A stretch of DNA of 64,000 nucleotides. Source: Myxococcota bacterium (GTDB lineage Bacteria; Myxococcota_A; Polyangia; Nannocystales; Nannocystaceae). The notes beneath the pieces are model-generated. The model searched no databases and had not been told where the DNA came from. It saw only the letters and a program-made list of their open reading frames with translations. Made by a program: the position numbers and the translations under genes. This document shows positions 1 to 64,000 of the stretch, in pieces. The stretch is taken from assembly GCA_039028615.1 (NCBI GenBank), contig JBCCHT010000005.1:1-64000 (forward strand), read 5' to 3'. Each line of letters begins with the position of its first letter. The stretch's first letter is position 1.

Positions 1-290
1 CGAGGCGGTCGTCTCCCACTGCGCACACATCCAGCACCCAATCTAGGTGGCCTTCGAGCGTGTGCAGAAGCGTGCCGTCGGAGGCTCGCCAGACGCGAAC
101 CGTGCCGTCGTGGCCTGCCGAGGCGAGGCGGTCGTCTCCCACCGCGCACGCACCCCCCACGGGGCCTCGGTGGCCTTCGAGGGTGTGGAGGAGCGTGCCG
201 TCCGAGGCTCGCCAGAGGCGAACCGTGCCGTCCGAGCCCGCCGACGCGAGGCGGTTGTCTCCTACCGCGCACACGCCAAGCACCTCGCTG
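1..290 (-). repeat. Tandem 123-bp (41-aa) WD40-encoding repeat
   Basis: CGAGGCGGT(C/T)GTCTCC recurs at + positions 1, 124 and 247 with high nucleotide identity between units. Confidence 0.9.
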
Positions 291-2914
291 AGTCCGAGGT
301 CGAGTGAGAGCGCGTGGGGCGGAGAAGTCGGTGCCGATGCGGACGCGAATCCGCTTCCACGCGCATCGGCACCAACCCACGCATCAGGAGCCGAAGGCCA
401 CCGAACGCCCGAATCCTGCAGGCCAACGAGGTGCCTCCACCGGAGCGTTTCCGGTCGTAGGTCGAGCGGCTCACCTTCGGAGTGAAGGTCCTCCAACCGG
501 ACCGCTCGTATGCTCGGACGTTCGGGTGGGTTGAACTTCCTACACACCCACTCGATCGCGTCGACGCGCTCCGTGCCTTGCAGGCGCCCCAGCAGCCCGG
601 TCTCACGCATGAGCTGAGCGGTTGCGTCGGGGTCGAGGTAGCGACCAAACGCCCTCAGCCACTCCAGGTTGATGCGCTCCTTATTCTTGCCACGGAGAAC
701 CTCGGTGATCAATGACTCGAACGTCGCCGCGTCCAAGACCTTTCCCCGCAGCTCCTCGTCCGCCTGCGCGAGCGCCCGATTCCAATCCTTGGGCTCCTTC
801 GACAACGCAAATGCCAAGAAACTCCGCGGGTCATAAAGCGACCCAGTCGGAGCACGGCGGGCCACGCTGCGTTTTGGGGCAGGGGGCTGAAGCTCCCGCT
901 CCAACGCATCCGGCTCGAACGCCTCCTCCACCTCCGACACCAACGACTCCGCGGGGTCCAACTCGGCGTCGGCTTGTGGCGCGCGCTCCTCGACGAGCCG
1001 GTAATGGCAAGCGACACGGGGATGCCAGTCGTAGTCCTCCTGGGGGTCGATCACCTTCCGCGCATCGAAGCGGCTTCGTTGTCGCGAGACCTCCAACACC
1101 GCCTTCGCCAGCCGCAATTGCTCCTGATTCTTCGTCCACTGAACGAAGTGATCGATGTCCTCGCGTTCCTTTTCCGAGGTTCCATCGTAGCCCTCGAGCG
1201 CTTGCTGAAGGCGCTTGATCTCAGGCTCGAGTCCAACTCCTTTCAGTTTTTTGAGCCCCTCGACAAACTCGTCGCCTCCGCGCCGTGCACCCAACCGATA
1301 CACCTCCGGAGCGAACAGCTGCAGCAGCACGAGGCGCGCCAGCAACGTCCGCTCATACGGAACCTTTCCGAAGCAACCGTTCGCGACCAAATCCTGGGCA
1401 ACTTCGTCGAGCAACGACAGCAACTCCGCCGCGCGAATGAGCTTGCGTGGGACACTCGGGACGCCCCGTTCGAACAAATGCAGCAGCGTCTCGTCCCACT
1501 CGGGCTCGGCTTCGTCCGGTCCGCCTTCCTCGAGTGCACGCTCCCCATCGGGGCTCCGCACCTCGGGCCGCTTGGCCACCTGAAACAACTTCCGGTACTC
1601 CGACTGCAGGAACGCCCGCGTCTCTGTTTCCGCCAGCGGCGGCACCCGAACCGGCAGATGCACCAGCTTCTCGAGGTACTCCGCGCCGCTGACCGGAGGC
1701 TGCCGCTCGGTGCCTTCCTTCGCCCCCTCGGGGGAAGTCCCGATGTAGTCGCGATACCGATGCAGGATCCCCCGCTCGACGATCTCGTCATCGACACACA
1801 ACACGAACGCACACCCTGGAACCTCGAGGAACAGCTTGATCGACTCGAGCACCTCCACGACCTTCTCCGGCAGGCACCGATCCAGATCATCGATCAAGAA
1901 CAGCAGATCGAGCCGAGGCTCTGGCTCACCTTCGGCCGCCTCCTCTCGCGTGTCGGTATCCGAACTTTGGGGCAGGGCGTGTGCCGATGAACCCTCCTCC
2001 TTGTCGAGCTTCTCGAGCGCCTGGTTGAGCTGTTGGAGTTCACTCGTCAACGCACCATGCCGTCGACTCCAGAAGCGAAGCCGATCGATCTCCAGAACGA
2101 CGGCCTCACGCCGCGCTAGAATCTCCTGTCGCTGTCGCTGTCGCCGCTCGCTCTCCTGCCGCTCCTCCTCACTCCGCTGGATCCGCTTCTGCGCGTCCCC
2201 AATCCACTTCCACGCCTCCGGACGCTCGCCTCGCCCCGTCAGCGCCCGCATGTAGCTCCGCAGATCGAAATACAGCGACTCGTACGCTTCCAACGGCGAC
2301 GGCAATGCCTGCTTCGCGTCCTGACGCTCCTTCCTCCGCGCCACGAACGAATCGATGCTCGTTCCCAAGTCCAGCCGAACTTTTGCCTCCGGCCCTTTGC
2401 CTTCGGGCCCCATACCCCCCGTCGAAAGCTCCCCAGAAAGCCCTTTACCCAGCGCGAGCGCAACATCGCCGAGCATCAACATCGACTCCCGCGCCCACGT
2501 CCGCAGCCGCTGTGTCGACTCCGGCACCTCATCCTCCGCGCGCCCGTCCAAGTACTGCCGCACCGCCCGCTCGGCCGTCTTGAGCATGGGCACGACCAGG
2601 TGCGGCTCACGCTCGAACTGCCAGGCATTGAAGAACACGGGCACCGTAATCCGCCGACTGCTCGGCGGCGCTTCCAAGCTGCCGAACTTCGCCTCGATGC
2701 GACGCAGCCACGTCGTCTTCCCGCACCCCCAGGGCCCATAGATCCCCACGACCAACGCCTGGTCCCCCCGCGAAGGCCCCGCGAATGCCCGCTGTTGTCC
2801 ATCGACGTTGCGGCGCTGCGCTTCGAAGTACCGATCGAGCCGATCCACGAGCGCACGGATGTAGCGGTCCGCTCCGAAGTGCACCGCAGCGGTCGAAGAG
2901 GCACCGATCACCAC
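1..2914 (-). CDS. KAP-family P-loop NTPase with C-terminal WD40 repeats (partial; continues beyond the left edge; start approximate, GTG at 2914, 2911 or 2884)
   Basis: Manual translation of an open minus frame that is absent from the ORF track because it has no stop in the window. It contains Walker A VVGIYGPWGCGKTT, FNAWQFE, Walker B LLFLIDDLDRC and YLEKLVHLPVRVP, then repeats of the form LEGH...AVGDDRLASAGHDGTVRVW. Confidence 0.85.
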   Translation of the reverse strand, partial: MVIGASSTAAVHFGADRYIRALVDRLDRYFEAQRRNVDGQQRAFAGPSRGDQALVVGIYGPWGCGKTTWLRRIEAKFGSLEAPPSSRRITVPVFFNAWQFEREPHLVVPMLKTAERAVRQYLDGRAEDEVPESTQRLRTWARESMLMLGDVALALGKGLSGELSTGGMGPEGKGPEAKVRLDLGTSIDSFVARRKERQDAKQALPSPLEAYESLYFDLRSYMRALTGRGERPEAWKWIGDAQKRIQRSEEERQESERRQRQRQEILARREAVVLEIDRLRFWSRRHGALTSELQQLNQALEKLDKEEGSSAHALPQSSDTDTREEAAEGEPEPRLDLLFLIDDLDRCLPEKVVEVLESIKLFLEVPGCAFVLCVDDEIVERGILHRYRDYIGTSPEGAKEGTERQPPVSGAEYLEKLVHLPVRVPPLAETETRAFLQSEYRKLFQVAKRPEVRSPDGERALEEGGPDEAEPEWDETLLHLFERGVPSVPRKLIRAAELLSLLDEVAQDLVANGCFGKVPYERTLLARLVLLQLFAPEVYRLGARRGGDEFVEGLKKLKGVGLEPEIKRLQQALEGYDGTSEKEREDIDHFVQWTKNQEQLRLAKAVLEVSRQRSRFDARKVIDPQEDYDWHPRVACHYRLVEERAPQADAELDPAESLVSEVEEAFEPDALERELQPPAPKRSVARRAPTGSLYDPRSFLAFALSKEPKDWNRALAQADEELRGKVLDAATFESLITEVLRGKNKERINLEWLRAFGRYLDPDATAQLMRETGLLGRLQGTERVDAIEWVCRKFNPPERPSIRAVRLEDLHSEGEPLDLRPETLRWRHLVGLQDSGVRWPSAPDAWVGADARGSGFASASAPTSPPHALSLDLGLSEVLGVCAVGDNRLASAGSDGTVRLWRASDGTLLHTLEGHRGPVGGACAVGDDRLASAGHDGTVRVWRASDGTLLHTLEGHLDWVLDVCAVGDDRL

Positions 2915-3072
2915 GACGATGGTACCAAGACCGCTGCGTCCCGATCCTGGCCCGTTTGGACCAGCCGGCCGGGATCATGATGTTTGACGGTCGCGTCTCG
3001 AGGCAGGCAGGTCAGGGCGCGACGACCCCACGCCGCGAGCTCTCGGGACTTCGCTCCCGCGATTCGCTGCGC

Positions 3073-3426
3073 TCAGATCGACGTCACGAAGAACGAGTTG
3101 CCCTGGCGCAGCAGTCGACGAAGGATCGCGAGCCAGTAATCCTCCTCCACTACCTCGTCGGGGATGGTCTCCAGCGCCGCCGCCAGCGACCGAGATTTCT
3201 CGATCGCCTCGTCGAGCGGCACTTCGAGAGCGAGCTCTCCGTAGATGGGCCACATGGACTTGGGCACACCGTGCTGCTCGGCCAGCGTCAGGATCTCGGT
3301 GAGCGACGACCAGCTGATCATCGCACTGTCCCCATCGATGCCCACGACTTCCACGACCATCCTGCCCCGCGGTGTTGTGCCAGCCTGCAGTTCGAAGCCT
3401 TTGCCCCAAATGAGAGTTGCGCCCAT
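3073..3426 (-). CDS. Small hypothetical protein (~117 aa)
   Basis: Protein-like ORF starting MGATLIWGKGFEL with globular acidic composition; no recognisable motif. Confidence 0.55.
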   Translation of the reverse strand: MGATLIWGKGFELQAGTTPRGRMVVEVVGIDGDSAMISWSSLTEILTLAEQHGVPKSMWPIYGELALEVPLDEAIEKSRSLAAALETIPDEVVEEDYWLAILRRLLRQGNSFFVTSI

Positions 3427-3534
3427 GATCTGCGGTGAGGAAGTCGATGGCGATAGGTAGTATCGCCATGTCGGAGTGAAGCAGCACCTCGAACGCATCG
3501 CAAGGTTGATCGTAGAAGCCCAGAGGAACGACCC

Positions 3535-4089
3535 ATGAGACCCATCGAACAGGAGCAGTTCGAACGAGAAGTCCTGTTCTCCATCATGAGAGACTCGGTG
3601 AACATTCTGATGCGAACCGAGGTTCGGCCTCGAGGCCTACTCGTGGGCGAGTCGAACGAACTCGATTGGACGAACGCACTCATCGTCGGCTACTTGCCCG
3701 AACTCGCGCGGGCGATACCTCTTGCGGAGACATCCATCGCCCCGCCGAAAACCGGCGACGACGTCGAGTTCTGGTTGTGTCTGCCTACGCGGAAGAGCCG
3801 GGATGCGCTGACGACATTCCTTCCCGCCTTCCTCGAGGCGGCGATCAAACTCGAGACCATTGCGCCAGCCGCGAGAGACCAGCTCGCGGGAAGCTGTGCA
3901 ACGGTGGCCGACAAAGTCGCCATGATGTGGGACCGGACCGGTTCTGAGAAACGGGACCGCAGGTCATGGGCTGTAGAACCCAAGCAGTCAGCTGACGTGC
4001 AGCGACGGCTCCGGCTCGAACACCACGCGCATGCGTTGGTCGCTTTCCAGCACGATCGCCGGCCCGTCCGCGCCATGCTCCATCGATAG
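3535..4089 (+). CDS. Hypothetical protein
   Basis: ATG preceded by AGAGGA. The first ~135 aa look protein-like; the 3' end overlaps a convergent ORF. Confidence 0.5.
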   Translation: MRPIEQEQFEREVLFSIMRDSVNILMRTEVRPRGLLVGESNELDWTNALIVGYLPELARAIPLAETSIAPPKTGDDVEFWLCLPTRKSRDALTTFLPAFLEAAIKLETIAPAARDQLAGSCATVADKVAMMWDRTGSEKRDRRSWAVEPKQSADVQRRLRLEHHAHALVAFQHDRRPVRAMLHR

Positions 4090-4473
4090 CGGAACATACT
4101 CGTACAGCAGTGGATCGTCGCTGTTCGCCTCCGCATCGAGCAGAGCGTCGGTCAGCGCTCCAAGGTCGACCTGATGGAGCCGCGCTCCCGTCTCGATTTC
4201 GTAGACCGACAGCTCGACCTCGACCGAGTCCCCTTCGAACGAGACTCGGTGCACCGCGAGCTGGTCCTGCCACCGCGCATGCATGGTGTCGACGCCCGCC
4301 GCCTCGGCCAGCGTCGCGATCACCTCGTCGTCACGATCGCTCGCGAGCAACAACAGCCACACCCGTGTGTTCTGCCCATCCGGGAGCACGCCGATCCGCA
4401 GCGTACGGGTCGCATCGAGCGGTTCGTCGCGCCACTCCACGAGCGCGAGCAGTTTCTCGGGTATCGCCGACAT
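3988..4473 (-). CDS. Hypothetical protein (~161 aa)
   Basis: ORF starting MSAIPEKLL; acidic, beta-rich, coding-like composition. Confidence 0.55.
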   Translation of the reverse strand: MSAIPEKLLALVEWRDEPLDATRTLRIGVLPDGQNTRVWLLLLASDRDDEVIATLAEAAGVDTMHARWQDQLAVHRVSFEGDSVEVELSVYEIETGARLHQVDLGALTDALLDAEANSDDPLLYEYVPLSMEHGADGPAIVLESDQRMRVVFEPEPSLHVS

Positions 4474-4666
4474 CGTGGCGCGAGCGTACCCATGAACAAC
4501 TCGTTCCACACGTGCGAAATCCAATCGCTGCGGGCGGGATTCGGCCGGCGGAAACATCGCCGAAAATAGATCGAACCTGCGGCCGAGGGCGGACGACCTA
4601 GGAGGTGGACGAACACGCCTGGGCGATTGGCGTGCGCGCGCCGTCGCTCGGCATGGAGGATCACGA

Positions 4667-6745
4667 ATGAAATCAAAACGACTCTATCGCCGCCCCCTCT
4701 CGATCGGGAGCAGCTCGCTTGCGGGCGCCGCCTTGTTGATGGGCCCGGTTCTCGGCGTCGCTCAGGCCGGCTCGAAACCGGGCGTCGCCACACTCGACTC
4801 GAGCGCGGGCCTCGTCCACGCCTATACCGACAGCAACATGAGCTGGGACGCGGCGCCGACCCTTCGCTCCCATACGCGTGCGATCACGGTCGGCGGCAAC
4901 GACTATCTGCTCTCGCTCGATGGCCAGGGCGGGCGGGTCTACGTCAACGCTCGGACCGACACGGACGTGGGGACGCTGCTGTGGGAGTACCCCACGCATC
5001 ACCGCTGGACGGCCATGGACACGTACGTGCTCAACGGAACGCAGCAAGTGGTGCTGTTCGACGGCGAGGCGGGCGTGATGCGGACCTATGACGTCTCGAG
5101 CACGGGCACGCTCTCGCTGGACCTGGAGATCGAGTCCTCGAATCTCGCCGACAAGCAGGTCTTCGACGCCTATGTGTTTGCCGGCAACGCGTGGTTCTTC
5201 GCCATGAACCGCTTCGATGGCACCAACGCCCGCGGTGAGATCGGCGGAGCCTCGATGGTGACGGGCGACTGGTCGAATGGCTGGAGCCACGTACAGCACG
5301 TCGAGCGTCGCGGGAAGCTGTACCGGCTGCTCTACAAGCAGTCATCGGCGTTCACCACTCAGCCGGGACGCCTGTATGTCCAGGAGGTGACGGCGACGGG
5401 GAGCACCATCAGCACGCGGCTGCCCAACACCTGGATGGACGACTACACGGACGTGACGATGGTCGGCGACCCGACCACGACCGCTCGACGGGTCTGGATC
5501 ATCGCTTATCGCCAGGACCCCTCGCGCTACTACGCTCGTCTGTTCGACCTCGACAGCAAGACTCGGATCGTCAACAAGTGGAGCGACGCGGCCAACCTGC
5601 CCTTCGATCGGCTGCACTTCTTCGAGGACGGCACCACGGTTCGCGCCGTCGCCATCGACGAGGACGACGGCTCGCTCGCGGCCAGCGCGAGCTCTCTGGA
5701 GGCGTTCGATCAGCACGTCGACGACCAGTGGATTTCCCCGGGCGGGACCTTGCTGCCGCCCGCGGGTTTCCAGGTCTCGCTGCGACAGTATGGCCGTCTG
5801 CTCTTCCGTCGCGTCGAAGGGCTCGGTGACTACTCCGGCACCACGCCGGTCGACCTGGAGCGGACCGACAACATGGCGATCGAGTCGGTCAGCAAGGTCA
5901 TCACGGGCCTCAACATCCTCAAGCTCGCCGAGATGGAGGAGATCGATGTCGACGTACCGTTCACGTACTACCTGGACTGGGGCCCCGAGCTCGACGGCCT
6001 CCAGCCGGGGGCGGCTCCATGGTTTTTCGATGGCATCACCATCGACGATTTGTTGCGGCACGAGAGCGGCGTCGGAAATGGCGTAGAGGCTTTCACGAGC
6101 ACCGAGGGCGACACCAGCTCCGCGCCATTCGTGGGCCCGTTCCTCGACATGGCATTCGTCAGCGATCCGACCTGCGCCACGGGAACCGGGCCGGCGACCT
6201 GCGGCAGCGACTACGAGAACGGCAACGTGCTGCTCCAGCGCCTGATCTACGATCGATTCGCCGGGGGGCGCGACACGGCGGCCTCGATGGACCTCACCTA
6301 CAACCTGTGGATGTCCAGCGTCTACCATGAGATGCCGCATTGTCTGCAAGGCGAGGCGCTGCGGTTCCAGAACCTGCCCGCGACCCCGACCAACGGTACC
6401 TATGCGCCGGCCTCGGGCCACTGCGGTGCTCGGGGATGGAAGGCCAATACCGACTTCCTGTCCCGCATGCTCAGTGCCCTGCGGTACGAGCAGATCCTGG
6501 GCCCGACCTGGACGGACGAAGTCCGCTCGATGGGCGCGGAGACGGTCTTGATGTGGACCAATAGCTCGGCGACGAGCCAGTACCTCAGCAAGAACGGAAC
6601 GATCCAAGCGGGGGCGAGTGCCGTCATTGCGACCGATCACGGCAACGTATCCCGGCATCTCGATGGCTCGTCGATCGCCGGCACCCGCGACGGCATCAAT
6701 ACCGCGTCATCCATCTTCTCGGGCCAGCTCGGCTCCAACTTTTGA
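4667..6745 (+). CDS. Secreted serine hydrolase (beta-lactamase/PBP-like C-terminal domain) with an N-terminal Trp-rich propeller-like region
   Basis: GGAGG RBS; signal peptide ending AQA; SxxK (ESVSK), LLRHESG, YxN (YENGN) and KNG triad. Confidence 0.75.
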   Translation: MKSKRLYRRPLSIGSSSLAGAALLMGPVLGVAQAGSKPGVATLDSSAGLVHAYTDSNMSWDAAPTLRSHTRAITVGGNDYLLSLDGQGGRVYVNARTDTDVGTLLWEYPTHHRWTAMDTYVLNGTQQVVLFDGEAGVMRTYDVSSTGTLSLDLEIESSNLADKQVFDAYVFAGNAWFFAMNRFDGTNARGEIGGASMVTGDWSNGWSHVQHVERRGKLYRLLYKQSSAFTTQPGRLYVQEVTATGSTISTRLPNTWMDDYTDVTMVGDPTTTARRVWIIAYRQDPSRYYARLFDLDSKTRIVNKWSDAANLPFDRLHFFEDGTTVRAVAIDEDDGSLAASASSLEAFDQHVDDQWISPGGTLLPPAGFQVSLRQYGRLLFRRVEGLGDYSGTTPVDLERTDNMAIESVSKVITGLNILKLAEMEEIDVDVPFTYYLDWGPELDGLQPGAAPWFFDGITIDDLLRHESGVGNGVEAFTSTEGDTSSAPFVGPFLDMAFVSDPTCATGTGPATCGSDYENGNVLLQRLIYDRFAGGRDTAASMDLTYNLWMSSVYHEMPHCLQGEALRFQNLPATPTNGTYAPASGHCGARGWKANTDFLSRMLSALRYEQILGPTWTDEVRSMGAETVLMWTNSSATSQYLSKNGTIQAGASAVIATDHGNVSRHLDGSSIAGTRDGINTASSIFSGQLGSNF

Positions 6746-6761
6746 TGGCGAGAGGACTACG

Positions 6762-8522
6762 ATGATGACCAACAAGACCCTCGAAATTACTGCCCTCTCG
6801 CTGGCTGCTTCTCTGGTGGCTGCGTGCACGCAGCCCGACGTCGACGAGCATGAGCCCGACACGGCCTCGCTGAGCGAGGAGCTCGGCGATGAGCCCGAGA
6901 TGCTCGACGAGACCGTCGAGGTCGCGGTGACGTGGACACGTCACGATCGCAGCCGCGAGCTGCCGGCCGATGTCATCGGGACCATCCCCGATGTCCCTGC
7001 GGCCGACACCGAACGACGCCTCGCCGCCGAGACGCTCGATGTGCCCCGCATCGCCAACCTGGCGGCCGCGGGAGGTTTCACGCTCCCCGGAGACGATCCG
7101 GTCGTCGCCAGCTGGTCCGGCGTGGGCAACGACTGGAACGATGCCTTCGGTCGCAGCGTGGCCATCGGCGACTTCAACGACGACGGCATCGACGACTACG
7201 CGATCGGTGCTCCGTTCGAGGTCGTGGGCGGGAACCGAGCGCGTGGAGCCGTGTACGTCTGGCACGGCAACCAGGACGGCACGGCCACGCCCGCGGAGCG
7301 CCTCTTCGACCCCTACGCGTCCAGCAACGAGTACCTCCACTTTGGCTGGTCGCTCGCGGTGGGCGACTTCGACGACGATGGCCACGACGATCTGGCCATC
7401 TCGTCTCCCTACGATCGTCGCGGCGCGGGCTCGCGCGGCGGCTCCGTGACCATCTACCACGGCACGTCGCAGAGCTTCTCCTACGAAGGCGAGCTCGATC
7501 AGGAGTCGATGAACCTCGACGTCAACGAACGCGGGGACCGTTTCGGCTGGTCGATGGCCGCGGGCGACTTCGACGGAGACGGGGACGACGACCTCGCCAT
7601 CGGTGCCCCGGGAGAGACCGTCGGCACCTTGGCCTCGGGCGCCGTCTATGTCGCCTTGGCCAACTCGAGCGGCGAACTCGTGGGATACACCGCGATTCGC
7701 CAGAGCGACCAGGGTTCACTGGGCTCGCCCGAAGGCCATGAGCGCTTCGGGGCCGCCGTGGCCAGCGGTGGGCGCCTGTACCCGGGCACCGAGCCGACGA
7801 ACGCCGAGACCCTGGTCGTGGGTTGCTTCAACGACGTCGTCAATGGCCGACGAGTGGGCGCCGCCTACACCTACTCGATGATCGGCAGTGGCTTTCAACC
7901 GCAGGACCGGCTCACTCAGAACGGCTCACAAGAAGAGGGAGACGACTTCGGTTGGTCGCTCGCGATCGGCGACTTCGATGCCGACGGCAACGACGACCTC
8001 GCCGTCGGTGCCCCCGGTGAGAACCGCGACACGGGTTGGGTCTGGGTGTGGGAAGGCGACGGCAACGACATCCACTACGGATACAACTTCGGCGGGACCG
8101 GCTTGGGCTACCTGCCCGGTGCACGCTTCGGGCACGCCCTGGGGGCCGGCGAACTCACCGGAGGTGGCGGCACCGATCTCGTCATCGGTGCACCCGGGAC
8201 CGCGTGGTTGGAGGAGCCGTGGACCGGTTTCGGGGTCCAACCCGACGTCGGTGCCATCGCGTACGCCTACGGTTTGCCGGGAATCGGCGCCCAGTATCTG
8301 GGCAACTACGTCCGTCAGCTCGATGGATGGACGCGTCAGTCGGGCGAGCGCTACGGGGTGTCGGTCGCGGTCGGGGAGAGCTCCGGTGTCGTGCTCGCGG
8401 GGTCTCCCTTCGAGACCGTCGACGGCACCGAGCGCGTCGGCTCGGCCCAGATCTGGCGCTGGGTGGCCAACCCGCCCTTGGCTCCCGCCGTGCAGCCGCA
8501 GTTCGAGTTGGTCCAGGAGTAG
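6762..8522 (+). CDS. FG-GAP (integrin-alpha-like beta-propeller) repeat lipoprotein
   Basis: Lipobox-like LVAAC; repeated FGxSxAxGDFDxDGxDDLAIGAPGE; AGAGGA RBS; starts 16 bp after the upstream gene. Confidence 0.85.
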   Translation: MMTNKTLEITALSLAASLVAACTQPDVDEHEPDTASLSEELGDEPEMLDETVEVAVTWTRHDRSRELPADVIGTIPDVPAADTERRLAAETLDVPRIANLAAAGGFTLPGDDPVVASWSGVGNDWNDAFGRSVAIGDFNDDGIDDYAIGAPFEVVGGNRARGAVYVWHGNQDGTATPAERLFDPYASSNEYLHFGWSLAVGDFDDDGHDDLAISSPYDRRGAGSRGGSVTIYHGTSQSFSYEGELDQESMNLDVNERGDRFGWSMAAGDFDGDGDDDLAIGAPGETVGTLASGAVYVALANSSGELVGYTAIRQSDQGSLGSPEGHERFGAAVASGGRLYPGTEPTNAETLVVGCFNDVVNGRRVGAAYTYSMIGSGFQPQDRLTQNGSQEEGDDFGWSLAIGDFDADGNDDLAVGAPGENRDTGWVWVWEGDGNDIHYGYNFGGTGLGYLPGARFGHALGAGELTGGGGTDLVIGAPGTAWLEEPWTGFGVQPDVGAIAYAYGLPGIGAQYLGNYVRQLDGWTRQSGERYGVSVAVGESSGVVLAGSPFETVDGTERVGSAQIWRWVANPPLAPAVQPQFELVQE

Positions 8523-8650
8523 GGGGAGCCCTGGACCCGGACCGTCCGTGCGAGTCGTGTACGCCCGCTTTGCGAAGGGGTGTACACGGCTCGCCGGGGG
8601 TCACGTTGGGCAACCGCCGCCCGGGTCGACGGGAGCATGGGCGCGCAATT

Positions 8651-8715
8651 GCGACGCAAACCGTACGCTTCGTCCATCGCGACCTTGGTCGCACGAAGCG
8701 CACGGTTTGCGACGC
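8651..8715. repeat. Long imperfect inverted repeat between convergent genes (terminator or REP-like)
   Basis: CGCAAACCGTACGCTTCGT pairs with ACGAAGCGCACGGTTTGCG (1 mismatch), enclosing an inner GCGACC-TT-GGTCGC stem. Confidence 0.6.
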
Positions 8716-8735
8716 TGGCGAACGTCGGCGGTGTC

Positions 8736-11700
8736 CTAGCTCGCCTCGGCCCCACCCAGGGGACCGATGATCATCTTGCCTGCGAACACCTGTGCGGCCT
8801 GTGCCGTGGCGCTGCAGTAGGCGCTGTACGCTTGGCTGAGGTTCCACAAGACGAAGCGCGCGGGCTCCAGGGCGATCTCCGGCCCGAGTAGCTCCACCGT
8901 CGCCGCCCAGGGCAATCGGACCATCGGCGCTTCCAGGAACGTCCCGTGCGACAATCCGGGATCATAGAAGGCCTTCCCCGCGGCGTACGTGTTCGTATCC
9001 ATGGTGTTGAGCATGTTGAACAGGCCTCCCACGCAGCCCACGATCGAGTCGGCCAGCCCCGCGGCGTCGTAGGCAAGCACCCAGGTGTTGTCTTCTGCAT
9101 CGAGGGCCTCGTAGAACGCCGCCCCGGCTTGGGCGATGGAACAGACGCGGGCCGTGTTGCCGACGAGGAAGTCGATCACGACGGGAGAACACTGGACGCC
9201 GTTCATCGCGTTGCCCTGCGTCACGAAGCACGTGAGATCGAAGGCATTGGCGACCATTGAAGGTGCCCAGAGCTCCCACTGCCGATGGTCCTGGGTGGAG
9301 GACTTTCCGTACAGCGGATTCCGGTACAGGGGGATCGCCAGCGCGGAGCCGATGAACTTGAAGAGCAAGTTGAAGAACGACGGCAGGCTCGAGCCCACCA
9401 ACCCACCGAGACCTTGCTCGCTCCCGAGGCCGATTCGTCCGGGCCGGAAAGGATATCGCTGCATCGGCGTGACCCCGTCGGGGTTCAACTTCAGGGGCAC
9501 ACCGGTCGAGGGCATGAGGATGCTGCATGTCGCGGCCGCGCTCTTGTTGACGAACGATGCCAGGTTGAGCACGAGCGTGTAGCTGTCGTACACGATGTCT
9601 TCGTTGACCTCGACGACACCTTCACCCCCGCCCGAGAGCCAAGCCGCGGCGGCCGAGATGTCTGCTTCGACCTTCGCCTTGAGCTGACTCAGCTGGTCCT
9701 TCGAGAACATGTCGTGCCCGGCGGTGAGCTGGCCGGCGAAGGTGAGCGGCACCGCGATGAGGTAGGACGCGACCCGAGACGGCGTGGTCTGCCCCGTGTC
9801 GAGCCCACAGGTGAACTGGAGCAGCTCGCTCACGACGGGGATGTAGAGCGGAGAGGACCCGTACGCTTGGAATGCGATGAGCGCGTCTTGGAACGCCGTC
9901 GTCAGGACATCGATGGCACCGTCGGCGGCGTCGAGGAGCCAGTCGAGGAGGGACCGAAACGCCTCGAGGACGTCGTTGACGGTGATGTCCAGGATGTTGG
10001 ATGGGTTGAACCTGTGGAAGAAGGAAGAGAGCAGATCGAACACGGACTGCTCCCCCGACTCGTTCCAGTGGAGCTTGTCCCCCACCGTCGCCTTGGTGAG
10101 ATCCAAGGGGTCGAGCTCGTCGGAGGGCGAGCTCATGCTCGTGAACTCGGCTCGGCGCATGCTCGAAGGCGATTGCAGGGGGTTGTGACCGCCCACGGTC
10201 TCCGAATCGGAGACCGCGTTCGGTCGCGAGCTGAAATCGGACGGCATATCGTGCCCGGTCAAGCCGAGTGCTTGCCCGATCGAGATGTTTCCGTACTTCG
10301 AGGACTCCAGCCCCTCGAATGCCTCGTCGATCTTGGTTCGAATCGTGCCCAAGGCCGAGTGGGCTTTCTTGCCGACCCCCTCGACCGCGGCGGCAGCGAG
10401 CGTGCAGGAGCCGTCGAAGATCACCTGCACTACATCCGCGACGTCGGAGATCGTGTTCCAGTCGAACATCCACGACAGCCACTTGCGCATCGTCTGATAC
10501 GCGGTGGCGAAGGCCGCGTAGATGTCGCTCACCACGCTCATCGCCTGGTTCGCCGTCCAGTTCACGATGTGCCACGCGTAGCGAATTCCCGACTCCAGGC
10601 CGCAGAGCACGAAGGACAACACCTTGCTGTCCATGTCTGCTTCGTATTTCTCCACCAACAGCTTGCCGGCTTGGACCAAGCGATGAACGCTCGCGAACAG
10701 GGCGTTGTCTTGGGAGCTCATGGACTCCGCGAGCATGTCGATGTCGGCCTCTGCGACGCCGGAAGCCATCAGTGCTGACTTGTGCTCCGCGACCCACTCC
10801 GCGACCGCGGCCGGACTCTCGTTGACTTCCCTACGGGTGGGGCGAAGCCCTTCGAGTTCCACGACGTCCGCGTGAAGCAGGGGCCGAATCTCGCCCGTCC
10901 GTTTCGCGAGCGTGCGGTAGAACTCCGCTCGATCGACTCGGACGAGCGACGCGCACACCGGTTCCGAGGTCGTCCACCGGTCCGGGTTGTCTGAACGAGT
11001 GAAGGACACCGTGTAGGGCAAGGCCCCGGTGCGCTCGGTTTGAGCGAAGATCTCCACGTGGCCGGTCGTCGGGTGAACGGGAACACGGGGGGCGAACCCG
11101 CGTCGCATCGCCGCATCGTCGCCGAGCACCGAGCTGCACAGGTCGTTCGAGACCGTCGCGCAGGTCTCGTAGCTGTCGTCGGTCGGGTCGCGTTCGGCGG
11201 GAAGGATCGACTCGCCGAGCGGGAGTCCGGTGTTGTCCACCGGGTTGCGAATCTCGTCGGCGGTCACGGCGGAGAGCCGGGTGGCCACCGCGGAGGTCGG
11301 AAGGACTACGGCCGGCGCTCCTTCCTCTGCGTTCGGGCTGGAACCGGAGAATTCGAGCGTCGGCGCGGACAGATCGTGCGAGGTTATTGCGATCGCGCAC
11401 CCGACCGGCACGCTGGTCCACTTGTCTGGAGTCAGGAAGGTCACCCGACCGTCGATCAAGCACTCGCTCGGAACCGATGCTCGCACCAAGATCGGCCGAT
11501 CGCTCGCGTGAGCGGCGTAGTTGCCGGACTCGACCGGCGGGGCCGTGGGCGAAGGGATGAACTGAACGGAATAGACCGGCACTGCGAACGGAGCTTGGTC
11601 GCCCGGCTCGCCGGGGTCTTCGCGCGTGGCGTCGGCGGAGATCGGAATGGGGTTGAGGGCATCGTGGGACGGATCGCTGACCGGCCAGCTCGTGATCGGC

Positions 11701-13355
11701 GAGAGCGAATCGGGGTGGCTCACCGCGGTGAAGAACACGCAGGAGTTTCCGCGACCTTGGTCGGAAGCCTGGCTTCCGTCGTCCGAGAAGTACGTGGCCG
11801 AGATCGCGCTCACGTCGTTCTGAAACGGCCCAAAGGGAGGGAGCTCGTTCTCGGAGTTGTCCTTGGCGTCAGCCACAGAGGTCCCGGTGTTCGGCGCTCC
11901 GTCGTTTTCGTACCGGTCGGAGCCTTCGGGGATCACGGCATCCACCGCGACCATGCCGCTGAAGTACTCGTTGTTGACGTGATTGGACCCGCCGACACAC
12001 ATGGCGAAGACGCCTTGCGACGTGTCGTCGTTCGGCGCCAGCAGCTGCGCCACTCGTAGGATGTCGGGGTAGTTGGCCGGGGATTGACCGGGGAGCCCCA
12101 GGTCGTGAAATCGGCCGATATTCGCCATGTTGCCCGCTCCTGTCGGGCCACCATTGCCATCACCTGAAGACGTGTTGTTCAGGTACATGATGTTCACCAC
12201 ATTGGAGAGCGAACCGCTGTTTCGCTCCACCTTGTCGGCGAAGAACGCGAGCGCGAGTGCGAAGCTGGACTCGTCTTCGCCGGGGAGGCACACCAGGTCC
12301 AGGGCCAAGACCGCGTTGATGTTGGTGTCGGACTGACCCGTCGTACACTGGACGTTGCGCTTGCGACCCACGGACTGGAACGACCACGAAACGGACGAGC
12401 CCGGCTCCGTCTGAAGCTGCGAACTCCCCGCCACGCACGTCAGCACGCATTGGGTCTGTGTCTTGGTGTTCTTGTCGCCCGAGCCGTCGTCCTTGGCCCT
12501 CCCGGTGACCGCGAACACCAAGTTCGCGTGAGGCTCGGCGGCGTCGCGGGAACACACGATATTTCCGCACCCCCACCCGGGAAGAAAGCACCCCTTCTTG
12601 GCGCTCGAGAGGCTCGACTGCAGCGGCACGAGGATATCGCGCGACTCGCTCGACGGTTCACCACGCCACGGCCCAGCGCCGTACTCGTTGCTCGTCCCGT
12701 CCATGCGGATGCTGGTGATGACGTCGATGGGAGACGGGGCCTCAGGCTGATCGCTCAGCGGGTGCTTTTGAAAGTACGAGCAGGAGAACATCGAAACCGA
12801 CCGCCCCTGCTGGATCCCGAACCAGACGAGGTCACCCTCGCCGTTGTTGGCGACGTGCGGCAATGAGCCCGCGGCAACCGCCTGAATCCAGTCGCCGAAG
12901 GTGAGCTGTTCGCCGACTCCGCTTTCGACCAACCCGCTCCATTGGTCCGGTTCGGCCGAGGGATCGCCGCAGAGGGCCACGTACACGAACAACTGGGTGC
13001 AGACCACGAGAAACGCCCGCCCATCGTCGACGACGGTGGCCGACATCGAGCGAAGTTCGGCCAGGCTGGGACCATCGGTCGGGTTTCCCTGCGAGTCGAC
13101 ATACGGGATTTTTGTCGGAGCGCTCCAGCCCGTCTTGGCGCTCTTCTGCTCGATGGTGCAGTAGATCGAGCCGTCGGAATCGACCGTGAAGAGCACCGTC
13201 TTGCCACCGCAATTGACCGACTCGACGAACTTCGATCGGAGCGGGCTGGGCATCACGTACGCTTCGGTGAAGCACGCGTCGAACGCGAGATCGCTGTCTT
13301 CGAGCGCAGTCTGGCTCAGTTCGGTCAGCTGTTCAGTGGCAATGGGCTTGTTCAT
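8736..13355 (-). CDS. Large hypothetical protein (~1539 aa): beta-rich N-terminal half, helical/hydrophobic C-terminal third
   Basis: Long ORF; ATG at 13355 (MNKPIATE) preceded by AGGAG; no signal peptide. Confidence 0.8.
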   Translation of the reverse strand: MNKPIATEQLTELSQTALEDSDLAFDACFTEAYVMPSPLRSKFVESVNCGGKTVLFTVDSDGSIYCTIEQKSAKTGWSAPTKIPYVDSQGNPTDGPSLAELRSMSATVVDDGRAFLVVCTQLFVYVALCGDPSAEPDQWSGLVESGVGEQLTFGDWIQAVAAGSLPHVANNGEGDLVWFGIQQGRSVSMFSCSYFQKHPLSDQPEAPSPIDVITSIRMDGTSNEYGAGPWRGEPSSESRDILVPLQSSLSSAKKGCFLPGWGCGNIVCSRDAAEPHANLVFAVTGRAKDDGSGDKNTKTQTQCVLTCVAGSSQLQTEPGSSVSWSFQSVGRKRNVQCTTGQSDTNINAVLALDLVCLPGEDESSFALALAFFADKVERNSGSLSNVVNIMYLNNTSSGDGNGGPTGAGNMANIGRFHDLGLPGQSPANYPDILRVAQLLAPNDDTSQGVFAMCVGGSNHVNNEYFSGMVAVDAVIPEGSDRYENDGAPNTGTSVADAKDNSENELPPFGPFQNDVSAISATYFSDDGSQASDQGRGNSCVFFTAVSHPDSLSPITSWPVSDPSHDALNPIPISADATREDPGEPGDQAPFAVPVYSVQFIPSPTAPPVESGNYAAHASDRPILVRASVPSECLIDGRVTFLTPDKWTSVPVGCAIAITSHDLSAPTLEFSGSSPNAEEGAPAVVLPTSAVATRLSAVTADEIRNPVDNTGLPLGESILPAERDPTDDSYETCATVSNDLCSSVLGDDAAMRRGFAPRVPVHPTTGHVEIFAQTERTGALPYTVSFTRSDNPDRWTTSEPVCASLVRVDRAEFYRTLAKRTGEIRPLLHADVVELEGLRPTRREVNESPAAVAEWVAEHKSALMASGVAEADIDMLAESMSSQDNALFASVHRLVQAGKLLVEKYEADMDSKVLSFVLCGLESGIRYAWHIVNWTANQAMSVVSDIYAAFATAYQTMRKWLSWMFDWNTISDVADVVQVIFDGSCTLAAAAVEGVGKKAHSALGTIRTKIDEAFEGLESSKYGNISIGQALGLTGHDMPSDFSSRPNAVSDSETVGGHNPLQSPSSMRRAEFTSMSSPSDELDPLDLTKATVGDKLHWNESGEQSVFDLLSSFFHRFNPSNILDITVNDVLEAFRSLLDWLLDAADGAIDVLTTAFQDALIAFQAYGSSPLYIPVVSELLQFTCGLDTGQTTPSRVASYLIAVPLTFAGQLTAGHDMFSKDQLSQLKAKVEADISAAAAWLSGGGEGVVEVNEDIVYDSYTLVLNLASFVNKSAAATCSILMPSTGVPLKLNPDGVTPMQRYPFRPGRIGLGSEQGLGGLVGSSLPSFFNLLFKFIGSALAIPLYRNPLYGKSSTQDHRQWELWAPSMVANAFDLTCFVTQGNAMNGVQCSPVVIDFLVGNTARVCSIAQAGAAFYEALDAEDNTWVLAYDAAGLADSIVGCVGGLFNMLNTMDTNTYAAGKAFYDPGLSHGTFLEAPMVRLPWAATVELLGPEIALEPARFVLWNLSQAYSAYCSATAQAAQVFAGKMIIGPLGGAEAS

Positions 13356-13503
13356 TTCCGGGCTCCTACGTGTCGCGAGACGGTTCCCACGGGCATCGTG
13401 GGCTTCGGGGGGTAGTGACCGTCGAGTGCGATCGGATTGCGGACGACGACGGTTTCTCTCGAAGGTGTTGTCAACGTGTCCGGATCGCCGCAGGTTGACG
13501 TTC

Positions 13504-14160
13504 GTGAACGACTGGTCGACACGACGAACCGTCATTGGTGGAGCGATCATCGCGATCATCCTGTGGTCTGCGTGCAGGAACGCCGACGGACAGCAGGACT
13601 CCTCACCACGGTCCACGGCGGCCAGCCCTGCCGCTGGCCGCGACCCGTCGCCCAGCCTGGCGAACCCGGAGGCCCCCCGGTTCGTCGAGGCGGAGCTACC
13701 ACGCACGACCGCGGTCGCGACCGGCTTCGCTGGCGCTGGGCTCTACGTGCTACTCGGCAGCCCCGGTTCGCTGGCGCTGGTGCGGACCGATGGCGAGTTC
13801 GCCCCGATCTCGTTGCTCATGCCGAGCTCCAACCACAACAATCGATGGCGGTTTCAGAACCCAGGCGAGCGGCTCGAGGCCTCGGACTCCCGCCTCGACA
13901 CGCTCATCCGAGTCCCGCACGAAGGCTTCTACCGAACCACCCGCGAGCTCCTGTTTGGCACCGATGGCCTATGGACGGCCGGGGCCATCGTGCAGCTCGG
14001 CTACGACGTCGAAGGGGCGCCCCTCATCTTCATCGCTCAGTATCGGATGCACTCCGATTCGTTGTTCTTCTCCGACAAGGGGATTCGGATCACTCGCGAG
14101 CAGCTGAAGTGGCTGGAGCCTCTCAACTGGTACGAGCACCCCGAAGACCCCGCGGAATAG
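13504..14160 (+). CDS. Hypothetical exported or lipoprotein-like protein
   Basis: Hydrophobic N-terminus IGGAIIAIILWSAC; conserved-looking EGFYR and VQLGYDxEG motifs; start approximate. Confidence 0.6.
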   Translation: MNDWSTRRTVIGGAIIAIILWSACRNADGQQDSSPRSTAASPAAGRDPSPSLANPEAPRFVEAELPRTTAVATGFAGAGLYVLLGSPGSLALVRTDGEFAPISLLMPSSNHNNRWRFQNPGERLEASDSRLDTLIRVPHEGFYRTTRELLFGTDGLWTAGAIVQLGYDVEGAPLIFIAQYRMHSDSLFFSDKGIRITREQLKWLEPLNWYEHPEDPAE

Positions 14161-14164
14161 TCGA

Positions 14165-14199
14165 GGCGGTCATTGAACCCGCGGAGAGCAATGACCGCC
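14165..14199. terminator. Stem-loop between convergent genes
   Basis: Perfect 11-bp inverted repeat GGCGGTCATTG / CAATGACCGCC. Confidence 0.55.
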
Positions 14200-14230
14200 C
14201 GAACAACCACGAGGCCGCCGCTCACGGCTT

Positions 14231-14974
14231 CTAGTAGAGCCCGAGCAGCTCTCGCCACGTGCGACCGCCCGGGTCGACACGCCCATCGGGCTTCCGCAGG
14301 AACTCGGCCTGGAAATCCGTGATCGCCTTGATCGTCTTGGGTCCGACGAGCCCATCGATCGGCCCCGGATCGACCCCGTGGTCGGCGAGCAGCTGCTGCA
14401 CCGCCTCCACGTCGTCGCGGTCGTTCTTTCCGCCTTTGCCGACCGAACCACCCAGCTGCTGCATCTGGGTGTCATCCACCGTCCACAGCATCACCTTCGA
14501 GGCACGGTTGAAGTACCCCGCGTGGCGACAGGTGGTGCCGTTCCACAGGTCGACGTGACCGGTGGCGTCGTTCCAGCCATCGACGTCGAAGATGATCACC
14601 CCTTGGCGACCGACGAAACCCTCGGGGGCGTTGTTCTCCGCCGCGGTGGCGACGTCTTCGTCGCTCGCGCCCGCGTAGGTGTATTCGACGGCCGGGTCGC
14701 CGTACTTGCGCTTCATGTAGCGGGTGAACTCGCGGACGCGCAGGGCGTAGTTGAGGCCGTCGCCGCCCTTGATGGTCAGGATTTCGTCGTTGCGACTGCG
14801 GGGAATCGGGTTGCCCGAGTAGTTGAACGAACGGCTCACCCGCAGGACGCAGGTGTTGGTGATCCGGTCGGACTCGGCCCGACCTCCGATGATGTGCTTG
14901 GCCTCGTCGGCCGTTCTTCCGGGGGCGGGATAGGCATCCCACATCTTGTCGAAGTCTTGCAGTCGTGCCGGCAT
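14231..14974 (-). CDS. Tae4-like peptidoglycan amidase fused to a C-terminal peptidoglycan-binding domain
   Basis: NTCVLRVSRSFN (catalytic Cys) and GVIIF..GWNDATGHVDLWNG (catalytic His); C-terminal DVEAVQQLL...DGLVGPKTIKAITDFQ...DGRVDPGGRT. Confidence 0.8.
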   Translation of the reverse strand: MPARLQDFDKMWDAYPAPGRTADEAKHIIGGRAESDRITNTCVLRVSRSFNYSGNPIPRSRNDEILTIKGGDGLNYALRVREFTRYMKRKYGDPAVEYTYAGASDEDVATAAENNAPEGFVGRQGVIIFDVDGWNDATGHVDLWNGTTCRHAGYFNRASKVMLWTVDDTQMQQLGGSVGKGGKNDRDDVEAVQQLLADHGVDPGPIDGLVGPKTIKAITDFQAEFLRKPDGRVDPGGRTWRELLGLY

Positions 14975-15091
14975 CGGGACCGACGATAGCCGGAAATCCG
15001 CGGGCGTCGGTGTGCATCGGCCAATCCCCGCGGGACGACGTACCGCGCCGGTTGTCGCGCTGCCGGGGCGGCGAACGAGCAGCGAAGATGC

Positions 15092-16036
15092 TCAGCCGTC
15101 GTGCTTGCCCGTGAGGGCGGCGGCGGTCTGCTCGAGGCCCTCGGACAGCGGGGTGGGCTCGCCGACGCGGGTGCGGAAGGGGGCGGGGTCGAGGACGGAA
15201 CGCTCGACGTCGCCGGGCCGGGGGGGGGCGTCGACCAAGGTGGGCTCGCGGTCCATGGCGCGGGCGAGGGTCTGGGCGAGGCTGCGGGTGGAGGTGCCTT
15301 CCCCGGTGCCGACGTCGAAAATCTCGCCGTCGAGCTGGCCTTCGCTGGCGAGGCGATGGGCTCGCACGACGTCGCCGACGAACACGTAGTCGCGGATGCA
15401 GCCGTCGTCGCCCGTGTCCTTGCGGGCGTTGATCTGCAAGGCGTGGCCGCCGTGCATGCGGTCGACGAAGATCGCGACGACGCCCGCTTCACCGTGGGGG
15501 TCTTGGCGCGGGCCGTAGATGTTGGCGTAGCGCAAGATGGCCGTCTGCAGGCCGTGGGCGCGGCGGTAGTAGTCGAGATAGGTCTCGGCGGACAGCTTGG
15601 CGCACGCGTAGCCGGAGAAGGGGCGCGCGGGGCTGGCGATGCCGGCTCGCTCGCCATCGGGGACTTCGCCGTAGATGGCTCCGCCCGTGCTGGCGAACAC
15701 GAAGCGTCGGGTCCCGTGTCGCCGGGCGGCCTCGAGGACGTTGACGGTGCCGAGCAGGTTGACGGCGGCGTCGTCGGAGGGCGCGCGCACGCTCACCGAG
15801 ACGCTGGTCTGAGCGGCGTGGTGGCTGACCAGCTCGGGCTGGATGCGAGCGAAGGCGGCCTGCACGGCGGCCTCGTCTCGGATGTCGGCGACGATGAGCT
15901 CGACCCCGGCGGGCACGTTCTCGCGGCGACCGGTGGCGAGGTTGTCGAGGACGGTGACCGCGTGCCCGGCCGCGAGCAAGTCGTCGACTACGTGGCTGCC
16001 GATGAAGCCGGCCCCGCCGGTCACGAGCGCTCGCAT
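15092..16036 (-). CDS. NAD-dependent epimerase/dehydratase (UDP-glucose 4-epimerase-like)
   Basis: TGGAGFIGSH, ASTGGAIYG, YxxxK (YACAK) and LRYANIYGPRQ. Confidence 0.9.
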   Translation of the reverse strand: MRALVTGGAGFIGSHVVDDLLAAGHAVTVLDNLATGRRENVPAGVELIVADIRDEAAVQAAFARIQPELVSHHAAQTSVSVSVRAPSDDAAVNLLGTVNVLEAARRHGTRRFVFASTGGAIYGEVPDGERAGIASPARPFSGYACAKLSAETYLDYYRRAHGLQTAILRYANIYGPRQDPHGEAGVVAIFVDRMHGGHALQINARKDTGDDGCIRDYVFVGDVVRAHRLASEGQLDGEIFDVGTGEGTSTRSLAQTLARAMDREPTLVDAPPRPGDVERSVLDPAPFRTRVGEPTPLSEGLEQTAAALTGKHDG

Positions 16037-16081
16037 GAATCGACTCTACAACGGATCGCGGGCGCGTCGGGCCCGACCACG

Positions 16082-17869
16082 CTACTGGGCGGCGGGGACC
16101 TGCTGGCCGTCGCCCGAGGCCTGGCGCGTGACGAGCTTGGCGTAGGCCCCACCCACGGCGACGAGCTCGTCGTGAGTCCCTTGTTCGGCCACCTTGCCGT
16201 CCTCCAAGACCACGATGGAATGGGCGTGGCGGATGGTGCTGAGGCGGTGGGCGATGACGAGGGTGGTGCGGTCGCGCTGGAGGGTGTCGAGGGCTTCCTG
16301 CACGAGGTGCTCGCTCTCGGCATCGAGCGCGGAGGTGGCCTCGTCGAGGATGAGCACGGGCGGGTCCCGCAGGATGGCGCGCGCGATGGAGACGCGCTGG
16401 CGCTGCCCGCCGGAGAGCTGGACCCCGCGCTCACCGACCCGGGTGTCGTAGCCCTCGGGGAAGTCGGCGATGAAGTCGTGGGCGTTGGCGGCCCGAGCCG
16501 CGGCCTCGATCTCGGCATCGGTGGCGTCGAGTCGGCCGTAGCGGATGTTTTCTCCGATGGACCCGGAAAAGAGCACCGGGTCTTGGGACACGAGCGCCAT
16601 GTGGCCACGGAGGCTGGGCAGCTGGATGTCGCGCAGGTCGGTGCCGTCGATGGTGATGCGACCTTCCTGCGGATCGTAAAAGCGCAGCAGCAGCCGGCCC
16701 AGCGTGGTCTTGCCCGAGCCGCTCGCACCGACCAGAGCGCAGACCTGCCCCGGCTGGACGCGGAGGTCGATGCCCTGGACGACGGTGGTGTCGCGGTCGG
16801 CGTACGAGAAGCTCACGTTGTCGAAGTGCAGCTCGCCCTTCACCGCCTCGAGCGGCTTGGCGTCGGGGCGATCGGTGATGCCGGGCGGGGTGTCGAGGAT
16901 CTCGAAGATGCGCGCGCTGGCCCCCAGGGCGAGCTGGAAGCTACTCCACACGCCAGACATGGCCGCGACCGCGCCCGCCACCAGCATGGTGTAGAGCATG
17001 AACTCGGTGAGGTCGCCGGCCGAAATCTCGCCGTTGGCCACCATGCGCCCGCCCTGCCAGAAGATGCCGGCCAGGGTGCCGAAGGCGAGGAAGCTCGACA
17101 CGCTGATGAACCACGAGCGCGCGATGGTCCGGTGCACGAACATCGCGAACGCATCGAGCACGTTGCTGCGGTAGCGCTTGGTCTCGTGGTCCTCGCGGGT
17201 GAAGGCCTGCACCGTCTCGATGGCGGCGAGGCCCTCTTGCAGCCCGCCGCTGGCCTCGGCGAGCCGGTCTTGGGCCTTGCGGGCGAGCCCGCGAATCTTG
17301 CGACCGAGGAACACGGTCATGACGCTCAGCGGAGGCACGACGGCCAGCATCACCGCGGTGAGGTACGGGTTGGTCCACACCAAGATGGCGATGCCGCCGA
17401 TGAGCGTGACCAGGTTGCGCAGGGCCATGCTGAGGTCCTGCGAGACGGTGTCTTGGAGCTGGCCGACGTCGTCGCTCATGCGCGACAGCAGCTCGCCCGT
17501 GCGCTGGCGATGGAAGAACGCCTGCGACATGCTCACCAGGTGCCGATAGACCTGGACCCGCAGGTCGACCACCACCCGCAGACCGACCCAGGTCATGAGG
17601 TAGTGGCGGAAGAACACGAAGAACGCCTGCAAGGCGAAGATGGCCACCAGCAGCACGGTGCTGCGGTTGAGCTGGGCGACGTCCTTGTTGGTGAAGGCGG
17701 CGTCGATGACATCGCCGAAGAACGAGGGGTAGACCAGCCCGAGGCTGCTGCCGACCGCCAGGCACACCAGGGCGATGGCCAGCCGCCCGCGATAGGGGAT
17801 CACGTACCGGAAGGTCCGGCGGAGCCGCGCGATGGGGCGCAGGCGGTCGATGTCAGACTCTTCGGCCAT
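16082..17869 (-). CDS. ABC exporter, fused permease and ATPase (MsbA/ABCB-like)
   Basis: N-terminal TM domain; Walker A GASGSGKT; signature LSGGQRQR; Walker B ILDEATSALD; IAHRLST. Confidence 0.92.
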   Translation of the reverse strand: MAEESDIDRLRPIARLRRTFRYVIPYRGRLAIALVCLAVGSSLGLVYPSFFGDVIDAAFTNKDVAQLNRSTVLLVAIFALQAFFVFFRHYLMTWVGLRVVVDLRVQVYRHLVSMSQAFFHRQRTGELLSRMSDDVGQLQDTVSQDLSMALRNLVTLIGGIAILVWTNPYLTAVMLAVVPPLSVMTVFLGRKIRGLARKAQDRLAEASGGLQEGLAAIETVQAFTREDHETKRYRSNVLDAFAMFVHRTIARSWFISVSSFLAFGTLAGIFWQGGRMVANGEISAGDLTEFMLYTMLVAGAVAAMSGVWSSFQLALGASARIFEILDTPPGITDRPDAKPLEAVKGELHFDNVSFSYADRDTTVVQGIDLRVQPGQVCALVGASGSGKTTLGRLLLRFYDPQEGRITIDGTDLRDIQLPSLRGHMALVSQDPVLFSGSIGENIRYGRLDATDAEIEAAARAANAHDFIADFPEGYDTRVGERGVQLSGGQRQRVSIARAILRDPPVLILDEATSALDAESEHLVQEALDTLQRDRTTLVIAHRLSTIRHAHSIVVLEDGKVAEQGTHDELVAVGGAYAKLVTRQASGDGQQVPAAQ

Positions 17870-17972
17870 GGCGAGGGGGAGGCTAGCCCTTCTGGCGGGG
17901 GTAGCAACCGGTCGTTCGGGTGGGCCCGGGGCCAATGGCACGCCATGAGCGGGGCGAGGTATCCTCTGCGGC

Positions 17973-18803
17973 ATGCCGCGCACTCCCCCGATCTCGGCGA
18001 TCTTGGGGTGGACCCTGCTGATGCCGGGGTTTTCCGCGTGTAGCTTGGCTGAAGAAGGCATTCCTCCCGGCAAGCTGGCGGTGGTGGGCGAGACGGTGCT
18101 CGGCCCCGAGGAGCTGTCCGGGGTGCAGAGCCAGCTGGGCTCCTACGCGCAGCTTCGCTTCAAGGGGCGAGAGGGGCGCGGGGCGCTGCTCGAGGCGTTG
18201 GTCGCCGCGGAGCTGCTGGCCCAGGAGGCGATCGACCAGGGGCTCGGCGACGATCCTCGCGTGGAGTTTGCGTTGCTCGAGGAGGAGGCCGCGGTCTATC
18301 TCGCGGCGGAGCTCGAGCGTCGGGTGCCGCGGGCCGAGGTCGCGGGGGACACGGCCGCGCTTCAGGCCTGGTACGACGGGCATCCCGACGAGTTCTGGCG
18401 GCCCGAGCAGCGCAACATCGAAGGGGTGGTCATGCCGGACTCTCCGTCGGCGGAGGCCGCGCTGGCCCGTCTGCACGCGGGGGAGGTCACGCTCGCCGAG
18501 CTAGGGGAGACCATCGCGACGCCGCTGCAGGCTCGCGACGATCACGAGCACCCCGGGTTTCACGCGATCGTGTTCGATCCCTCGGTGTTGAGCGCTGGCG
18601 ACCTGCTGCCCTTTCCCGTGGTCATCGCGCGGACGATCATCGTGGGGCGGGTGCAGCAGATCGTCGCGGCCAAGCGCCGCCCCTTCGACGACCCGCAGGT
18701 CCAAGAGCGGCTGGTCCAAGAAGTTCGGGCGCCGCTGGTGGCGAAGGCTCAGGCGGAGCTGATGGCCGAGCTGGCCGAGCGCTTCCCCGAGCGCGCCCCG
18801 TGA
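17973..18803 (+). CDS. PpiC/PrsA-like peptidyl-prolyl isomerase or chaperone lipoprotein
   Basis: Lipobox-like FSAC; LLEALVAAELLAQEAIDQGL and WYDGHPDEFWRPE typical of SurA/PrsA-type proteins. Confidence 0.7.
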   Translation: MPRTPPISAILGWTLLMPGFSACSLAEEGIPPGKLAVVGETVLGPEELSGVQSQLGSYAQLRFKGREGRGALLEALVAAELLAQEAIDQGLGDDPRVEFALLEEEAAVYLAAELERRVPRAEVAGDTAALQAWYDGHPDEFWRPEQRNIEGVVMPDSPSAEAALARLHAGEVTLAELGETIATPLQARDDHEHPGFHAIVFDPSVLSAGDLLPFPVVIARTIIVGRVQQIVAAKRRPFDDPQVQERLVQEVRAPLVAKAQAELMAELAERFPERAP

Positions 18804-18810
18804 CTTTGGA

Positions 18811-21800
18811 TCATCGGGGTCGACTGCAGGTGACGCCGCCGTGCGCGGAGTCCCAGTGCGTGGCGGTGGAGCGGGGGCCCGGCCACATCTGCTTGGCCCA
18901 CTCGGTGAGCTCGAGGACGAGGCAGGGGTCGAAGCCCAGGTTCACCATCCAGGGGATGACCCGATAGATGTGGTCGGCGTGCCGGAACACGGGGGAGGTT
19001 CGGAATTCCTTGTCTGCGGCACCGTCGCCCGTGCCGAGCCCGGCCAGCGGCTGACTGCAGCCCACGCCGATGCACAGAGGCGGGCGAGAGGCCTGCGCAT
19101 CGACGAAGGGGTCGACGAAGGTCACGCGCGTCTCGGGAGGATCGAGCTTCCACCACGAACTGGTCCCGGGAATGCTCGTGTGCCGGGGCCATCCGGTGGG
19201 GTGAAACTTCTGGACGAGCTCCGGGGTGTAGTGCGGGTCTTCAGGCGTCGGTTGTACGACGTCGAGGAACGCGATGAGGAACGCATCGCCCACACGCCTG
19301 CGCAGGCCGTCCATCGCGGGGTCGGTGCGCCCGAGCGTGTCGAGCCCCGCCCATAGCTCGTCTTGTCGCACGTAGCCGCGGTAGCTGCCCACGAGCAGGC
19401 GCGGGCTGATGTCTCGCATCGACCATCCCATGCGCCCGGGTCCGCGCCCGTTGTCTCGCATCTGGTAGGCCTTGGTCAGCGTGGCGAGGTAGCGAAGGCT
19501 CTCCCAGACCTGCGGACCCGAGCCGCGGTCGGCCACCTGGCGGGCGAGGTCGTCGATGTGGATGAGCCCGTAGGGCCAGTCGACGGGCTTGATCGCTTCG
19601 TTCCCGATGCCCTTGGGATTGCGAGCCCCCGCGTGCAACACGGTCTGTAAGTGGTACCAGGCGGTCGAGTCGTAGTCGCCTTTGAGCGAGGTTTGTGCGC
19701 CATGGACCGTGGGGTAGTCGAAGTCCTCGAAGCATCGAGCGACGTCGGCGGGGCAGCCGCGGAGCAAATCGGTGTCCGTCGGGTCGATGCAGTCGCTGTC
19801 GGCGGGGGAGCGGAAGCACCAGCGATCGCGATACAGGGTCGGGGTGCTTGGTGGCGGCAGCGCGAATTCGGTGCGTTGCCACTGAATCTCGGCCTCGAGC
19901 GGTGTCTGGAGGTGGTCACGATCACTCGAAACGATGTGCGGCGCGATGGGGTGCACCGACTGATGGTTGCCGAAGGGCCACGAAAGGGCTTCGCCGTACT
20001 CACCGTAGATCTTGCGACCGAGGTTCTCGAGATGATGCTCCTGGGCGAACTCCCAGTTCTTGGTCCCCAGCCACTGCGCGAGGTTGCGCTTGGTGTAGTC
20101 GGTCGCATAGCCGCGAGCGATGGCGGCATCGAGGCTCCCGCTGCGGAGCGTTCGCCACTCGGTCCCCATGGCCAGCGTGGCTTCACATGCGACCCAGGCT
20201 CGCGCCGCGTCTTCCACATGGCCGATGACCTGGACAATGTCGTCGGCCGCGTACCCATCGGCGAGGTCGTCTCGGACATCGAGGTAGATCCGCTCGGGCG
20301 TCCGCGTGCCGGGGCAGGGGGTAAAGGAGCCGCTCGCCGTCGCGTCGAGATAGTCCTGGCCCCACAGATCGAGCGGGTGCGTCTCCGGTAGCCATGCATT
20401 CCAGTCCGGGAGCTGAATCGCGATGGGAACCTGCCGCAGGTTGCTGGTGCTCGAGGGCAGGCCCTCGCCGCGGAGCTGAGAGGCGATGATCGCCGCGTCG
20501 CCCCAGCCGCGGGGAAAGAGCGCGTCGAGGATCGTGTGGGCATGCGGGGCTTCGTCGTCGAGGACGGCATCGATGCCCGCCCCCGCAGCCCAGCGTGCGA
20601 CGGCATCGGGTCGGGTGTCGAGCTCCGGTCCGGGCTGATAGGGCGGGTTCCATGGCCGCCCGTGGCGCTCGGCGGGGTGCAGGCGCACCCATGAGGCGAT
20701 CTGCTCGCCTTGCTCTTCGCTCAGCCCGTGGAACACGGCGCGGTTGATGATCGACTCGTTCGAATACGCGAAGTACTCGAGGTCGCGGCCGTCGTGGGCG
20801 TGGCAGTCCGCGCACGAGGCCTCGAGTCGATTGGCGTTGGTGGGGCTCATCGCGAGCAGGCGGCGCTCGGCGAAGAGCCGACCGCCCTCGTCGACGTCGG
20901 CCGAGTCGTACGACGGGGCGGCCCACGTCGCCGGGTCTTCGTGGACGAACGCGGTCTCCGGCAGGATGTCGGTGCCGGCCGCGTCGCGTAGGTTGAAGTC
21001 GACGATGCGATAGCCCGAGGTGACGCCATCGGTGCCCTCGAAGCGAAACCGGATGACGTTGGTGCCCGCAGTCAGGCATCGGCGACCGAGGGCCTGCAGG
21101 GGGATGGACAGCCGCACCGTCCGAAAGCCGCCGCCGATGCCTCCGTACTGCCGCTCGGGCGTGAAAATCTCGATGTCCGCGTCGTCGTTGCGCAGCACCT
21201 TGAAGTCGCACGAGCCGAGCGCGACCGCGGCCTTGCCGTCCTTGACCGGGGCACCTGCGACCTCGTGGCCATCGCGGTAGCCCAGGCGGTGACCTTGCAG
21301 ATACAGACGGCCGCCCGCGGTCCGGGTCAGCGCGGCGCGGTCGAGACGAAAGCTTCGCTCGGCCACGTACTGGCCGCTCGTGAAATCGCCGAGCTCCTTG
21401 GGCATCACGCGGACGGGAAGCACCATCGGGCAGTCCATGGCTTCGTCGCCGCAATGCCCGAACAGCGGATCGACCGCGGTACGGATGCTCTGCTCGACCG
21501 CCGCCAGCTCCTGGTAGGCGTTCCCGGCCCGGCCCGTGTGCTGCGTGCAGTCGGTGGTGGGAGTCTGTTCGACCGTGCAGGTCGAACCGCCTTCGGGGCG
21601 ATGGCCGGGCAGGCGATAGAGAGCTTCGGTGCGCTGGGTGGTGGTCGTGACCGCCCCCGGACCCGGCACGGCCTGCTTCGTCACGTCGACGTGCAGCTTC
21701 CACCCCGCGTTGCGGATCGTGCGGCCGTGGGTGTGTCGGTTGGGGTCCTCCGAAGGCAGGCCGGGGGCCTTGTACAGTTCGGACACCACGTGGGTGCGCG

Positions 21801-23451
21801 CGTGGTCCTGCGAATCCACCAGCGTCGGCACGAAGGAGCGGGAGTCGAGGCCCAGGCGCTGCCGCTCTGGCTCGGTGAAGGGGGCACCCGCCAGCTCGGC
21901 CATCGTGGCGAAGAGGTCGGCCGCGCTCACGAGCGCCCTCGTTTGCCCGCCCCGAGCACTGGTCTCGATGAGCGGGCTGCGAACCACGAAGGGCACATGA
22001 ATGCCGCCCTCCTTCAGCGTGCCCTTGACGATGTTGCCCTGGCCGAGGTCGTCGGCGGGTTTGTCGGGGGTGCCGTTGTCACCGATGAACACCACGGTGG
22101 TCCGGGCCGCCATCTTGGGGTCCGCGTCGAGGGTGTCGAGGATGCGCCCCATCTCGTGGTCCAGCGCCTCGACCATGGCGTTGTAGCGGCCGCTCTTGGG
22201 GGAGCAGTCGGCGTCCACACAGATGCTGGGGTCGTTGCACTGGCAGGTGTCTCGGGTGTGTTGCCACAGCCGGTTGGGCGGATTCACGTAGGGCGCATGC
22301 GGGGCGTTGAAGGCCACGTACATCAGCCACGGTCGGGCGGGGTCGCGGGCGAAGTGCTGGAGTCGCTCGATGGCATCGTAGGCATGAACCTCGGTGGTGT
22401 ACCGGGTCTCGTTGGTCTCGTTGAGCGCCTGCCCGGTGGGGGACTCCAGCTTGGGCCCCCAGTACTTCATCCAGTCGAAGTAGCTGGCGTCGCCCGCCGC
22501 GTTCTTCGGCCCGGTCAGCGTCCCGGCAAACCAGTTCCAGCCGTGCACCTGCGTGGGGTTGTCGTGAAAGTTGATGTCGCCATCGGCACTCAGCCCGAGC
22601 GCGACCATCTGTGGCCCCCTGAGCTTGTTGGAGCCCAGGTGCCACTTGCCGATGGCGGCGTGGTCGTAGGCGTCATTCGTGCGCTGATCGAGCATCTCGG
22701 GCAGCGTGGTCTCCTCGGGGCGCAGATAGGCGACGCCGATCTGATCCAGGGCCGTGCCCACGCCGGTCCGCCACGGCAGACGACCGGTCTGCAGCATCGA
22801 GCGGGTGGGCGAGCAGTTCGGCGCCGCGTAGGCGCGGGTGAACACCAGGCCATCGGCGGCCATCGCATCCAGGCGCGGGGTATGGGCCTCGATGCCCGCG
22901 GGCAACGGGTTGTACAGCCCGATGCGATCGATCCCCAGGTCGTCAGCCACGAACACGATCACGTTGTGCGGCAGGGCCACCGTGCGGGTGACTCGAGGGG
23001 CCACGGCACCCGAGGTCGTGTCCCGGGCATCGAACGAGATGTCCTGCCCCGGCCGGATCGAGCCGGGCACGGGCGTGCGCAGGTTCGTGGCCCCGGAATC
23101 GTCGACGCGGACGCAGCCGAGCTGGAGGGGGTGAGCGGGTGGCTGGCGGCGCGAGAAGCAGATCTCGTGGCCGGGGGTCGAGCCTTCCGTGCGCAGGACG
23201 ACGGTGCCCCCTTGGACGGCCAGGCTGGCGTCGAGCTCGAGTCCTGCACCGGGCGCTGCGCTCGAGCCATCGGGCGCATCGCGAACGGGGGCGGAGGTCG
23301 CGTCGGCCTGCGGCGCCGCGTCGGAGGCGGTTCGCTGCGGCTCCGGTTGGCCACACGCGAGCAGCCACGCACACAGCAGGCTCCCCGCCGTTCGTGGCAG
23401 CAGCCGTCGTCGCGGTCGAGCAGAGGGTCCGTGGGGGCGGAGACCGTCCAT
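18811..23451 (-). CDS. Large lipoprotein: formylglycine-type sulfatase domain plus C-terminal CxxCH (heme c) region (start 23451 or 23541)
   Basis: LLAC lipobox; NVIVFVADDLG, CSPTRSMLQTGR, GKWHLG and GDNG sulfatase motifs; CADCH at ~20800-20814. Confidence 0.8.
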   Translation of the reverse strand: MDGLRPHGPSARPRRRLLPRTAGSLLCAWLLACGQPEPQRTASDAAPQADATSAPVRDAPDGSSAAPGAGLELDASLAVQGGTVVLRTEGSTPGHEICFSRRQPPAHPLQLGCVRVDDSGATNLRTPVPGSIRPGQDISFDARDTTSGAVAPRVTRTVALPHNVIVFVADDLGIDRIGLYNPLPAGIEAHTPRLDAMAADGLVFTRAYAAPNCSPTRSMLQTGRLPWRTGVGTALDQIGVAYLRPEETTLPEMLDQRTNDAYDHAAIGKWHLGSNKLRGPQMVALGLSADGDINFHDNPTQVHGWNWFAGTLTGPKNAAGDASYFDWMKYWGPKLESPTGQALNETNETRYTTEVHAYDAIERLQHFARDPARPWLMYVAFNAPHAPYVNPPNRLWQHTRDTCQCNDPSICVDADCSPKSGRYNAMVEALDHEMGRILDTLDADPKMAARTTVVFIGDNGTPDKPADDLGQGNIVKGTLKEGGIHVPFVVRSPLIETSARGGQTRALVSAADLFATMAELAGAPFTEPERQRLGLDSRSFVPTLVDSQDHARTHVVSELYKAPGLPSEDPNRHTHGRTIRNAGWKLHVDVTKQAVPGPGAVTTTTQRTEALYRLPGHRPEGGSTCTVEQTPTTDCTQHTGRAGNAYQELAAVEQSIRTAVDPLFGHCGDEAMDCPMVLPVRVMPKELGDFTSGQYVAERSFRLDRAALTRTAGGRLYLQGHRLGYRDGHEVAGAPVKDGKAAVALGSCDFKVLRNDDADIEIFTPERQYGGIGGGFRTVRLSIPLQALGRRCLTAGTNVIRFRFEGTDGVTSGYRIVDFNLRDAAGTDILPETAFVHEDPATWAAPSYDSADVDEGGRLFAERRLLAMSPTNANRLEASCADCHAHDGRDLEYFAYSNESIINRAVFHGLSEEQGEQIASWVRLHPAERHGRPWNPPYQPGPELDTRPDAVARWAAGAGIDAVLDDEAPHAHTILDALFPRGWGDAAIIASQLRGEGLPSSTSNLRQVPIAIQLPDWNAWLPETHPLDLWGQDYLDATASGSFTPCPGTRTPERIYLDVRDDLADGYAADDIVQVIGHVEDAARAWVACEATLAMGTEWRTLRSGSLDAAIARGYATDYTKRNLAQWLGTKNWEFAQEHHLENLGRKIYGEYGEALSWPFGNHQSVHPIAPHIVSSDRDHLQTPLEAEIQWQRTEFALPPPSTPTLYRDRWCFRSPADSDCIDPTDTDLLRGCPADVARCFEDFDYPTVHGAQTSLKGDYDSTAWYHLQTVLHAGARNPKGIGNEAIKPVDWPYGLIHIDDLARQVADRGSGPQVWESLRYLATLTKAYQMRDNGRGPGRMGWSMRDISPRLLVGSYRGYVRQDELWAGLDTLGRTDPAMDGLRRRVGDAFLIAFLDVVQPTPEDPHYTPELVQKFHPTGWPRHTSIPGTSSWWKLDPPETRVTFVDPFVDAQASRPPLCIGVGCSQPLAGLGTGDGAADKEFRTSPVFRHADHIYRVIPWMVNLGFDPCLVLELTEWAKQMWPGPRSTATHWDSAHGGVTCSRPR

Positions 23452-23700
23452 CACGCCATGATCGGGCCGGCCCACGCGACTTCCAACGCACGGTTTTGGG
23501 CCATCCGGTGGATCGGTCCCGTGGAGCCAAGCAAACGTCATTCGTGACAAATTCTGCGGAAAACGCCCGCTTCGAGCCCGGCGCCGCGCCGGGGTGCCGG
23601 GGCGCAGTCGGGCCGTCAGGGCCGGGTTCAGGCCCCTGTCGCCGGCCCGTCCCCCTGCGCTTGCCCCCCGGCCGGCCGCGTTGTTATCTGAGTCCCACGC

Positions 23701-24681
23701 ATGCGACGTCTGCTCTTGATCGGCGCTTTGATGGCATCTTCGGTCGTTCCCGCGGCGACCGTGGCGGCGGCGCCCGGCCGGGGCCGAGTCACCCTCGATC
23801 GGGTGGTGGCCGTGGTCGGCGAGCAGATCATCTTGCAGGGCGAGCTCGACCGGCAGACGCAGCGCCACCCGCTGCTGGCCGAGGCGATGTCGCAGCTGCC
23901 GGCCAACGCGAGCCCCCAGCTCATCGCGCAGAAGCGGCGCGACGTCGAAGCAAAGGTGCTCGACGAGCTCATCGACCTCGAGCTTCTGCGGGCCGAGGGG
24001 CGCCGCTTCGAGATGCGGGTGACCGAGACCGACATCGACCAGGCGCTGCCCAACGTCGCGGCGCAGTACGGCCTCACCGTGGCCGAGCTCAAGGCCCAGG
24101 TGGAAGCGAGTGAAGAGTACGCCAGCTGGGCCGAGTACCGCGCCGACCTCCGCGATCAGATCATCCAGTATCGCGTGGCGCAGATGCTCGCCACCTGGTC
24201 GGTGAGCGACGCCCAGGTCCGCGAGCACTATCGCAAGATGACCCGGGACGAGAGTGCCAAGGTACGGGTGCACCAGTTCACGTTCTCGGCCAACTCCCAG
24301 GCGAGCGAAGATCGCGATCGGGCGTTTGCGCGAGCGCAGGTCGTGGCCCGGCGCCTACGCCAGGGCGAGGACGCGGCCACCGTGGCCGAGGCGCTCGGCT
24401 ACGACCGCGAGACCGAGAGCACCATCGGCCGGGGAGACATCGCGCCGAGCCTGGAGAACTCGATCTTCGCGGGCAAGCCGGGACAGATCATCGGTCCCAC
24501 CGCGTCGGGCCAGGGCTACGTGGTCTTCAAGGTCATCGAGCAGCTGGCCTCGGCCGCCCTGTCCTTCGAGGAAGCCAAAGATCGGATCCGCGACCAGCTC
24601 GAGGCCGAGGCCTTCTACAAGGCCGAGCTCGAGCTCCGGCGGCAGCTGCGAGCCAAGGCGCACATCGACATCCGGCTCTAG
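23701..24681 (+). CDS. surA: SurA-like periplasmic chaperone/PPIase
   Basis: Signal peptide; LDRVVAVVGEQII SurA N-terminal motif; rotamase-like C-terminus ending LRAKAHIDIRL. Confidence 0.75.
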   Translation: MRRLLLIGALMASSVVPAATVAAAPGRGRVTLDRVVAVVGEQIILQGELDRQTQRHPLLAEAMSQLPANASPQLIAQKRRDVEAKVLDELIDLELLRAEGRRFEMRVTETDIDQALPNVAAQYGLTVAELKAQVEASEEYASWAEYRADLRDQIIQYRVAQMLATWSVSDAQVREHYRKMTRDESAKVRVHQFTFSANSQASEDRDRAFARAQVVARRLRQGEDAATVAEALGYDRETESTIGRGDIAPSLENSIFAGKPGQIIGPTASGQGYVVFKVIEQLASAALSFEEAKDRIRDQLEAEAFYKAELELRRQLRAKAHIDIRL

Positions 24682-24817
24682 GCTCCTCGGAGCGCGCGAG
24701 GGCATCGCGGGACAATCGCTGGAAACGACCTCGGAGCGCCCGTCTGCGGGACTTTGCTTGAAAGCGGGTCCGACCGAGGCAACACTGAGAGGGGAGCGTA
24801 GGGCTCCACGTTTCGAT

Positions 24818-26479
24818 ATGCGATCCCTGGTCCAACGGGGCCGTGTCCTCAGCGGGATACTGGCGTTGGGGGCGTTCGCGGCGTGTTGGGTGTCCGAGCA
24901 CACCCCACCTCGGCCGCTGTCGCCCCCCATCGTCGACGCGCCCGTGCTGGCGTCGGCTCCGGCCATGCTCAGCGTGCCCGACGACGCCCGGCCGCTCACG
25001 CCCGCGCAGCAGCTCGAGCAGCGCTTGGCCGCCTTGTCGCGCGACCTCGAGCGGCGCCAGGCTGAGCACCCGGCCGGGCTGACCGAGTTCGATGTCGAGG
25101 GTCTCAACGCGTCGCTGACCGAGATGCTCCAGCGCTACGAGGACCGGGCGAGCCTGTCGGTGCACGTCCGCGACCTCGAGACGGGGCACGTGCTGTTCGA
25201 CTACTTCGGGGACTCGCCGCTCATCCCCGCGAGCAACCAGAAGATCGTGACCTCGGCCGCAGCCTTCGACCTGCTCGGCTCGGACTACGTGTTCGACACC
25301 CGGGTCGCCCGCGACGGCCCCACGCTGTATCTGGTGGGGGAGGGCGATCCCCTGCTGCAGGTCGATGATCTCGCCGCGATCGCGGTGCTCACCGCCCAGC
25401 ACGTCGACGTCGCCGAGATCGAGCAGCTGGTCATCGACGACTCCGCCTTCTCCAGCCGCCGCTTCGGCCCCGGCTACGACGCCGACGGCCCCGGGCACTC
25501 CTACCAGGCGCCGAGCGGGGCGCTGTCGCTGGCCTTCAACACGCTCGAGATCACCGTCTATCCGCTGGCTCGCAGCTCCCGGCTGGCGGTGTCCGTGTAT
25601 CCGCCCAGCGCTCACGTCGAGATCGAAAACCGCGGGCGCACGGGCAGCAAGAACACGCTGCGGGTGCAGACCGAGGCGCGCGGCGATCAGACGGTGGTGC
25701 GCATCGACGGTCGACTGCCGCGCAACCACGGCGCGGCGATGGTACGCCGCCGGGTCACCGATCCGGGTTTGTATACCGGGACCGCGTTCTCCGATCTGCT
25801 GGCCGAGCTGACGGCCACCAAGCCCTTGCCGGTCAGCCGCGGCGTGGTGCCGGGCGATGCCGAGACGCTGGTGGTCAACGAGTCGCTGCCGCTGTTCGAG
25901 GTGCTCGACAGCGGCCTGGCCTACTCGAACAACTTCATCGCCGAGCAGACCCTGCGGACCCTGGCCTGGCGCATGACGGGCGATCCGGGCAACTGGGACG
26001 CGGGCCAGCAGATCCTCCACGACTACTGGGCGGCGCTCACGGGGCCCCAGCCCGCGGTGGTCGAGAACGCGTCGGGGCTCAGTCGGCAAGGACGGCTGAC
26101 CACGCACGGCCTCGTCGACCTCATCGCCATGGCGCATCGCAGCGCGCCCGCAGGAGGCAGCCTCATCGATGCGCTGCCGGTCGCGGGGGAGCCGGGCACG
26201 CTTCGTAGCCGCTTGCGCTTGTCGGGCAAGCGCGTCCGCGCCAAGACGGGCACCCTCGATCGCGTCAGCGGCCTGTCCGGGGTCATCACGTCCGAGGGGG
26301 GAGACCCTCTGCTCGGCTTCAGCATCCTGACCAACGTCGAGCCCGATGCCACCTTCGTCGCGGACACCCGGCGTGCGCTCGAGGACCGCATCGTCACCGA
26401 GGTCCTGCGCGTGCTCGACGACTACGAGGCGCAACGGGTCGGCGTCCAGCCGCCGCGCGGAGCCGTGCTCGAGGGCTGA
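24818..26479 (+). CDS. dacB: D-alanyl-D-alanine carboxypeptidase/endopeptidase (PBP4, peptidase S13)
   Basis: PASNQK (SxxK), SNN (SxN), AKTGTL (KTG), GEGDP and ASGLSR. Confidence 0.9.
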   Translation: MRSLVQRGRVLSGILALGAFAACWVSEHTPPRPLSPPIVDAPVLASAPAMLSVPDDARPLTPAQQLEQRLAALSRDLERRQAEHPAGLTEFDVEGLNASLTEMLQRYEDRASLSVHVRDLETGHVLFDYFGDSPLIPASNQKIVTSAAAFDLLGSDYVFDTRVARDGPTLYLVGEGDPLLQVDDLAAIAVLTAQHVDVAEIEQLVIDDSAFSSRRFGPGYDADGPGHSYQAPSGALSLAFNTLEITVYPLARSSRLAVSVYPPSAHVEIENRGRTGSKNTLRVQTEARGDQTVVRIDGRLPRNHGAAMVRRRVTDPGLYTGTAFSDLLAELTATKPLPVSRGVVPGDAETLVVNESLPLFEVLDSGLAYSNNFIAEQTLRTLAWRMTGDPGNWDAGQQILHDYWAALTGPQPAVVENASGLSRQGRLTTHGLVDLIAMAHRSAPAGGSLIDALPVAGEPGTLRSRLRLSGKRVRAKTGTLDRVSGLSGVITSEGGDPLLGFSILTNVEPDATFVADTRRALEDRIVTEVLRVLDDYEAQRVGVQPPRGAVLEG

Positions 26480-26501
26480 AAACCCGCCGTCGCCCCAACG
26501 A

Positions 26502-26554
26502 AACGAAGGACCCTCGACCGACCCCGTGCGGGGTACCGTCGAGCGCCCTTCGTT
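26502..26554. terminator. Nested stem-loop between convergent dacB and RRM genes
   Basis: Outer stem AACGAAGG...CCTTCGTT; inner CTCGAC/GTCGAG and ACCCCG/CGGGGT stems. Confidence 0.5.
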
Positions 26555-26612
26555 GCTCGAGTGCGTGTCGGCAAGCCCACCTCAGGAGGCGGGCTCGCTC
26601 GCAGCGGGTCGC

Positions 26613-27026
26613 TTAGTAGCGGCCGCCACCGTAGCCGCCGCCGCCGCCACGACCACCGCGGCCTCCACCGCCGCCGCCACCGTAGCCACCGCGGCCTCCA
26701 CCGCCGCCGCCACCGTAGCCACCACCGCCGCCACGGCCTCCACCGCCGCCGCCACGGCCGCCACCGCCGCCGCCGCGACCACGATCATTGGCCTCGTTGA
26801 CGCGAATGGCTCGTCCGTCGAGCTCCTTCCCGTCCATCTCCTTCATCGCGGCCTGCGCTGCCTCGGGGCTGTCCATGGTCACGAAACCAAAGCCGCGGGA
26901 ACGTCCGGTATCACGATCCAGGATCACCTTCGCGTCGGTCACGGGACCGAATTCCTCGAATGCGCTGCGAAGGCTATCGTCAGTGGTGTCCCAGCTCAGA
27001 CCGCCCACAAAGAGTTTGTTCGACAT
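26613..27026 (-). CDS. RRM RNA-binding protein with glycine-rich RGG/YGG tail
   Basis: RNP2 KLFVGGL and RNP1 RGFGFVTM; alternative GTG start at 27035. Confidence 0.95.
   Translation of the reverse strand: MSNKLFVGGLSWDTTDDSLRSAFEEFGPVTDAKVILDRDTGRSRGFGFVTMDSPEAAQAAMKEMDGKELDGRAIRVNEANDRGRGGGGGGRGGGGGGRGGGGGYGGGGGGGRGGYGGGGGGGRGGRGGGGGYGGGRY
26653..26718 (-). repeat. Exact 33-bp tandem duplication in the RRM tail (YGGGGGGGRGG x2)
   Basis: CCACCGCGGCCTCCACCGCCGCCGCCACCGTAG occurs at 26653 and 26686. Confidence 0.85.
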
Positions 27027-27859
27027 ATCGCTCACTTCTCATTCGACGGCGGCCACGGTCGTCCGTGTACCCCGTCTTCTCGTTTTCATTTCGTCGTCCA
27101 CTCGGCTCTCCGTGCCGTCGTCGCGCGTTGGGTGCTTCCCGGTTGGCTGGGAAACTTGGTGACGAGTGCCGGCGGCCACCGTCCGGGCGGTTTGGAGGTC
27201 ATACATGTAAACGGCAAAGAGCGCATCTGATAAAGTTGTGACCAGGCTCACTAGTGACAGGCGGCGACAAACGGCCCGCAGAGGCCGATTGGAGGGCCTT
27301 TTCGAGCTCGGAGCGGTTCGCGGGCTGGGCCTGCCTGGCGTGGAGGGGTTGTCTCGTCGGCCGAGGTCCCGGGGTCGCGCCGACACGGTTGGGCGGAACG
27401 AACAGGACGGGTCCGGCAATGATGCGCGACTGCGAGCGATCGGGAGTTCGCGCTGCGTCGCCAGGACCGAGATCGGGCACCCACCCGGTGGCGGTGAAGG
27501 CCAGGGTCGGTCGGCGGCGCGTCGGCGATGGTCGACCGGTCGAGGTAGGGTCCGCGCCAGGGCGCTCGAGCGTGGACGGAGCCACGGCGACAGGTGGTTC
27601 GGGCCGCGTCGATGCGCTCCCACGTCCGCGCTCCTTCGACCCTCGCGGGCTGAGGGCAACGCCGAGACGACGGCCTCGGTTCAACCGAACACGGTGCGCC
27701 CCCAAAGCGCGCTCGTCCACGGCTTCGAACTCCGCGTGGGCGCATGCCTCGGGAGCAACGAAGTCCCCGAACGCGGCCCTTCGCCGTCGACGTGGGCGCC
27801 ATCATCGCGTGGTTGTGCGGCGAAAAATCACGCCGTCGTCGAGCCCTTTGGGATGAAAG

Positions 27860-28927
27860 GTGTTAGCGCCATCGCGTGGGGTCGTTGCCCCCGTGACCGT
27901 GCTACGTTCCACCGCGTTGACTCTTCGCTACGGGGCACTGGGGGCTGGCCTGCTGGTGGTGGGCTGTGCGAGCGAACCGTCGCCGAACCCGGCGCAAACC
28001 GGGTCTACGGGGGACACGGACGCAATTGCGTCGTCGTCCGACGGCGCCGAAGAGACGCTCGACCCCGGAATCCAGCCGCCCAGCGAGCGCCTCGACGTGC
28101 CCCAGGACGACGAAGAGCTCGGCTGTCGCAAGATCGACTTCCTGTTCGTCATCGACGACTCGCACTCGATGGCCGACGAGCAGCAGCTGCTCATCGACGG
28201 CTTCCCCGGCTTCATGGAGGAGATCCGCGAGACCATCGTGGACTTCGACTTTCACGTGATGGTGGTGGGCACGGGCGCGCAGGAGATGTCGTTCGACCCC
28301 TGCGAAAACCGCCTGGGCGCAGGGCGGGTGCGCTCGGCCGAAGGCGAAGACTGCGGCTTGCTCGAGGACTTCCTCAACGGGCAGCGCTACCTCGACGACA
28401 GCCACGAGGACCTGGCGGGTGCGTTCAGCTGCATCGCCGACCTCGGCACCGACGGCGGCGGCGACGAGAAGATCGCCTGGGCCATGGCCGACGCCATCAG
28501 CCGCCGGATCCACCCCGGTGAGTGCAACGAGGGCTTCCTTCGCGATGATGCGATCTTGGTGATCACCATCATTACCGACGAAGAGGACAACCCCCACGAT
28601 GGGCCGCCCATCGGCGACTTCGACAACAACTCGCCGGGCCACCCCGAGCTGTGGGTCAACGGTGTCCTCGAGGCCAAGCACGGCGACGACGAAGCGGTGG
28701 TCATGCTGGCGCTCATCGGTGACAGCGAGTTCAGCGACGGCGTCTGTGCGCCCTACCAGTACCCGGATGGAGACGGGGCCGAGCCCGCGCCGCGGATCCG
28801 CCAGATGGTCGAGTCCTTTCCCTACGGCTCGTGGTCTTCGGTGTGCCAGTCGGACTACGCCGGCTTCTTCAACCAAGCGGTGGGCGACATCGATGCCGCG
28901 TGCGGCGGTTTCCAGCCTCCGGGCTAG
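27860..28927 (+). CDS. vWA-like (MIDAS DxSxS) lipoprotein of a myxobacterial paralog family
   Basis: LVVGC lipobox; CRKIDFLFVIDDSHSM; NEGFLRDDAILVITIITDEED. Confidence 0.8.
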   Translation: MLAPSRGVVAPVTVLRSTALTLRYGALGAGLLVVGCASEPSPNPAQTGSTGDTDAIASSSDGAEETLDPGIQPPSERLDVPQDDEELGCRKIDFLFVIDDSHSMADEQQLLIDGFPGFMEEIRETIVDFDFHVMVVGTGAQEMSFDPCENRLGAGRVRSAEGEDCGLLEDFLNGQRYLDDSHEDLAGAFSCIADLGTDGGGDEKIAWAMADAISRRIHPGECNEGFLRDDAILVITIITDEEDNPHDGPPIGDFDNNSPGHPELWVNGVLEAKHGDDEAVVMLALIGDSEFSDGVCAPYQYPDGDGAEPAPRIRQMVESFPYGSWSSVCQSDYAGFFNQAVGDIDAACGGFQPPG

Positions 28928-28933
28928 GGCGAC

Positions 28934-30151
28934 ATGCTCGTGCGGCGACCGACGTTGCTCCTGAGCGCGGGCCTTTGTCTGGCGTGTGGCTCGGATCCGG
29001 TGCCCAGCGGGAGCACGGGCTCCACCACAGCCACGGGCAGCTCCACCAGCACGGGGCCGGTCGCCGACGCCGAGTCGAGCGCGGCCGGTCAGGGGCGGCT
29101 CGATCTGCCGCCACCGGTAGAGATGACCTGCCAGAAGATCGACTTCTTGTTCGTCATCGACAACTCGGGGTCGATGGACGACGAGCAAGATCGGTTGATC
29201 GATGGCTTCCCCGGGTTCATCGCGGGGATCGAAAAATCGATCGCCCAGTACGACTATCACCTGATGGTCGTCACCGTGGACGACACGCCCACGGACGAGC
29301 CGGAACCCGAACCCGAGCCCGAGCCCGAAGGCACGACGGGCGACACCGGAGGGTCTACGGACTCTGGCGGCACGACCGACGATTCCGGCAGCACGACGGG
29401 CGACTCCGGCAGCTCCTCGGGTGATTCGGGCGGCACCACGGGCGACCCCGGCGGCTCGTCGAGTGACTCGGGGGGCACGACCGGCGGCTCCGGGGGCACC
29501 ACGGGAGACTCGGGCGGTCCGGGTGACATGGGCGGGGCCATGCCGCCGAGCGATCCGTGCAATGGGCAGTTCGGTGCGGGGCGAGTCGCCGCTGCCAACG
29601 GCACTCCGTGCGAGTTCGGGGGCAAAGGGCAGCGGCGCTACACCACGCCCGAGGACGAAGACCTGGCTCAGGTCTTCGAGTGCGTCGCCGACGTGGGGAC
29701 CAACGGCTCGGGCGCCGAGCGGCCGATCTGGGCGATGGCGCAGGCCATCGTCGAGCAGACCCTGCCCGGCGAGTGCAACGAGGGCTACCTGCGCGACGAC
29801 GCCATCTTGGTCGTCACCATCATCTCCGACGAGGAAGACGACGCAGGCGTGGACTCACCCGGCGACCCCGTGCTGTGGAAAGACGTCATGGTCGCGGCCA
29901 AGAACGGGGACGAGAGCGCGATCGTGATGCTCGGCCTCGTGGGCGACACCGACGTCGAAGACGGGGTGTGCGAGCCCTTCGATCCGCAAAACGGCGACGG
30001 GGCTCAGGGGGCGCCGCGCCTGCGCGAGTTCGTGGAGTCCTTCGAGCGGGGCTCGTGGGTCTCCGTGTGCCAGGACGACTACGCCCGCTTCTTCAACGAA
30101 GCGGTGGTCGACATCGGCGACGCGTGCGAAGAGTTCACGCCGCCGAGCTGA
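28934..30151 (+). CDS. vWA-like lipoprotein, tandem paralog with an internal G/T/S/D low-complexity insert
   Basis: CLAC lipobox; CQKIDFLFVIDNSGSM; NEGYLRDDAILVVTIISDEED. Confidence 0.8.
   Translation: MLVRRPTLLLSAGLCLACGSDPVPSGSTGSTTATGSSTSTGPVADAESSAAGQGRLDLPPPVEMTCQKIDFLFVIDNSGSMDDEQDRLIDGFPGFIAGIEKSIAQYDYHLMVVTVDDTPTDEPEPEPEPEPEGTTGDTGGSTDSGGTTDDSGSTTGDSGSSSGDSGGTTGDPGGSSSDSGGTTGGSGGTTGDSGGPGDMGGAMPPSDPCNGQFGAGRVAAANGTPCEFGGKGQRRYTTPEDEDLAQVFECVADVGTNGSGAERPIWAMAQAIVEQTLPGECNEGYLRDDAILVVTIISDEEDDAGVDSPGDPVLWKDVMVAAKNGDESAIVMLGLVGDTDVEDGVCEPFDPQNGDGAQGAPRLREFVESFERGSWVSVCQDDYARFFNEAVVDIGDACEEFTPPS
29296..29520 (+). repeat. EP dipeptide repeat followed by degenerate 21-bp (GGTTGDS-like) repeats
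   Basis: Translation EPEPEPEPE GTTGDTGGSTDSGGTTDDSGSTTGDSGSSSGDSGGTTGD... Confidence 0.7.
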
Positions 30152-30166
30152 ACACGGCCGGGTGGC

Positions 30167-30550
30167 TCAGTCGGCCAGCCTACGATCGGCCGGGCGCAGG
30201 AAGTACGAGCCCATCAGCAGGCCGAAGATGACCAGCGGGGGCAGGAGCTTGTCGGCGGGGTCGCCGTTGAGCCCATGCGACGCGGTGGCGCCCAGAAAAT
30301 CGATGGCGAAGCCGGCGTACGCCCACTCCTTGAGTCGCGGGAACTTGGGCAGCGCAAGGACGATGGCCCCCGCGAGCTTGGCCGGCCCGAGGATCTTGAG
30401 GATGTACACCGGGTAGCCGAGGTCGGTGACGCCCTTGACCAGCTCCTCTGCACCCATGAGGTCCATGACCCCGGAGGCGCCTTGGCTCAGCACGATGAGC
30501 GCCGTGAGGACCCAAAACCCGATGACTCGACCTTTGCTCGATTCGGACAC
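30167..30550 (-). CDS. DoxX-like membrane protein
   Basis: LGYPVY, RLKEWAYAGF and SYFLRP motifs; 4 TM segments. Confidence 0.8.
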   Translation of the reverse strand: MSESSKGRVIGFWVLTALIVLSQGASGVMDLMGAEELVKGVTDLGYPVYILKILGPAKLAGAIVLALPKFPRLKEWAYAGFAIDFLGATASHGLNGDPADKLLPPLVIFGLLMGSYFLRPADRRLAD

Positions 30551-30674
30551 GATGGTCGCAGCACACCACAGGTCGGCCCCGGGGGTGAAACGACAAATCG
30601 GGCCGCGCGGGTCGGGGGGGTCGCTTTGGTCGCTGCCGAATGCGTGGCAGAGATCACGATTCGGGGGCTCGCGG

Positions 30675-33600
30675 TCACCGACTCGGAGATCGGCTCCGGC
30701 CCGCCGACCCCAGCCAGGCTTCGACCTCGGCGAGTTCGTGGTCGTACCCGGGTCCGGCACTCCGGTAGGCGTCGCGAGCGAGGGCGGCGAGGCGGCGGGC
30801 CTCGGCTCCGTCACCGCCTACGGCCAGCACCTGCGCGAGGACGAATCGTGCGTTGGCCATGGTTGTCGGGCTGCCGTCCGCGGTGGCGCGGTCGAAGGCC
30901 ATGTCGGCGTGGGTGCGCGCCTCGCTGCGACGGCCGAGATCCAGCTCGGCCAGGGCCAACCGACCCAGGCCCGCGCTCGTGCCGTGTCCGGTGCGCGCTT
31001 CGTCGAGCGCCAGCACCCGACGGAGGGCCTCGACGCGGTCTTCGTGCCGCCCTTGCTGCTGCGCGATGTCGGCTTGAAGCCCGTACGCGCCGCGAAGGTG
31101 GGGGTGCTCGGGTCCCACCGTCTCGAGCCACAACGCGATGGAGCGCTCGATGCCGTCTCGTGCGGCGGGGAGGTTGCCCGCGCCGAGGTCCGCCATGGCC
31201 AGCGTGTGCAAGGCCGCGGCGTACTCGGAGTGCTCGGTCCCCAGCGTGGCCTCGGTGATGTTCAACGCGCGCAGGGCCCGAGCGCGGGCTTCGTCGTGGC
31301 GCTCGAGCTGACTGAGCGCCTGCGCCATGTTGGCCAGCGGTTTGGTGATCGCTGGGTGCTCGGGCCCCATCGCCGCTTCCATGCCCGCCAAGGCTCGTTC
31401 GAAGCGTCGGACCGCGCCCTCGTAGTCTCGCGCGGCGAAGTCGAGGTTGCCCAGGTGCATCTGAGCGCCAGCGACCACGGGCTGGTCTTCGCCCAACACC
31501 CGGGGTCCGAGCTCTACCACCCGCTCGAGGTGGGTCCGGGCTCGCTCGAACTCCCCGCGCTGGAAGTCGCATAGCGCCAGGTTGTTGAGCACGGGGATGA
31601 TGTCCGGGTGCTCTTTGCCCCGGGTCGCCAGGAGGATGGCCAGGGCTTGTTCGAGCTGGGTCCGCGCGGGCTCGAAGTGGCCCTGGGCGACATGGACCCC
31701 GCCTTCGTTGATGAGGATCTGGGCGACGATCGGGTGTTGGTCGCCGAGGTTGGTCTGGACGAGCTGCTGGGCCCGGCTCGAGGCCTCGAGCGCCTCCTCG
31801 AAGCGCCCGCGCTTTTGCAGCACCGCGATGAGGTCGTTGAGCGGGCGGACGAGGGTGCTGTGGTCGGAGCCGTGGCGTGCCTCGGCCAGCTCCAGGGAGC
31901 GGCGGTAGAGCGTTTCCGATTCTTCGTACTGGCCTCGGGTCTGAGCAATGGTGCCGCGGACCTGGGCTTCCCAGGCCTCGTGCTCGGGCTGGCGCTCGGG
32001 GTCGACCACTGCGATCGCGTGTTCGAGCCAGGGCTCGCCGTCGTCGGGATGGTTGCGCTCGACCGCGTGGAGCTCGGCCAGCTGTGCGGCGGCGGCATAG
32101 GCCAGCGCATCGAGGCCGTGCTCGCGGGCGGCGAAGTAGCTGCTCTCGAAGGTCTGGAGGGCATCGTCGTATGATCCGGCGTGGACCTGAAGACGGCCCT
32201 GCTCGAGCGATAGATCGAGCGGCGGCTGGGGCAGGCCGGTCGCTTCGGCGTCGGCCCGCCCTCCTTCGATCTCCGCGGTGGCGCGCTCGACCTGGTGCCC
32301 GACGCGGAGCAGCTTGATTCGCGCGAGGCGATCGCGATGGCGCTCGAGGGCTTCCCGGGCGGGCGCGGTCTCGGGCGTGGGCCCCTGGGTGGCGGCATCG
32401 ATGCAGGCGCTGGGCGCAGCCAGGGTGTTCACCGTCAGGTCGTGCGCGTGCTCGACCACCTCGGGCTCGGCGGCGGTCAGCAACGGCACCAGCTCGGAGA
32501 GCGCTCGTCTGCCTTCGTTGAGGCAGTGCAGGCGCACGTCGAAGGTGCGGGTCTCGATGCGCTGGGCCGTCCACGCCTCGCACAGATCGGACCGCGTGCT
32601 CGACCACTGTTCGGCGTACTCGTCGAGCTCGACGCCCACCCGCTGGCTGGTCGTCGCGGCGTAGGGCAGGGCGGTCGACTCGAAGGCCGAGGCCACCGCG
32701 GCCTTGTCGTCCGCGTCCCAGACCTGGTCGAGGTCGCCGCCCGGCGGGTTGCAGGGGCCGTGCTCGGAGGGGGAAGGCCAGGCCAACGCCGCGACGATCG
32801 TGGCGGTGGCGGCCGCGGACGTCGCCCACACCCATCGCCGCCGGCCGTGTTGGCTTCGACGTAGCGCGAGCAGCAGCGCATCGATGCTGGGGAAGCGCTG
32901 CTGTGGCTTGAAGGCCAGACCTTGCTCGAGCACCTGATGGATGGAGGTGGGGACGCGGGAGCTCGCCGGGGGTGGGGGCAGGCCGTTGCGCAGCGACATC
33001 GCGAGCTGACGCACCGTTCTCCCGGCAAAGGGGCGCTGGCCGTACCAGGCCTCGTACGCGGTCACGCACAGCGCGAACTGATCCGAAGCCACGGTGGCCT
33101 CGCCCCACTCGAGCAGCTCGGGCGCCATATAGGCGGGCGTGCCCATCAGGACGCCCGTCTCGGTCAGCTCGGCCAGGGCCGGCGAGGGCGTTTGACTCGG
33201 GCCGCTGGGGTAGGGCGTCTCGCCATCGGTCCGGCTGCCGCCGCCTTGCTCCGGGCGAGCGAGGCCGAAGTCCACCACCCGGACTCGGCCGTCGTGCCCG
33301 ACCAGCACGTTCCCCGGCTTGAAGTCGCGATGCACCATGCCGACCGCATGGGCGGCGGCCAGGCCCTGTCCCGCCGCGAGGATGACCTGGCCGATCTCTT
33401 CGACGCTGCGCTCGGTCTGCCCGAGCCAGCGGCGCAGGGTGACGCCATCGATGCGCTCCATCGCGATGAACAGCTGCCCCTGGTGCAGGCCGGTCTCGTA
33501 GACCTGCACCACGTTGGGATGCGACAGCTGGGCCAGGGCCTGTGCTTCTCGTTGGAACCGGGCGATGGTCGAGCGGTGGCTGTCGGGCAGCATGAGCTTG

Positions 33601-33812
33601 AGCGCGACCGGGCGATCGAGCGTCTCGTCGTGCGCGTCGTAGACGACGCCCATGCCCCCTTTGCCGAGCTTGCCGACGATGCGATAGCGACCGATGCGAA
33701 GGCCCGTGACGTCCCGATCAGACGGGGCGGCATCCTCCGCGGGGTGACTCTCGAAGGTGTCGGCGGGAGGGGTATCGAGGTCGCGAGTCTCCTCGAGGCC
33801 CGATTCGTCCAC
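30675..33812 (-). CDS. Ser/Thr protein kinase with TM segment and C-terminal TPR repeats
   Basis: GKGGMG, VALK, HRDFKPGN, DFG and YMAPE; C-terminal GxEHP-type TPR repeats. Confidence 0.9.
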   Translation of the reverse strand: MDESGLEETRDLDTPPADTFESHPAEDAAPSDRDVTGLRIGRYRIVGKLGKGGMGVVYDAHDETLDRPVALKLMLPDSHRSTIARFQREAQALAQLSHPNVVQVYETGLHQGQLFIAMERIDGVTLRRWLGQTERSVEEIGQVILAAGQGLAAAHAVGMVHRDFKPGNVLVGHDGRVRVVDFGLARPEQGGGSRTDGETPYPSGPSQTPSPALAELTETGVLMGTPAYMAPELLEWGEATVASDQFALCVTAYEAWYGQRPFAGRTVRQLAMSLRNGLPPPPASSRVPTSIHQVLEQGLAFKPQQRFPSIDALLLALRRSQHGRRRWVWATSAAATATIVAALAWPSPSEHGPCNPPGGDLDQVWDADDKAAVASAFESTALPYAATTSQRVGVELDEYAEQWSSTRSDLCEAWTAQRIETRTFDVRLHCLNEGRRALSELVPLLTAAEPEVVEHAHDLTVNTLAAPSACIDAATQGPTPETAPAREALERHRDRLARIKLLRVGHQVERATAEIEGGRADAEATGLPQPPLDLSLEQGRLQVHAGSYDDALQTFESSYFAAREHGLDALAYAAAAQLAELHAVERNHPDDGEPWLEHAIAVVDPERQPEHEAWEAQVRGTIAQTRGQYEESETLYRRSLELAEARHGSDHSTLVRPLNDLIAVLQKRGRFEEALEASSRAQQLVQTNLGDQHPIVAQILINEGGVHVAQGHFEPARTQLEQALAILLATRGKEHPDIIPVLNNLALCDFQRGEFERARTHLERVVELGPRVLGEDQPVVAGAQMHLGNLDFAARDYEGAVRRFERALAGMEAAMGPEHPAITKPLANMAQALSQLERHDEARARALRALNITEATLGTEHSEYAAALHTLAMADLGAGNLPAARDGIERSIALWLETVGPEHPHLRGAYGLQADIAQQQGRHEDRVEALRRVLALDEARTGHGTSAGLGRLALAELDLGRRSEARTHADMAFDRATADGSPTTMANARFVLAQVLAVGGDGAEARRLAALARDAYRSAGPGYDHELAEVEAWLGSAGRSRSPSR

Positions 33813-33901
33813 CACCACGCAAATCAGCCTAGTACGACGGGTGCAGGCCCACAATGGCGGGGCGTCGTGTGGGGCGGGCGAGGTTGGTACTCTTTGCGAC
33901 G

Positions 33902-34078
33902 ATGAAGACGATCACTCGGGTCATGCTCGGACTGTCCGTTGCCGCGCTGTGTGTGTCGGGGTGTGCCGAACGCCCTGGCAAGAAGAAAGAGGACAAGAAG
34001 GAATCGGGTGACGCCAAGGACAAGGGCGACGACGCCAAGAAAAAGGGCGAGAAGAAAGACGAGAAGAAAAAGGGCTGA
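33902..34078 (+). CDS. Small Lys/Asp/Glu-rich lipoprotein (58 aa)
   Basis: Signal ending VSGC followed by a highly charged tail. Confidence 0.65.
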   Translation: MKTITRVMLGLSVAALCVSGCAERPGKKKEDKKESGDAKDKGDDAKKKGEKKDEKKKG

Positions 34079-34137
34079 ACTCAGTCCCGTGACGACCGAC
34101 GGCCGTTTTCGGTCTCGGTGGCCACGTCCGGTTCGTC

Positions 34138-35085
34138 ATGCGATTGCCGCTCCGTCACCGCCCGCCACGAGTCGACCCTTCGCCCAATCGCTGCGCACAC
34201 CTGGAGGCGCTCGCGGCTGCGCTGGTCGGTGTGCCTCTGGGGGCGGCCGCCGATCTGGTCGCGCCGGGCGGGCGCTCGCGCGGTCGCCACGGCAACGCCC
34301 TCCAGTGGCACCTGGGCCTGGCTTCGCACGACGGCGAGGCTCGCCTCGATTGGGAAGACCGCATCGAGATCAAGCTGGTCTCGGTGTGGCAGCGCAGCGG
34401 AGCCGTGGCGTGCGACAAGCTCAAGGTCTGCGACATCTCGGTCGACCCTTGGCACAAGCTCTCCAACGTCCTGTGGGTCTTCGCCGATCGCCTGACGCGG
34501 GTGGTGGTGGGCACCCGCATGTGGCGGCTGCACGGTGACGCGCGACTGCGGCTCGCCCAGTCGTGGGAGGCCGACCCGCACTTCGATAACCCCGACCTCT
34601 TCGTCGAGGCGCGGGAGCGAGCCGATGGCACGTCGGCTCCGGCCTACTACTTGGGGGCGCGCTGGTTTTCCAACGAGGGCATCTTGCCGCCGCTCGGCCC
34701 GGGCATCTTTCCCTTCGACGCGCAGTGGTGGAGTCAGTCGCGGGCGGAGCACGGCCGCGAGCCGTGGCCCTCGATCGCCCTGGATGCCGCGGGGCAGCAG
34801 CGTTGCCGACGGTGCGGCGGCCCGCTGCGCTACTCGCCCGAGGCCCTGATCGAGCGAGGCTGGGCGCCCGCGCACCACGGTATGCCGATGGGGAAGTCGT
34901 GTGCTCCGCGGGGCCACTTCGTGATCGACGGCCGACGCCTGTGCATGCCGACCGAACTCCCGCTCGAGGACGTGCTCGACGCGTTGGATCGGCGCATTGC
35001 CCGCGAATCGGTGTGGCGTCTGAGTGAACGTGTGAGCGAGCCCGACGATCACCTACATGACGTTGATCCGGTCCCTAGGGCATGA
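34138..35085 (+). CDS. MutH/Sau3AI-like PD-(D/E)xK endonuclease with a C-terminal Cys/His extension
   Basis: RGRHGNALQWHLG, RLDWEDRIEIK (D...ExK), HKLSNVLWV and PAYYLGARWF align by eye with MutH; the tail has CRRC...HH...C...H. Confidence 0.65.
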   Translation: MRLPLRHRPPRVDPSPNRCAHLEALAAALVGVPLGAAADLVAPGGRSRGRHGNALQWHLGLASHDGEARLDWEDRIEIKLVSVWQRSGAVACDKLKVCDISVDPWHKLSNVLWVFADRLTRVVVGTRMWRLHGDARLRLAQSWEADPHFDNPDLFVEARERADGTSAPAYYLGARWFSNEGILPPLGPGIFPFDAQWWSQSRAEHGREPWPSIALDAAGQQRCRRCGGPLRYSPEALIERGWAPAHHGMPMGKSCAPRGHFVIDGRRLCMPTELPLEDVLDALDRRIARESVWRLSERVSEPDDHLHDVDPVPRA

Positions 35086-35124
35086 CACCGGCGTCGCGGT
35101 GCGCATGGGCGTGCGCACCGTACG

Positions 35125-35169
35125 AACCAAAACGAAGACCCGGAGTCGCTGACCAAGCGTCTCCGGGTC
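35125..35169 (-). terminator. Rho-independent terminator oriented for a minus-strand transcript
   Basis: Stem GACCCGGAG (35137-35145) / CTCCGGGTC (35161-35169) with inner CGCT/AGCG; followed on the minus strand by TTCGTTTTGGTT. Confidence 0.7.
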
Positions 35170-35461
35170 CCCCCCAGTAAAGTCTTTGTTTTACAGCACC
35201 GACCGAATCGCACGCGCGTATGGCGCGTTGCTAAGCGCTAGGTTCAGTTCAAGAGCAAGGGTAAGTCAGCGAAATCCAACTAGATCTAAGTCAAAAAGGC
35301 TAAGGGCAATCGAAGGCGTAGACTCTGAAAGTTAGGGGGTAGGGAGTCCAGGCCAAGCGATAAGGGAGAAGGTCAGACCAAGCGAGAAGTAAGCTAAGGA
35401 AGGAAAGCGGCACGGTTTCAAATGGACGTTTGCCAGCCGGGCCGCCTGCCTTTGAAGTTGT
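35125..35461 (-). ncRNA. Candidate novel sigma54-dependent small RNA (~335 nt) with repeated CUUA/CUUG motifs
   Basis: Bounded by a sigma54 promoter and a terminator. 35231-35410 is ~49% GC and ~69% pyrimidine on the minus strand, with 7 CTTA copies. No credible ORF. Confidence 0.6.
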
Positions 35462-35471
35462 CTCGCTTATA

Positions 35472-35487
35472 AGCAGGACTCGGGCCA
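35472..35487 (-). promoter_or_regulatory. Sigma54 (-24/-12) promoter
   Basis: Minus strand reads TGGCCCG-AGTC-CTGCT against consensus TGGCACG-N4-TTGCW; the GG to GC spacing is exact. Confidence 0.65.
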
Positions 35488-35493
35488 ACTTGG

Positions 35494-35506
35494 CAAAGTG
35501 TTGAAA
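35494..35506 (-). promoter_or_regulatory. IHF-like site just upstream of the sigma54 promoter
   Basis: Minus strand TTTCAA-CACT-TTG against WATCAA-N4-TTR (1 mismatch). Confidence 0.4.
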
Positions 35507-35586
35507 TCACGAGAGACAAGTTGGCAACCGCCTCGGATTGACCCTGGTTGTGAGGCCTGGGTATGACGTCGATGTCCGACTCGGCA

Positions 35587-35622
35587 GGGTGGAAACACCC
35601 GGACCACGACACGAATGTCGTG
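35587..35622. promoter_or_regulatory. Two adjacent palindromes (candidate enhancer-binding-protein sites or hairpins)
   Basis: GGGTG-GAAA-CACCC (35587-35600) and CACGACA-CGAA-TGTCGTG (35605-35622), ~125-160 bp upstream of the predicted TSS. Confidence 0.4.
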
Positions 35623-35729
35623 TGGATCAGGAGCCCCAAACCGTGCCTCCATTGCGCGCGGGGTTCGCGGGCCGTCCAAGCGAGCTTCGGGCTGTGCTAC
35701 ACGGCAAAAACGTGGCGAACGACGCAAAG

Positions 35730-36791
35730 ATGCCCAAGGTAGCCATCATTGGCGGCACTGGATACGGCGGAGCCGAGCTGTGCCGCCTGCTGATGGGTCA
35801 CCCCGGGGTTGAGCTCACCCGAGTGACCAGTATCGATCACGTCGACGAGCCCATCGAGTCGGTGCACCTCAGCCTGTACCGCACGGGGCTTCGCTTCGAG
35901 AACATCCCCCCCGCCGAGGCGGTCAAGGGGGTCGACGTGGTGTTCCTGGCCCTACCTCATAAGGTGAGCGCTACTCTCGCACCCGATCTCGAGGGGGCCT
36001 CGGCCAAGATCATCGATCTTTCGGGCGACTTCCGGCTTCGCGACGCTGCCGCGTACGGGGAGTTCTACGGCGTCGAGCACCCGCACCCGCAGCACCTGGG
36101 ATCGTTCGTGTACGGCATGCCCGAGCTGCACCGCGATGCGATCGCCGCCGCGAGCCGGGTCGCTTCGCCGGGCTGCTTCGCCACCACCATCGCGCTGGGG
36201 CTGCTGCCCCTGGCCCACGCCGGGCTGCTTCGCGGGGCGATCCACACCGTGGCCGCCACCGGTTCGTCGGGCAGCGGGGCCTATGCCAAGCCGGGCACGC
36301 ATCACCCGTTGCGGGCCAGCAACCTCAAGATCTACAAGCCGCTGGTGCACCAGCACACCCCGGAGATCGAGCAGACCCTGCGCGACGCCTGTCAAAAGGG
36401 TGGGCACGACGGCGACTTCTCGCTGCAGTTCGTGCCGGTCTCTGCTCCGCTGCCGCGCGGCATCCTGGCCAACAGCTTCGTGCAGGTCCCGGCCGAGGTC
36501 GATGCCGACCGTGTCGATCAGCTCTTCCACGACTTTTACGAGGGCGCGGCGTTCGTTCGCCTGCTCGGCCGAGGCGGCCGACAGTCCGAGGTCGTGTCGA
36601 TCAAGGGCAGCATGTGGGCCGACGTCAGCTGGACGGTGGGCGAGGTCGTGGGCGGTCAGCGTCAGGTCCTGGCCACCACCGCGCTCGACAACCTGGTCAA
36701 GGGCGGCGCCGGTCAGGCCGTGCAGTCCATGAACATCATGCTCGGGCTGCCCGAGACCACGGGCATCGACGCCCCCGCGCTGTGGCCATGA
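35730..36791 (+). CDS. argC: N-acetyl-gamma-glutamyl-phosphate reductase
   Basis: KVAIIGGTGYGG, FLALPH, IDLSGDFRL, YGMPE, SPGCFAT and DNLVKGGAGQAVQSMN. Confidence 0.93.
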   Translation: MPKVAIIGGTGYGGAELCRLLMGHPGVELTRVTSIDHVDEPIESVHLSLYRTGLRFENIPPAEAVKGVDVVFLALPHKVSATLAPDLEGASAKIIDLSGDFRLRDAAAYGEFYGVEHPHPQHLGSFVYGMPELHRDAIAAASRVASPGCFATTIALGLLPLAHAGLLRGAIHTVAATGSSGSGAYAKPGTHHPLRASNLKIYKPLVHQHTPEIEQTLRDACQKGGHDGDFSLQFVPVSAPLPRGILANSFVQVPAEVDADRVDQLFHDFYEGAAFVRLLGRGGRQSEVVSIKGSMWADVSWTVGEVVGGQRQVLATTALDNLVKGGAGQAVQSMNIMLGLPETTGIDAPALWP

Positions 36792-37648
36792 GCACGGGTC
36801 CTCGCGCCGTACTCAAGCTCGGAGGCGACGTGGTCGCCGATCCGCCCGCCCTCGCGGCGGTGCTGGCCGACGTGCGCTCGCTGTCCGCGGCCGGCTGGAG
36901 CTTCACCCTGTGCCACGGCGGCGGCCCCCAGGCGGGAGCGCTGCAAAAACGCCTGGGCGTGCCCACGGTCAAGGTCGGGGGACGCCGCGTCACCGACGAG
37001 CCCACCCTGCAGGTCATGAAGCAGGTGCTGGCGGGCGAGGTCAACGTCGACCTCGTCGCGGCCGCGGTCGCGGAAGGGTTACCCGCAGTGGGGATCTCCG
37101 GGGTCAGCTGCGGCCTGGTCACCGCCCACCGTCGGCCGCCCATGGTGGTCAGCGGCGGCGGGGATGCACCGGTCGACTTCGGCTTCGTGGGCAACATCGA
37201 CGAGATCCGCGTCGAGCTGCTCGAACACCTGTGGACGGGGGGCTTCGTACCGGTCATGAACACCCTGGGCATCGACGGCCAGGGCCACGGAGAACCGGTC
37301 TCCCGGCAGGTCTACAACATCAATGCCGATACGGTGGCGTCGGCGGTTGCCGCCGCGCTGCGCGTGGATCATCTATTCTTGATGACCGCGATCGGCGGTG
37401 TCATGCGGGACAAGGACGACCCCTCCACACGAATCCCGGTCCTGCGGGCCTCGGAGGCTCGCGCCGCCATTGCCGAGGGCACGATCGTCGGCGGTATGAT
37501 CCCCAAGATCGAAGAAGCCCTCGACAACCTCGCGCGCGGCATTGGGGCCGTGCACATCATCGGGCCGGGTGCCGGTCGCCTCGAGGCGGCCGCCAACGAG
37601 CCCGGCCGCCAAGGCACCGCCCTGCTTCCCGATCTCGATCCGAGCTGA
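36788..37648 (+). CDS. argB: Acetylglutamate kinase
   Basis: VLKLGG, HGGGPQ, GRRVTD, YNINAD and GGMIPK; ATGA overlap with argC. Confidence 0.92.
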   Translation: MSTGPRAVLKLGGDVVADPPALAAVLADVRSLSAAGWSFTLCHGGGPQAGALQKRLGVPTVKVGGRRVTDEPTLQVMKQVLAGEVNVDLVAAAVAEGLPAVGISGVSCGLVTAHRRPPMVVSGGGDAPVDFGFVGNIDEIRVELLEHLWTGGFVPVMNTLGIDGQGHGEPVSRQVYNINADTVASAVAAALRVDHLFLMTAIGGVMRDKDDPSTRIPVLRASEARAAIAEGTIVGGMIPKIEEALDNLARGIGAVHIIGPGAGRLEAAANEPGRQGTALLPDLDPS

Positions 37649-37658
37649 ACCCAGACCC

Positions 37659-38924
37659 ATGCCCCCCGACGACGACGAACCCCCATCGAGTCCCCTGCAT
37701 CGCGCCCTGCACGAAGCGGTCGCCGCGGCATTCGAGCCCGAGCAGTTCCCCTTCGTGCGGCGCTTGGTCGACCAGCCCAGCCACACCGCGGCGCGTGACG
37801 ACGTCGAGGCGGCGTCCCGGATCCTCGACGAGCAGGTCGCCGCGCTCGGCATGGCGACCGACATCACGCCCGATCCCGACGAGCGCTTCGCCGATCATCG
37901 GGTCTACCGCACCCCGGCCACCGCCCCCGACGATCGGAGCCTGGCCGTGGTGGGGCACATGGACACCGTGTTCCCGCGGAGCATGGGCTTTTTGCGGCTG
38001 AGCCGCGACGACGGGCCCGACGGACCCGAGACCGGCGACATCATTCGCGGCCCCGGCTCGCTCGACATGAAGTCGGGGCTGTCGGTCGTCGTGTTCGCCA
38101 TCGCGGCGCTGCGAAGGGTCGACCCCGCGCTCTACGAGAAGCTCCGGCTGCGCTTCATCTGCGTCAGCGACGAAGAGGTGGGCTCGCCCAGCAGCAAGCC
38201 GCTGTTCGCCGAGCTGGCGCCGCGCCTGACGGGAGCATTGGTGTTCGAGGCCGGGCGCCACGAGGACAAGATCGTCACCTGCCGCAAGGGCAGCGCGCGC
38301 TTCGAGTTCGAGGTCGAGGGCCGCTCCGCCCACGCCGGCAACGAGCACCACAAGGGCATCAACGCCATCGCCGTGCTCTCGCGGCTGGTGCTGAAGGCGG
38401 AGGCGATCACCGACTACGAGCGGGGCGTCACCGTCAACGTCGGCATCATCGAAGGCGGCACGGCCAAGAACACGGTGCCGGACCGGGCGCGCTGCGTCAT
38501 CGACTCGCGCTTCCTCACCGTCAAGGACGCCCACGAGGTGGTGGCTCGCATGGAGGCGCTGGCCGCCGATCCCTTCGGCGACGAGCCCGATGTGCCCGAG
38601 CGCCTGCGCGACGCGGTGGTCACCCTCAAGGGGGGCATCGCGCGTCCGCCCATGGAGCCGAGCGAAGGCAACCAGGCGCTGCGCGTGCGCTACGAGGCCC
38701 ACGCCGCGGCGGCGGGCCTGCGCATCGGTGAGGCGCCGCTGCAAGGCGGGGGCTCCGACGCCAACCTGCTCGCGGCTCACGGCGTGCCCTCCATCGACGG
38801 GCTCGGCCCGGCGGGCAAGTTCTTCCACAACCCGCGGGAGTGGAGCAGCCTCGACAGCCTGCGACGACGTACCCAGGCCCTGGCGTGTCTGCTCGCCGAA
38901 GAGGCCCAGGGAGGCCCCCGGTGA
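37659..38924 (+). CDS. M20 family metallopeptidase (glutamate carboxypeptidase/ArgE-like)
   Basis: GHMDTV, GPGSLDMKSG, DEEVGS, GRSAHAG and GGGSDAN. Confidence 0.85.
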   Translation: MPPDDDEPPSSPLHRALHEAVAAAFEPEQFPFVRRLVDQPSHTAARDDVEAASRILDEQVAALGMATDITPDPDERFADHRVYRTPATAPDDRSLAVVGHMDTVFPRSMGFLRLSRDDGPDGPETGDIIRGPGSLDMKSGLSVVVFAIAALRRVDPALYEKLRLRFICVSDEEVGSPSSKPLFAELAPRLTGALVFEAGRHEDKIVTCRKGSARFEFEVEGRSAHAGNEHHKGINAIAVLSRLVLKAEAITDYERGVTVNVGIIEGGTAKNTVPDRARCVIDSRFLTVKDAHEVVARMEALAADPFGDEPDVPERLRDAVVTLKGGIARPPMEPSEGNQALRVRYEAHAAAAGLRIGEAPLQGGGSDANLLAAHGVPSIDGLGPAGKFFHNPREWSSLDSLRRRTQALACLLAEEAQGGPR

Positions 38925-40195
38925 GCGACGCGGATGTCCTGGGGATCTTGGTCATGGTGCTGTGCCTGTTCGGCAGCATGTTCTTCTCCGGCAGCGAGAC
39001 GGCGCTGACCAGCCTGGGTCCTCACCAGGCGCGCAAGATCCTCGAAGACGGCGGGCGCGAGGCGCGGGTCGTCGCGACCTGGGTCGAGGACCCCGTGCGC
39101 GTGCTGTCCACGATCCTCGTGGGCAACAACGTCACCAACACCCTCATGGGGTCGATGGCCACCGCGCTGGCGATTCGACACCTCAGCGGCGGGGACTGGG
39201 GCGAGTACGCGGTGCCCGTGGCGGTGTTCTTCACCACGACCGTGCTGCTCATCTTCGGCGAGATCCTGCCCAAGGCGGCGGGGCGCCTGTACGCCCACCG
39301 GGCGGCCATCCCCGTGCTGATGGTGCTCAACGTGCTCAACCGAATCCTCGGTCCGATCACGTGGTTGCTGTCGCGGCTCACCGACTTCATGCTGCGCCGC
39401 AACGAGGGCGAGGAGGGGGCCCAGAAGGTCACCGCCGACGAACTCGACTACCTGGTCAAGGTCGGCCAGCGCGAGGGCTCCATCCCCGCCGATCAGGCGG
39501 CGCTCTTGCGGGGTATCTTCCGCTTCGAGGACAAGATCGTCCGCGACATCATGGTCCCCGAGGGGCGCATGACCGCCATCGACCTCAACTGGGACATCGA
39601 GCGGGTCATCGAGCGGGCGCATGCCTCGGGGCATAGCCGCATGCCGGTCTATACGGGCGCGCTCGACCAGATCAAGGGCGTGCTGCACATCAAGCAGCTG
39701 GTCGGGCTCCGACACCCCGGTCGCGAGGACATCGAGCGAGTCATGCGACCGCCGATGTTCGTCAGCGAGAGCCTGCTGATCCAAGACCTGCTGCAGCGCT
39801 TCCGCGAGCAACGAGTGCACCTGGCGGTGGTGGTCGACGACGGCGGGCACACGGTGGGCGTGGTGACGCTCGAAGACGTGCTCGAGCAGATCGTCGGCCA
39901 GATCTTCGACGAGAGTGACCACGCCCCGACCGGTGCCCTCGAGCACGCGGGCGTCACCTTCCTCGACGGGCAGTCTCCGCTGACCCGCATCGAGGAGAAG
40001 TTCGAGGTCGACTTCGAGGAGCTGGAAGGCGTCGACAGCGTCGGCGACCTGCTCACCCAGCTCGCGGGGCAGATTCCCACCACCGGCTCGGTCTTCGTCT
40101 ACGAAGGCATGCGCTTCAAGGTGCTCGCGGCCAACGATCGTCGCGTGATTCGGGTCAGCGCCGAGCAGGTCGAGCTCGACGACGACGACGAGTGA
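38921..40195 (+). CDS. CNNM/DUF21-CBS-CorC domain protein (TlyC/hemolysin family)
   Basis: FFSGSETAL, TILVGNN, FGEILPK, GHSRMPVY and GVVTLEDVLEQIVG. Confidence 0.92.
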   Translation: MSDADVLGILVMVLCLFGSMFFSGSETALTSLGPHQARKILEDGGREARVVATWVEDPVRVLSTILVGNNVTNTLMGSMATALAIRHLSGGDWGEYAVPVAVFFTTTVLLIFGEILPKAAGRLYAHRAAIPVLMVLNVLNRILGPITWLLSRLTDFMLRRNEGEEGAQKVTADELDYLVKVGQREGSIPADQAALLRGIFRFEDKIVRDIMVPEGRMTAIDLNWDIERVIERAHASGHSRMPVYTGALDQIKGVLHIKQLVGLRHPGREDIERVMRPPMFVSESLLIQDLLQRFREQRVHLAVVVDDGGHTVGVVTLEDVLEQIVGQIFDESDHAPTGALEHAGVTFLDGQSPLTRIEEKFEVDFEELEGVDSVGDLLTQLAGQIPTTGSVFVYEGMRFKVLAANDRRVIRVSAEQVELDDDDE

Positions 40196-40219
40196 GCGCG
40201 GCCGACCCGACGCCGAACC

Positions 40220-41065
40220 TCATGCGCCGTAGAGGGTCTCGATCGCGAGCTTGTCGGCGGCGGTCCACTCCGACTGAACCTTGAACAGCTCGTAGTTCGG
40301 ATCCGAGTTCATCACCGACTTGTAGGGCTCGTCCTCGGGCGTGCCCGGGATGAGCTGGGCACCGTCTCGGTCTTCGCCGTTTTCGTCCCAGTCGGAGTGA
40401 CGCAGGCCCATGGCGTGGCCGAGCTCGTGCATCACGGTGGCGATGGAGTCTTCCTTGCCCCAGTTGCGACCGAACTGCTTGCACGGGTCGTCGTAGAGCC
40501 GCTGGTACTTCTTCGAGATGAGGATCTGCGGCCCCGGCTTGCCGCCTTCGGGGAAGTCGGCCAACCCGTCGGTGTTCTCCTCGGCGCTGATCAGCATCTT
40601 GATGGTGGCCTTGCAGTCGACGCTGGTGTCGGTGGTGAACGTGTACTTGATGCTCAGGGCATTCCAGCGCCGCAGCGCTTCCTCGAGAGCCAAGCCGATG
40701 TTCGGGTTCTTGTCCCAGCGGAGCTCCTCCTTGTTCGCGGCCGAGACGGCCTTCTCGACGCAGATGTAGCCGCCCTCCAGCGTCACGATGTTGGCGTCGC
40801 GCCACTGTCGAAATCCGTTGCCACGCATCTCGGCGGCGGTGGCGGTGTCGATGCCGATATCCCCTTGCACGACCAGACCCGCGTAGCCGTCGCGAGTACC
40901 GATGTGTTCGTCTTCGTAGCCCGCGTCGCGGAGTACCTCGAGGATCTCGAGCTGTTCGGTGTCATATCCCTGCGGCTGGCTTGCTCGGTCACACCCACCA
41001 TTGCCCAGCGCGACGGCCCCCAAGAGCACACAGATTGTCCAATCCCTAGCGGCGATTTTGTTCAT
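40220..41065 (-). CDS. Zinc metalloprotease lipoprotein (M57-like)
   Basis: QGDI motif; HELGHAMGLRHSD; SVM Met-turn; N-terminal signal with Cys. Confidence 0.8.
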   Translation of the reverse strand: MNKIAARDWTICVLLGAVALGNGGCDRASQPQGYDTEQLEILEVLRDAGYEDEHIGTRDGYAGLVVQGDIGIDTATAAEMRGNGFRQWRDANIVTLEGGYICVEKAVSAANKEELRWDKNPNIGLALEEALRRWNALSIKYTFTTDTSVDCKATIKMLISAEENTDGLADFPEGGKPGPQILISKKYQRLYDDPCKQFGRNWGKEDSIATVMHELGHAMGLRHSDWDENGEDRDGAQLIPGTPEDEPYKSVMNSDPNYELFKVQSEWTAADKLAIETLYGA

Positions 41066-41382
41066 CCCATCCCCCTTCCAAAAACATCACGGAGCCTCCG
41101 CCCGCCGATGACGCGAGAGCATTCCTCGCGCCCACCGGATGGGTGAGCCATCGCCACCTCGGGATCCCGACCCGGTCTCGAAATGGACTCCGTAGTCTAT
41201 GTGCCCTGGCGCGGCTAAAATTTTTCAACCGATGGCGTTCTCGCCTCCGAGCGGTTTTCACGCGGGCTCAGGGGAGCGAGCACCCGCGCTCGAGACGGCT
41301 CCGACGCGTCCGCGGACGGTGTTTGGCCCCGGTCGATGACTCCAGGCCCAACACCGCGAGGGCTTCGGCGAGCGGGAGCGCG

Positions 41383-43410
41383 CTACGCTTGGTCGCCGAA
41401 CACTTCGAGGTAGCGGGCGAAGGCCCACGCCGGGAAGATGTGGCGATAGAGCCGATAGTCGAGCACGGCGGTGTTGAAGAACACGCCCGACGGTCGCTCC
41501 TGTGGCCAGCCGCCGTGGGGCAGCTGGCGCTCGCGAAGGAACGCCATGCCGCGCTCGATGGCCTCGCGCTCGTGCGGGGCGACCCGCAGCAGGGTGAGCA
41601 ACGCCCACGCGGTCTGCGTGACCAAGCTGGGCTCTTCGGGAGGCAGGGGCACGGAGGTCTCGCGCAGCAAGCCCTCGAAGCTCTCGCCCCAGCCACCATC
41701 GGGACGCTGCGCCCCGACCAGCCACCGAGCACCCCGCACCTGAGCGGGATGCATCGTCGACAAGCCGGCCGCATGCAGCCCGCCGCTGGCGAAGAAGGTG
41801 CCGTAGCTGAGGTTGATGCCCCAAAAACCGAGCCAGCCGCCTTCTTTGGCCTGGGCACCCAGCAGCGCCTGCGTGCCGCGCTCGATGGCGGAGTGCATGC
41901 GCGCCCGCAGGTCTTGATCGATCGCGTCTCCGAGCTGGCGCTCGGCGAAGGCCAACCCCCGGATGCACGACCCGGTGCACTCGCTATAGGAGTACTCGAG
42001 CATGCAGTTGCCGTAGATCTCGGCCGGGTTGAAGCGGCGCAAGGCCATCGGCCCGCGGCGAGCTTCGTAGGAACCGAAGCCGCCGTCCTCGTTCTGTCGC
42101 TGCAGGATGAACTCGATGGCCGCGAGCTTGCTGCCCAGCGACAGGGTGCCGCCCAAGTCGGAGAAGCCCCGTCGCTCGGCGTGCATGAGCGCTTCGAGGG
42201 CCTCGGCCGTGCAGTCGCTGACCGGCCAGGGGTGGTCTTCGTTGGCGAAGCCCCAGCCGCCGTAGACCGACTCTCGGAAGTGACGCTTGCGGCCGACGAG
42301 GTCCTCGAGGATCTGGGCGCGCGGCAGCCATCGACAGGCCTTGCGCACGATCTCGGTGGCTCGCGGCGTGGCTGGGCCCTCGCACAGCGCCTGCACCATG
42401 AACGCGGTGTCCCAGATGTCGCTGCGCGCCCCGGCGATGCGGAAGCCCTCTTCGTCGTCCGACCACACCCAGTACTCGAGGCCTTCGATGGCGCGGTCGA
42501 GCTCGGGGTGTCGCGGGTCGCTGGCGTGCAGGGCCAGGCAGTAGAGCATGCCGTTGACCGGGCTCAGGCACACGTACCCGGTGCTGCGGAACTCGTAGAG
42601 GATGTGCTCGAGCGAGACCTCGAGAGCCTTTTCGCGGAGCCGCGAGGGCACGAGGCGCTCGGCGATCCGCATGGCCGAGAAGGCGCCGCGAAGGCCCCGC
42701 GACAGCGGTTCGAACAGATCGGTGGAGGCGACGCGGTCGCGGTAGCGATCGAAGGCGCGCGGCTCGTAGCCCTCGGGATACAGCTCGTGACGAATCGCGT
42801 CGAGCTGGGCGTCGGGCGTGCACACGAAGCGCTTGCCGTACAGGAACGACAGCCCCAGGTAGATGAGCCGCATGTGGCAATAGAGCCGCGACGGGTGCAG
42901 CGGGGCCTTCTCGGGCAGCAGCCACAGCTCGGGCACGATGGGCTGCATGCCCGACCAGGGGTACAGGCCCAGCATCGCCAGCCAGGCGCGACCCCACGTG
43001 GGAATCTCGTAGACGCCCCCGCGCTGCCGGATGAGCCGCAGCGCGCCCGAGACCAGCGGATCGCTGGCGTCGTGCCCCAAAAGCCGCAGGGCCACGTAGC
43101 CCAGCACGGTGTGGAACAGGTACGAGGGCGTGTTGGGGTGCATGCCCCAGCCGCCGTCCTCGTTGCGCAGCACCTCGAGCTGGCGGTGGACCCGACGGGC
43201 GCGTTGGGCCTCGATCGGTCGCCCGAGCATGTGGCAGAGCATCACGTACTGGCACGGCAGCATCGGGTTCCACACCACTTCGCCCGCGACGCGCCCGTCG
43301 GCGTGCTGGCGGGTGCTCAGGTAGTGCAGGGCGCGATCGTAGGCGTCGTGGGTCTGCGCGACCGGGGCGGCGGAGTCGTTCAGGGGGCGGGTTTGAGAAC
43401 CAGGAACCAT
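41383..43410 (-). CDS. osc: 2,3-oxidosqualene cyclase (sterol/triterpene synthase)
   Basis: SDCTAE catalytic motif (not the DxDD of SHC); QW repeats (QNEDGGF, QRPDGGWGE, QLPHGGW); YCHMR. Confidence 0.9.
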   Translation of the reverse strand: MVPGSQTRPLNDSAAPVAQTHDAYDRALHYLSTRQHADGRVAGEVVWNPMLPCQYVMLCHMLGRPIEAQRARRVHRQLEVLRNEDGGWGMHPNTPSYLFHTVLGYVALRLLGHDASDPLVSGALRLIRQRGGVYEIPTWGRAWLAMLGLYPWSGMQPIVPELWLLPEKAPLHPSRLYCHMRLIYLGLSFLYGKRFVCTPDAQLDAIRHELYPEGYEPRAFDRYRDRVASTDLFEPLSRGLRGAFSAMRIAERLVPSRLREKALEVSLEHILYEFRSTGYVCLSPVNGMLYCLALHASDPRHPELDRAIEGLEYWVWSDDEEGFRIAGARSDIWDTAFMVQALCEGPATPRATEIVRKACRWLPRAQILEDLVGRKRHFRESVYGGWGFANEDHPWPVSDCTAEALEALMHAERRGFSDLGGTLSLGSKLAAIEFILQRQNEDGGFGSYEARRGPMALRRFNPAEIYGNCMLEYSYSECTGSCIRGLAFAERQLGDAIDQDLRARMHSAIERGTQALLGAQAKEGGWLGFWGINLSYGTFFASGGLHAAGLSTMHPAQVRGARWLVGAQRPDGGWGESFEGLLRETSVPLPPEEPSLVTQTAWALLTLLRVAPHEREAIERGMAFLRERQLPHGGWPQERPSGVFFNTAVLDYRLYRHIFPAWAFARYLEVFGDQA

Positions 43411-44081
43411 TGGTGCGGTAGGAAGGTTTCCTCGCGCTCGACCTCGAAGCCGGCCTGCTGAAGCTCGGTCACCGCGGTGTCCCTCGAGACCCGGTGTTGC
43501 GGGTCGGGGGCGGTGCCCTCGGGGGCCTCGGCTTGGGGTCGAAACTCGATGATCGCGAGGCGTCCGTCGGCCTTGAGGGCCGCACGGATCTTGCCGAAGT
43601 AACCCACGCGGTTGCGGATATACGCGTAGGTGTTGGCGGTGAAGACGACGTCGAGCTCGCCCTGCGGGAGCATGGGGTCGTCGTAGATCGCCAGGTGAGG
43701 CTCGATGTTGGGGGTGCCCCAGGCCTCTCGGTGCTCGAGCAGGTAGTCCTCGAACTCACCGTCGACGTCGACGGCATAGACGCGACCCTCGGGGACCTCG
43801 GCCGCCAGGCGTCGGGTGAAGTAGCCCGAGCCCGCGCCGATGTCGGCGATCACCGCGTTCTTGGAGATGAGGTTCAGCACTCGCACCACCTGCTCGGGCT
43901 GCTGCCAGCCGTCGCGCTCTTCGTCCTCGAAGATCGCGATCATGGCTTTGGGGTCGTCGTAGTGCTGAGGCGGGCCGCTGCCGGGGCCGCCACGGTTGCA
44001 CGCCCCGGCCAGGAGGGTGGCTGCCAACCAGACTCCTACCCGGGGGTCACGGCCGGTTCGCGGGCGGAGCGAGATCGGCAT
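43380..44081 (-). CDS. Class I SAM-dependent methyltransferase lipoprotein
   Basis: LAGAC lipobox; RDGWQQP and ADIGAGSGYFT; overlaps the start of osc. Confidence 0.85.
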   Translation of the reverse strand: MPISLRPRTGRDPRVGVWLAATLLAGACNRGGPGSGPPQHYDDPKAMIAIFEDEERDGWQQPEQVVRVLNLISKNAVIADIGAGSGYFTRRLAAEVPEGRVYAVDVDGEFEDYLLEHREAWGTPNIEPHLAIYDDPMLPQGELDVVFTANTYAYIRNRVGYFGKIRAALKADGRLAIIEFRPQAEAPEGTAPDPQHRVSRDTAVTELQQAGFEVEREETFLPHQWFLVLKPAP

Positions 44082-44143
44082 GGATCCAGGGTAGACGGGG
44101 CCGACACGGCTGGAAAGGGTGTAGAGCACACCGCGAACCGGCC

Positions 44144-44965
44144 GTGCGGGGCGGCTCACACGCCGTGTTCGTCATGGGATCGACGTTTCGGTCACAAGGA
44201 GTACACTCGGGCGCCGTGCCCAGCGCTGACCACGACCCCCCTCGGGCTTCGTCACGCTTGCGTCCGATCCCGCTCGAGGATCGCGACCCGAGTGCCTGGC
44301 TCGTTCGCTGTGGTCGAACGCTCGCCGCAATGATTTTTCACCCCTCGCGGAGCTTCCGGGTCTGCCCCGAACCCATCGATCACGGCCGCGTGATCCGGTT
44401 CCTGGCCACCGTCCGGCTGTTGCCGTGGGTCGCGCTGGTGGGGGTGCTGGGCTACACCCAGCTCACCGCCGTCGAGGGCATGGGGGTGCCCATGCGGGCC
44501 ATCTACGTGTTCATCGAGCCCTCGCTCGCGCAGGTGCTGTCGATGTGGATCGTGATGATGATCCCGGTGGGCCTGCCGCTGCTGTACTTCGTGTCCGGGC
44601 TGACCGGGCACATCGGGGTGGCGCTCACCGGTGGAGCGTCGCGATCGATCGGCGCCAGCATGCGCGCGTGTGGCTATGTCTCGGGGCTGGTGCTGCTGGT
44701 GATCGGCGTGGTCGACATCCCGCTGTACCTCGGGTGGGTGCCGGGGCCCGTGTACATCGGGGTCTTGGGGGTGCAGCTGGCCGGCTACTGGGGCCTGGCC
44801 GGGCTCGCGCTCGCACGCAGCCACCAGGTCTCGGTGGCGCGCGGCATCATTGCCGCGCTGCTGCCCACGCTGATGCTGGGGGGCGTGACCGTGGCGCGGG
44901 CGAGCCTCGAGCTGGCGGAGCTGCCCGGCATCGAGGTGCCCACCAGCCCCTACGCGCTCCCGTAG
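44144..44965 (+). CDS. Integral membrane protein (Yip1-like topology); start uncertain
   Basis: About 5 hydrophobic segments preceded by MIFHPSRSF. Confidence 0.65.
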   Translation: MRGGSHAVFVMGSTFRSQGVHSGAVPSADHDPPRASSRLRPIPLEDRDPSAWLVRCGRTLAAMIFHPSRSFRVCPEPIDHGRVIRFLATVRLLPWVALVGVLGYTQLTAVEGMGVPMRAIYVFIEPSLAQVLSMWIVMMIPVGLPLLYFVSGLTGHIGVALTGGASRSIGASMRACGYVSGLVLLVIGVVDIPLYLGWVPGPVYIGVLGVQLAGYWGLAGLALARSHQVSVARGIIAALLPTLMLGGVTVARASLELAELPGIEVPTSPYALP

Positions 44966-45034
44966 CCCGAAACGCAAGACCTCCCGGGTCCACGGAGGAC
45001 ACGGGAGGCCGTGGAGTCGGGACGTGGGCTCGGG

Positions 45035-45838
45035 CTAGCCGTCGGCCGCTTCGCACACGGCGGGCACGGTGGGCAGGTGCGCTTCGCTGTGGGCGAGCCA
45101 GTCTTCTTCGGCGATCGCCACGGTGCCGCTCTTGCCCGCGTTCTCGCCGATGATGAACGTGTTCTCCAGGGGGATGCCGGCTTCGGCGTAGGCCCCGATG
45201 TCCGAGGTGGCGTTGCCGTACGCGTAGTCGAAGCGCAGGCCCATCGCCTGGCGGTCCATCAGCGCTTGCGCCTTGTACTCCTGGGCGTCGTCGCCGACCA
45301 CGAACATGGGGGCGAGCACGAGCTCGGTGGTCTCGGGATCGACGGGGTAGCCGTGCTCCTCGAGCCAACGCTGCGTGGCCTCGCGACCGGTCTCGTTGGT
45401 GACCTTGATCATGATCTCCTCGTTGCGCGCGGTGAGGTAGAGGATGCGGTAGCCGAGGTCGGCGTAGGCGGTGATCATGGCCGCGCCGCCCTCACGCTCG
45501 GCGGGGTCGTAGTTGCCGTCGCCGATCTGCATGAAGAACTCGTCGTCCGAGGTCGTGAGGGTCTCGTCGATGTCGGTGACGATGGCCGGTCGCTCGTCCT
45601 CGCACACGCCCGCGCCCGTGCTCGAGTCGGCGCCCGTGGTCGGGTCGGCGCTGGTGCTGGAGTCGGCGCCCGCGGTGCCGTCGTCGGTGGCGGGCATCGT
45701 GCCGGTCGGGTCCGATCCGGTGCTGGCGGCCCCCGTGGTGTCTTCGGTGCTCGAGTCGTCACCACAGGCGAGGGCGAAGGTCAGAGCGAAGAGCGGGAGG
45801 GCTTGGCGAGCGGTCGTACGCAGGGAGAGGCCAGTCAT
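45035..45838 (-). CDS. HAD-superfamily (LNS2/lipin-like) lipoprotein with Thr/Ser-rich linker
   Basis: ALAC lipobox; IVTDIDETLT (DxDxT), YLTAR and AYGNATSDI. Confidence 0.8.
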   Translation of the reverse strand: MTGLSLRTTARQALPLFALTFALACGDDSSTEDTTGAASTGSDPTGTMPATDDGTAGADSSTSADPTTGADSSTGAGVCEDERPAIVTDIDETLTTSDDEFFMQIGDGNYDPAEREGGAAMITAYADLGYRILYLTARNEEIMIKVTNETGREATQRWLEEHGYPVDPETTELVLAPMFVVGDDAQEYKAQALMDRQAMGLRFDYAYGNATSDIGAYAEAGIPLENTFIIGENAGKSGTVAIAEEDWLAHSEAHLPTVPAVCEAADG

Positions 45839-46304
45839 CAGGCGGCCATGATGGCAAAAAATCGCGGCGCGTGGGCGTTCGGCCAGGCGAGGCCGCCGAA
45901 CGCGGGATGGCCGCGTCGTGCCTCACCGGGCCGTGCCTCGGATCACCGCAATCATCGTGGTGCCCGAGGGTACGCCCGCGGCCCGGCTGCGGCGGGAGTG
46001 GGGTGCAGGAGAGCGTGTCTCGTGGAGTTTCCTGCGTCGTTGCCTACGTGAAGGGCTGGTCGTCGGCTCGGGTCCAGTGTCGACAAACCGACCATAGGCC
46101 ACAGGGCTCTCGCCGCGTTTGTTTCTCGCCGCTGCATAGCCGAGGCCGCGCGAGGTTACGTACGCGTCCGTGCAGCTCGTGCATCGCCGCGGCGCTACGC
46201 CGCCGCTTCGCGATGTTCGCCTGCCGATCTCAGCCGCGTCGTGTCGGTTGTCGTCGGGTGAGGCTGGGCGTCATGGCCTGCCTCGTCGAAGAAAGTCGTG
46301 TGCC

Positions 46305-47462
46305 ATGAATGTGAAGAACCGAAGTGGTGAATTCGTGAACTGTCGTGCAATGGCGTCGGTCGTCGCAGGGGCTGCGTTGTCGCTCCTGGTAGGCGCTTGC
46401 GGTGGCGAGCGAGGGGCGAGGAAGTCGGGCGGGGACGAGCGCTACAGCGTGCTCGCGACGCTCCAGCACTCGATCCTCTGGGAGCTCGATCGAGCGGTCG
46501 ACACCCAGGGAAGCCAGGTCGCCTATCCGGTGTGTGTGACCACCGATTTCCCCACGAGCCAGAGCGCTCGAAACAACTACCTGCAGCTCGAGCAAGCGAC
46601 CATGAATCGATGGAACGATGCGCTGGCCGGGGCTCCGGGGTGGCGGGTCAGCGGCATCCAGCTCTATTGGGTCGGGGGGCAGAACCCCGGGTCTTGCCCG
46701 AACCAACACAACGGCCTGCGCGTCTACAAGACCGACGTCCAGGGCGGCAACTCGCGGGCCTATGCCGCGTACCACAGCTTCACCAAGGTGATCGGGCGGA
46801 CGGCGTTCGAGGGGCTCGATCAGATCCTGGACCTGCACGAGTACGGGCACCAGCTGGGGCTCGGCGACACCTATACCGAAGCCGGCTACCAGGTCCCCAT
46901 CGGTCAGCCGCAGGGGATCATGAACATCGCGTGGGAGGTCTCGGACCTCACCGCGGACGACGTGGCCGCGGTGCGGCACGTGTGGTCGATGATCCGTACG
47001 GGGTCGGACGATCCGTGCTCGGATGACTATCAGCCCGGTCAGGTGCAGGAGAACAACCTCGGGAGTCGGTTCTGCGTGCCGCTCAACGGGGATCCCGGAG
47101 GCGATGATCCGGCCGAGTGCGCCGACACCCACCCGCACTGCGGCTATTGGGCCTCGGTGGGCTACTGCTCGAACGATCCCTTCGTGATCTCCGAGTGTTG
47201 TGCCAGCTGCGAGGACGCTCAAGACCAGTCGCAGTGTGTCGACGAAAACCCGAACTGTGGGTACTGGGCCAGCGTGGGCAACTGCAACAATCAGTATGCG
47301 CAGTACATGTCCAATAATTGCTGCGCGAGCTGTGACGGCGGCTCGCCGTCGTGCGTAGACACGATGGGCGAGTGCGGGTACTGGGCGAGCTGGGGGTACT
47401 GCGCCGACCCCACCTATGCGCAGTACATGGCCGACAACTGCTGTGCCAGCTGCGGCGGCTGA
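46305..47462 (+). CDS. Zinc metalloprotease lipoprotein with three C-terminal ShKT-like Cys-rich repeats
   Basis: LVGAC lipobox; HEYGHQLGLGD and GIMN Met-turn; three CxDx4CGYWASxGxC...CCASC units. Confidence 0.8.
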   Translation: MNVKNRSGEFVNCRAMASVVAGAALSLLVGACGGERGARKSGGDERYSVLATLQHSILWELDRAVDTQGSQVAYPVCVTTDFPTSQSARNNYLQLEQATMNRWNDALAGAPGWRVSGIQLYWVGGQNPGSCPNQHNGLRVYKTDVQGGNSRAYAAYHSFTKVIGRTAFEGLDQILDLHEYGHQLGLGDTYTEAGYQVPIGQPQGIMNIAWEVSDLTADDVAAVRHVWSMIRTGSDDPCSDDYQPGQVQENNLGSRFCVPLNGDPGGDDPAECADTHPHCGYWASVGYCSNDPFVISECCASCEDAQDQSQCVDENPNCGYWASVGNCNNQYAQYMSNNCCASCDGGSPSCVDTMGECGYWASWGYCADPTYAQYMADNCCASCGG

Positions 47463-47513
47463 GCGACGCTCTGGTGCCTGGCTGGCGGTGCACGCCAGCC
47501 AGGCCATTCGGGG

Positions 47514-48761
47514 TCAGAGCACGCCGTCGATGACCCGGCCGCCGTCGACCATCGACAGCGGGCGCCCGGCGGCGGTCATGCGGGTCTCGTTGGGATCGAG
47601 GCCCATCGCCACCGCGGCGGTGCGCATGAGGTCGGGGACGGAGACCGGCTGCTCGGTGATCTCGTAGCCATCGCTGCTGGTGGCGCCGATGACCTGACCG
47701 GCGGTGGCCCCACCTCCCGCCATGAGCATGCTGGCGCAGGCGGGGAAGTGGTCGCGTCCGCCTCGGCCGTTGATCCGCGGGGTCCGGCCGAAGTCTCCGA
47801 CGCACAGCACCAGGGTCTCGTCGAGCAGGCCGTGGGCCTCGAGGTCGTCGAGCAGGGCCGACATCCCGCGGTCGAGCTCGCCGCTCAGGTAGCGCACGCG
47901 CTCGAAGTTGTTGTCGTGGGTGTCCCAGCCCTGCAGGCCGACCTCGATGAAGGGCACGCCCACTTCCACGAGGCGCCGGGCCATGAGGCAGCCCTGGGCG
48001 AAGCGCGAGTCGCCGTAGCGGTCGCGGATGCGCTGGGGCTCGCGGGACAGGTCGAAGGCGGCGGTGGCCGTGCTCGACATCATGGCCAGCGCCTGCTCGA
48101 CGACGTCGTCATGCCCGCCGACTTGGTTCGAGGGGTGCTTGCGGCCGAAGTCGCTTTGCAGCGCGCGCCACATCTCGGTCCGGCTGCGCTGTCGAGCGTC
48201 GCTGATGGGGCGCGAGGGGGTCATGTTGCGCACGGGACGGGCGGCGTTGCGCACCACGAAGGGCGCCCGCGATGCACCGAGGAAGCCCGGGCCCTGCCCG
48301 GGAGCATCGATGGCCACGTAGCCGGGCAGGTCTCCCGATTGCCGGGACTCGGCCACCCAAGAGCCGAGCGCGGGCGGGCGGGCGCCACCCTGCGGGGCGT
48401 ACCCGGTGTGCATCAGGTGCCGGGAACGGGTGTGGTTGCCCTCGCGAGAGGTCAGCGAGCGGATGAGCGTGGTCTTGTGCAGGCGCTGGGCCAGGCCGGG
48501 CAGGTGCTCGGAGATCCGTACGCCCGTCAGCGAGGTGCGAATGGCCGAGAACTCGCCTCCGGTCGATTGCCCCGGCTTGGGGTCGAAGGTGTCGATCTGA
48601 CTCATGCCGCCGTGCATGAACAGCAAGATGCAGGCGCGGGCGCGCCCCCCTTGGGCGGGGGCGACGGTACGAGCAGCCGCCGCGGTGGCGACGGGTCGCA
48701 CGAGGGTGGCGGTGAGGGCTCCCAAGCCCAGCTGAAGCAGGTTGCGTCGGTGCAGTGCCAT
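47514..48761 (-). CDS. DUF1501 family protein, Tat-exported
   Basis: RRNLL twin-arginine signal; GGMSQIDTFDPKP, CLMARRLVEVGV, WDTH and FGRTPRIN...GRDH. Confidence 0.9.
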   Translation of the reverse strand: MALHRRNLLQLGLGALTATLVRPVATAAAARTVAPAQGGRARACILLFMHGGMSQIDTFDPKPGQSTGGEFSAIRTSLTGVRISEHLPGLAQRLHKTTLIRSLTSREGNHTRSRHLMHTGYAPQGGARPPALGSWVAESRQSGDLPGYVAIDAPGQGPGFLGASRAPFVVRNAARPVRNMTPSRPISDARQRSRTEMWRALQSDFGRKHPSNQVGGHDDVVEQALAMMSSTATAAFDLSREPQRIRDRYGDSRFAQGCLMARRLVEVGVPFIEVGLQGWDTHDNNFERVRYLSGELDRGMSALLDDLEAHGLLDETLVLCVGDFGRTPRINGRGGRDHFPACASMLMAGGGATAGQVIGATSSDGYEITEQPVSVPDLMRTAAVAMGLDPNETRMTAAGRPLSMVDGGRVIDGVL

Positions 48762-48776
48762 GGTGCTCGGTCCGTT

Positions 48777-50435
48777 TCAGTGCAGGGTGAGAAACTCGCT
48801 GGAGACCAGCATCGCGTGCATGAGGTCTTCGTAGGCGCCACGGGTGTTGCCCTGATCGGTCATCGTGGCGACGAGGGAGGTGCGGCGGTCCGGGCTCGGG
48901 GCGCGGCCGTACAGGCGCCAGAACAACGCGTCGATGCGGGCCCCCGGTTCCTCGTGCGTGTCGAGGATCTGGGACAGCGCGCCGTCGGAGGCGGCGACCC
49001 CTTGGTTGGTCAGCTCGCCGTTGAGCAGCAGCAGCGCTTGCGGGACGTTGCCCGTGAAGACGTCGGCGGCGCTCATCTCGTCGTCGTCGAAGACGAGGTC
49101 GAAGTCCTTTTGCAGCTGGCGGCGGCGGGTCTCGAGCTGGCGCCGGAACTTGCGGCCCTTGACGTCCTCGAGCCCGGTGGCGACCAGCAGGCTGCGCAAC
49201 AGCTGGGGGCCGCTCATGGGCCGCAGCGCGGCCTGGGCAAAGGCGCGCTCGCGGGCGGCCGAGCCCTCGTCGTCACCCTGGGAGCTGCGCTGGTACGCGC
49301 TCGACAGGGCGATCGTCTTCATCAGGTGGTGAAGGTCGTACCCGTGGGCGGCGAAGTCGGCCGCGAGATGCTCGAGCAGGGCCGGGTGATCGTTGTCGGC
49401 GAGCCCCCCCAGGTCGTCCCAGGGATCGACGATGCCGCGACCCATCATCTGCGCCCAGGTGCGATTGACGGTCGCCTTGGCGAAGAAGTCCGAGCCGATG
49501 ATACCGCGGGCCAGCGCCTGGCGGCGGGTCTCGTCGTTGCCCGGCATGGCATCGATGGCCGGGAAGGCGGGGTCGACCCGAGGCCCGCTGCGATCGCCGG
49601 GGGCATCCTGCTCGGTCGGCATCCGCATCTCGCCGCGGGGCTTGTCGATGACGCGGAAGGCCTTGACCCCATCGAGGGTGGTGGAGCGACCGCGGGTGCG
49701 CGCGTAGTAGGCCGCCAGCCCGTAGAACTCCGCCTGCGTGAAGCGGTCGTCGGGGTCGTCGTGGCACTGGGCGCACTGCAGCTGGAGACCGAGGAACACC
49801 CGCGCCGTCTGTCCGGTGAGCGCCTCGACCCGGTTGCCCCGACCGTTGACCAGCAAGAACCCGCCCGGGGCGTGCTCGGTCGCGGTGAGCATCTCGCGGG
49901 TGAGCTCGTCCCAGGTCGCGCCGTCGAGCAGCCGCCCCTCGAGCCAGGTGTGGAAGGCGTTGGCGAAGCGCGGTCGCTGCTGGGCCGCGTCGCCGAGCAA
50001 CAGGTCGCCCAGGATCTGCGACCAGTGCTCGGCCCAGGCGTCGCGCTGCAGCAGGTCGTCGACCGCCGCCGCCCGCTTGTCCGGCGACGTGTCGGCGGCG
50101 AAGCGCTGGGCTTCCTCTGTCGTGGGGATGCGGCCGATGAGGTCCAGGGTCACCCGCCGCAGGAACTCGGCGTCGTCGACCTCGGTCGTGGGCTGTACGC
50201 CCGCCGCGTTCCATTGCGCCGCGATCAGGGCGTCGAGGCCCTCACCGTCGACGGCGGCGTTCGAGGGGACGGTCGGGCTCGGACCGGTGGGGGAGTCCGT
50301 GCCGCGGTCGGAGGTGGAGCAGCCGCCCACCGCCGCGACGATGAACAACGCCGCGAGCGAGGAGGCAGACCGCCGTGCTCGGTTCCGGGAGGTCGATGGG
50401 GGACGGCTCACGAATGCAGCGTGCACGCGCGGCAT
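48777..50435 (-). CDS. DUF1549/DUF1553 domain protein with CxxCH
   Basis: FLRRVTLDLIGRIPT, FLGLQLQCAQCHD, VNRTWAQMMGRGIV and QALLLLNG. Confidence 0.88.
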   Translation of the reverse strand: MPRVHAAFVSRPPSTSRNRARRSASSLAALFIVAAVGGCSTSDRGTDSPTGPSPTVPSNAAVDGEGLDALIAAQWNAAGVQPTTEVDDAEFLRRVTLDLIGRIPTTEEAQRFAADTSPDKRAAAVDDLLQRDAWAEHWSQILGDLLLGDAAQQRPRFANAFHTWLEGRLLDGATWDELTREMLTATEHAPGGFLLVNGRGNRVEALTGQTARVFLGLQLQCAQCHDDPDDRFTQAEFYGLAAYYARTRGRSTTLDGVKAFRVIDKPRGEMRMPTEQDAPGDRSGPRVDPAFPAIDAMPGNDETRRQALARGIIGSDFFAKATVNRTWAQMMGRGIVDPWDDLGGLADNDHPALLEHLAADFAAHGYDLHHLMKTIALSSAYQRSSQGDDEGSAARERAFAQAALRPMSGPQLLRSLLVATGLEDVKGRKFRRQLETRRRQLQKDFDLVFDDDEMSAADVFTGNVPQALLLLNGELTNQGVAASDGALSQILDTHEEPGARIDALFWRLYGRAPSPDRRTSLVATMTDQGNTRGAYEDLMHAMLVSSEFLTLH

Positions 50436-50532
50436 GGTAGCGGCCGCTCGTTTAACGGTGAGTTTACCCGCCGTTTTCGGGGTTCGGTCGGCCCGAGGGG
50501 TCATTGCTCCAGCACCGTGGTGGGTCGATCCC

Positions 50533-53500
50533 TCAGGGGAGGGGGTGACCCTGGAGCCAGGCCGTGGCGCGTGCGCGCAGCCGGTCCGCGGCGTCGTCTT
50601 CGGTCGCGGCCGCGCGCTCGGCCAGCGTGCGGGCCCGGGCGCGCTCGGCCGGGTCGGACCACAGCGCCTGCGCCAGCGCGAGGCGGACCTGCGCGAACTC
50701 GACGGGCGGGACTTCACCGCGCTCGGACAGCGCCATCGCCCTCTCGGCGTACTGCCGGGCGACCACGACCCGGCCGCGTTCGAACTCCAGCTCGGACAGG
50801 ATCACCAGCGGGCCGACGAGGCGAGGGTGATCGGGGCCGAGGGATTGGTCGAAGACGGCCAGGGATCGCTCTTCGTGCTCGCGGGACGCCTCGAGGTCGC
50901 CATGCTGCCGTAGCTGCTTCCCGAGCTCGTGCAGGGTGTTGCCGACCCGGGCGTGTTCGGGGCCGAGCGCCTCTTGCTTGATCGCCAGGGCGCGCCGCAG
51001 CGCCTCGAGGGCTTTGTCGGAGTCGCCGCGCATGCCGTGCACGACGCCGAGGCCATCGAGGACCGAAGCGACGTGAGGGTGTTCGGGTCCGTGCGTTCGC
51101 TCGAAGATGCCCAGAGCCCGTTCATAGGGGGCGAAAGCCTCGTCGGTGCGGCCCAGCTCCGACAGGGCGTTGGCCAGGCCATTGAGCGAGTAGCCGACCT
51201 GGGCGTGGTCGGCCCCGTAGGTTTTCTCGCGGATGGCCAAGGCGCGGCGATGGAGGGCCACGGACTCAACGAGGTTGCCTCGCTGGTGCTGGACCACGGC
51301 CAGGTTGCTCAGCGAGTACGAGACCGCGGGGTGCTCCGGGCCAAACGCTCGCTCGCGGATCTCGAGAGCCTGGCGCTGGTACTGCATCGACTCTTCGAGG
51401 CGGCCGAGGTCGGCGAGGTTCGCCCCGATGTTCCCCAGCGCGACCGCGATGGAAGGGTGCTGCGGTCCGAGGTGATCGATGTAGATCGACAGCGCTCGCT
51501 CTTGGTGCTCGAGTGCGTCCTCGTAGTCGCCGCGATGGCCCAGCGCGTTGCCGATGGACTCGAGGGCGCTCGCGACTGCGAAGGAGTCGGGCCCGGAAAT
51601 CTCCTCGCGAATCTCGAGGGCGTGACGGAACTGCTCGAGGCTCTCGTCCTGCTGTCCTTGTTCGAGGCGCAGCGCGCCGATGCCCATGAGGGCGTCGGCT
51701 TCGTGGGCGCGATCACCATGCGGCCCTCGGGCGGTCGCCAAGGCGGTGATGCTCCACTGCAGGCCGGCATCGTGGTTCGCGAGGTCGTATCCGACGATCC
51801 AGGTCAAGGATTCCGCGGCGGCCCGAGCCGCAGCCGCGTACCCGGCTTCGAGGGCCACGGCGTAGGAACGCTCGAGATCGGCCCGGGCGTCTTCGAAGCG
51901 CCCCGCGGAGTACCGAGCCCGGCCGCGTCGACGCAGCGCTTCGGCGAGCAAGGGGAGGTAGCCGAGCTCTTCGGCCCGCCGTGCCGCGACCTCGCTGATC
52001 GGCTTGGCCTGGTCGTACATGCCCGCCGCGGCGAGGGCCCGCGCGGACTCGAGACGTTCGCGGACCGCCTCGACCTCGAAGGCGGTGGCCGGGTCATCGG
52101 GCGGAGGCAGCTCGGCGTGCAGAGCCTCGATGTTGTCGCAGTGCTCGAGCGAGGGGAGCTTCATCACCAGGTTCATCGATTTCTCGATGACCTTGGGCTG
52201 GGCGTGGCCGAGCACCCGCACCGTCTGCTCGAGCGCGACCCGCCGGTTGCGCAGGCAGCTCATGCGAAGCTCCATCGTCTCCGGGGTCTGCTCACCTCGG
52301 ATCGTGGTCGCGGCGCAGGCCTCGGTGTACATCCCGGACCACGAGGAGACGTAGTCGTCGATGCCGGCGTCGATGCGCGGCCACAGCTCGGCGGCATAGG
52401 GCACGTCGGTCGCGAGGAATGCCTCGCGGGTCGCCGTGCGCTGCTCCTCGTCCCACACCCCCCGCAGCTGCACCGTGGCTCCACTGCACTGCTGCTCCGG
52501 GTCGAGGTAGGCGTTGGCGCTCCAGCCTCCGGCCACGGCCAGGACGCCGACGCCGAGCCCCATCATCGTCCACCGTCGTCGTCGCCGACGATCGACCACC
52601 GATTGCAGCGCCGAGAGCAGGGCGTTCATCGAGGGCCAGCGGCGGTCGGGTGCGTTGGCCAGCCCGCGCAGCAGCACCCTTCGAAGGGGGCGAGGCACGG
52701 GGGTCCCGGGGGGCGCGGGTGCGACTCGTTCGTCGACCATCGCGGCCAGCCGCTCGCCCATCGTCTGGCCCGGGTGGGGTCGCTGCCCGTATAGAGCCTC
52801 GTAGAGCGCAACGCAGAAGCTGAACTGGTCGCTGCGCGCCTCGGCCTTGCCTCGCTGGTGTTGCTCGAGAGCCATATAGGCCGGCGTGCCCATCAGCGCT
52901 CCCGTTCGCGTCAGCGTGGTGGGCTCCTGGCCATCGGGGGGCGGCTCTTCGCTCGAGGGATCGACGTCCGAGCCGTCGTCGTCGACCGCTCGCACGACGC
53001 CGAAGTCCAGGACCCGCACTCGGCCATGCTCGTCGACCATGGCGTTGCTCGGCTTGAAGTCCCGGTGGACCAGCCCGACCTCGTGGGCGGCGGCCAGGCC
53101 TCGGCCCGCTTGCAGGTACAGGTCGAGGGCCCGCGGCCACGGCACGGGAGGCTCGGTGCGGACGACCTGCTCCAGCGTGCGCCCGTTCACCAGCTCCATC
53201 GCGACGTAGGTTCGGCCCTCGACGTGCCCGACCTCGTAGACCTGCACCACGTTGGGGTGGGACAGCTTGGCCATCGCCTGTGCCTCGCGGCGGAGCCGGC
53301 TGGTGTCTGCCGTGTCGACCTCGTGATGCAGGAGCTTGAGGGCGACACGGCGGTCGAGCTGCGGATCGAAGCCTCGCAGCACCGTGCCCATGCCCCCGCG
53401 CCCCAACGTGCCCTGCACGACGTAGCGATCGAGCAGGCGGGGCGCGTCGGGCTCGAGCGCGGGTCGGTCGGACGCATCGCCGTCACCCGCGATCGTGGCT

Positions 53501-53583
53501 CGATCGGAGGGCTTGAGCGTGTGAAGAGCATCGAGCCCGGTGGCCTCGGCCTCCGAGTGGTCGTGCTCGGAAGAACCTGCCAC
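50533..53583 (-). CDS. Ser/Thr protein kinase with TM segment and TPR repeats
   Basis: GRGGMG, HRDFKPSN and DFG; many GPEHP TPR repeats; paralog of 30675-33812. Confidence 0.9.
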   Translation of the reverse strand: MAGSSEHDHSEAEATGLDALHTLKPSDRATIAGDGDASDRPALEPDAPRLLDRYVVQGTLGRGGMGTVLRGFDPQLDRRVALKLLHHEVDTADTSRLRREAQAMAKLSHPNVVQVYEVGHVEGRTYVAMELVNGRTLEQVVRTEPPVPWPRALDLYLQAGRGLAAAHEVGLVHRDFKPSNAMVDEHGRVRVLDFGVVRAVDDDGSDVDPSSEEPPPDGQEPTTLTRTGALMGTPAYMALEQHQRGKAEARSDQFSFCVALYEALYGQRPHPGQTMGERLAAMVDERVAPAPPGTPVPRPLRRVLLRGLANAPDRRWPSMNALLSALQSVVDRRRRRRWTMMGLGVGVLAVAGGWSANAYLDPEQQCSGATVQLRGVWDEEQRTATREAFLATDVPYAAELWPRIDAGIDDYVSSWSGMYTEACAATTIRGEQTPETMELRMSCLRNRRVALEQTVRVLGHAQPKVIEKSMNLVMKLPSLEHCDNIEALHAELPPPDDPATAFEVEAVRERLESARALAAAGMYDQAKPISEVAARRAEELGYLPLLAEALRRRGRARYSAGRFEDARADLERSYAVALEAGYAAAARAAAESLTWIVGYDLANHDAGLQWSITALATARGPHGDRAHEADALMGIGALRLEQGQQDESLEQFRHALEIREEISGPDSFAVASALESIGNALGHRGDYEDALEHQERALSIYIDHLGPQHPSIAVALGNIGANLADLGRLEESMQYQRQALEIRERAFGPEHPAVSYSLSNLAVVQHQRGNLVESVALHRRALAIREKTYGADHAQVGYSLNGLANALSELGRTDEAFAPYERALGIFERTHGPEHPHVASVLDGLGVVHGMRGDSDKALEALRRALAIKQEALGPEHARVGNTLHELGKQLRQHGDLEASREHEERSLAVFDQSLGPDHPRLVGPLVILSELEFERGRVVVARQYAERAMALSERGEVPPVEFAQVRLALAQALWSDPAERARARTLAERAAATEDDAADRLRARATAWLQGHPLP

Positions 53584-53743
53584 CGCGGACGACGATACCG
53601 GTAACCGTCGACGATCTTCTACCGTCCCGCTCGGTCGTCGATGGTCGGGACCGAAGCCGAACCGAGCTCGAGTGCAGCGCCGACATCTCGTTGCATCGGC
53701 CTCGGAGCGCCACTCCCGAGGGCGAAAACGAGCTATTTGCGGG

Positions 53744-54535
53744 TCACCAGTGTTGTGGCGCGTAGCGACGTCGGCGGCGAATCATCGCCCACTGGCCCGC
53801 GATCAGGCGGTAGTCGAAGTCGGCGCCGTGACGATGCAGGAACTCGTTGATCGACTGGCGCGTGCCGGAGTGAAACCGGTCGTCGCAGATGAGCAGGCCG
53901 TCCTCGGCGAGCAGGGGTCGATCGACGAGCAGCGCTTCGAGATACCAAAGGTCGTTGGGATACTTGTGGTTCGTATCCATATAGACGGCCGAGATGCCCT
54001 CGGGGTGCATGGCTCGCAGGCCCTCGATGTGATGCTCGAAGATGTCTTCGATCCACGTCACTCGACCGGGCAAGGGCACCAGCTGACGGAGCTCCTCGTA
54101 GACGGCGGTGCGATCGGGCATCGGCTCGAACGCGATCACCTTGGCGCGAGGGAAGTGCTCCTGCACGCTGAGTACGGTCGTGCCACAGCACGCCCCGAAC
54201 TCGAGGTAGGTGGTGGGGCCGTCGGGTCCCAGCTTGCGCAGCTCGGGCAGGCAGAACGCCCGAAAGGCCCGAATCGACGTGATCGAGTAGGCCAGGGCGC
54301 CCGCCCGCCGACCGTGGGCAATCTTGCGACCCCCTGCGGCGGCGAAGTTGTCACCCCGCCGATTTGTCCATCGTCGTTCGTTGTCTGGATCCGCTTGCTT
54401 CCACTGCGCCAGACCGAGTTCGACCCGTGACGGGCCATCGAATACCGATCGAGTCAGTCGTACGAGACCGGCGGCAGTCCCTGCGATCGACGGTAGACGA
54501 GTGGCCTCGCGGATCCCCGCGTACCAACCATGCAT
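53744..54535 (-). CDS. Class I SAM-dependent methyltransferase
   Basis: YLEFGACCG, YMDTNH and GLLICDD motifs. Confidence 0.7.
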   Translation of the reverse strand: MHGWYAGIREATRLPSIAGTAAGLVRLTRSVFDGPSRVELGLAQWKQADPDNERRWTNRRGDNFAAAGGRKIAHGRRAGALAYSITSIRAFRAFCLPELRKLGPDGPTTYLEFGACCGTTVLSVQEHFPRAKVIAFEPMPDRTAVYEELRQLVPLPGRVTWIEDIFEHHIEGLRAMHPEGISAVYMDTNHKYPNDLWYLEALLVDRPLLAEDGLLICDDRFHSGTRQSINEFLHRHGADFDYRLIAGQWAMIRRRRRYAPQHW

Positions 54536-54551
54536 ATGTTTGCAACCTCCG

Positions 54552-55712
54552 CTATTTCGGGTAGTCGCACGACTTCGTCATTGGATGCATCGAGTTTTGA
54601 TTCGATAGTTCCACCGCCAACATGAGGAATGCCCCGACGCCGTAGTCGATGTCGGAGCGTCGGGGCACGCTGGCGTAGCCGGCCCGGCTCGATGGAATGG
54701 TGGGCCCTGAGATGCCCGCGAGCGACAGACCATCGCGCTTCGATCGTAGGCGAGCCCGTAGCGCATCCATGGCGCGGACACCCGCGTCGTGAGCCGTGGC
54801 AGGAATCAGGCCGAGGCGTGCTCCCTTGGCCAGGGCGTAGCCGACCAGCGCGGTGCCGGAGGACTCTACGTAGGTTTGCGAGTCGTCGAGGACGGTCGTC
54901 CACGAACCATCGGCTCGCTGGTGTTCCAGCAGCGCCGCGGCGAGCGTCTGGAGCAGGGCGAGGTTCCTGGCGTCGCGACGGTGCTGCAGCATGTCGACCA
55001 AGGCGCAGGCTACCCAGCCATTGCCGCGGAGCCAGAAGACCGGCGCACGGGGACGAGCCCGGCCGCGCTCGTAGAGGTAGGCATGGCGAAACAGGCCCGT
55101 GTACGGGTCTTGGAGGGCACGGGCGAAGAGGGCGGGCTGGCGGTGGCCGAAGTCCGCGAGGGCCGGATCGGGCAGCCATGCGCCAGCGAGCGCCGCGGGC
55201 AGGGCGTACATCATCAAGGAGTCGATCCAGATCGACTTGGGGTACAGCGCAGCCAAGGCGGTGCCGTGCCCGAGGTGATCGAGGGCACCGAGTCGATTCC
55301 GAGGCTGGGTCCGCAAGAACTCCGCGACGGGGGCCACGGCCCTCCGAGCCGCCGCATCACCGATGAGGTCTCGAGCGGCCGCGGCCGCCAGCGCGGGCGC
55401 ACAGTGGTCGGGCATGACGATCCGCGGTGTTCCGTCATGGTGTCGGAAGTAGTCGGCGACGAAGGTGGCGACGGGACCCGTCGTCTGTCCCGTGGCCGTC
55501 GCCACGCGAGCCAGGCCGAGCATGGCGATGGCACCGTCCCATCGCCAAGGCACGCGCTGCGGCGAGTGCCGATGCACGAAGCGCGCGGCGAGGCCTCGGG
55601 CGAGCGCGAGGGCAGACCCATCGCCGGAGTGTTCCGTCGGTCGGCCATGCGCACAGCCCAACGCGCAGGTCAGCCCTCCGACGAAGGCCCTGCGGCTGAC
55701 ACGACGGGTCAT
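54552..55712 (-). CDS. Glycoside hydrolase GH88/GH105 (unsaturated uronyl hydrolase), Tat-exported
   Basis: SRRAF twin-arginine signal; WIDSLMM, GLFRH, FWLRGNGW, YVESSGTAL and YGVGAFL. Confidence 0.8.
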   Translation of the reverse strand: MTRRVSRRAFVGGLTCALGCAHGRPTEHSGDGSALALARGLAARFVHRHSPQRVPWRWDGAIAMLGLARVATATGQTTGPVATFVADYFRHHDGTPRIVMPDHCAPALAAAAARDLIGDAAARRAVAPVAEFLRTQPRNRLGALDHLGHGTALAALYPKSIWIDSLMMYALPAALAGAWLPDPALADFGHRQPALFARALQDPYTGLFRHAYLYERGRARPRAPVFWLRGNGWVACALVDMLQHRRDARNLALLQTLAAALLEHQRADGSWTTVLDDSQTYVESSGTALVGYALAKGARLGLIPATAHDAGVRAMDALRARLRSKRDGLSLAGISGPTIPSSRAGYASVPRRSDIDYGVGAFLMLAVELSNQNSMHPMTKSCDYPK

Positions 55713-55792
55713 GGGGCGAACATGGAGATAGTCCGCGTCGACGGAGGATGGATCCATCTCGATCCGCCCCCTCGCTCCCGCGGTCGAACCCC

Positions 55793-56503
55793 TCAGTCGC
55801 GCGCGTCGAGGTCTCGGCAGGTGGGCGAGGTCTGCACCGAGCGCGGGTCGGGGTTCGTGCCCATCACGGTGTCGACCATGGGCACGGTGAACCCGTGCCA
55901 GTAGGACTCGTTCTTGAAGTGGTGCAAACGGTGGCCCCGCCAGATGGCGCGGTAGTACCCGGAGCGCGGCCGGTAGGGCGTATGGGTCAAATAGTGCACC
56001 CACTCGTAGGCCAGCGCGGCGGCGGCCATCGAGGTCATGCCGGTCAGCGCGATGCCCAGGCTCGGCATGCCCAACCACCACACCAGCGCGTTGATGGGGA
56101 TGAGCGGCACGAGCACGCGCAAGGGCAAGAACACGTAGTCGAGGTTCCACGGCTCGCGGTGGTGGGCTCGGTGCTTGCGCGAGAAGATGGGGTCGACGAG
56201 GCGCCCGCGGAACCGAAACGGGCGCAGGTGCAGCAGCCAGATGTGCATCGTCCACTCTTGCAGCGGCCAGTAGATCGCCACGCCCAGCGCGGCGAACAGA
56301 TCACCCCAGCCAAAGCCGCCGTAGGTGAGGCGCAGCGCGAGCAACACGAGCAGGTGGGCGGCCAGAAGGCGCGGGCTGTCGTGGCGGAAGAACAGCACGG
56401 CCGCTTGTCGCAGCGTCTTGACGGAGGCCAGCGCGGGCGATCGACGTTCGTTTGGAGGGGTGTCCCCAGTAGGCGGAGCCATGACCGCGATGTCCAGCTG
56501 CAT
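55793..56503 (-). CDS. Fatty acid hydroxylase / sterol desaturase family membrane protein
   Basis: His boxes HIWLLH, HRAHH, HYLTH and HRLHH. Confidence 0.85.
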   Translation of the reverse strand: MQLDIAVMAPPTGDTPPNERRSPALASVKTLRQAAVLFFRHDSPRLLAAHLLVLLALRLTYGGFGWGDLFAALGVAIYWPLQEWTMHIWLLHLRPFRFRGRLVDPIFSRKHRAHHREPWNLDYVFLPLRVLVPLIPINALVWWLGMPSLGIALTGMTSMAAAALAYEWVHYLTHTPYRPRSGYYRAIWRGHRLHHFKNESYWHGFTVPMVDTVMGTNPDPRSVQTSPTCRDLDARD

Positions 56504-56622
56504 GCATCGAGCCTACCGTGATTGGCGCCCGAAACGGTCTCAGACCGCGCCCGAGGCGCGGATGCCCACTCCCGGGACGAGACCCCCAGCCCGCGCCCCG
56601 AGTTGACGTACACTGTCGCTCC

Positions 56623-57651
56623 ATGCGGGCGAGGGCGAGACTGAGTTGGGCAACTGGACTGGTGGGTGGAGCGGCGATCGTGGCCGGGTGTTCGGTGGAG
56701 CCGCGCGGCGATCAAACGACGTTCGACAACCCGGTGAGCACCTCGCTCGACACCGGGCCGAGCACCCCCGACCCCTCCACCGGTAGCGGCGACGACTCGC
56801 TCGACGGCACGACCGACGAAGAGAAGCTCGACACGCCGGTCGCTCCGCCCGGAGGCGGCTGCGAGTACATCGACTTCCTGTTCGTCGTCGACAACTCGGC
56901 GTCGATGCAGACCTATCAGCTGGCCCTGACCGAGGAGTTCCCCAGCTTCATCACTGCGATGTACGACGCCCTGCCGCCGGCCATCGACGTGCACGTGGGC
57001 CTGACCACCACCGACTTCGACGCGGGCTGCGACGCCTCCGAGTCGACGCAGAACTGTCAGACCAACGCGAGCATCGAGGACGTCAACGCTCACTACCGTC
57101 GCCCCGACGAGGACAACGACATGGGCAACGGCACGCAGGGGCGGCTGTTCGAGTGGGCGGGTCAGCGCTACTTCGAGACCTCGTCCGACGACGATCCGGC
57201 CGAGCTCAGCAGCTGGTTTGCGGACGCGGCCGTGGCCGCGGGCGAAGAGGGGTGCTCGTTCGAGATGCCCGTCGCCGCCGCGGGCTTTGCCACGCACCCG
57301 GCCAACGCCGACGCCAACGAGGGCTTCTTGCGGGACGAGAGCGCCCTGCTCATCGTGTTCTTCCTGACGGACGAGCCCGACAAGTCGCCCGAGTCCGCGT
57401 CGATGGTCTATCAGCAGATGGTGCTCGACGCGAAGGCCGGCTGCGGCGGGGCGGATTGCGTGTTCGTCAGCGGCTTGGTGCCCGAGTGCATCACCGAGAA
57501 CAACCAGAAGCTGTGGCAGTTCATGAACCTCTTCGATGAAGAGGAGCCGCAGTGGGGCGACATCGAGAACACCGCGGAATACAGCACCATCTTCGGTGAC
57601 GCGCTGGCGGCTGCGATCGCCGAGGCCTGCGCGAACATCCCGATCCCGTAG
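56623..57651 (+). CDS. vWA-like lipoprotein (third paralog)
   Basis: IVAGC lipobox; CEYIDFLFVVDNSASM; NEGFLRDESALLIVFFLTDE. Confidence 0.8.
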   Translation: MRARARLSWATGLVGGAAIVAGCSVEPRGDQTTFDNPVSTSLDTGPSTPDPSTGSGDDSLDGTTDEEKLDTPVAPPGGGCEYIDFLFVVDNSASMQTYQLALTEEFPSFITAMYDALPPAIDVHVGLTTTDFDAGCDASESTQNCQTNASIEDVNAHYRRPDEDNDMGNGTQGRLFEWAGQRYFETSSDDDPAELSSWFADAAVAAGEEGCSFEMPVAAAGFATHPANADANEGFLRDESALLIVFFLTDEPDKSPESASMVYQQMVLDAKAGCGGADCVFVSGLVPECITENNQKLWQFMNLFDEEEPQWGDIENTAEYSTIFGDALAAAIAEACANIPIP

Positions 57652-57793
57652 CCGTCACCCGGCGGCGACCAACGCTCATCTCGAGAGCCCTCGCGAGGCG
57701 ATGACGCGGCCCCCATCGACGAGGGCCGCGTCGCCAATCCTCGAACTCTTGGATCGTCGTCACCGGGACGCCGGCGACACGTCCTTCGCCTGG

Positions 57794-60031
<2,238 letters not shown>

Positions 60032-60435
60032 CCAGAGACAGTGCGACGTGATGACGGGTCCTCGCGCCTCGTGAACACTCGCTTCACACTTCGGTTCGAT
60101 CGCTACCGTCGTTTACATCGACGAGCTCTTGGTATGCCGGGATATTGCAAATTCAACCTCCAACCGCGCCTACGCGGCAGCGCGTGCTGCGTAGGCGACA
60201 GGCCTCCAGCGATTGGGCTCGAGTGAGAAAGCCTCCGACGAAATCCGGACTCCCTCCGGAAGGGTCGCGAGGACCTACTCGCACCAGGTGTTCGACGCGT
60301 GTTGCACAACGGTCACCTGATGTCGTTGGACTCAGTTGAATATCCTACATCGCGGGCTACCGTTCCCAACGGCTCGCCGAGCGTCGACCGGGGGAGGTCC
60401 AATCGCACGGCAGGCAGCCAAAGGGAAACGGGACA

Positions 60436-61941
60436 ATGGTCTTGGCGATCAAGCGAGAGAAATCCGTAGGACATCGGGGCGCAGAACATACGGGCCTTCA
60501 AGGCGCGAGCCATGCGTTTCGGTTCCGACCATCGCGTCTCGATGCGCGGAGCATGGCCTCGCCGCTGTCGTGCGAGCTCGTGCGCGACGGCCACGTCTAC
60601 GGGCCCATGCGCGTCCTCGACGTCTCGCCCAACGGGCTGGGCGTCGAGCTCGACGAGCCCGTGGTGTTTCCGCTGGGCACGGTGATCGATGAGGTCCGCC
60701 TGCTCCAGGGCGGATCGGTTGCTGCCAGCGAGCGCGCCGTAGTCGTGAACCTGGTCAAAGGACCCCCCTCGCGGCTCGGGCTGCGCCTGGTCTCGGGTCT
60801 GTTCGATCTCGGGGCGCTCCAGCTCCGGGACGTTGCGTCGACCACTTCGATGCAGGCGTTCATCGCCGATCAGCGCACCGAACGAGAGCTGCTACCCGCC
60901 ACTTGGCGAGCCGCCGTGGCCGATCTCGCCCAGCTCCTCAAGCGAACGCGAGACTTCTTCGACCAGATCGAGGCCAACCATTCGCGGCCTCCTGGTGCTC
61001 GAAACGAGACCCAGCTCTTCGCGGAGTTGTTCCTCGTGTGGGGGGCCGAGTACCACGCTCAGCTGCGTCGATTGGATGCGATGACCACCGCGCTGTCCGA
61101 GGAGGCGAAGCAATGCGGGCTCGAATACGCCGCGCACTTGCTGCTGCCCCACGTGCACTGCTGCCCCATTCATCGCCGCGCATACGACAAGCCGCAGGGC
61201 TATGCGGGGGACTTCGAACTCATGCGCTTGTTCATGACTTCGGAGATCGAGGGCGAGACGCTCTACGCCAGGTTCCTGCACTACTGTGGCCAGCGATACC
61301 CGACCGCGCGCACTGTGATCGCGCGGGAGAAGACCATGCGAAGCGCCGTGCGCGAGCGCCTGAGCACGGGCCGGCCTGTTCGCATTCTGTCCGTCGCTTG
61401 CGGTCCGGCCCTCGAACTGCACAACGCGCTGCGCGAGATCACCGAGGCCGGTCAAAAGGTCGAGCTGTTCTTGCTCGATCAAGACGACGACGCCCTCGCC
61501 CATGCCCACGAAGGGGTGCGTCAGGTCCTGGCCGAGCGTGGTGATGCGCTACGAGGGGTGCAGATCGACGCCGTGCATTTCTCGGTCATGCAGCTGCTAC
61601 GGCCTCGCGACGAAGCGGAGGCCGCGGTGGCCCGCGAGTGGCTGTCGGACATGGACCTCATCTACTCGGCGGGGCTGTTCGACTACATGCCGCGCACCAT
61701 CGCGCGCGGCCTGGTAAAGTGCCTGTACGACATGCTCCGCTCCGGCGGCGACCTCTTCCTCGGCAACCTCCGCCGAGACCCGGCCAGCGCCTGGATGATG
61801 GAGCACGCCACCGCGTGGCACCTCATCTACCGCGAGCCCGACGAGATGATGGCGCTGGCGGACTGGGTCGATGCCGACGAGGTTGGACTCGTTTTCGACG
61901 AGACCGAAGGCTGCATGTTCCTGCAGGTCGGCAAGCGCTGA
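60436..61941 (+). CDS. PhcB-like SAM methyltransferase with a PilZ-like N-terminal domain
   Basis: DVSPNG (DxSxxG); RAYDKPQGYAGDF, ILSVACGPA, IYSAGLFDY and ME...WHLIYR. Confidence 0.8.
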   Translation: MVLAIKREKSVGHRGAEHTGLQGASHAFRFRPSRLDARSMASPLSCELVRDGHVYGPMRVLDVSPNGLGVELDEPVVFPLGTVIDEVRLLQGGSVAASERAVVVNLVKGPPSRLGLRLVSGLFDLGALQLRDVASTTSMQAFIADQRTERELLPATWRAAVADLAQLLKRTRDFFDQIEANHSRPPGARNETQLFAELFLVWGAEYHAQLRRLDAMTTALSEEAKQCGLEYAAHLLLPHVHCCPIHRRAYDKPQGYAGDFELMRLFMTSEIEGETLYARFLHYCGQRYPTARTVIAREKTMRSAVRERLSTGRPVRILSVACGPALELHNALREITEAGQKVELFLLDQDDDALAHAHEGVRQVLAERGDALRGVQIDAVHFSVMQLLRPRDEAEAAVAREWLSDMDLIYSAGLFDYMPRTIARGLVKCLYDMLRSGGDLFLGNLRRDPASAWMMEHATAWHLIYREPDEMMALADWVDADEVGLVFDETEGCMFLQVGKR

Positions 61942-62062
61942 CCGGCGTCCTCGAGCGGTCATTTGGCCCCGCCCGTGAACTGTTGCGCTCGCGGCTGACG
62001 ACACCGACCCAGGGGCGCGCCTGCTTCGTCGCGCTCCGCCGCCAGCCCTCGCGGGATGGGCT

Positions 62063-62734
62063 CTAGCCCGGGATTTCGCAGGGGCCCCCGCGCTCGAGAG
62101 CGCGGGCGTAGGCCGGCCGGGCGTGGATGCGCTCGACGTAGGCCTTCAGCTTCGAGATGTCGCCATCGAAGGTGCCGCGTGCGACCAGGGCCTCGGCGGC
62201 ATAGATCATCAAGAAGTCGGCGCCGCAAAGCTCGTCCCCCGCGATGAAGGCGCTGCGCTCGAGTTCGCTGAGGATGAGCTCGGTGTGCCCCTGGATGCCC
62301 GGGTCGACGTAGCCCTTGAACACCTTCTTGGCGACGGCCTTGGTGATGGGTCGCAGGAAGAAGGGCACGGGGGCTCGCGTGGTGCGAGTGAAGACCAGCT
62401 TGAGCAGCAGCAAGGACATGACGCTGCCCTCGGCGGCGTGCAGCCAGTAGCGCGAGCGATGGTACTCGGGGCTGCCCTTGGAGAAGCTGAAGCGACCCTC
62501 ACCGTAGGTGTCGATGAGGTACTCGACGATGGCCCCCGACTCGGCGAAGGTCAGCTCGCCATCGGTGACCACGGGCGACTTGCCCAGCGGGAAGACGGCT
62601 CGCAGGGAGGGCGGCGCGAGGTTGGTCTGCGGATCCCGGGCGTACTTTTCGATCTCGTAGTCGACCCCGAGTTCCTCGAGGAGCCACAGGATGCGATGCG
62701 AGCGGGAATGCTCGAGGTGGTGGACGGTGATCAC
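62063..62734 (-). CDS. Glutathione S-transferase
   Basis: HLEHSRSHRILWLLEELG, PLGKSPV and ESGAI. Confidence 0.92.
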   Translation of the reverse strand: MITVHHLEHSRSHRILWLLEELGVDYEIEKYARDPQTNLAPPSLRAVFPLGKSPVVTDGELTFAESGAIVEYLIDTYGEGRFSFSKGSPEYHRSRYWLHAAEGSVMSLLLLKLVFTRTTRAPVPFFLRPITKAVAKKVFKGYVDPGIQGHTELILSELERSAFIAGDELCGADFLMIYAAEALVARGTFDGDISKLKAYVERIHARPAYARALERGGPCEIPG

Positions 62735-62799
62735 GGCCGGCCTCTTCTCGTCGTTTCGTTTTGGGTGGCGTGGGCGAAGCGCTCACGCCGATGGGAAGC

Positions 62800-63573
62800 T
62801 CAGCGCCGACGTCGACGCAGCCCGGTGAGCAGCAGGACGCCGAACAGAGCACCGAGCGGCCCGCCACGCGTGGGAGTGGTGGTGCAGCCACAGCCTCCGC
62901 CGCCGCCACCGTCGGCCGCGGCCTCGGTGGTGCCACTGTCGTCGCTGCCCGAGGACGAGGTCCCGGGCATGGGCGGGGTGGGGGGCACGCCACCTTCACC
63001 TGCGGTGGAGTCACCGGTCGCCACCTCGCCGACCACCGTCACCTCGATGGGGGCGGAGAAGTCGGGCGACAGCTCGACGTCCGCGATGGCGTCGATGGTG
63101 TGGGGGCCCGGCGCGAGGTCCAGCGAGAACGTGTGGTCCATCGTGTCGCACTCGCTCATCTCGCAGCTGTCGAAGGTCATGCCGTCGACGCGCACCGTCA
63201 CCCGGTTGGGCGGGCCCGCGAAGCACCCGCAGGGATCGCAGTAGCAGGTGTGCGGCGCGGTGACCTGGAGGTCGAAGGGGCGGCCGACCTCGGCCCCGGT
63301 CATGGGGCTGACGATGACCACGCTGTCCGTGCTGACGTCGCACTCGCCCACTTCGCCGCAGCTCTCGCTGGAGCCGCCGCCAGTGCTGGTACCGGTGTCG
63401 GAGCCATCGGTGCCGCCGGAGCCGGTATCGGTGCCGTCCGTGTCCCCCGTGTCGCTGCCCGAGGACGTACCCATGTCGGTGGTACTGCCGGTCATGACGC
63501 CGCCCGCGAGGGCGACGGCGGGCGTGAGGGTCAGGGACAGGACCAGCGACGCGCGGAGGTAGGCGAAGCTCAT
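62800..63573 (-). CDS. Secreted MYXO-CTERM surface protein with T/G/S/D linkers
   Basis: Signal peptide; C-terminal GGGCGC, TM segment and RRRRR. Confidence 0.85.
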   Translation of the reverse strand: MSFAYLRASLVLSLTLTPAVALAGGVMTGSTTDMGTSSGSDTGDTDGTDTGSGGTDGSDTGTSTGGGSSESCGEVGECDVSTDSVVIVSPMTGAEVGRPFDLQVTAPHTCYCDPCGCFAGPPNRVTVRVDGMTFDSCEMSECDTMDHTFSLDLAPGPHTIDAIADVELSPDFSAPIEVTVVGEVATGDSTAGEGGVPPTPPMPGTSSSGSDDSGTTEAAADGGGGGGCGCTTTPTRGGPLGALFGVLLLTGLRRRRR

Positions 63574-63681
63574 GGCCGGACCCTATCACGGGGCCGGGGC
63601 CCGGAGTCGGCCCCCGGGCGTGAGCCCGTCGAGATCAACCGCACTGCGCGAGCACGCCGACCGTGCAACGATGCGCACGGC

Positions 63682-64000
63682 GTGGGGCAGGAGCGACGAT
63701 GGATCCGGGGGCCGTGGGTGGCTCTGCTCGTACTCGGTACGATGATGTGGGGGCTGTACCGCTTCGCCCGACCGCCAGCGCCCGACCGTGTGGTGGTGAC
63801 GACCGCCACCGTGGCCGCGCTGGAGGAACGATTCGAGCAGCAGCGCGGGCGTGCCCCCAGCGAGGCCGAGCTCGATGCGTTGGTCGACGATTGGATCGAG
63901 CGCGAGATCCTCGTTCGCGAGGCCCGAGCTCGCGGACTCGATCGCGCCGATCCGATCGTGCGTCGGCGCCTGGCCCAGACCATGAAGTTCGCCCTCGAGG
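63682..64000 (+). CDS. PpiC/rotamase-type protein (partial; runs off the right edge)
   Basis: Manual translation: TM segment, then ELDALVDDWIEREILVREARARGLDRADPIVRRRLAQTMKF. Confidence 0.75.
   Translation, partial: MGQERRWIRGPWVALLVLGTMMWGLYRFARPPAPDRVVVTTATVAALEERFEQQRGRAPSEAELDALVDDWIEREILVREARARGLDRADPIVRRRLAQTMKFALE

Follow-up and report, generated by a model that had tools for sequence, protein, structure and literature searches.

The stretch of 64,000 nucleotides that was analysed, here called the window, carries on its minus strand the gene for RNA-A, a real and previously undescribed RNA family that is present throughout the Nannocystaceae. There is very little doubt that this RNA gene exists, at 35461 to 35125. 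The computational evidence comprised its promoter architecture, its terminator, its repeats, a paralogue and its non-coding character. The sequence-only reading of the window had proposed that sigma54 drives an RNA of about 335 nt here; this proposal was well supported by conservation and weakly by one RNA contig. The role of the activator dyads, the IHF-like site, the paralogue and the motif in leaders are additions to that reading. The unit is probably of the decoy-RNA kind, with RNA-A acting as a decoy for an RNA-binding regulator. The best model was that of a CrcZ/CsrB-like, activator-induced decoy for a protein that binds a repeated word, to which we gave a probability of about 0.6. No Rfam family scored above its gathering score for the window RNA, for 11 homologous loci or for 8 further loci, and a literature search, conducted mostly without subscription papers, found no account of such an RNA. 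The features of the locus are listed in the table.

Table. Features in and around the RNA-A gene (positions in the window)
Feature	Position	Strand	Remarks
Flanking gene, 315 aa	34138..35085	+	Convergent with RNA-A; conserved neighbour; weak MutH-like lead
Third activator-like dyad, 3' of terminator	35081..35098	.	PWM score 15.6
RNA-A, predicted non-coding RNA, ~336 nt	35125..35461	-	Promoter and terminator conservation; no ATG ORF; RNA contig inside
Terminator hairpin	35125..35172	-	Stem with G tract opposite CUUC; UUGGUC loop (conserved); U-rich tail
Stretch covered by metatranscriptome X1 contig	35173..35411	.	240 nt long, with 14 substitutions and one gap; depth 2.3
Conserved 3' element GGUCGGUGCUG	35194..35204	-	UCGGUGC also in paralogue
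Unstructured pyrimidine-rich repeat body	35231..35410	-	URRCUU at 35396, 35334, 35293, 35268
Sigma54 -24/-12 box	35472..35487	-	Homologues have box at phased distance
IHF-like site	35494..35506	-	1 mismatch to IHF consensus
Upstream activator dyad 2	35562..35579	.	Spaced 43 bp from dyad 1 and 90 bp from sigma54 box
Upstream activator dyad 1, GAC-N6-GTC core	35605..35622	.	PWM score 20.2
argC	35730..36791	+	Divergent from RNA-A; TIGR01850 332.9 bits (cut-off 233.6)

The promoter was of the sigma54 type that had been predicted, with a box at 35487-35472 in which GG falls at 35486/85 and GC at 35474/73; from the spacing of this box the start, claimed near 35461, was placed at A35461. The promoter also carries two copies of a TGAC-N6-GTCA-type dyad and an IHF-like site, called with the IHF consensus. 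In 29 aligned promoters the GACA and TGTC columns of dyad 1 and the GAC and GTCAT columns of dyad 2 were invariant, and the two dyads were 42-45 bp apart. In the homologues, dyad 2 and the sigma54 box were separated by distances that clustered at 78-81, 88-92 and 101; these are steps of one helical turn, as DNA looping would predict. The invariance of GG and GC is not independent evidence, because the search itself demanded those letters. An IHF-like site with two mismatches or fewer was found in 24/30 promoters versus 0/30 in an upstream, more GC-rich control, and its best match started 19 nt ahead of the box in 19/30. At the sequence level, the promoter thus combines the three CrcZ-type elements, namely an RpoN promoter, activator sites and IHF. 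Sites resembling the third dyad were judged by eye to be present in the genus relatives L002, L004 and L005. Promoter searches with blastn at E 10 returned mostly noise.

The genome (G000) gave 49 sigma54-domain matches, none of which was singled out as the activator. About ten HTH pairs were shared with a genome of Myxococcus; the best of these pairs, on contig C29 and FHA/GAF-like by eye, is a lead only. Judging from promoter sequences, the activator may be common to myxobacteria generally. In the Myxococcaceae (L296 1545-2000, minus strand; L302; L298 222-470) a dyad pair of this type, spaced by 47 bp, was seen with a sigma54 box. What they drive is a short, structured RNA, either single or tandemly duplicated, with terminators, located between NAD-epimerase-like and lipoprotein-like genes (named by eye); it had neither CU repeats nor an Rfam match.

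Conservation was analysed by several routes. A blastn comparison with 41 relatives gave two blocks of matches, one in the promoter region and one at the 3' end, and none in the body. A search with the flanking protein identified 23 loci, which by their labels belong to Nannocystaceae or allied bins, and the whole unit was present in 20 of them; two of the other three (L023, L043) were cut by contig ends and one (L030) was missed by the script. The unit that is kept consists of the dyads, the IHF-like site, a phased sigma54 box, a body whose length varies, GGUCGGUGC and a terminator that covaries. Cultured carriers of the locus are Paraliomyxa miuraensis and Enhygromyxa salina, and L092 was a family locus among the matches listed by a loose pattern scan of contigs. 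When a class-wide sample of 150 was searched, a model of the 3' end matched 17/17 other genomes of the family; outside the family, in the same class, it matched 7/132 genomes at no more than 27 bits, and the two weak loci of this group that were inspected lacked the unit. Four Myxococcaceae genomes yielded one partial match to this model, of 21.7 bits. The model of the dyad pair matched 68/72 family genomes at E≤0.05, some of them weakly, and reached at most 26.7 bits outside the family in the same class.

The identification of one neighbour as argC was borne out by TIGR01850. The "MutH-like" label of the 315-aa protein fared less well: the protein had no Pfam, NCBIfam or PDB match, its atlas neighbours were MutH clusters at 0.82, which is under the atlas bar, and the label is now a lead only. 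This gene is family-wide, with a weak MutH/restriction-like lead in its N-terminal part and a Cys/His-rich C-terminal part; viral relatives were looked for and none was found. Elsewhere in the window, 41383-43410 (minus strand) encodes a member of the squalene-hopene/oxidosqualene cyclase family (PF13249, PF13243).

Since argC or argB is usually adjacent, the conserved stretch might contain no functional RNA and instead act in cis on argC, be a DNA repeat or encode a small peptide. This explanation is extremely unlikely. The unit is not an argC leader, because in L038 its orientation to argC is reversed and in several loci another gene is adjacent to it, and its paralogue lies next to a NUDIX gene. 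The window RNA contained no ATG ORF, ORF lengths in the homologous RNAs were variable and patternless on both strands, and the terminator covaried.

This terminator had been read as a GC stem with a U-tract at 35169-35125, and its stem covaried in 19 homologues, where 89.1% of cells were paired and 8/16 pairs had changed on both sides. There were 37 stem cells changed on both sides compared to 14.8 in shuffled controls, with slid controls also lower, although kinship inflates such scores. A simple terminator scan of the window called no terminator. The G tract lengthens the stem, and GGUCGGUGC stands 5' of the hairpin with the UUGGUC loop. In one clade (L025-L029, L031) RNA-A had a longer, different 3' structured region without GGUCGGUGC. 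A seeming complementarity of the G tract to loop 1 of Pxr gave weak matches in coding or unrelated DNA and no Pxr-like RNA; the idea was dropped and the G tract assigned to the terminator stem. Pxr itself (RF01812) was over 80 bits in 0/5 family genomes and 0/121, true Pxr scoring 129.2 and 126.6 bits.

Transcription was weakly indicated. The only contig of the X1 seawater metatranscriptome on 34600-36200 was confined to the predicted RNA, although missing RNA cover over the flanking genes is no proof by itself. One substitution in this contig turns CUUAG into CUUGA, with UGACUU retained. The contig, which is unstranded and comes from one study and a related strain, is weakly consistent with the RNA-A model and could be DNA. 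One RNA run contained a small share of repeat words.

The body at 35231-35410 had the composition claimed for it (49.4% GC, 68.9% pyrimidine). TAAG was present at all seven positions that had been claimed, and CUUA occurred 7 times compared to 2.4 in 1000 dinucleotide shuffles (p 0.005); CUURG was present at six sites in the body. CCAAGCG likewise was confirmed at 35153, 35353 and 35378, with 3 copies of CGCUUGG versus 0.075 in shuffled sequences (0/1000), one of the three lying in the terminator loop. The proposal of titration through CUUA(G) repeats stood in part: titration of a protein remains the best model, but the conserved word is URRCUU, or CUURRCUU, and not CUUA alone. URRCUU often appears as CUUGGCUU, and CUUA is one variant. 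It was present in 25/25 RNAs, with 169 copies versus 24.6 expected, and in a held-out set there were 161 versus 20.7 expected, with 23/23 RNAs at p≤0.05; this set was 25 RNAs minus 2 duplicates, and the script mis-called the promoter in 4. Among the 25 RNAs, UGGCUU had 76 copies (8.7 expected), UAGCUU 40 (3.7 expected) and UGACUU 40 (8.1 expected). The excess was lost on changing the first or last U, and the flanks extend the word to C-Y-U-R-R-C-U-U.

Body length ranged from 213 to 529 nt in the 25 RNAs and from about 242 to 566 in the held-out set. The bodies had 44-72% identity to the window RNA and were little alignable, with four pairs above 72% among the homologues; the body of L289 was a near-perfect tandem expansion of repeats. 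The unit shows one trait of protein-decoy RNAs as a functional class, many copies of one word with a copy number that is free to vary. The 5' stem UUCAAA/UUUGAA that had been proposed formed only if the first 50 nt were folded alone (-10.1 kcal/mol), the first 60 nt preferring a different hairpin (-19.9 kcal/mol). Folding of the whole of RNA-A was no better than that of shuffles (z -1.08), the homologous bodies folded like shuffles (median z -0.1, 25 homologues), and the unpaired probability was 0.53 in motifs versus 0.44 elsewhere. The CsrB/RsmZ-type display of words in hairpin loops was not seen in the RNA, where only the terminator loop shows one. GGA was depleted (86 versus 136.9 expected in the 25 RNAs, with 3 in the window body), and A-rich (ARN)3-type words were not enriched (4 versus 2.6, in 3/25 RNAs).

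Ribosomal protein S1 and Rho favour pyrimidine-rich single strands, and a long, unstructured, C/U-rich body would suit a decoy or scaffold for such general machinery, a ribonuclease included, or a structural RNA; the genome-wide weakness of the leader signal described below points the same way. We regard this as very unlikely, since the fixed U-RR-CUU is far above composition-matched shuffles and its near variants are not, and in one genus (g10) the paralogue is G-rich under the same promoter.

RNA-A could also be a direct antisense regulator, in which the repeats, or the 3' GGUCGGUGC and the UUGGUC loop, would base-pair with many mRNAs at ribosome-binding sites rich in purines or at the 5' end of the coding region. 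The word is degenerate (R and Y) in a way that fits wobble pairing to a fixed RNA (R opposite U, Y opposite G), the 3' element is kept like a seed, and the complement of CUUGGUC was common right after start codons (29 versus ~5 per bin). Hfq-free pairing sRNAs are reported from M. xanthus (10.1101/2025.09.11.675593). The post-start signal, however, is that of the common Met-Thr-Lys opening, the complement of the 3' element was not enriched at starts, and U-RR-UUU was rare (12 versus 209) although wobble permits it. The wobble complement RRGUURG showed no strand bias at starts (21, 23 sense versus 20, 17 antisense), and a seed would not be expected to vary in copy number. The suggestion that UUCCUUCCUU or CUCCCU pairs with ribosome-binding sites was not upheld: in the 25 homologues the anti-Shine-Dalgarno words were not enriched, CCUCC (7 versus 18.7 expected) and CUCCC (12 versus 19.0) being below expectation, and UUCCUU occurred 15 times versus 10.8 expected. 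A direct antisense role is consequently unlikely. Pairing of the 3' element with 16S rRNA was considered and rejected, as 8/10 variants were no better than shuffles and 2 were borderline (0.03, 0.05); the anti-Shine-Dalgarno sequence was standard in 5/5 16S genes, g10 included.

A genome scan for dyad pairs found six. One of these units, RNA-B (contig C3 near 191400-192000, 582 nt), has the same dyads, box and repeats as RNA-A and also carries UCGGUGC, UGGUC and a terminator. Setting aside antisense Lys-rich and contig-end repeats, RNA-A and RNA-B were the only intergenic clusters of URRCUU in the genome. The RNA-B region was matched in 5/5 genus genomes, and other genera had RNAs at the corresponding position next to the NUDIX gene. 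The 3' model matched 4/5 genus copies of RNA-B weakly (16-20.7 bits) and 0/6 copies from other genera. In genus g10 the repeats of RNA-B are GGUUGG/GGUAGG, and RNA-A there keeps CUUGGCUU; UUGG is common to the CU-type and G-type words. The RNA-B copies of this genus (L305, L306, L307, L316, L317, L319, L327) had the same promoter and mostly the same locus, and G-quadruplexes are possible in their G-rich repeats (GGGUUGGG, GGUAGG). The promoter and body sequences of further units suggest third paralogues in other genera. Dyad and sigma54 units with long CU-repeat bodies were seen in other genera at L311, L321, L322 and L323.

The same word was weakly detected in mRNA leaders of genome G000, for which a simple gene caller gave 9272 genes. 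URRCUU occurred 93 times sense versus 31 antisense in 3499 leaders, ranking 1/512 among comparable patterns; with other start choices the counts were 115 versus 66, and the strict 8-mer gave 38 versus 14 of 5989. The TAGCTT matches in leaders also fit a -10 hexamer, and TGGCTT alone ranked 325/4096 against a Markov model. By eye, no gene for an RNA-binding protein was recognised among the 38 strict-motif leaders, and genome-wide the word was not enriched in signal-peptide genes (OR 1.17, p 0.44). Motif-rich leaders, scored with a looser pattern that was set after some leaders had been seen, were found in 3/7 mRNAs with dyads and a sigma54 box versus 3/189 other sigma54-like leaders. The products of those mRNAs look exported and are mostly without a Pfam family; one is a DUF2330 protein. 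A 56-aa ORF after a dyad and sigma54 box (L353 378-545, G000:C47) resembles a RiPP-type leader peptide by eye and has no Pfam match. In 31 DUF2330 leaders the word occurred 18 times sense, 1 antisense and 2 further upstream, and was in 10/31 leaders; control leaders of argC (16) and of the flanking gene (21) had 1 word each. G-type words were present in 15/23 DUF2330 leaders of g10 versus 3/25 of other genera and 5/44 control leaders, but the g10 and regulon patterns were chosen post hoc, kin are not independent, controls include wrong starts, and the G-rich words may simply be Shine-Dalgarno variants. The joint switch of RNA-B and the DUF2330 leaders in g10 is as mimicry would predict.

Same-sense sharing of the word, the joint switch in g10 and wobble-type degeneracy would be accounted for if RNA-A and RNA-B were sponges for a base-pairing sRNA whose seed reads URRCUU in the leaders and in both RNAs. 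Such an sRNA is distinctly unlikely: the predicted seed had 22 intergenic single matches with no clustered or obvious candidate, RNA-A/RNA-B duplexes were no stronger than shuffles in 8/8 genomes, and 16S rRNA lacks the predicted partner word.

The leading guess for a titrated protein partner would be the small Gly-rich RRM proteins, a choice that we infer because of the precedent of RbpB in Bacteroides only. The genome has six RRM genes, one of them inside the window, and RRM was present in 72/73 family genomes. URRCUU was absent from all six leaders, so there was no sign of RRM autoregulation. The window gene (26613-27026, minus strand, ~8 kb from RNA-A) encodes a small RRM protein with a Gly-rich tail and has a purine-rich leader, as do two other RRM genes. 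There was no PF17209 (Hfq) match in the 96.7% complete genome, in which controls were detected; myxobacteria are without Hfq according to PMC5684412. No cold-shock domain was found in this 12.3-Mb genome, and among five other family genomes tested such domains were present in two and absent from three. CsrA was represented by one PF02599 match, on contig C44. This sole csrA lies downstream of a sigma54 activator (L357, G000:C44 12884-15221) and is followed by a short ORF, FliW-like by eye; a partial ORF there had no Pfam match.

In the decoy model, a sigma54 enhancer-binding protein on the two dyads, with bending by IHF, would turn on RNA-A, RNA-B and a few mRNAs for exported proteins. The single-stranded URRCUU/CUURG array would be occupied by an RNA-binding protein with a sequence preference, many copies at a time, and so draw this protein away from mRNA leaders that have the same word near the ribosome-binding site, which would free translation. 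Protein binding, repression and the direction of the effect are the parts of this model that we infer. A broader picture is more tentative and somewhat doubtful: the Nannocystaceae may control gene expression globally after transcription by a switch that needs neither Hfq nor CsrA, in which one sigma54 activator would drive at least two decoys and exported-protein mRNAs, the decoys would titrate a sequence-specific repressor, possibly an RRM protein, and decoy and targets of one genus would have changed their word together.

Few regulatory RNAs of myxobacteria have been described, and the known bacterial protein-decoy systems mostly involve CsrA or Hfq. If the model is true, such a pair of decoys, family-wide and built on a new word, would suggest that global RNA-binding regulators of a third kind exist, for which RNA-A itself is the bait. 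The model can be tested directly, since the locus is present in cultured members of the family. Predation and the control of natural products may be affected through the co-regulated exported proteins.

RNA-A was compared with four known systems. The Myxococcus RNA Pxr is likewise myxobacterial, with a predicted sigma54 promoter and enhancer region (PMC5684412, PMC5568312). However, Pxr is 108-109 nt long, has three stem-loops and lies directly downstream of the sigma54 regulator gene pxrR, whereas RNA-A lies between argC and the 315-aa gene and has a different upstream sequence. FopS/GibS and RbpB of Bacteroides are similar in that paralogous sRNAs occur together with an RRM protein where Hfq is lacking (PMC11697453); FopS sRNAs, however, are alignable, pair through a seed and are counteracted by RbpB, whereas RNA-A has bodies made of repeat arrays that do not align, and its binding by RRM proteins is putative. 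CsrB/CsrC and RsmY/RsmZ, decoys of CsrA/RsmA, share with RNA-A the multiple copies of a word and the existence of paralogues, which for RNA-A and RNA-B would be under one activator; their word also occurs in target leaders, as that of RNA-A may. They differ in that RNA-A is depleted in GGA, its body is no hairpin array and its promoter is of the sigma54 type. The Pseudomonas Hfq/Crc decoys CrcZ/CrcY are alike in size (~400 nt, CrcZ being 407 nt), in control by RpoN, an enhancer-binding protein (CbrB for CrcZ) and IHF, in their repeats and in having redundant paralogues (PMC8395346). In contrast, the words of RNA-A are C/U-rich URRCUU and not A-rich, its genome had no Hfq domain that we could find, it has no Rfam match and it is not adjacent to its activator gene. 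The nearest counterpart of RNA-A in promoter and size is CrcZ, and in logic CsrB, but RNA-A fails the sequence tests for both.
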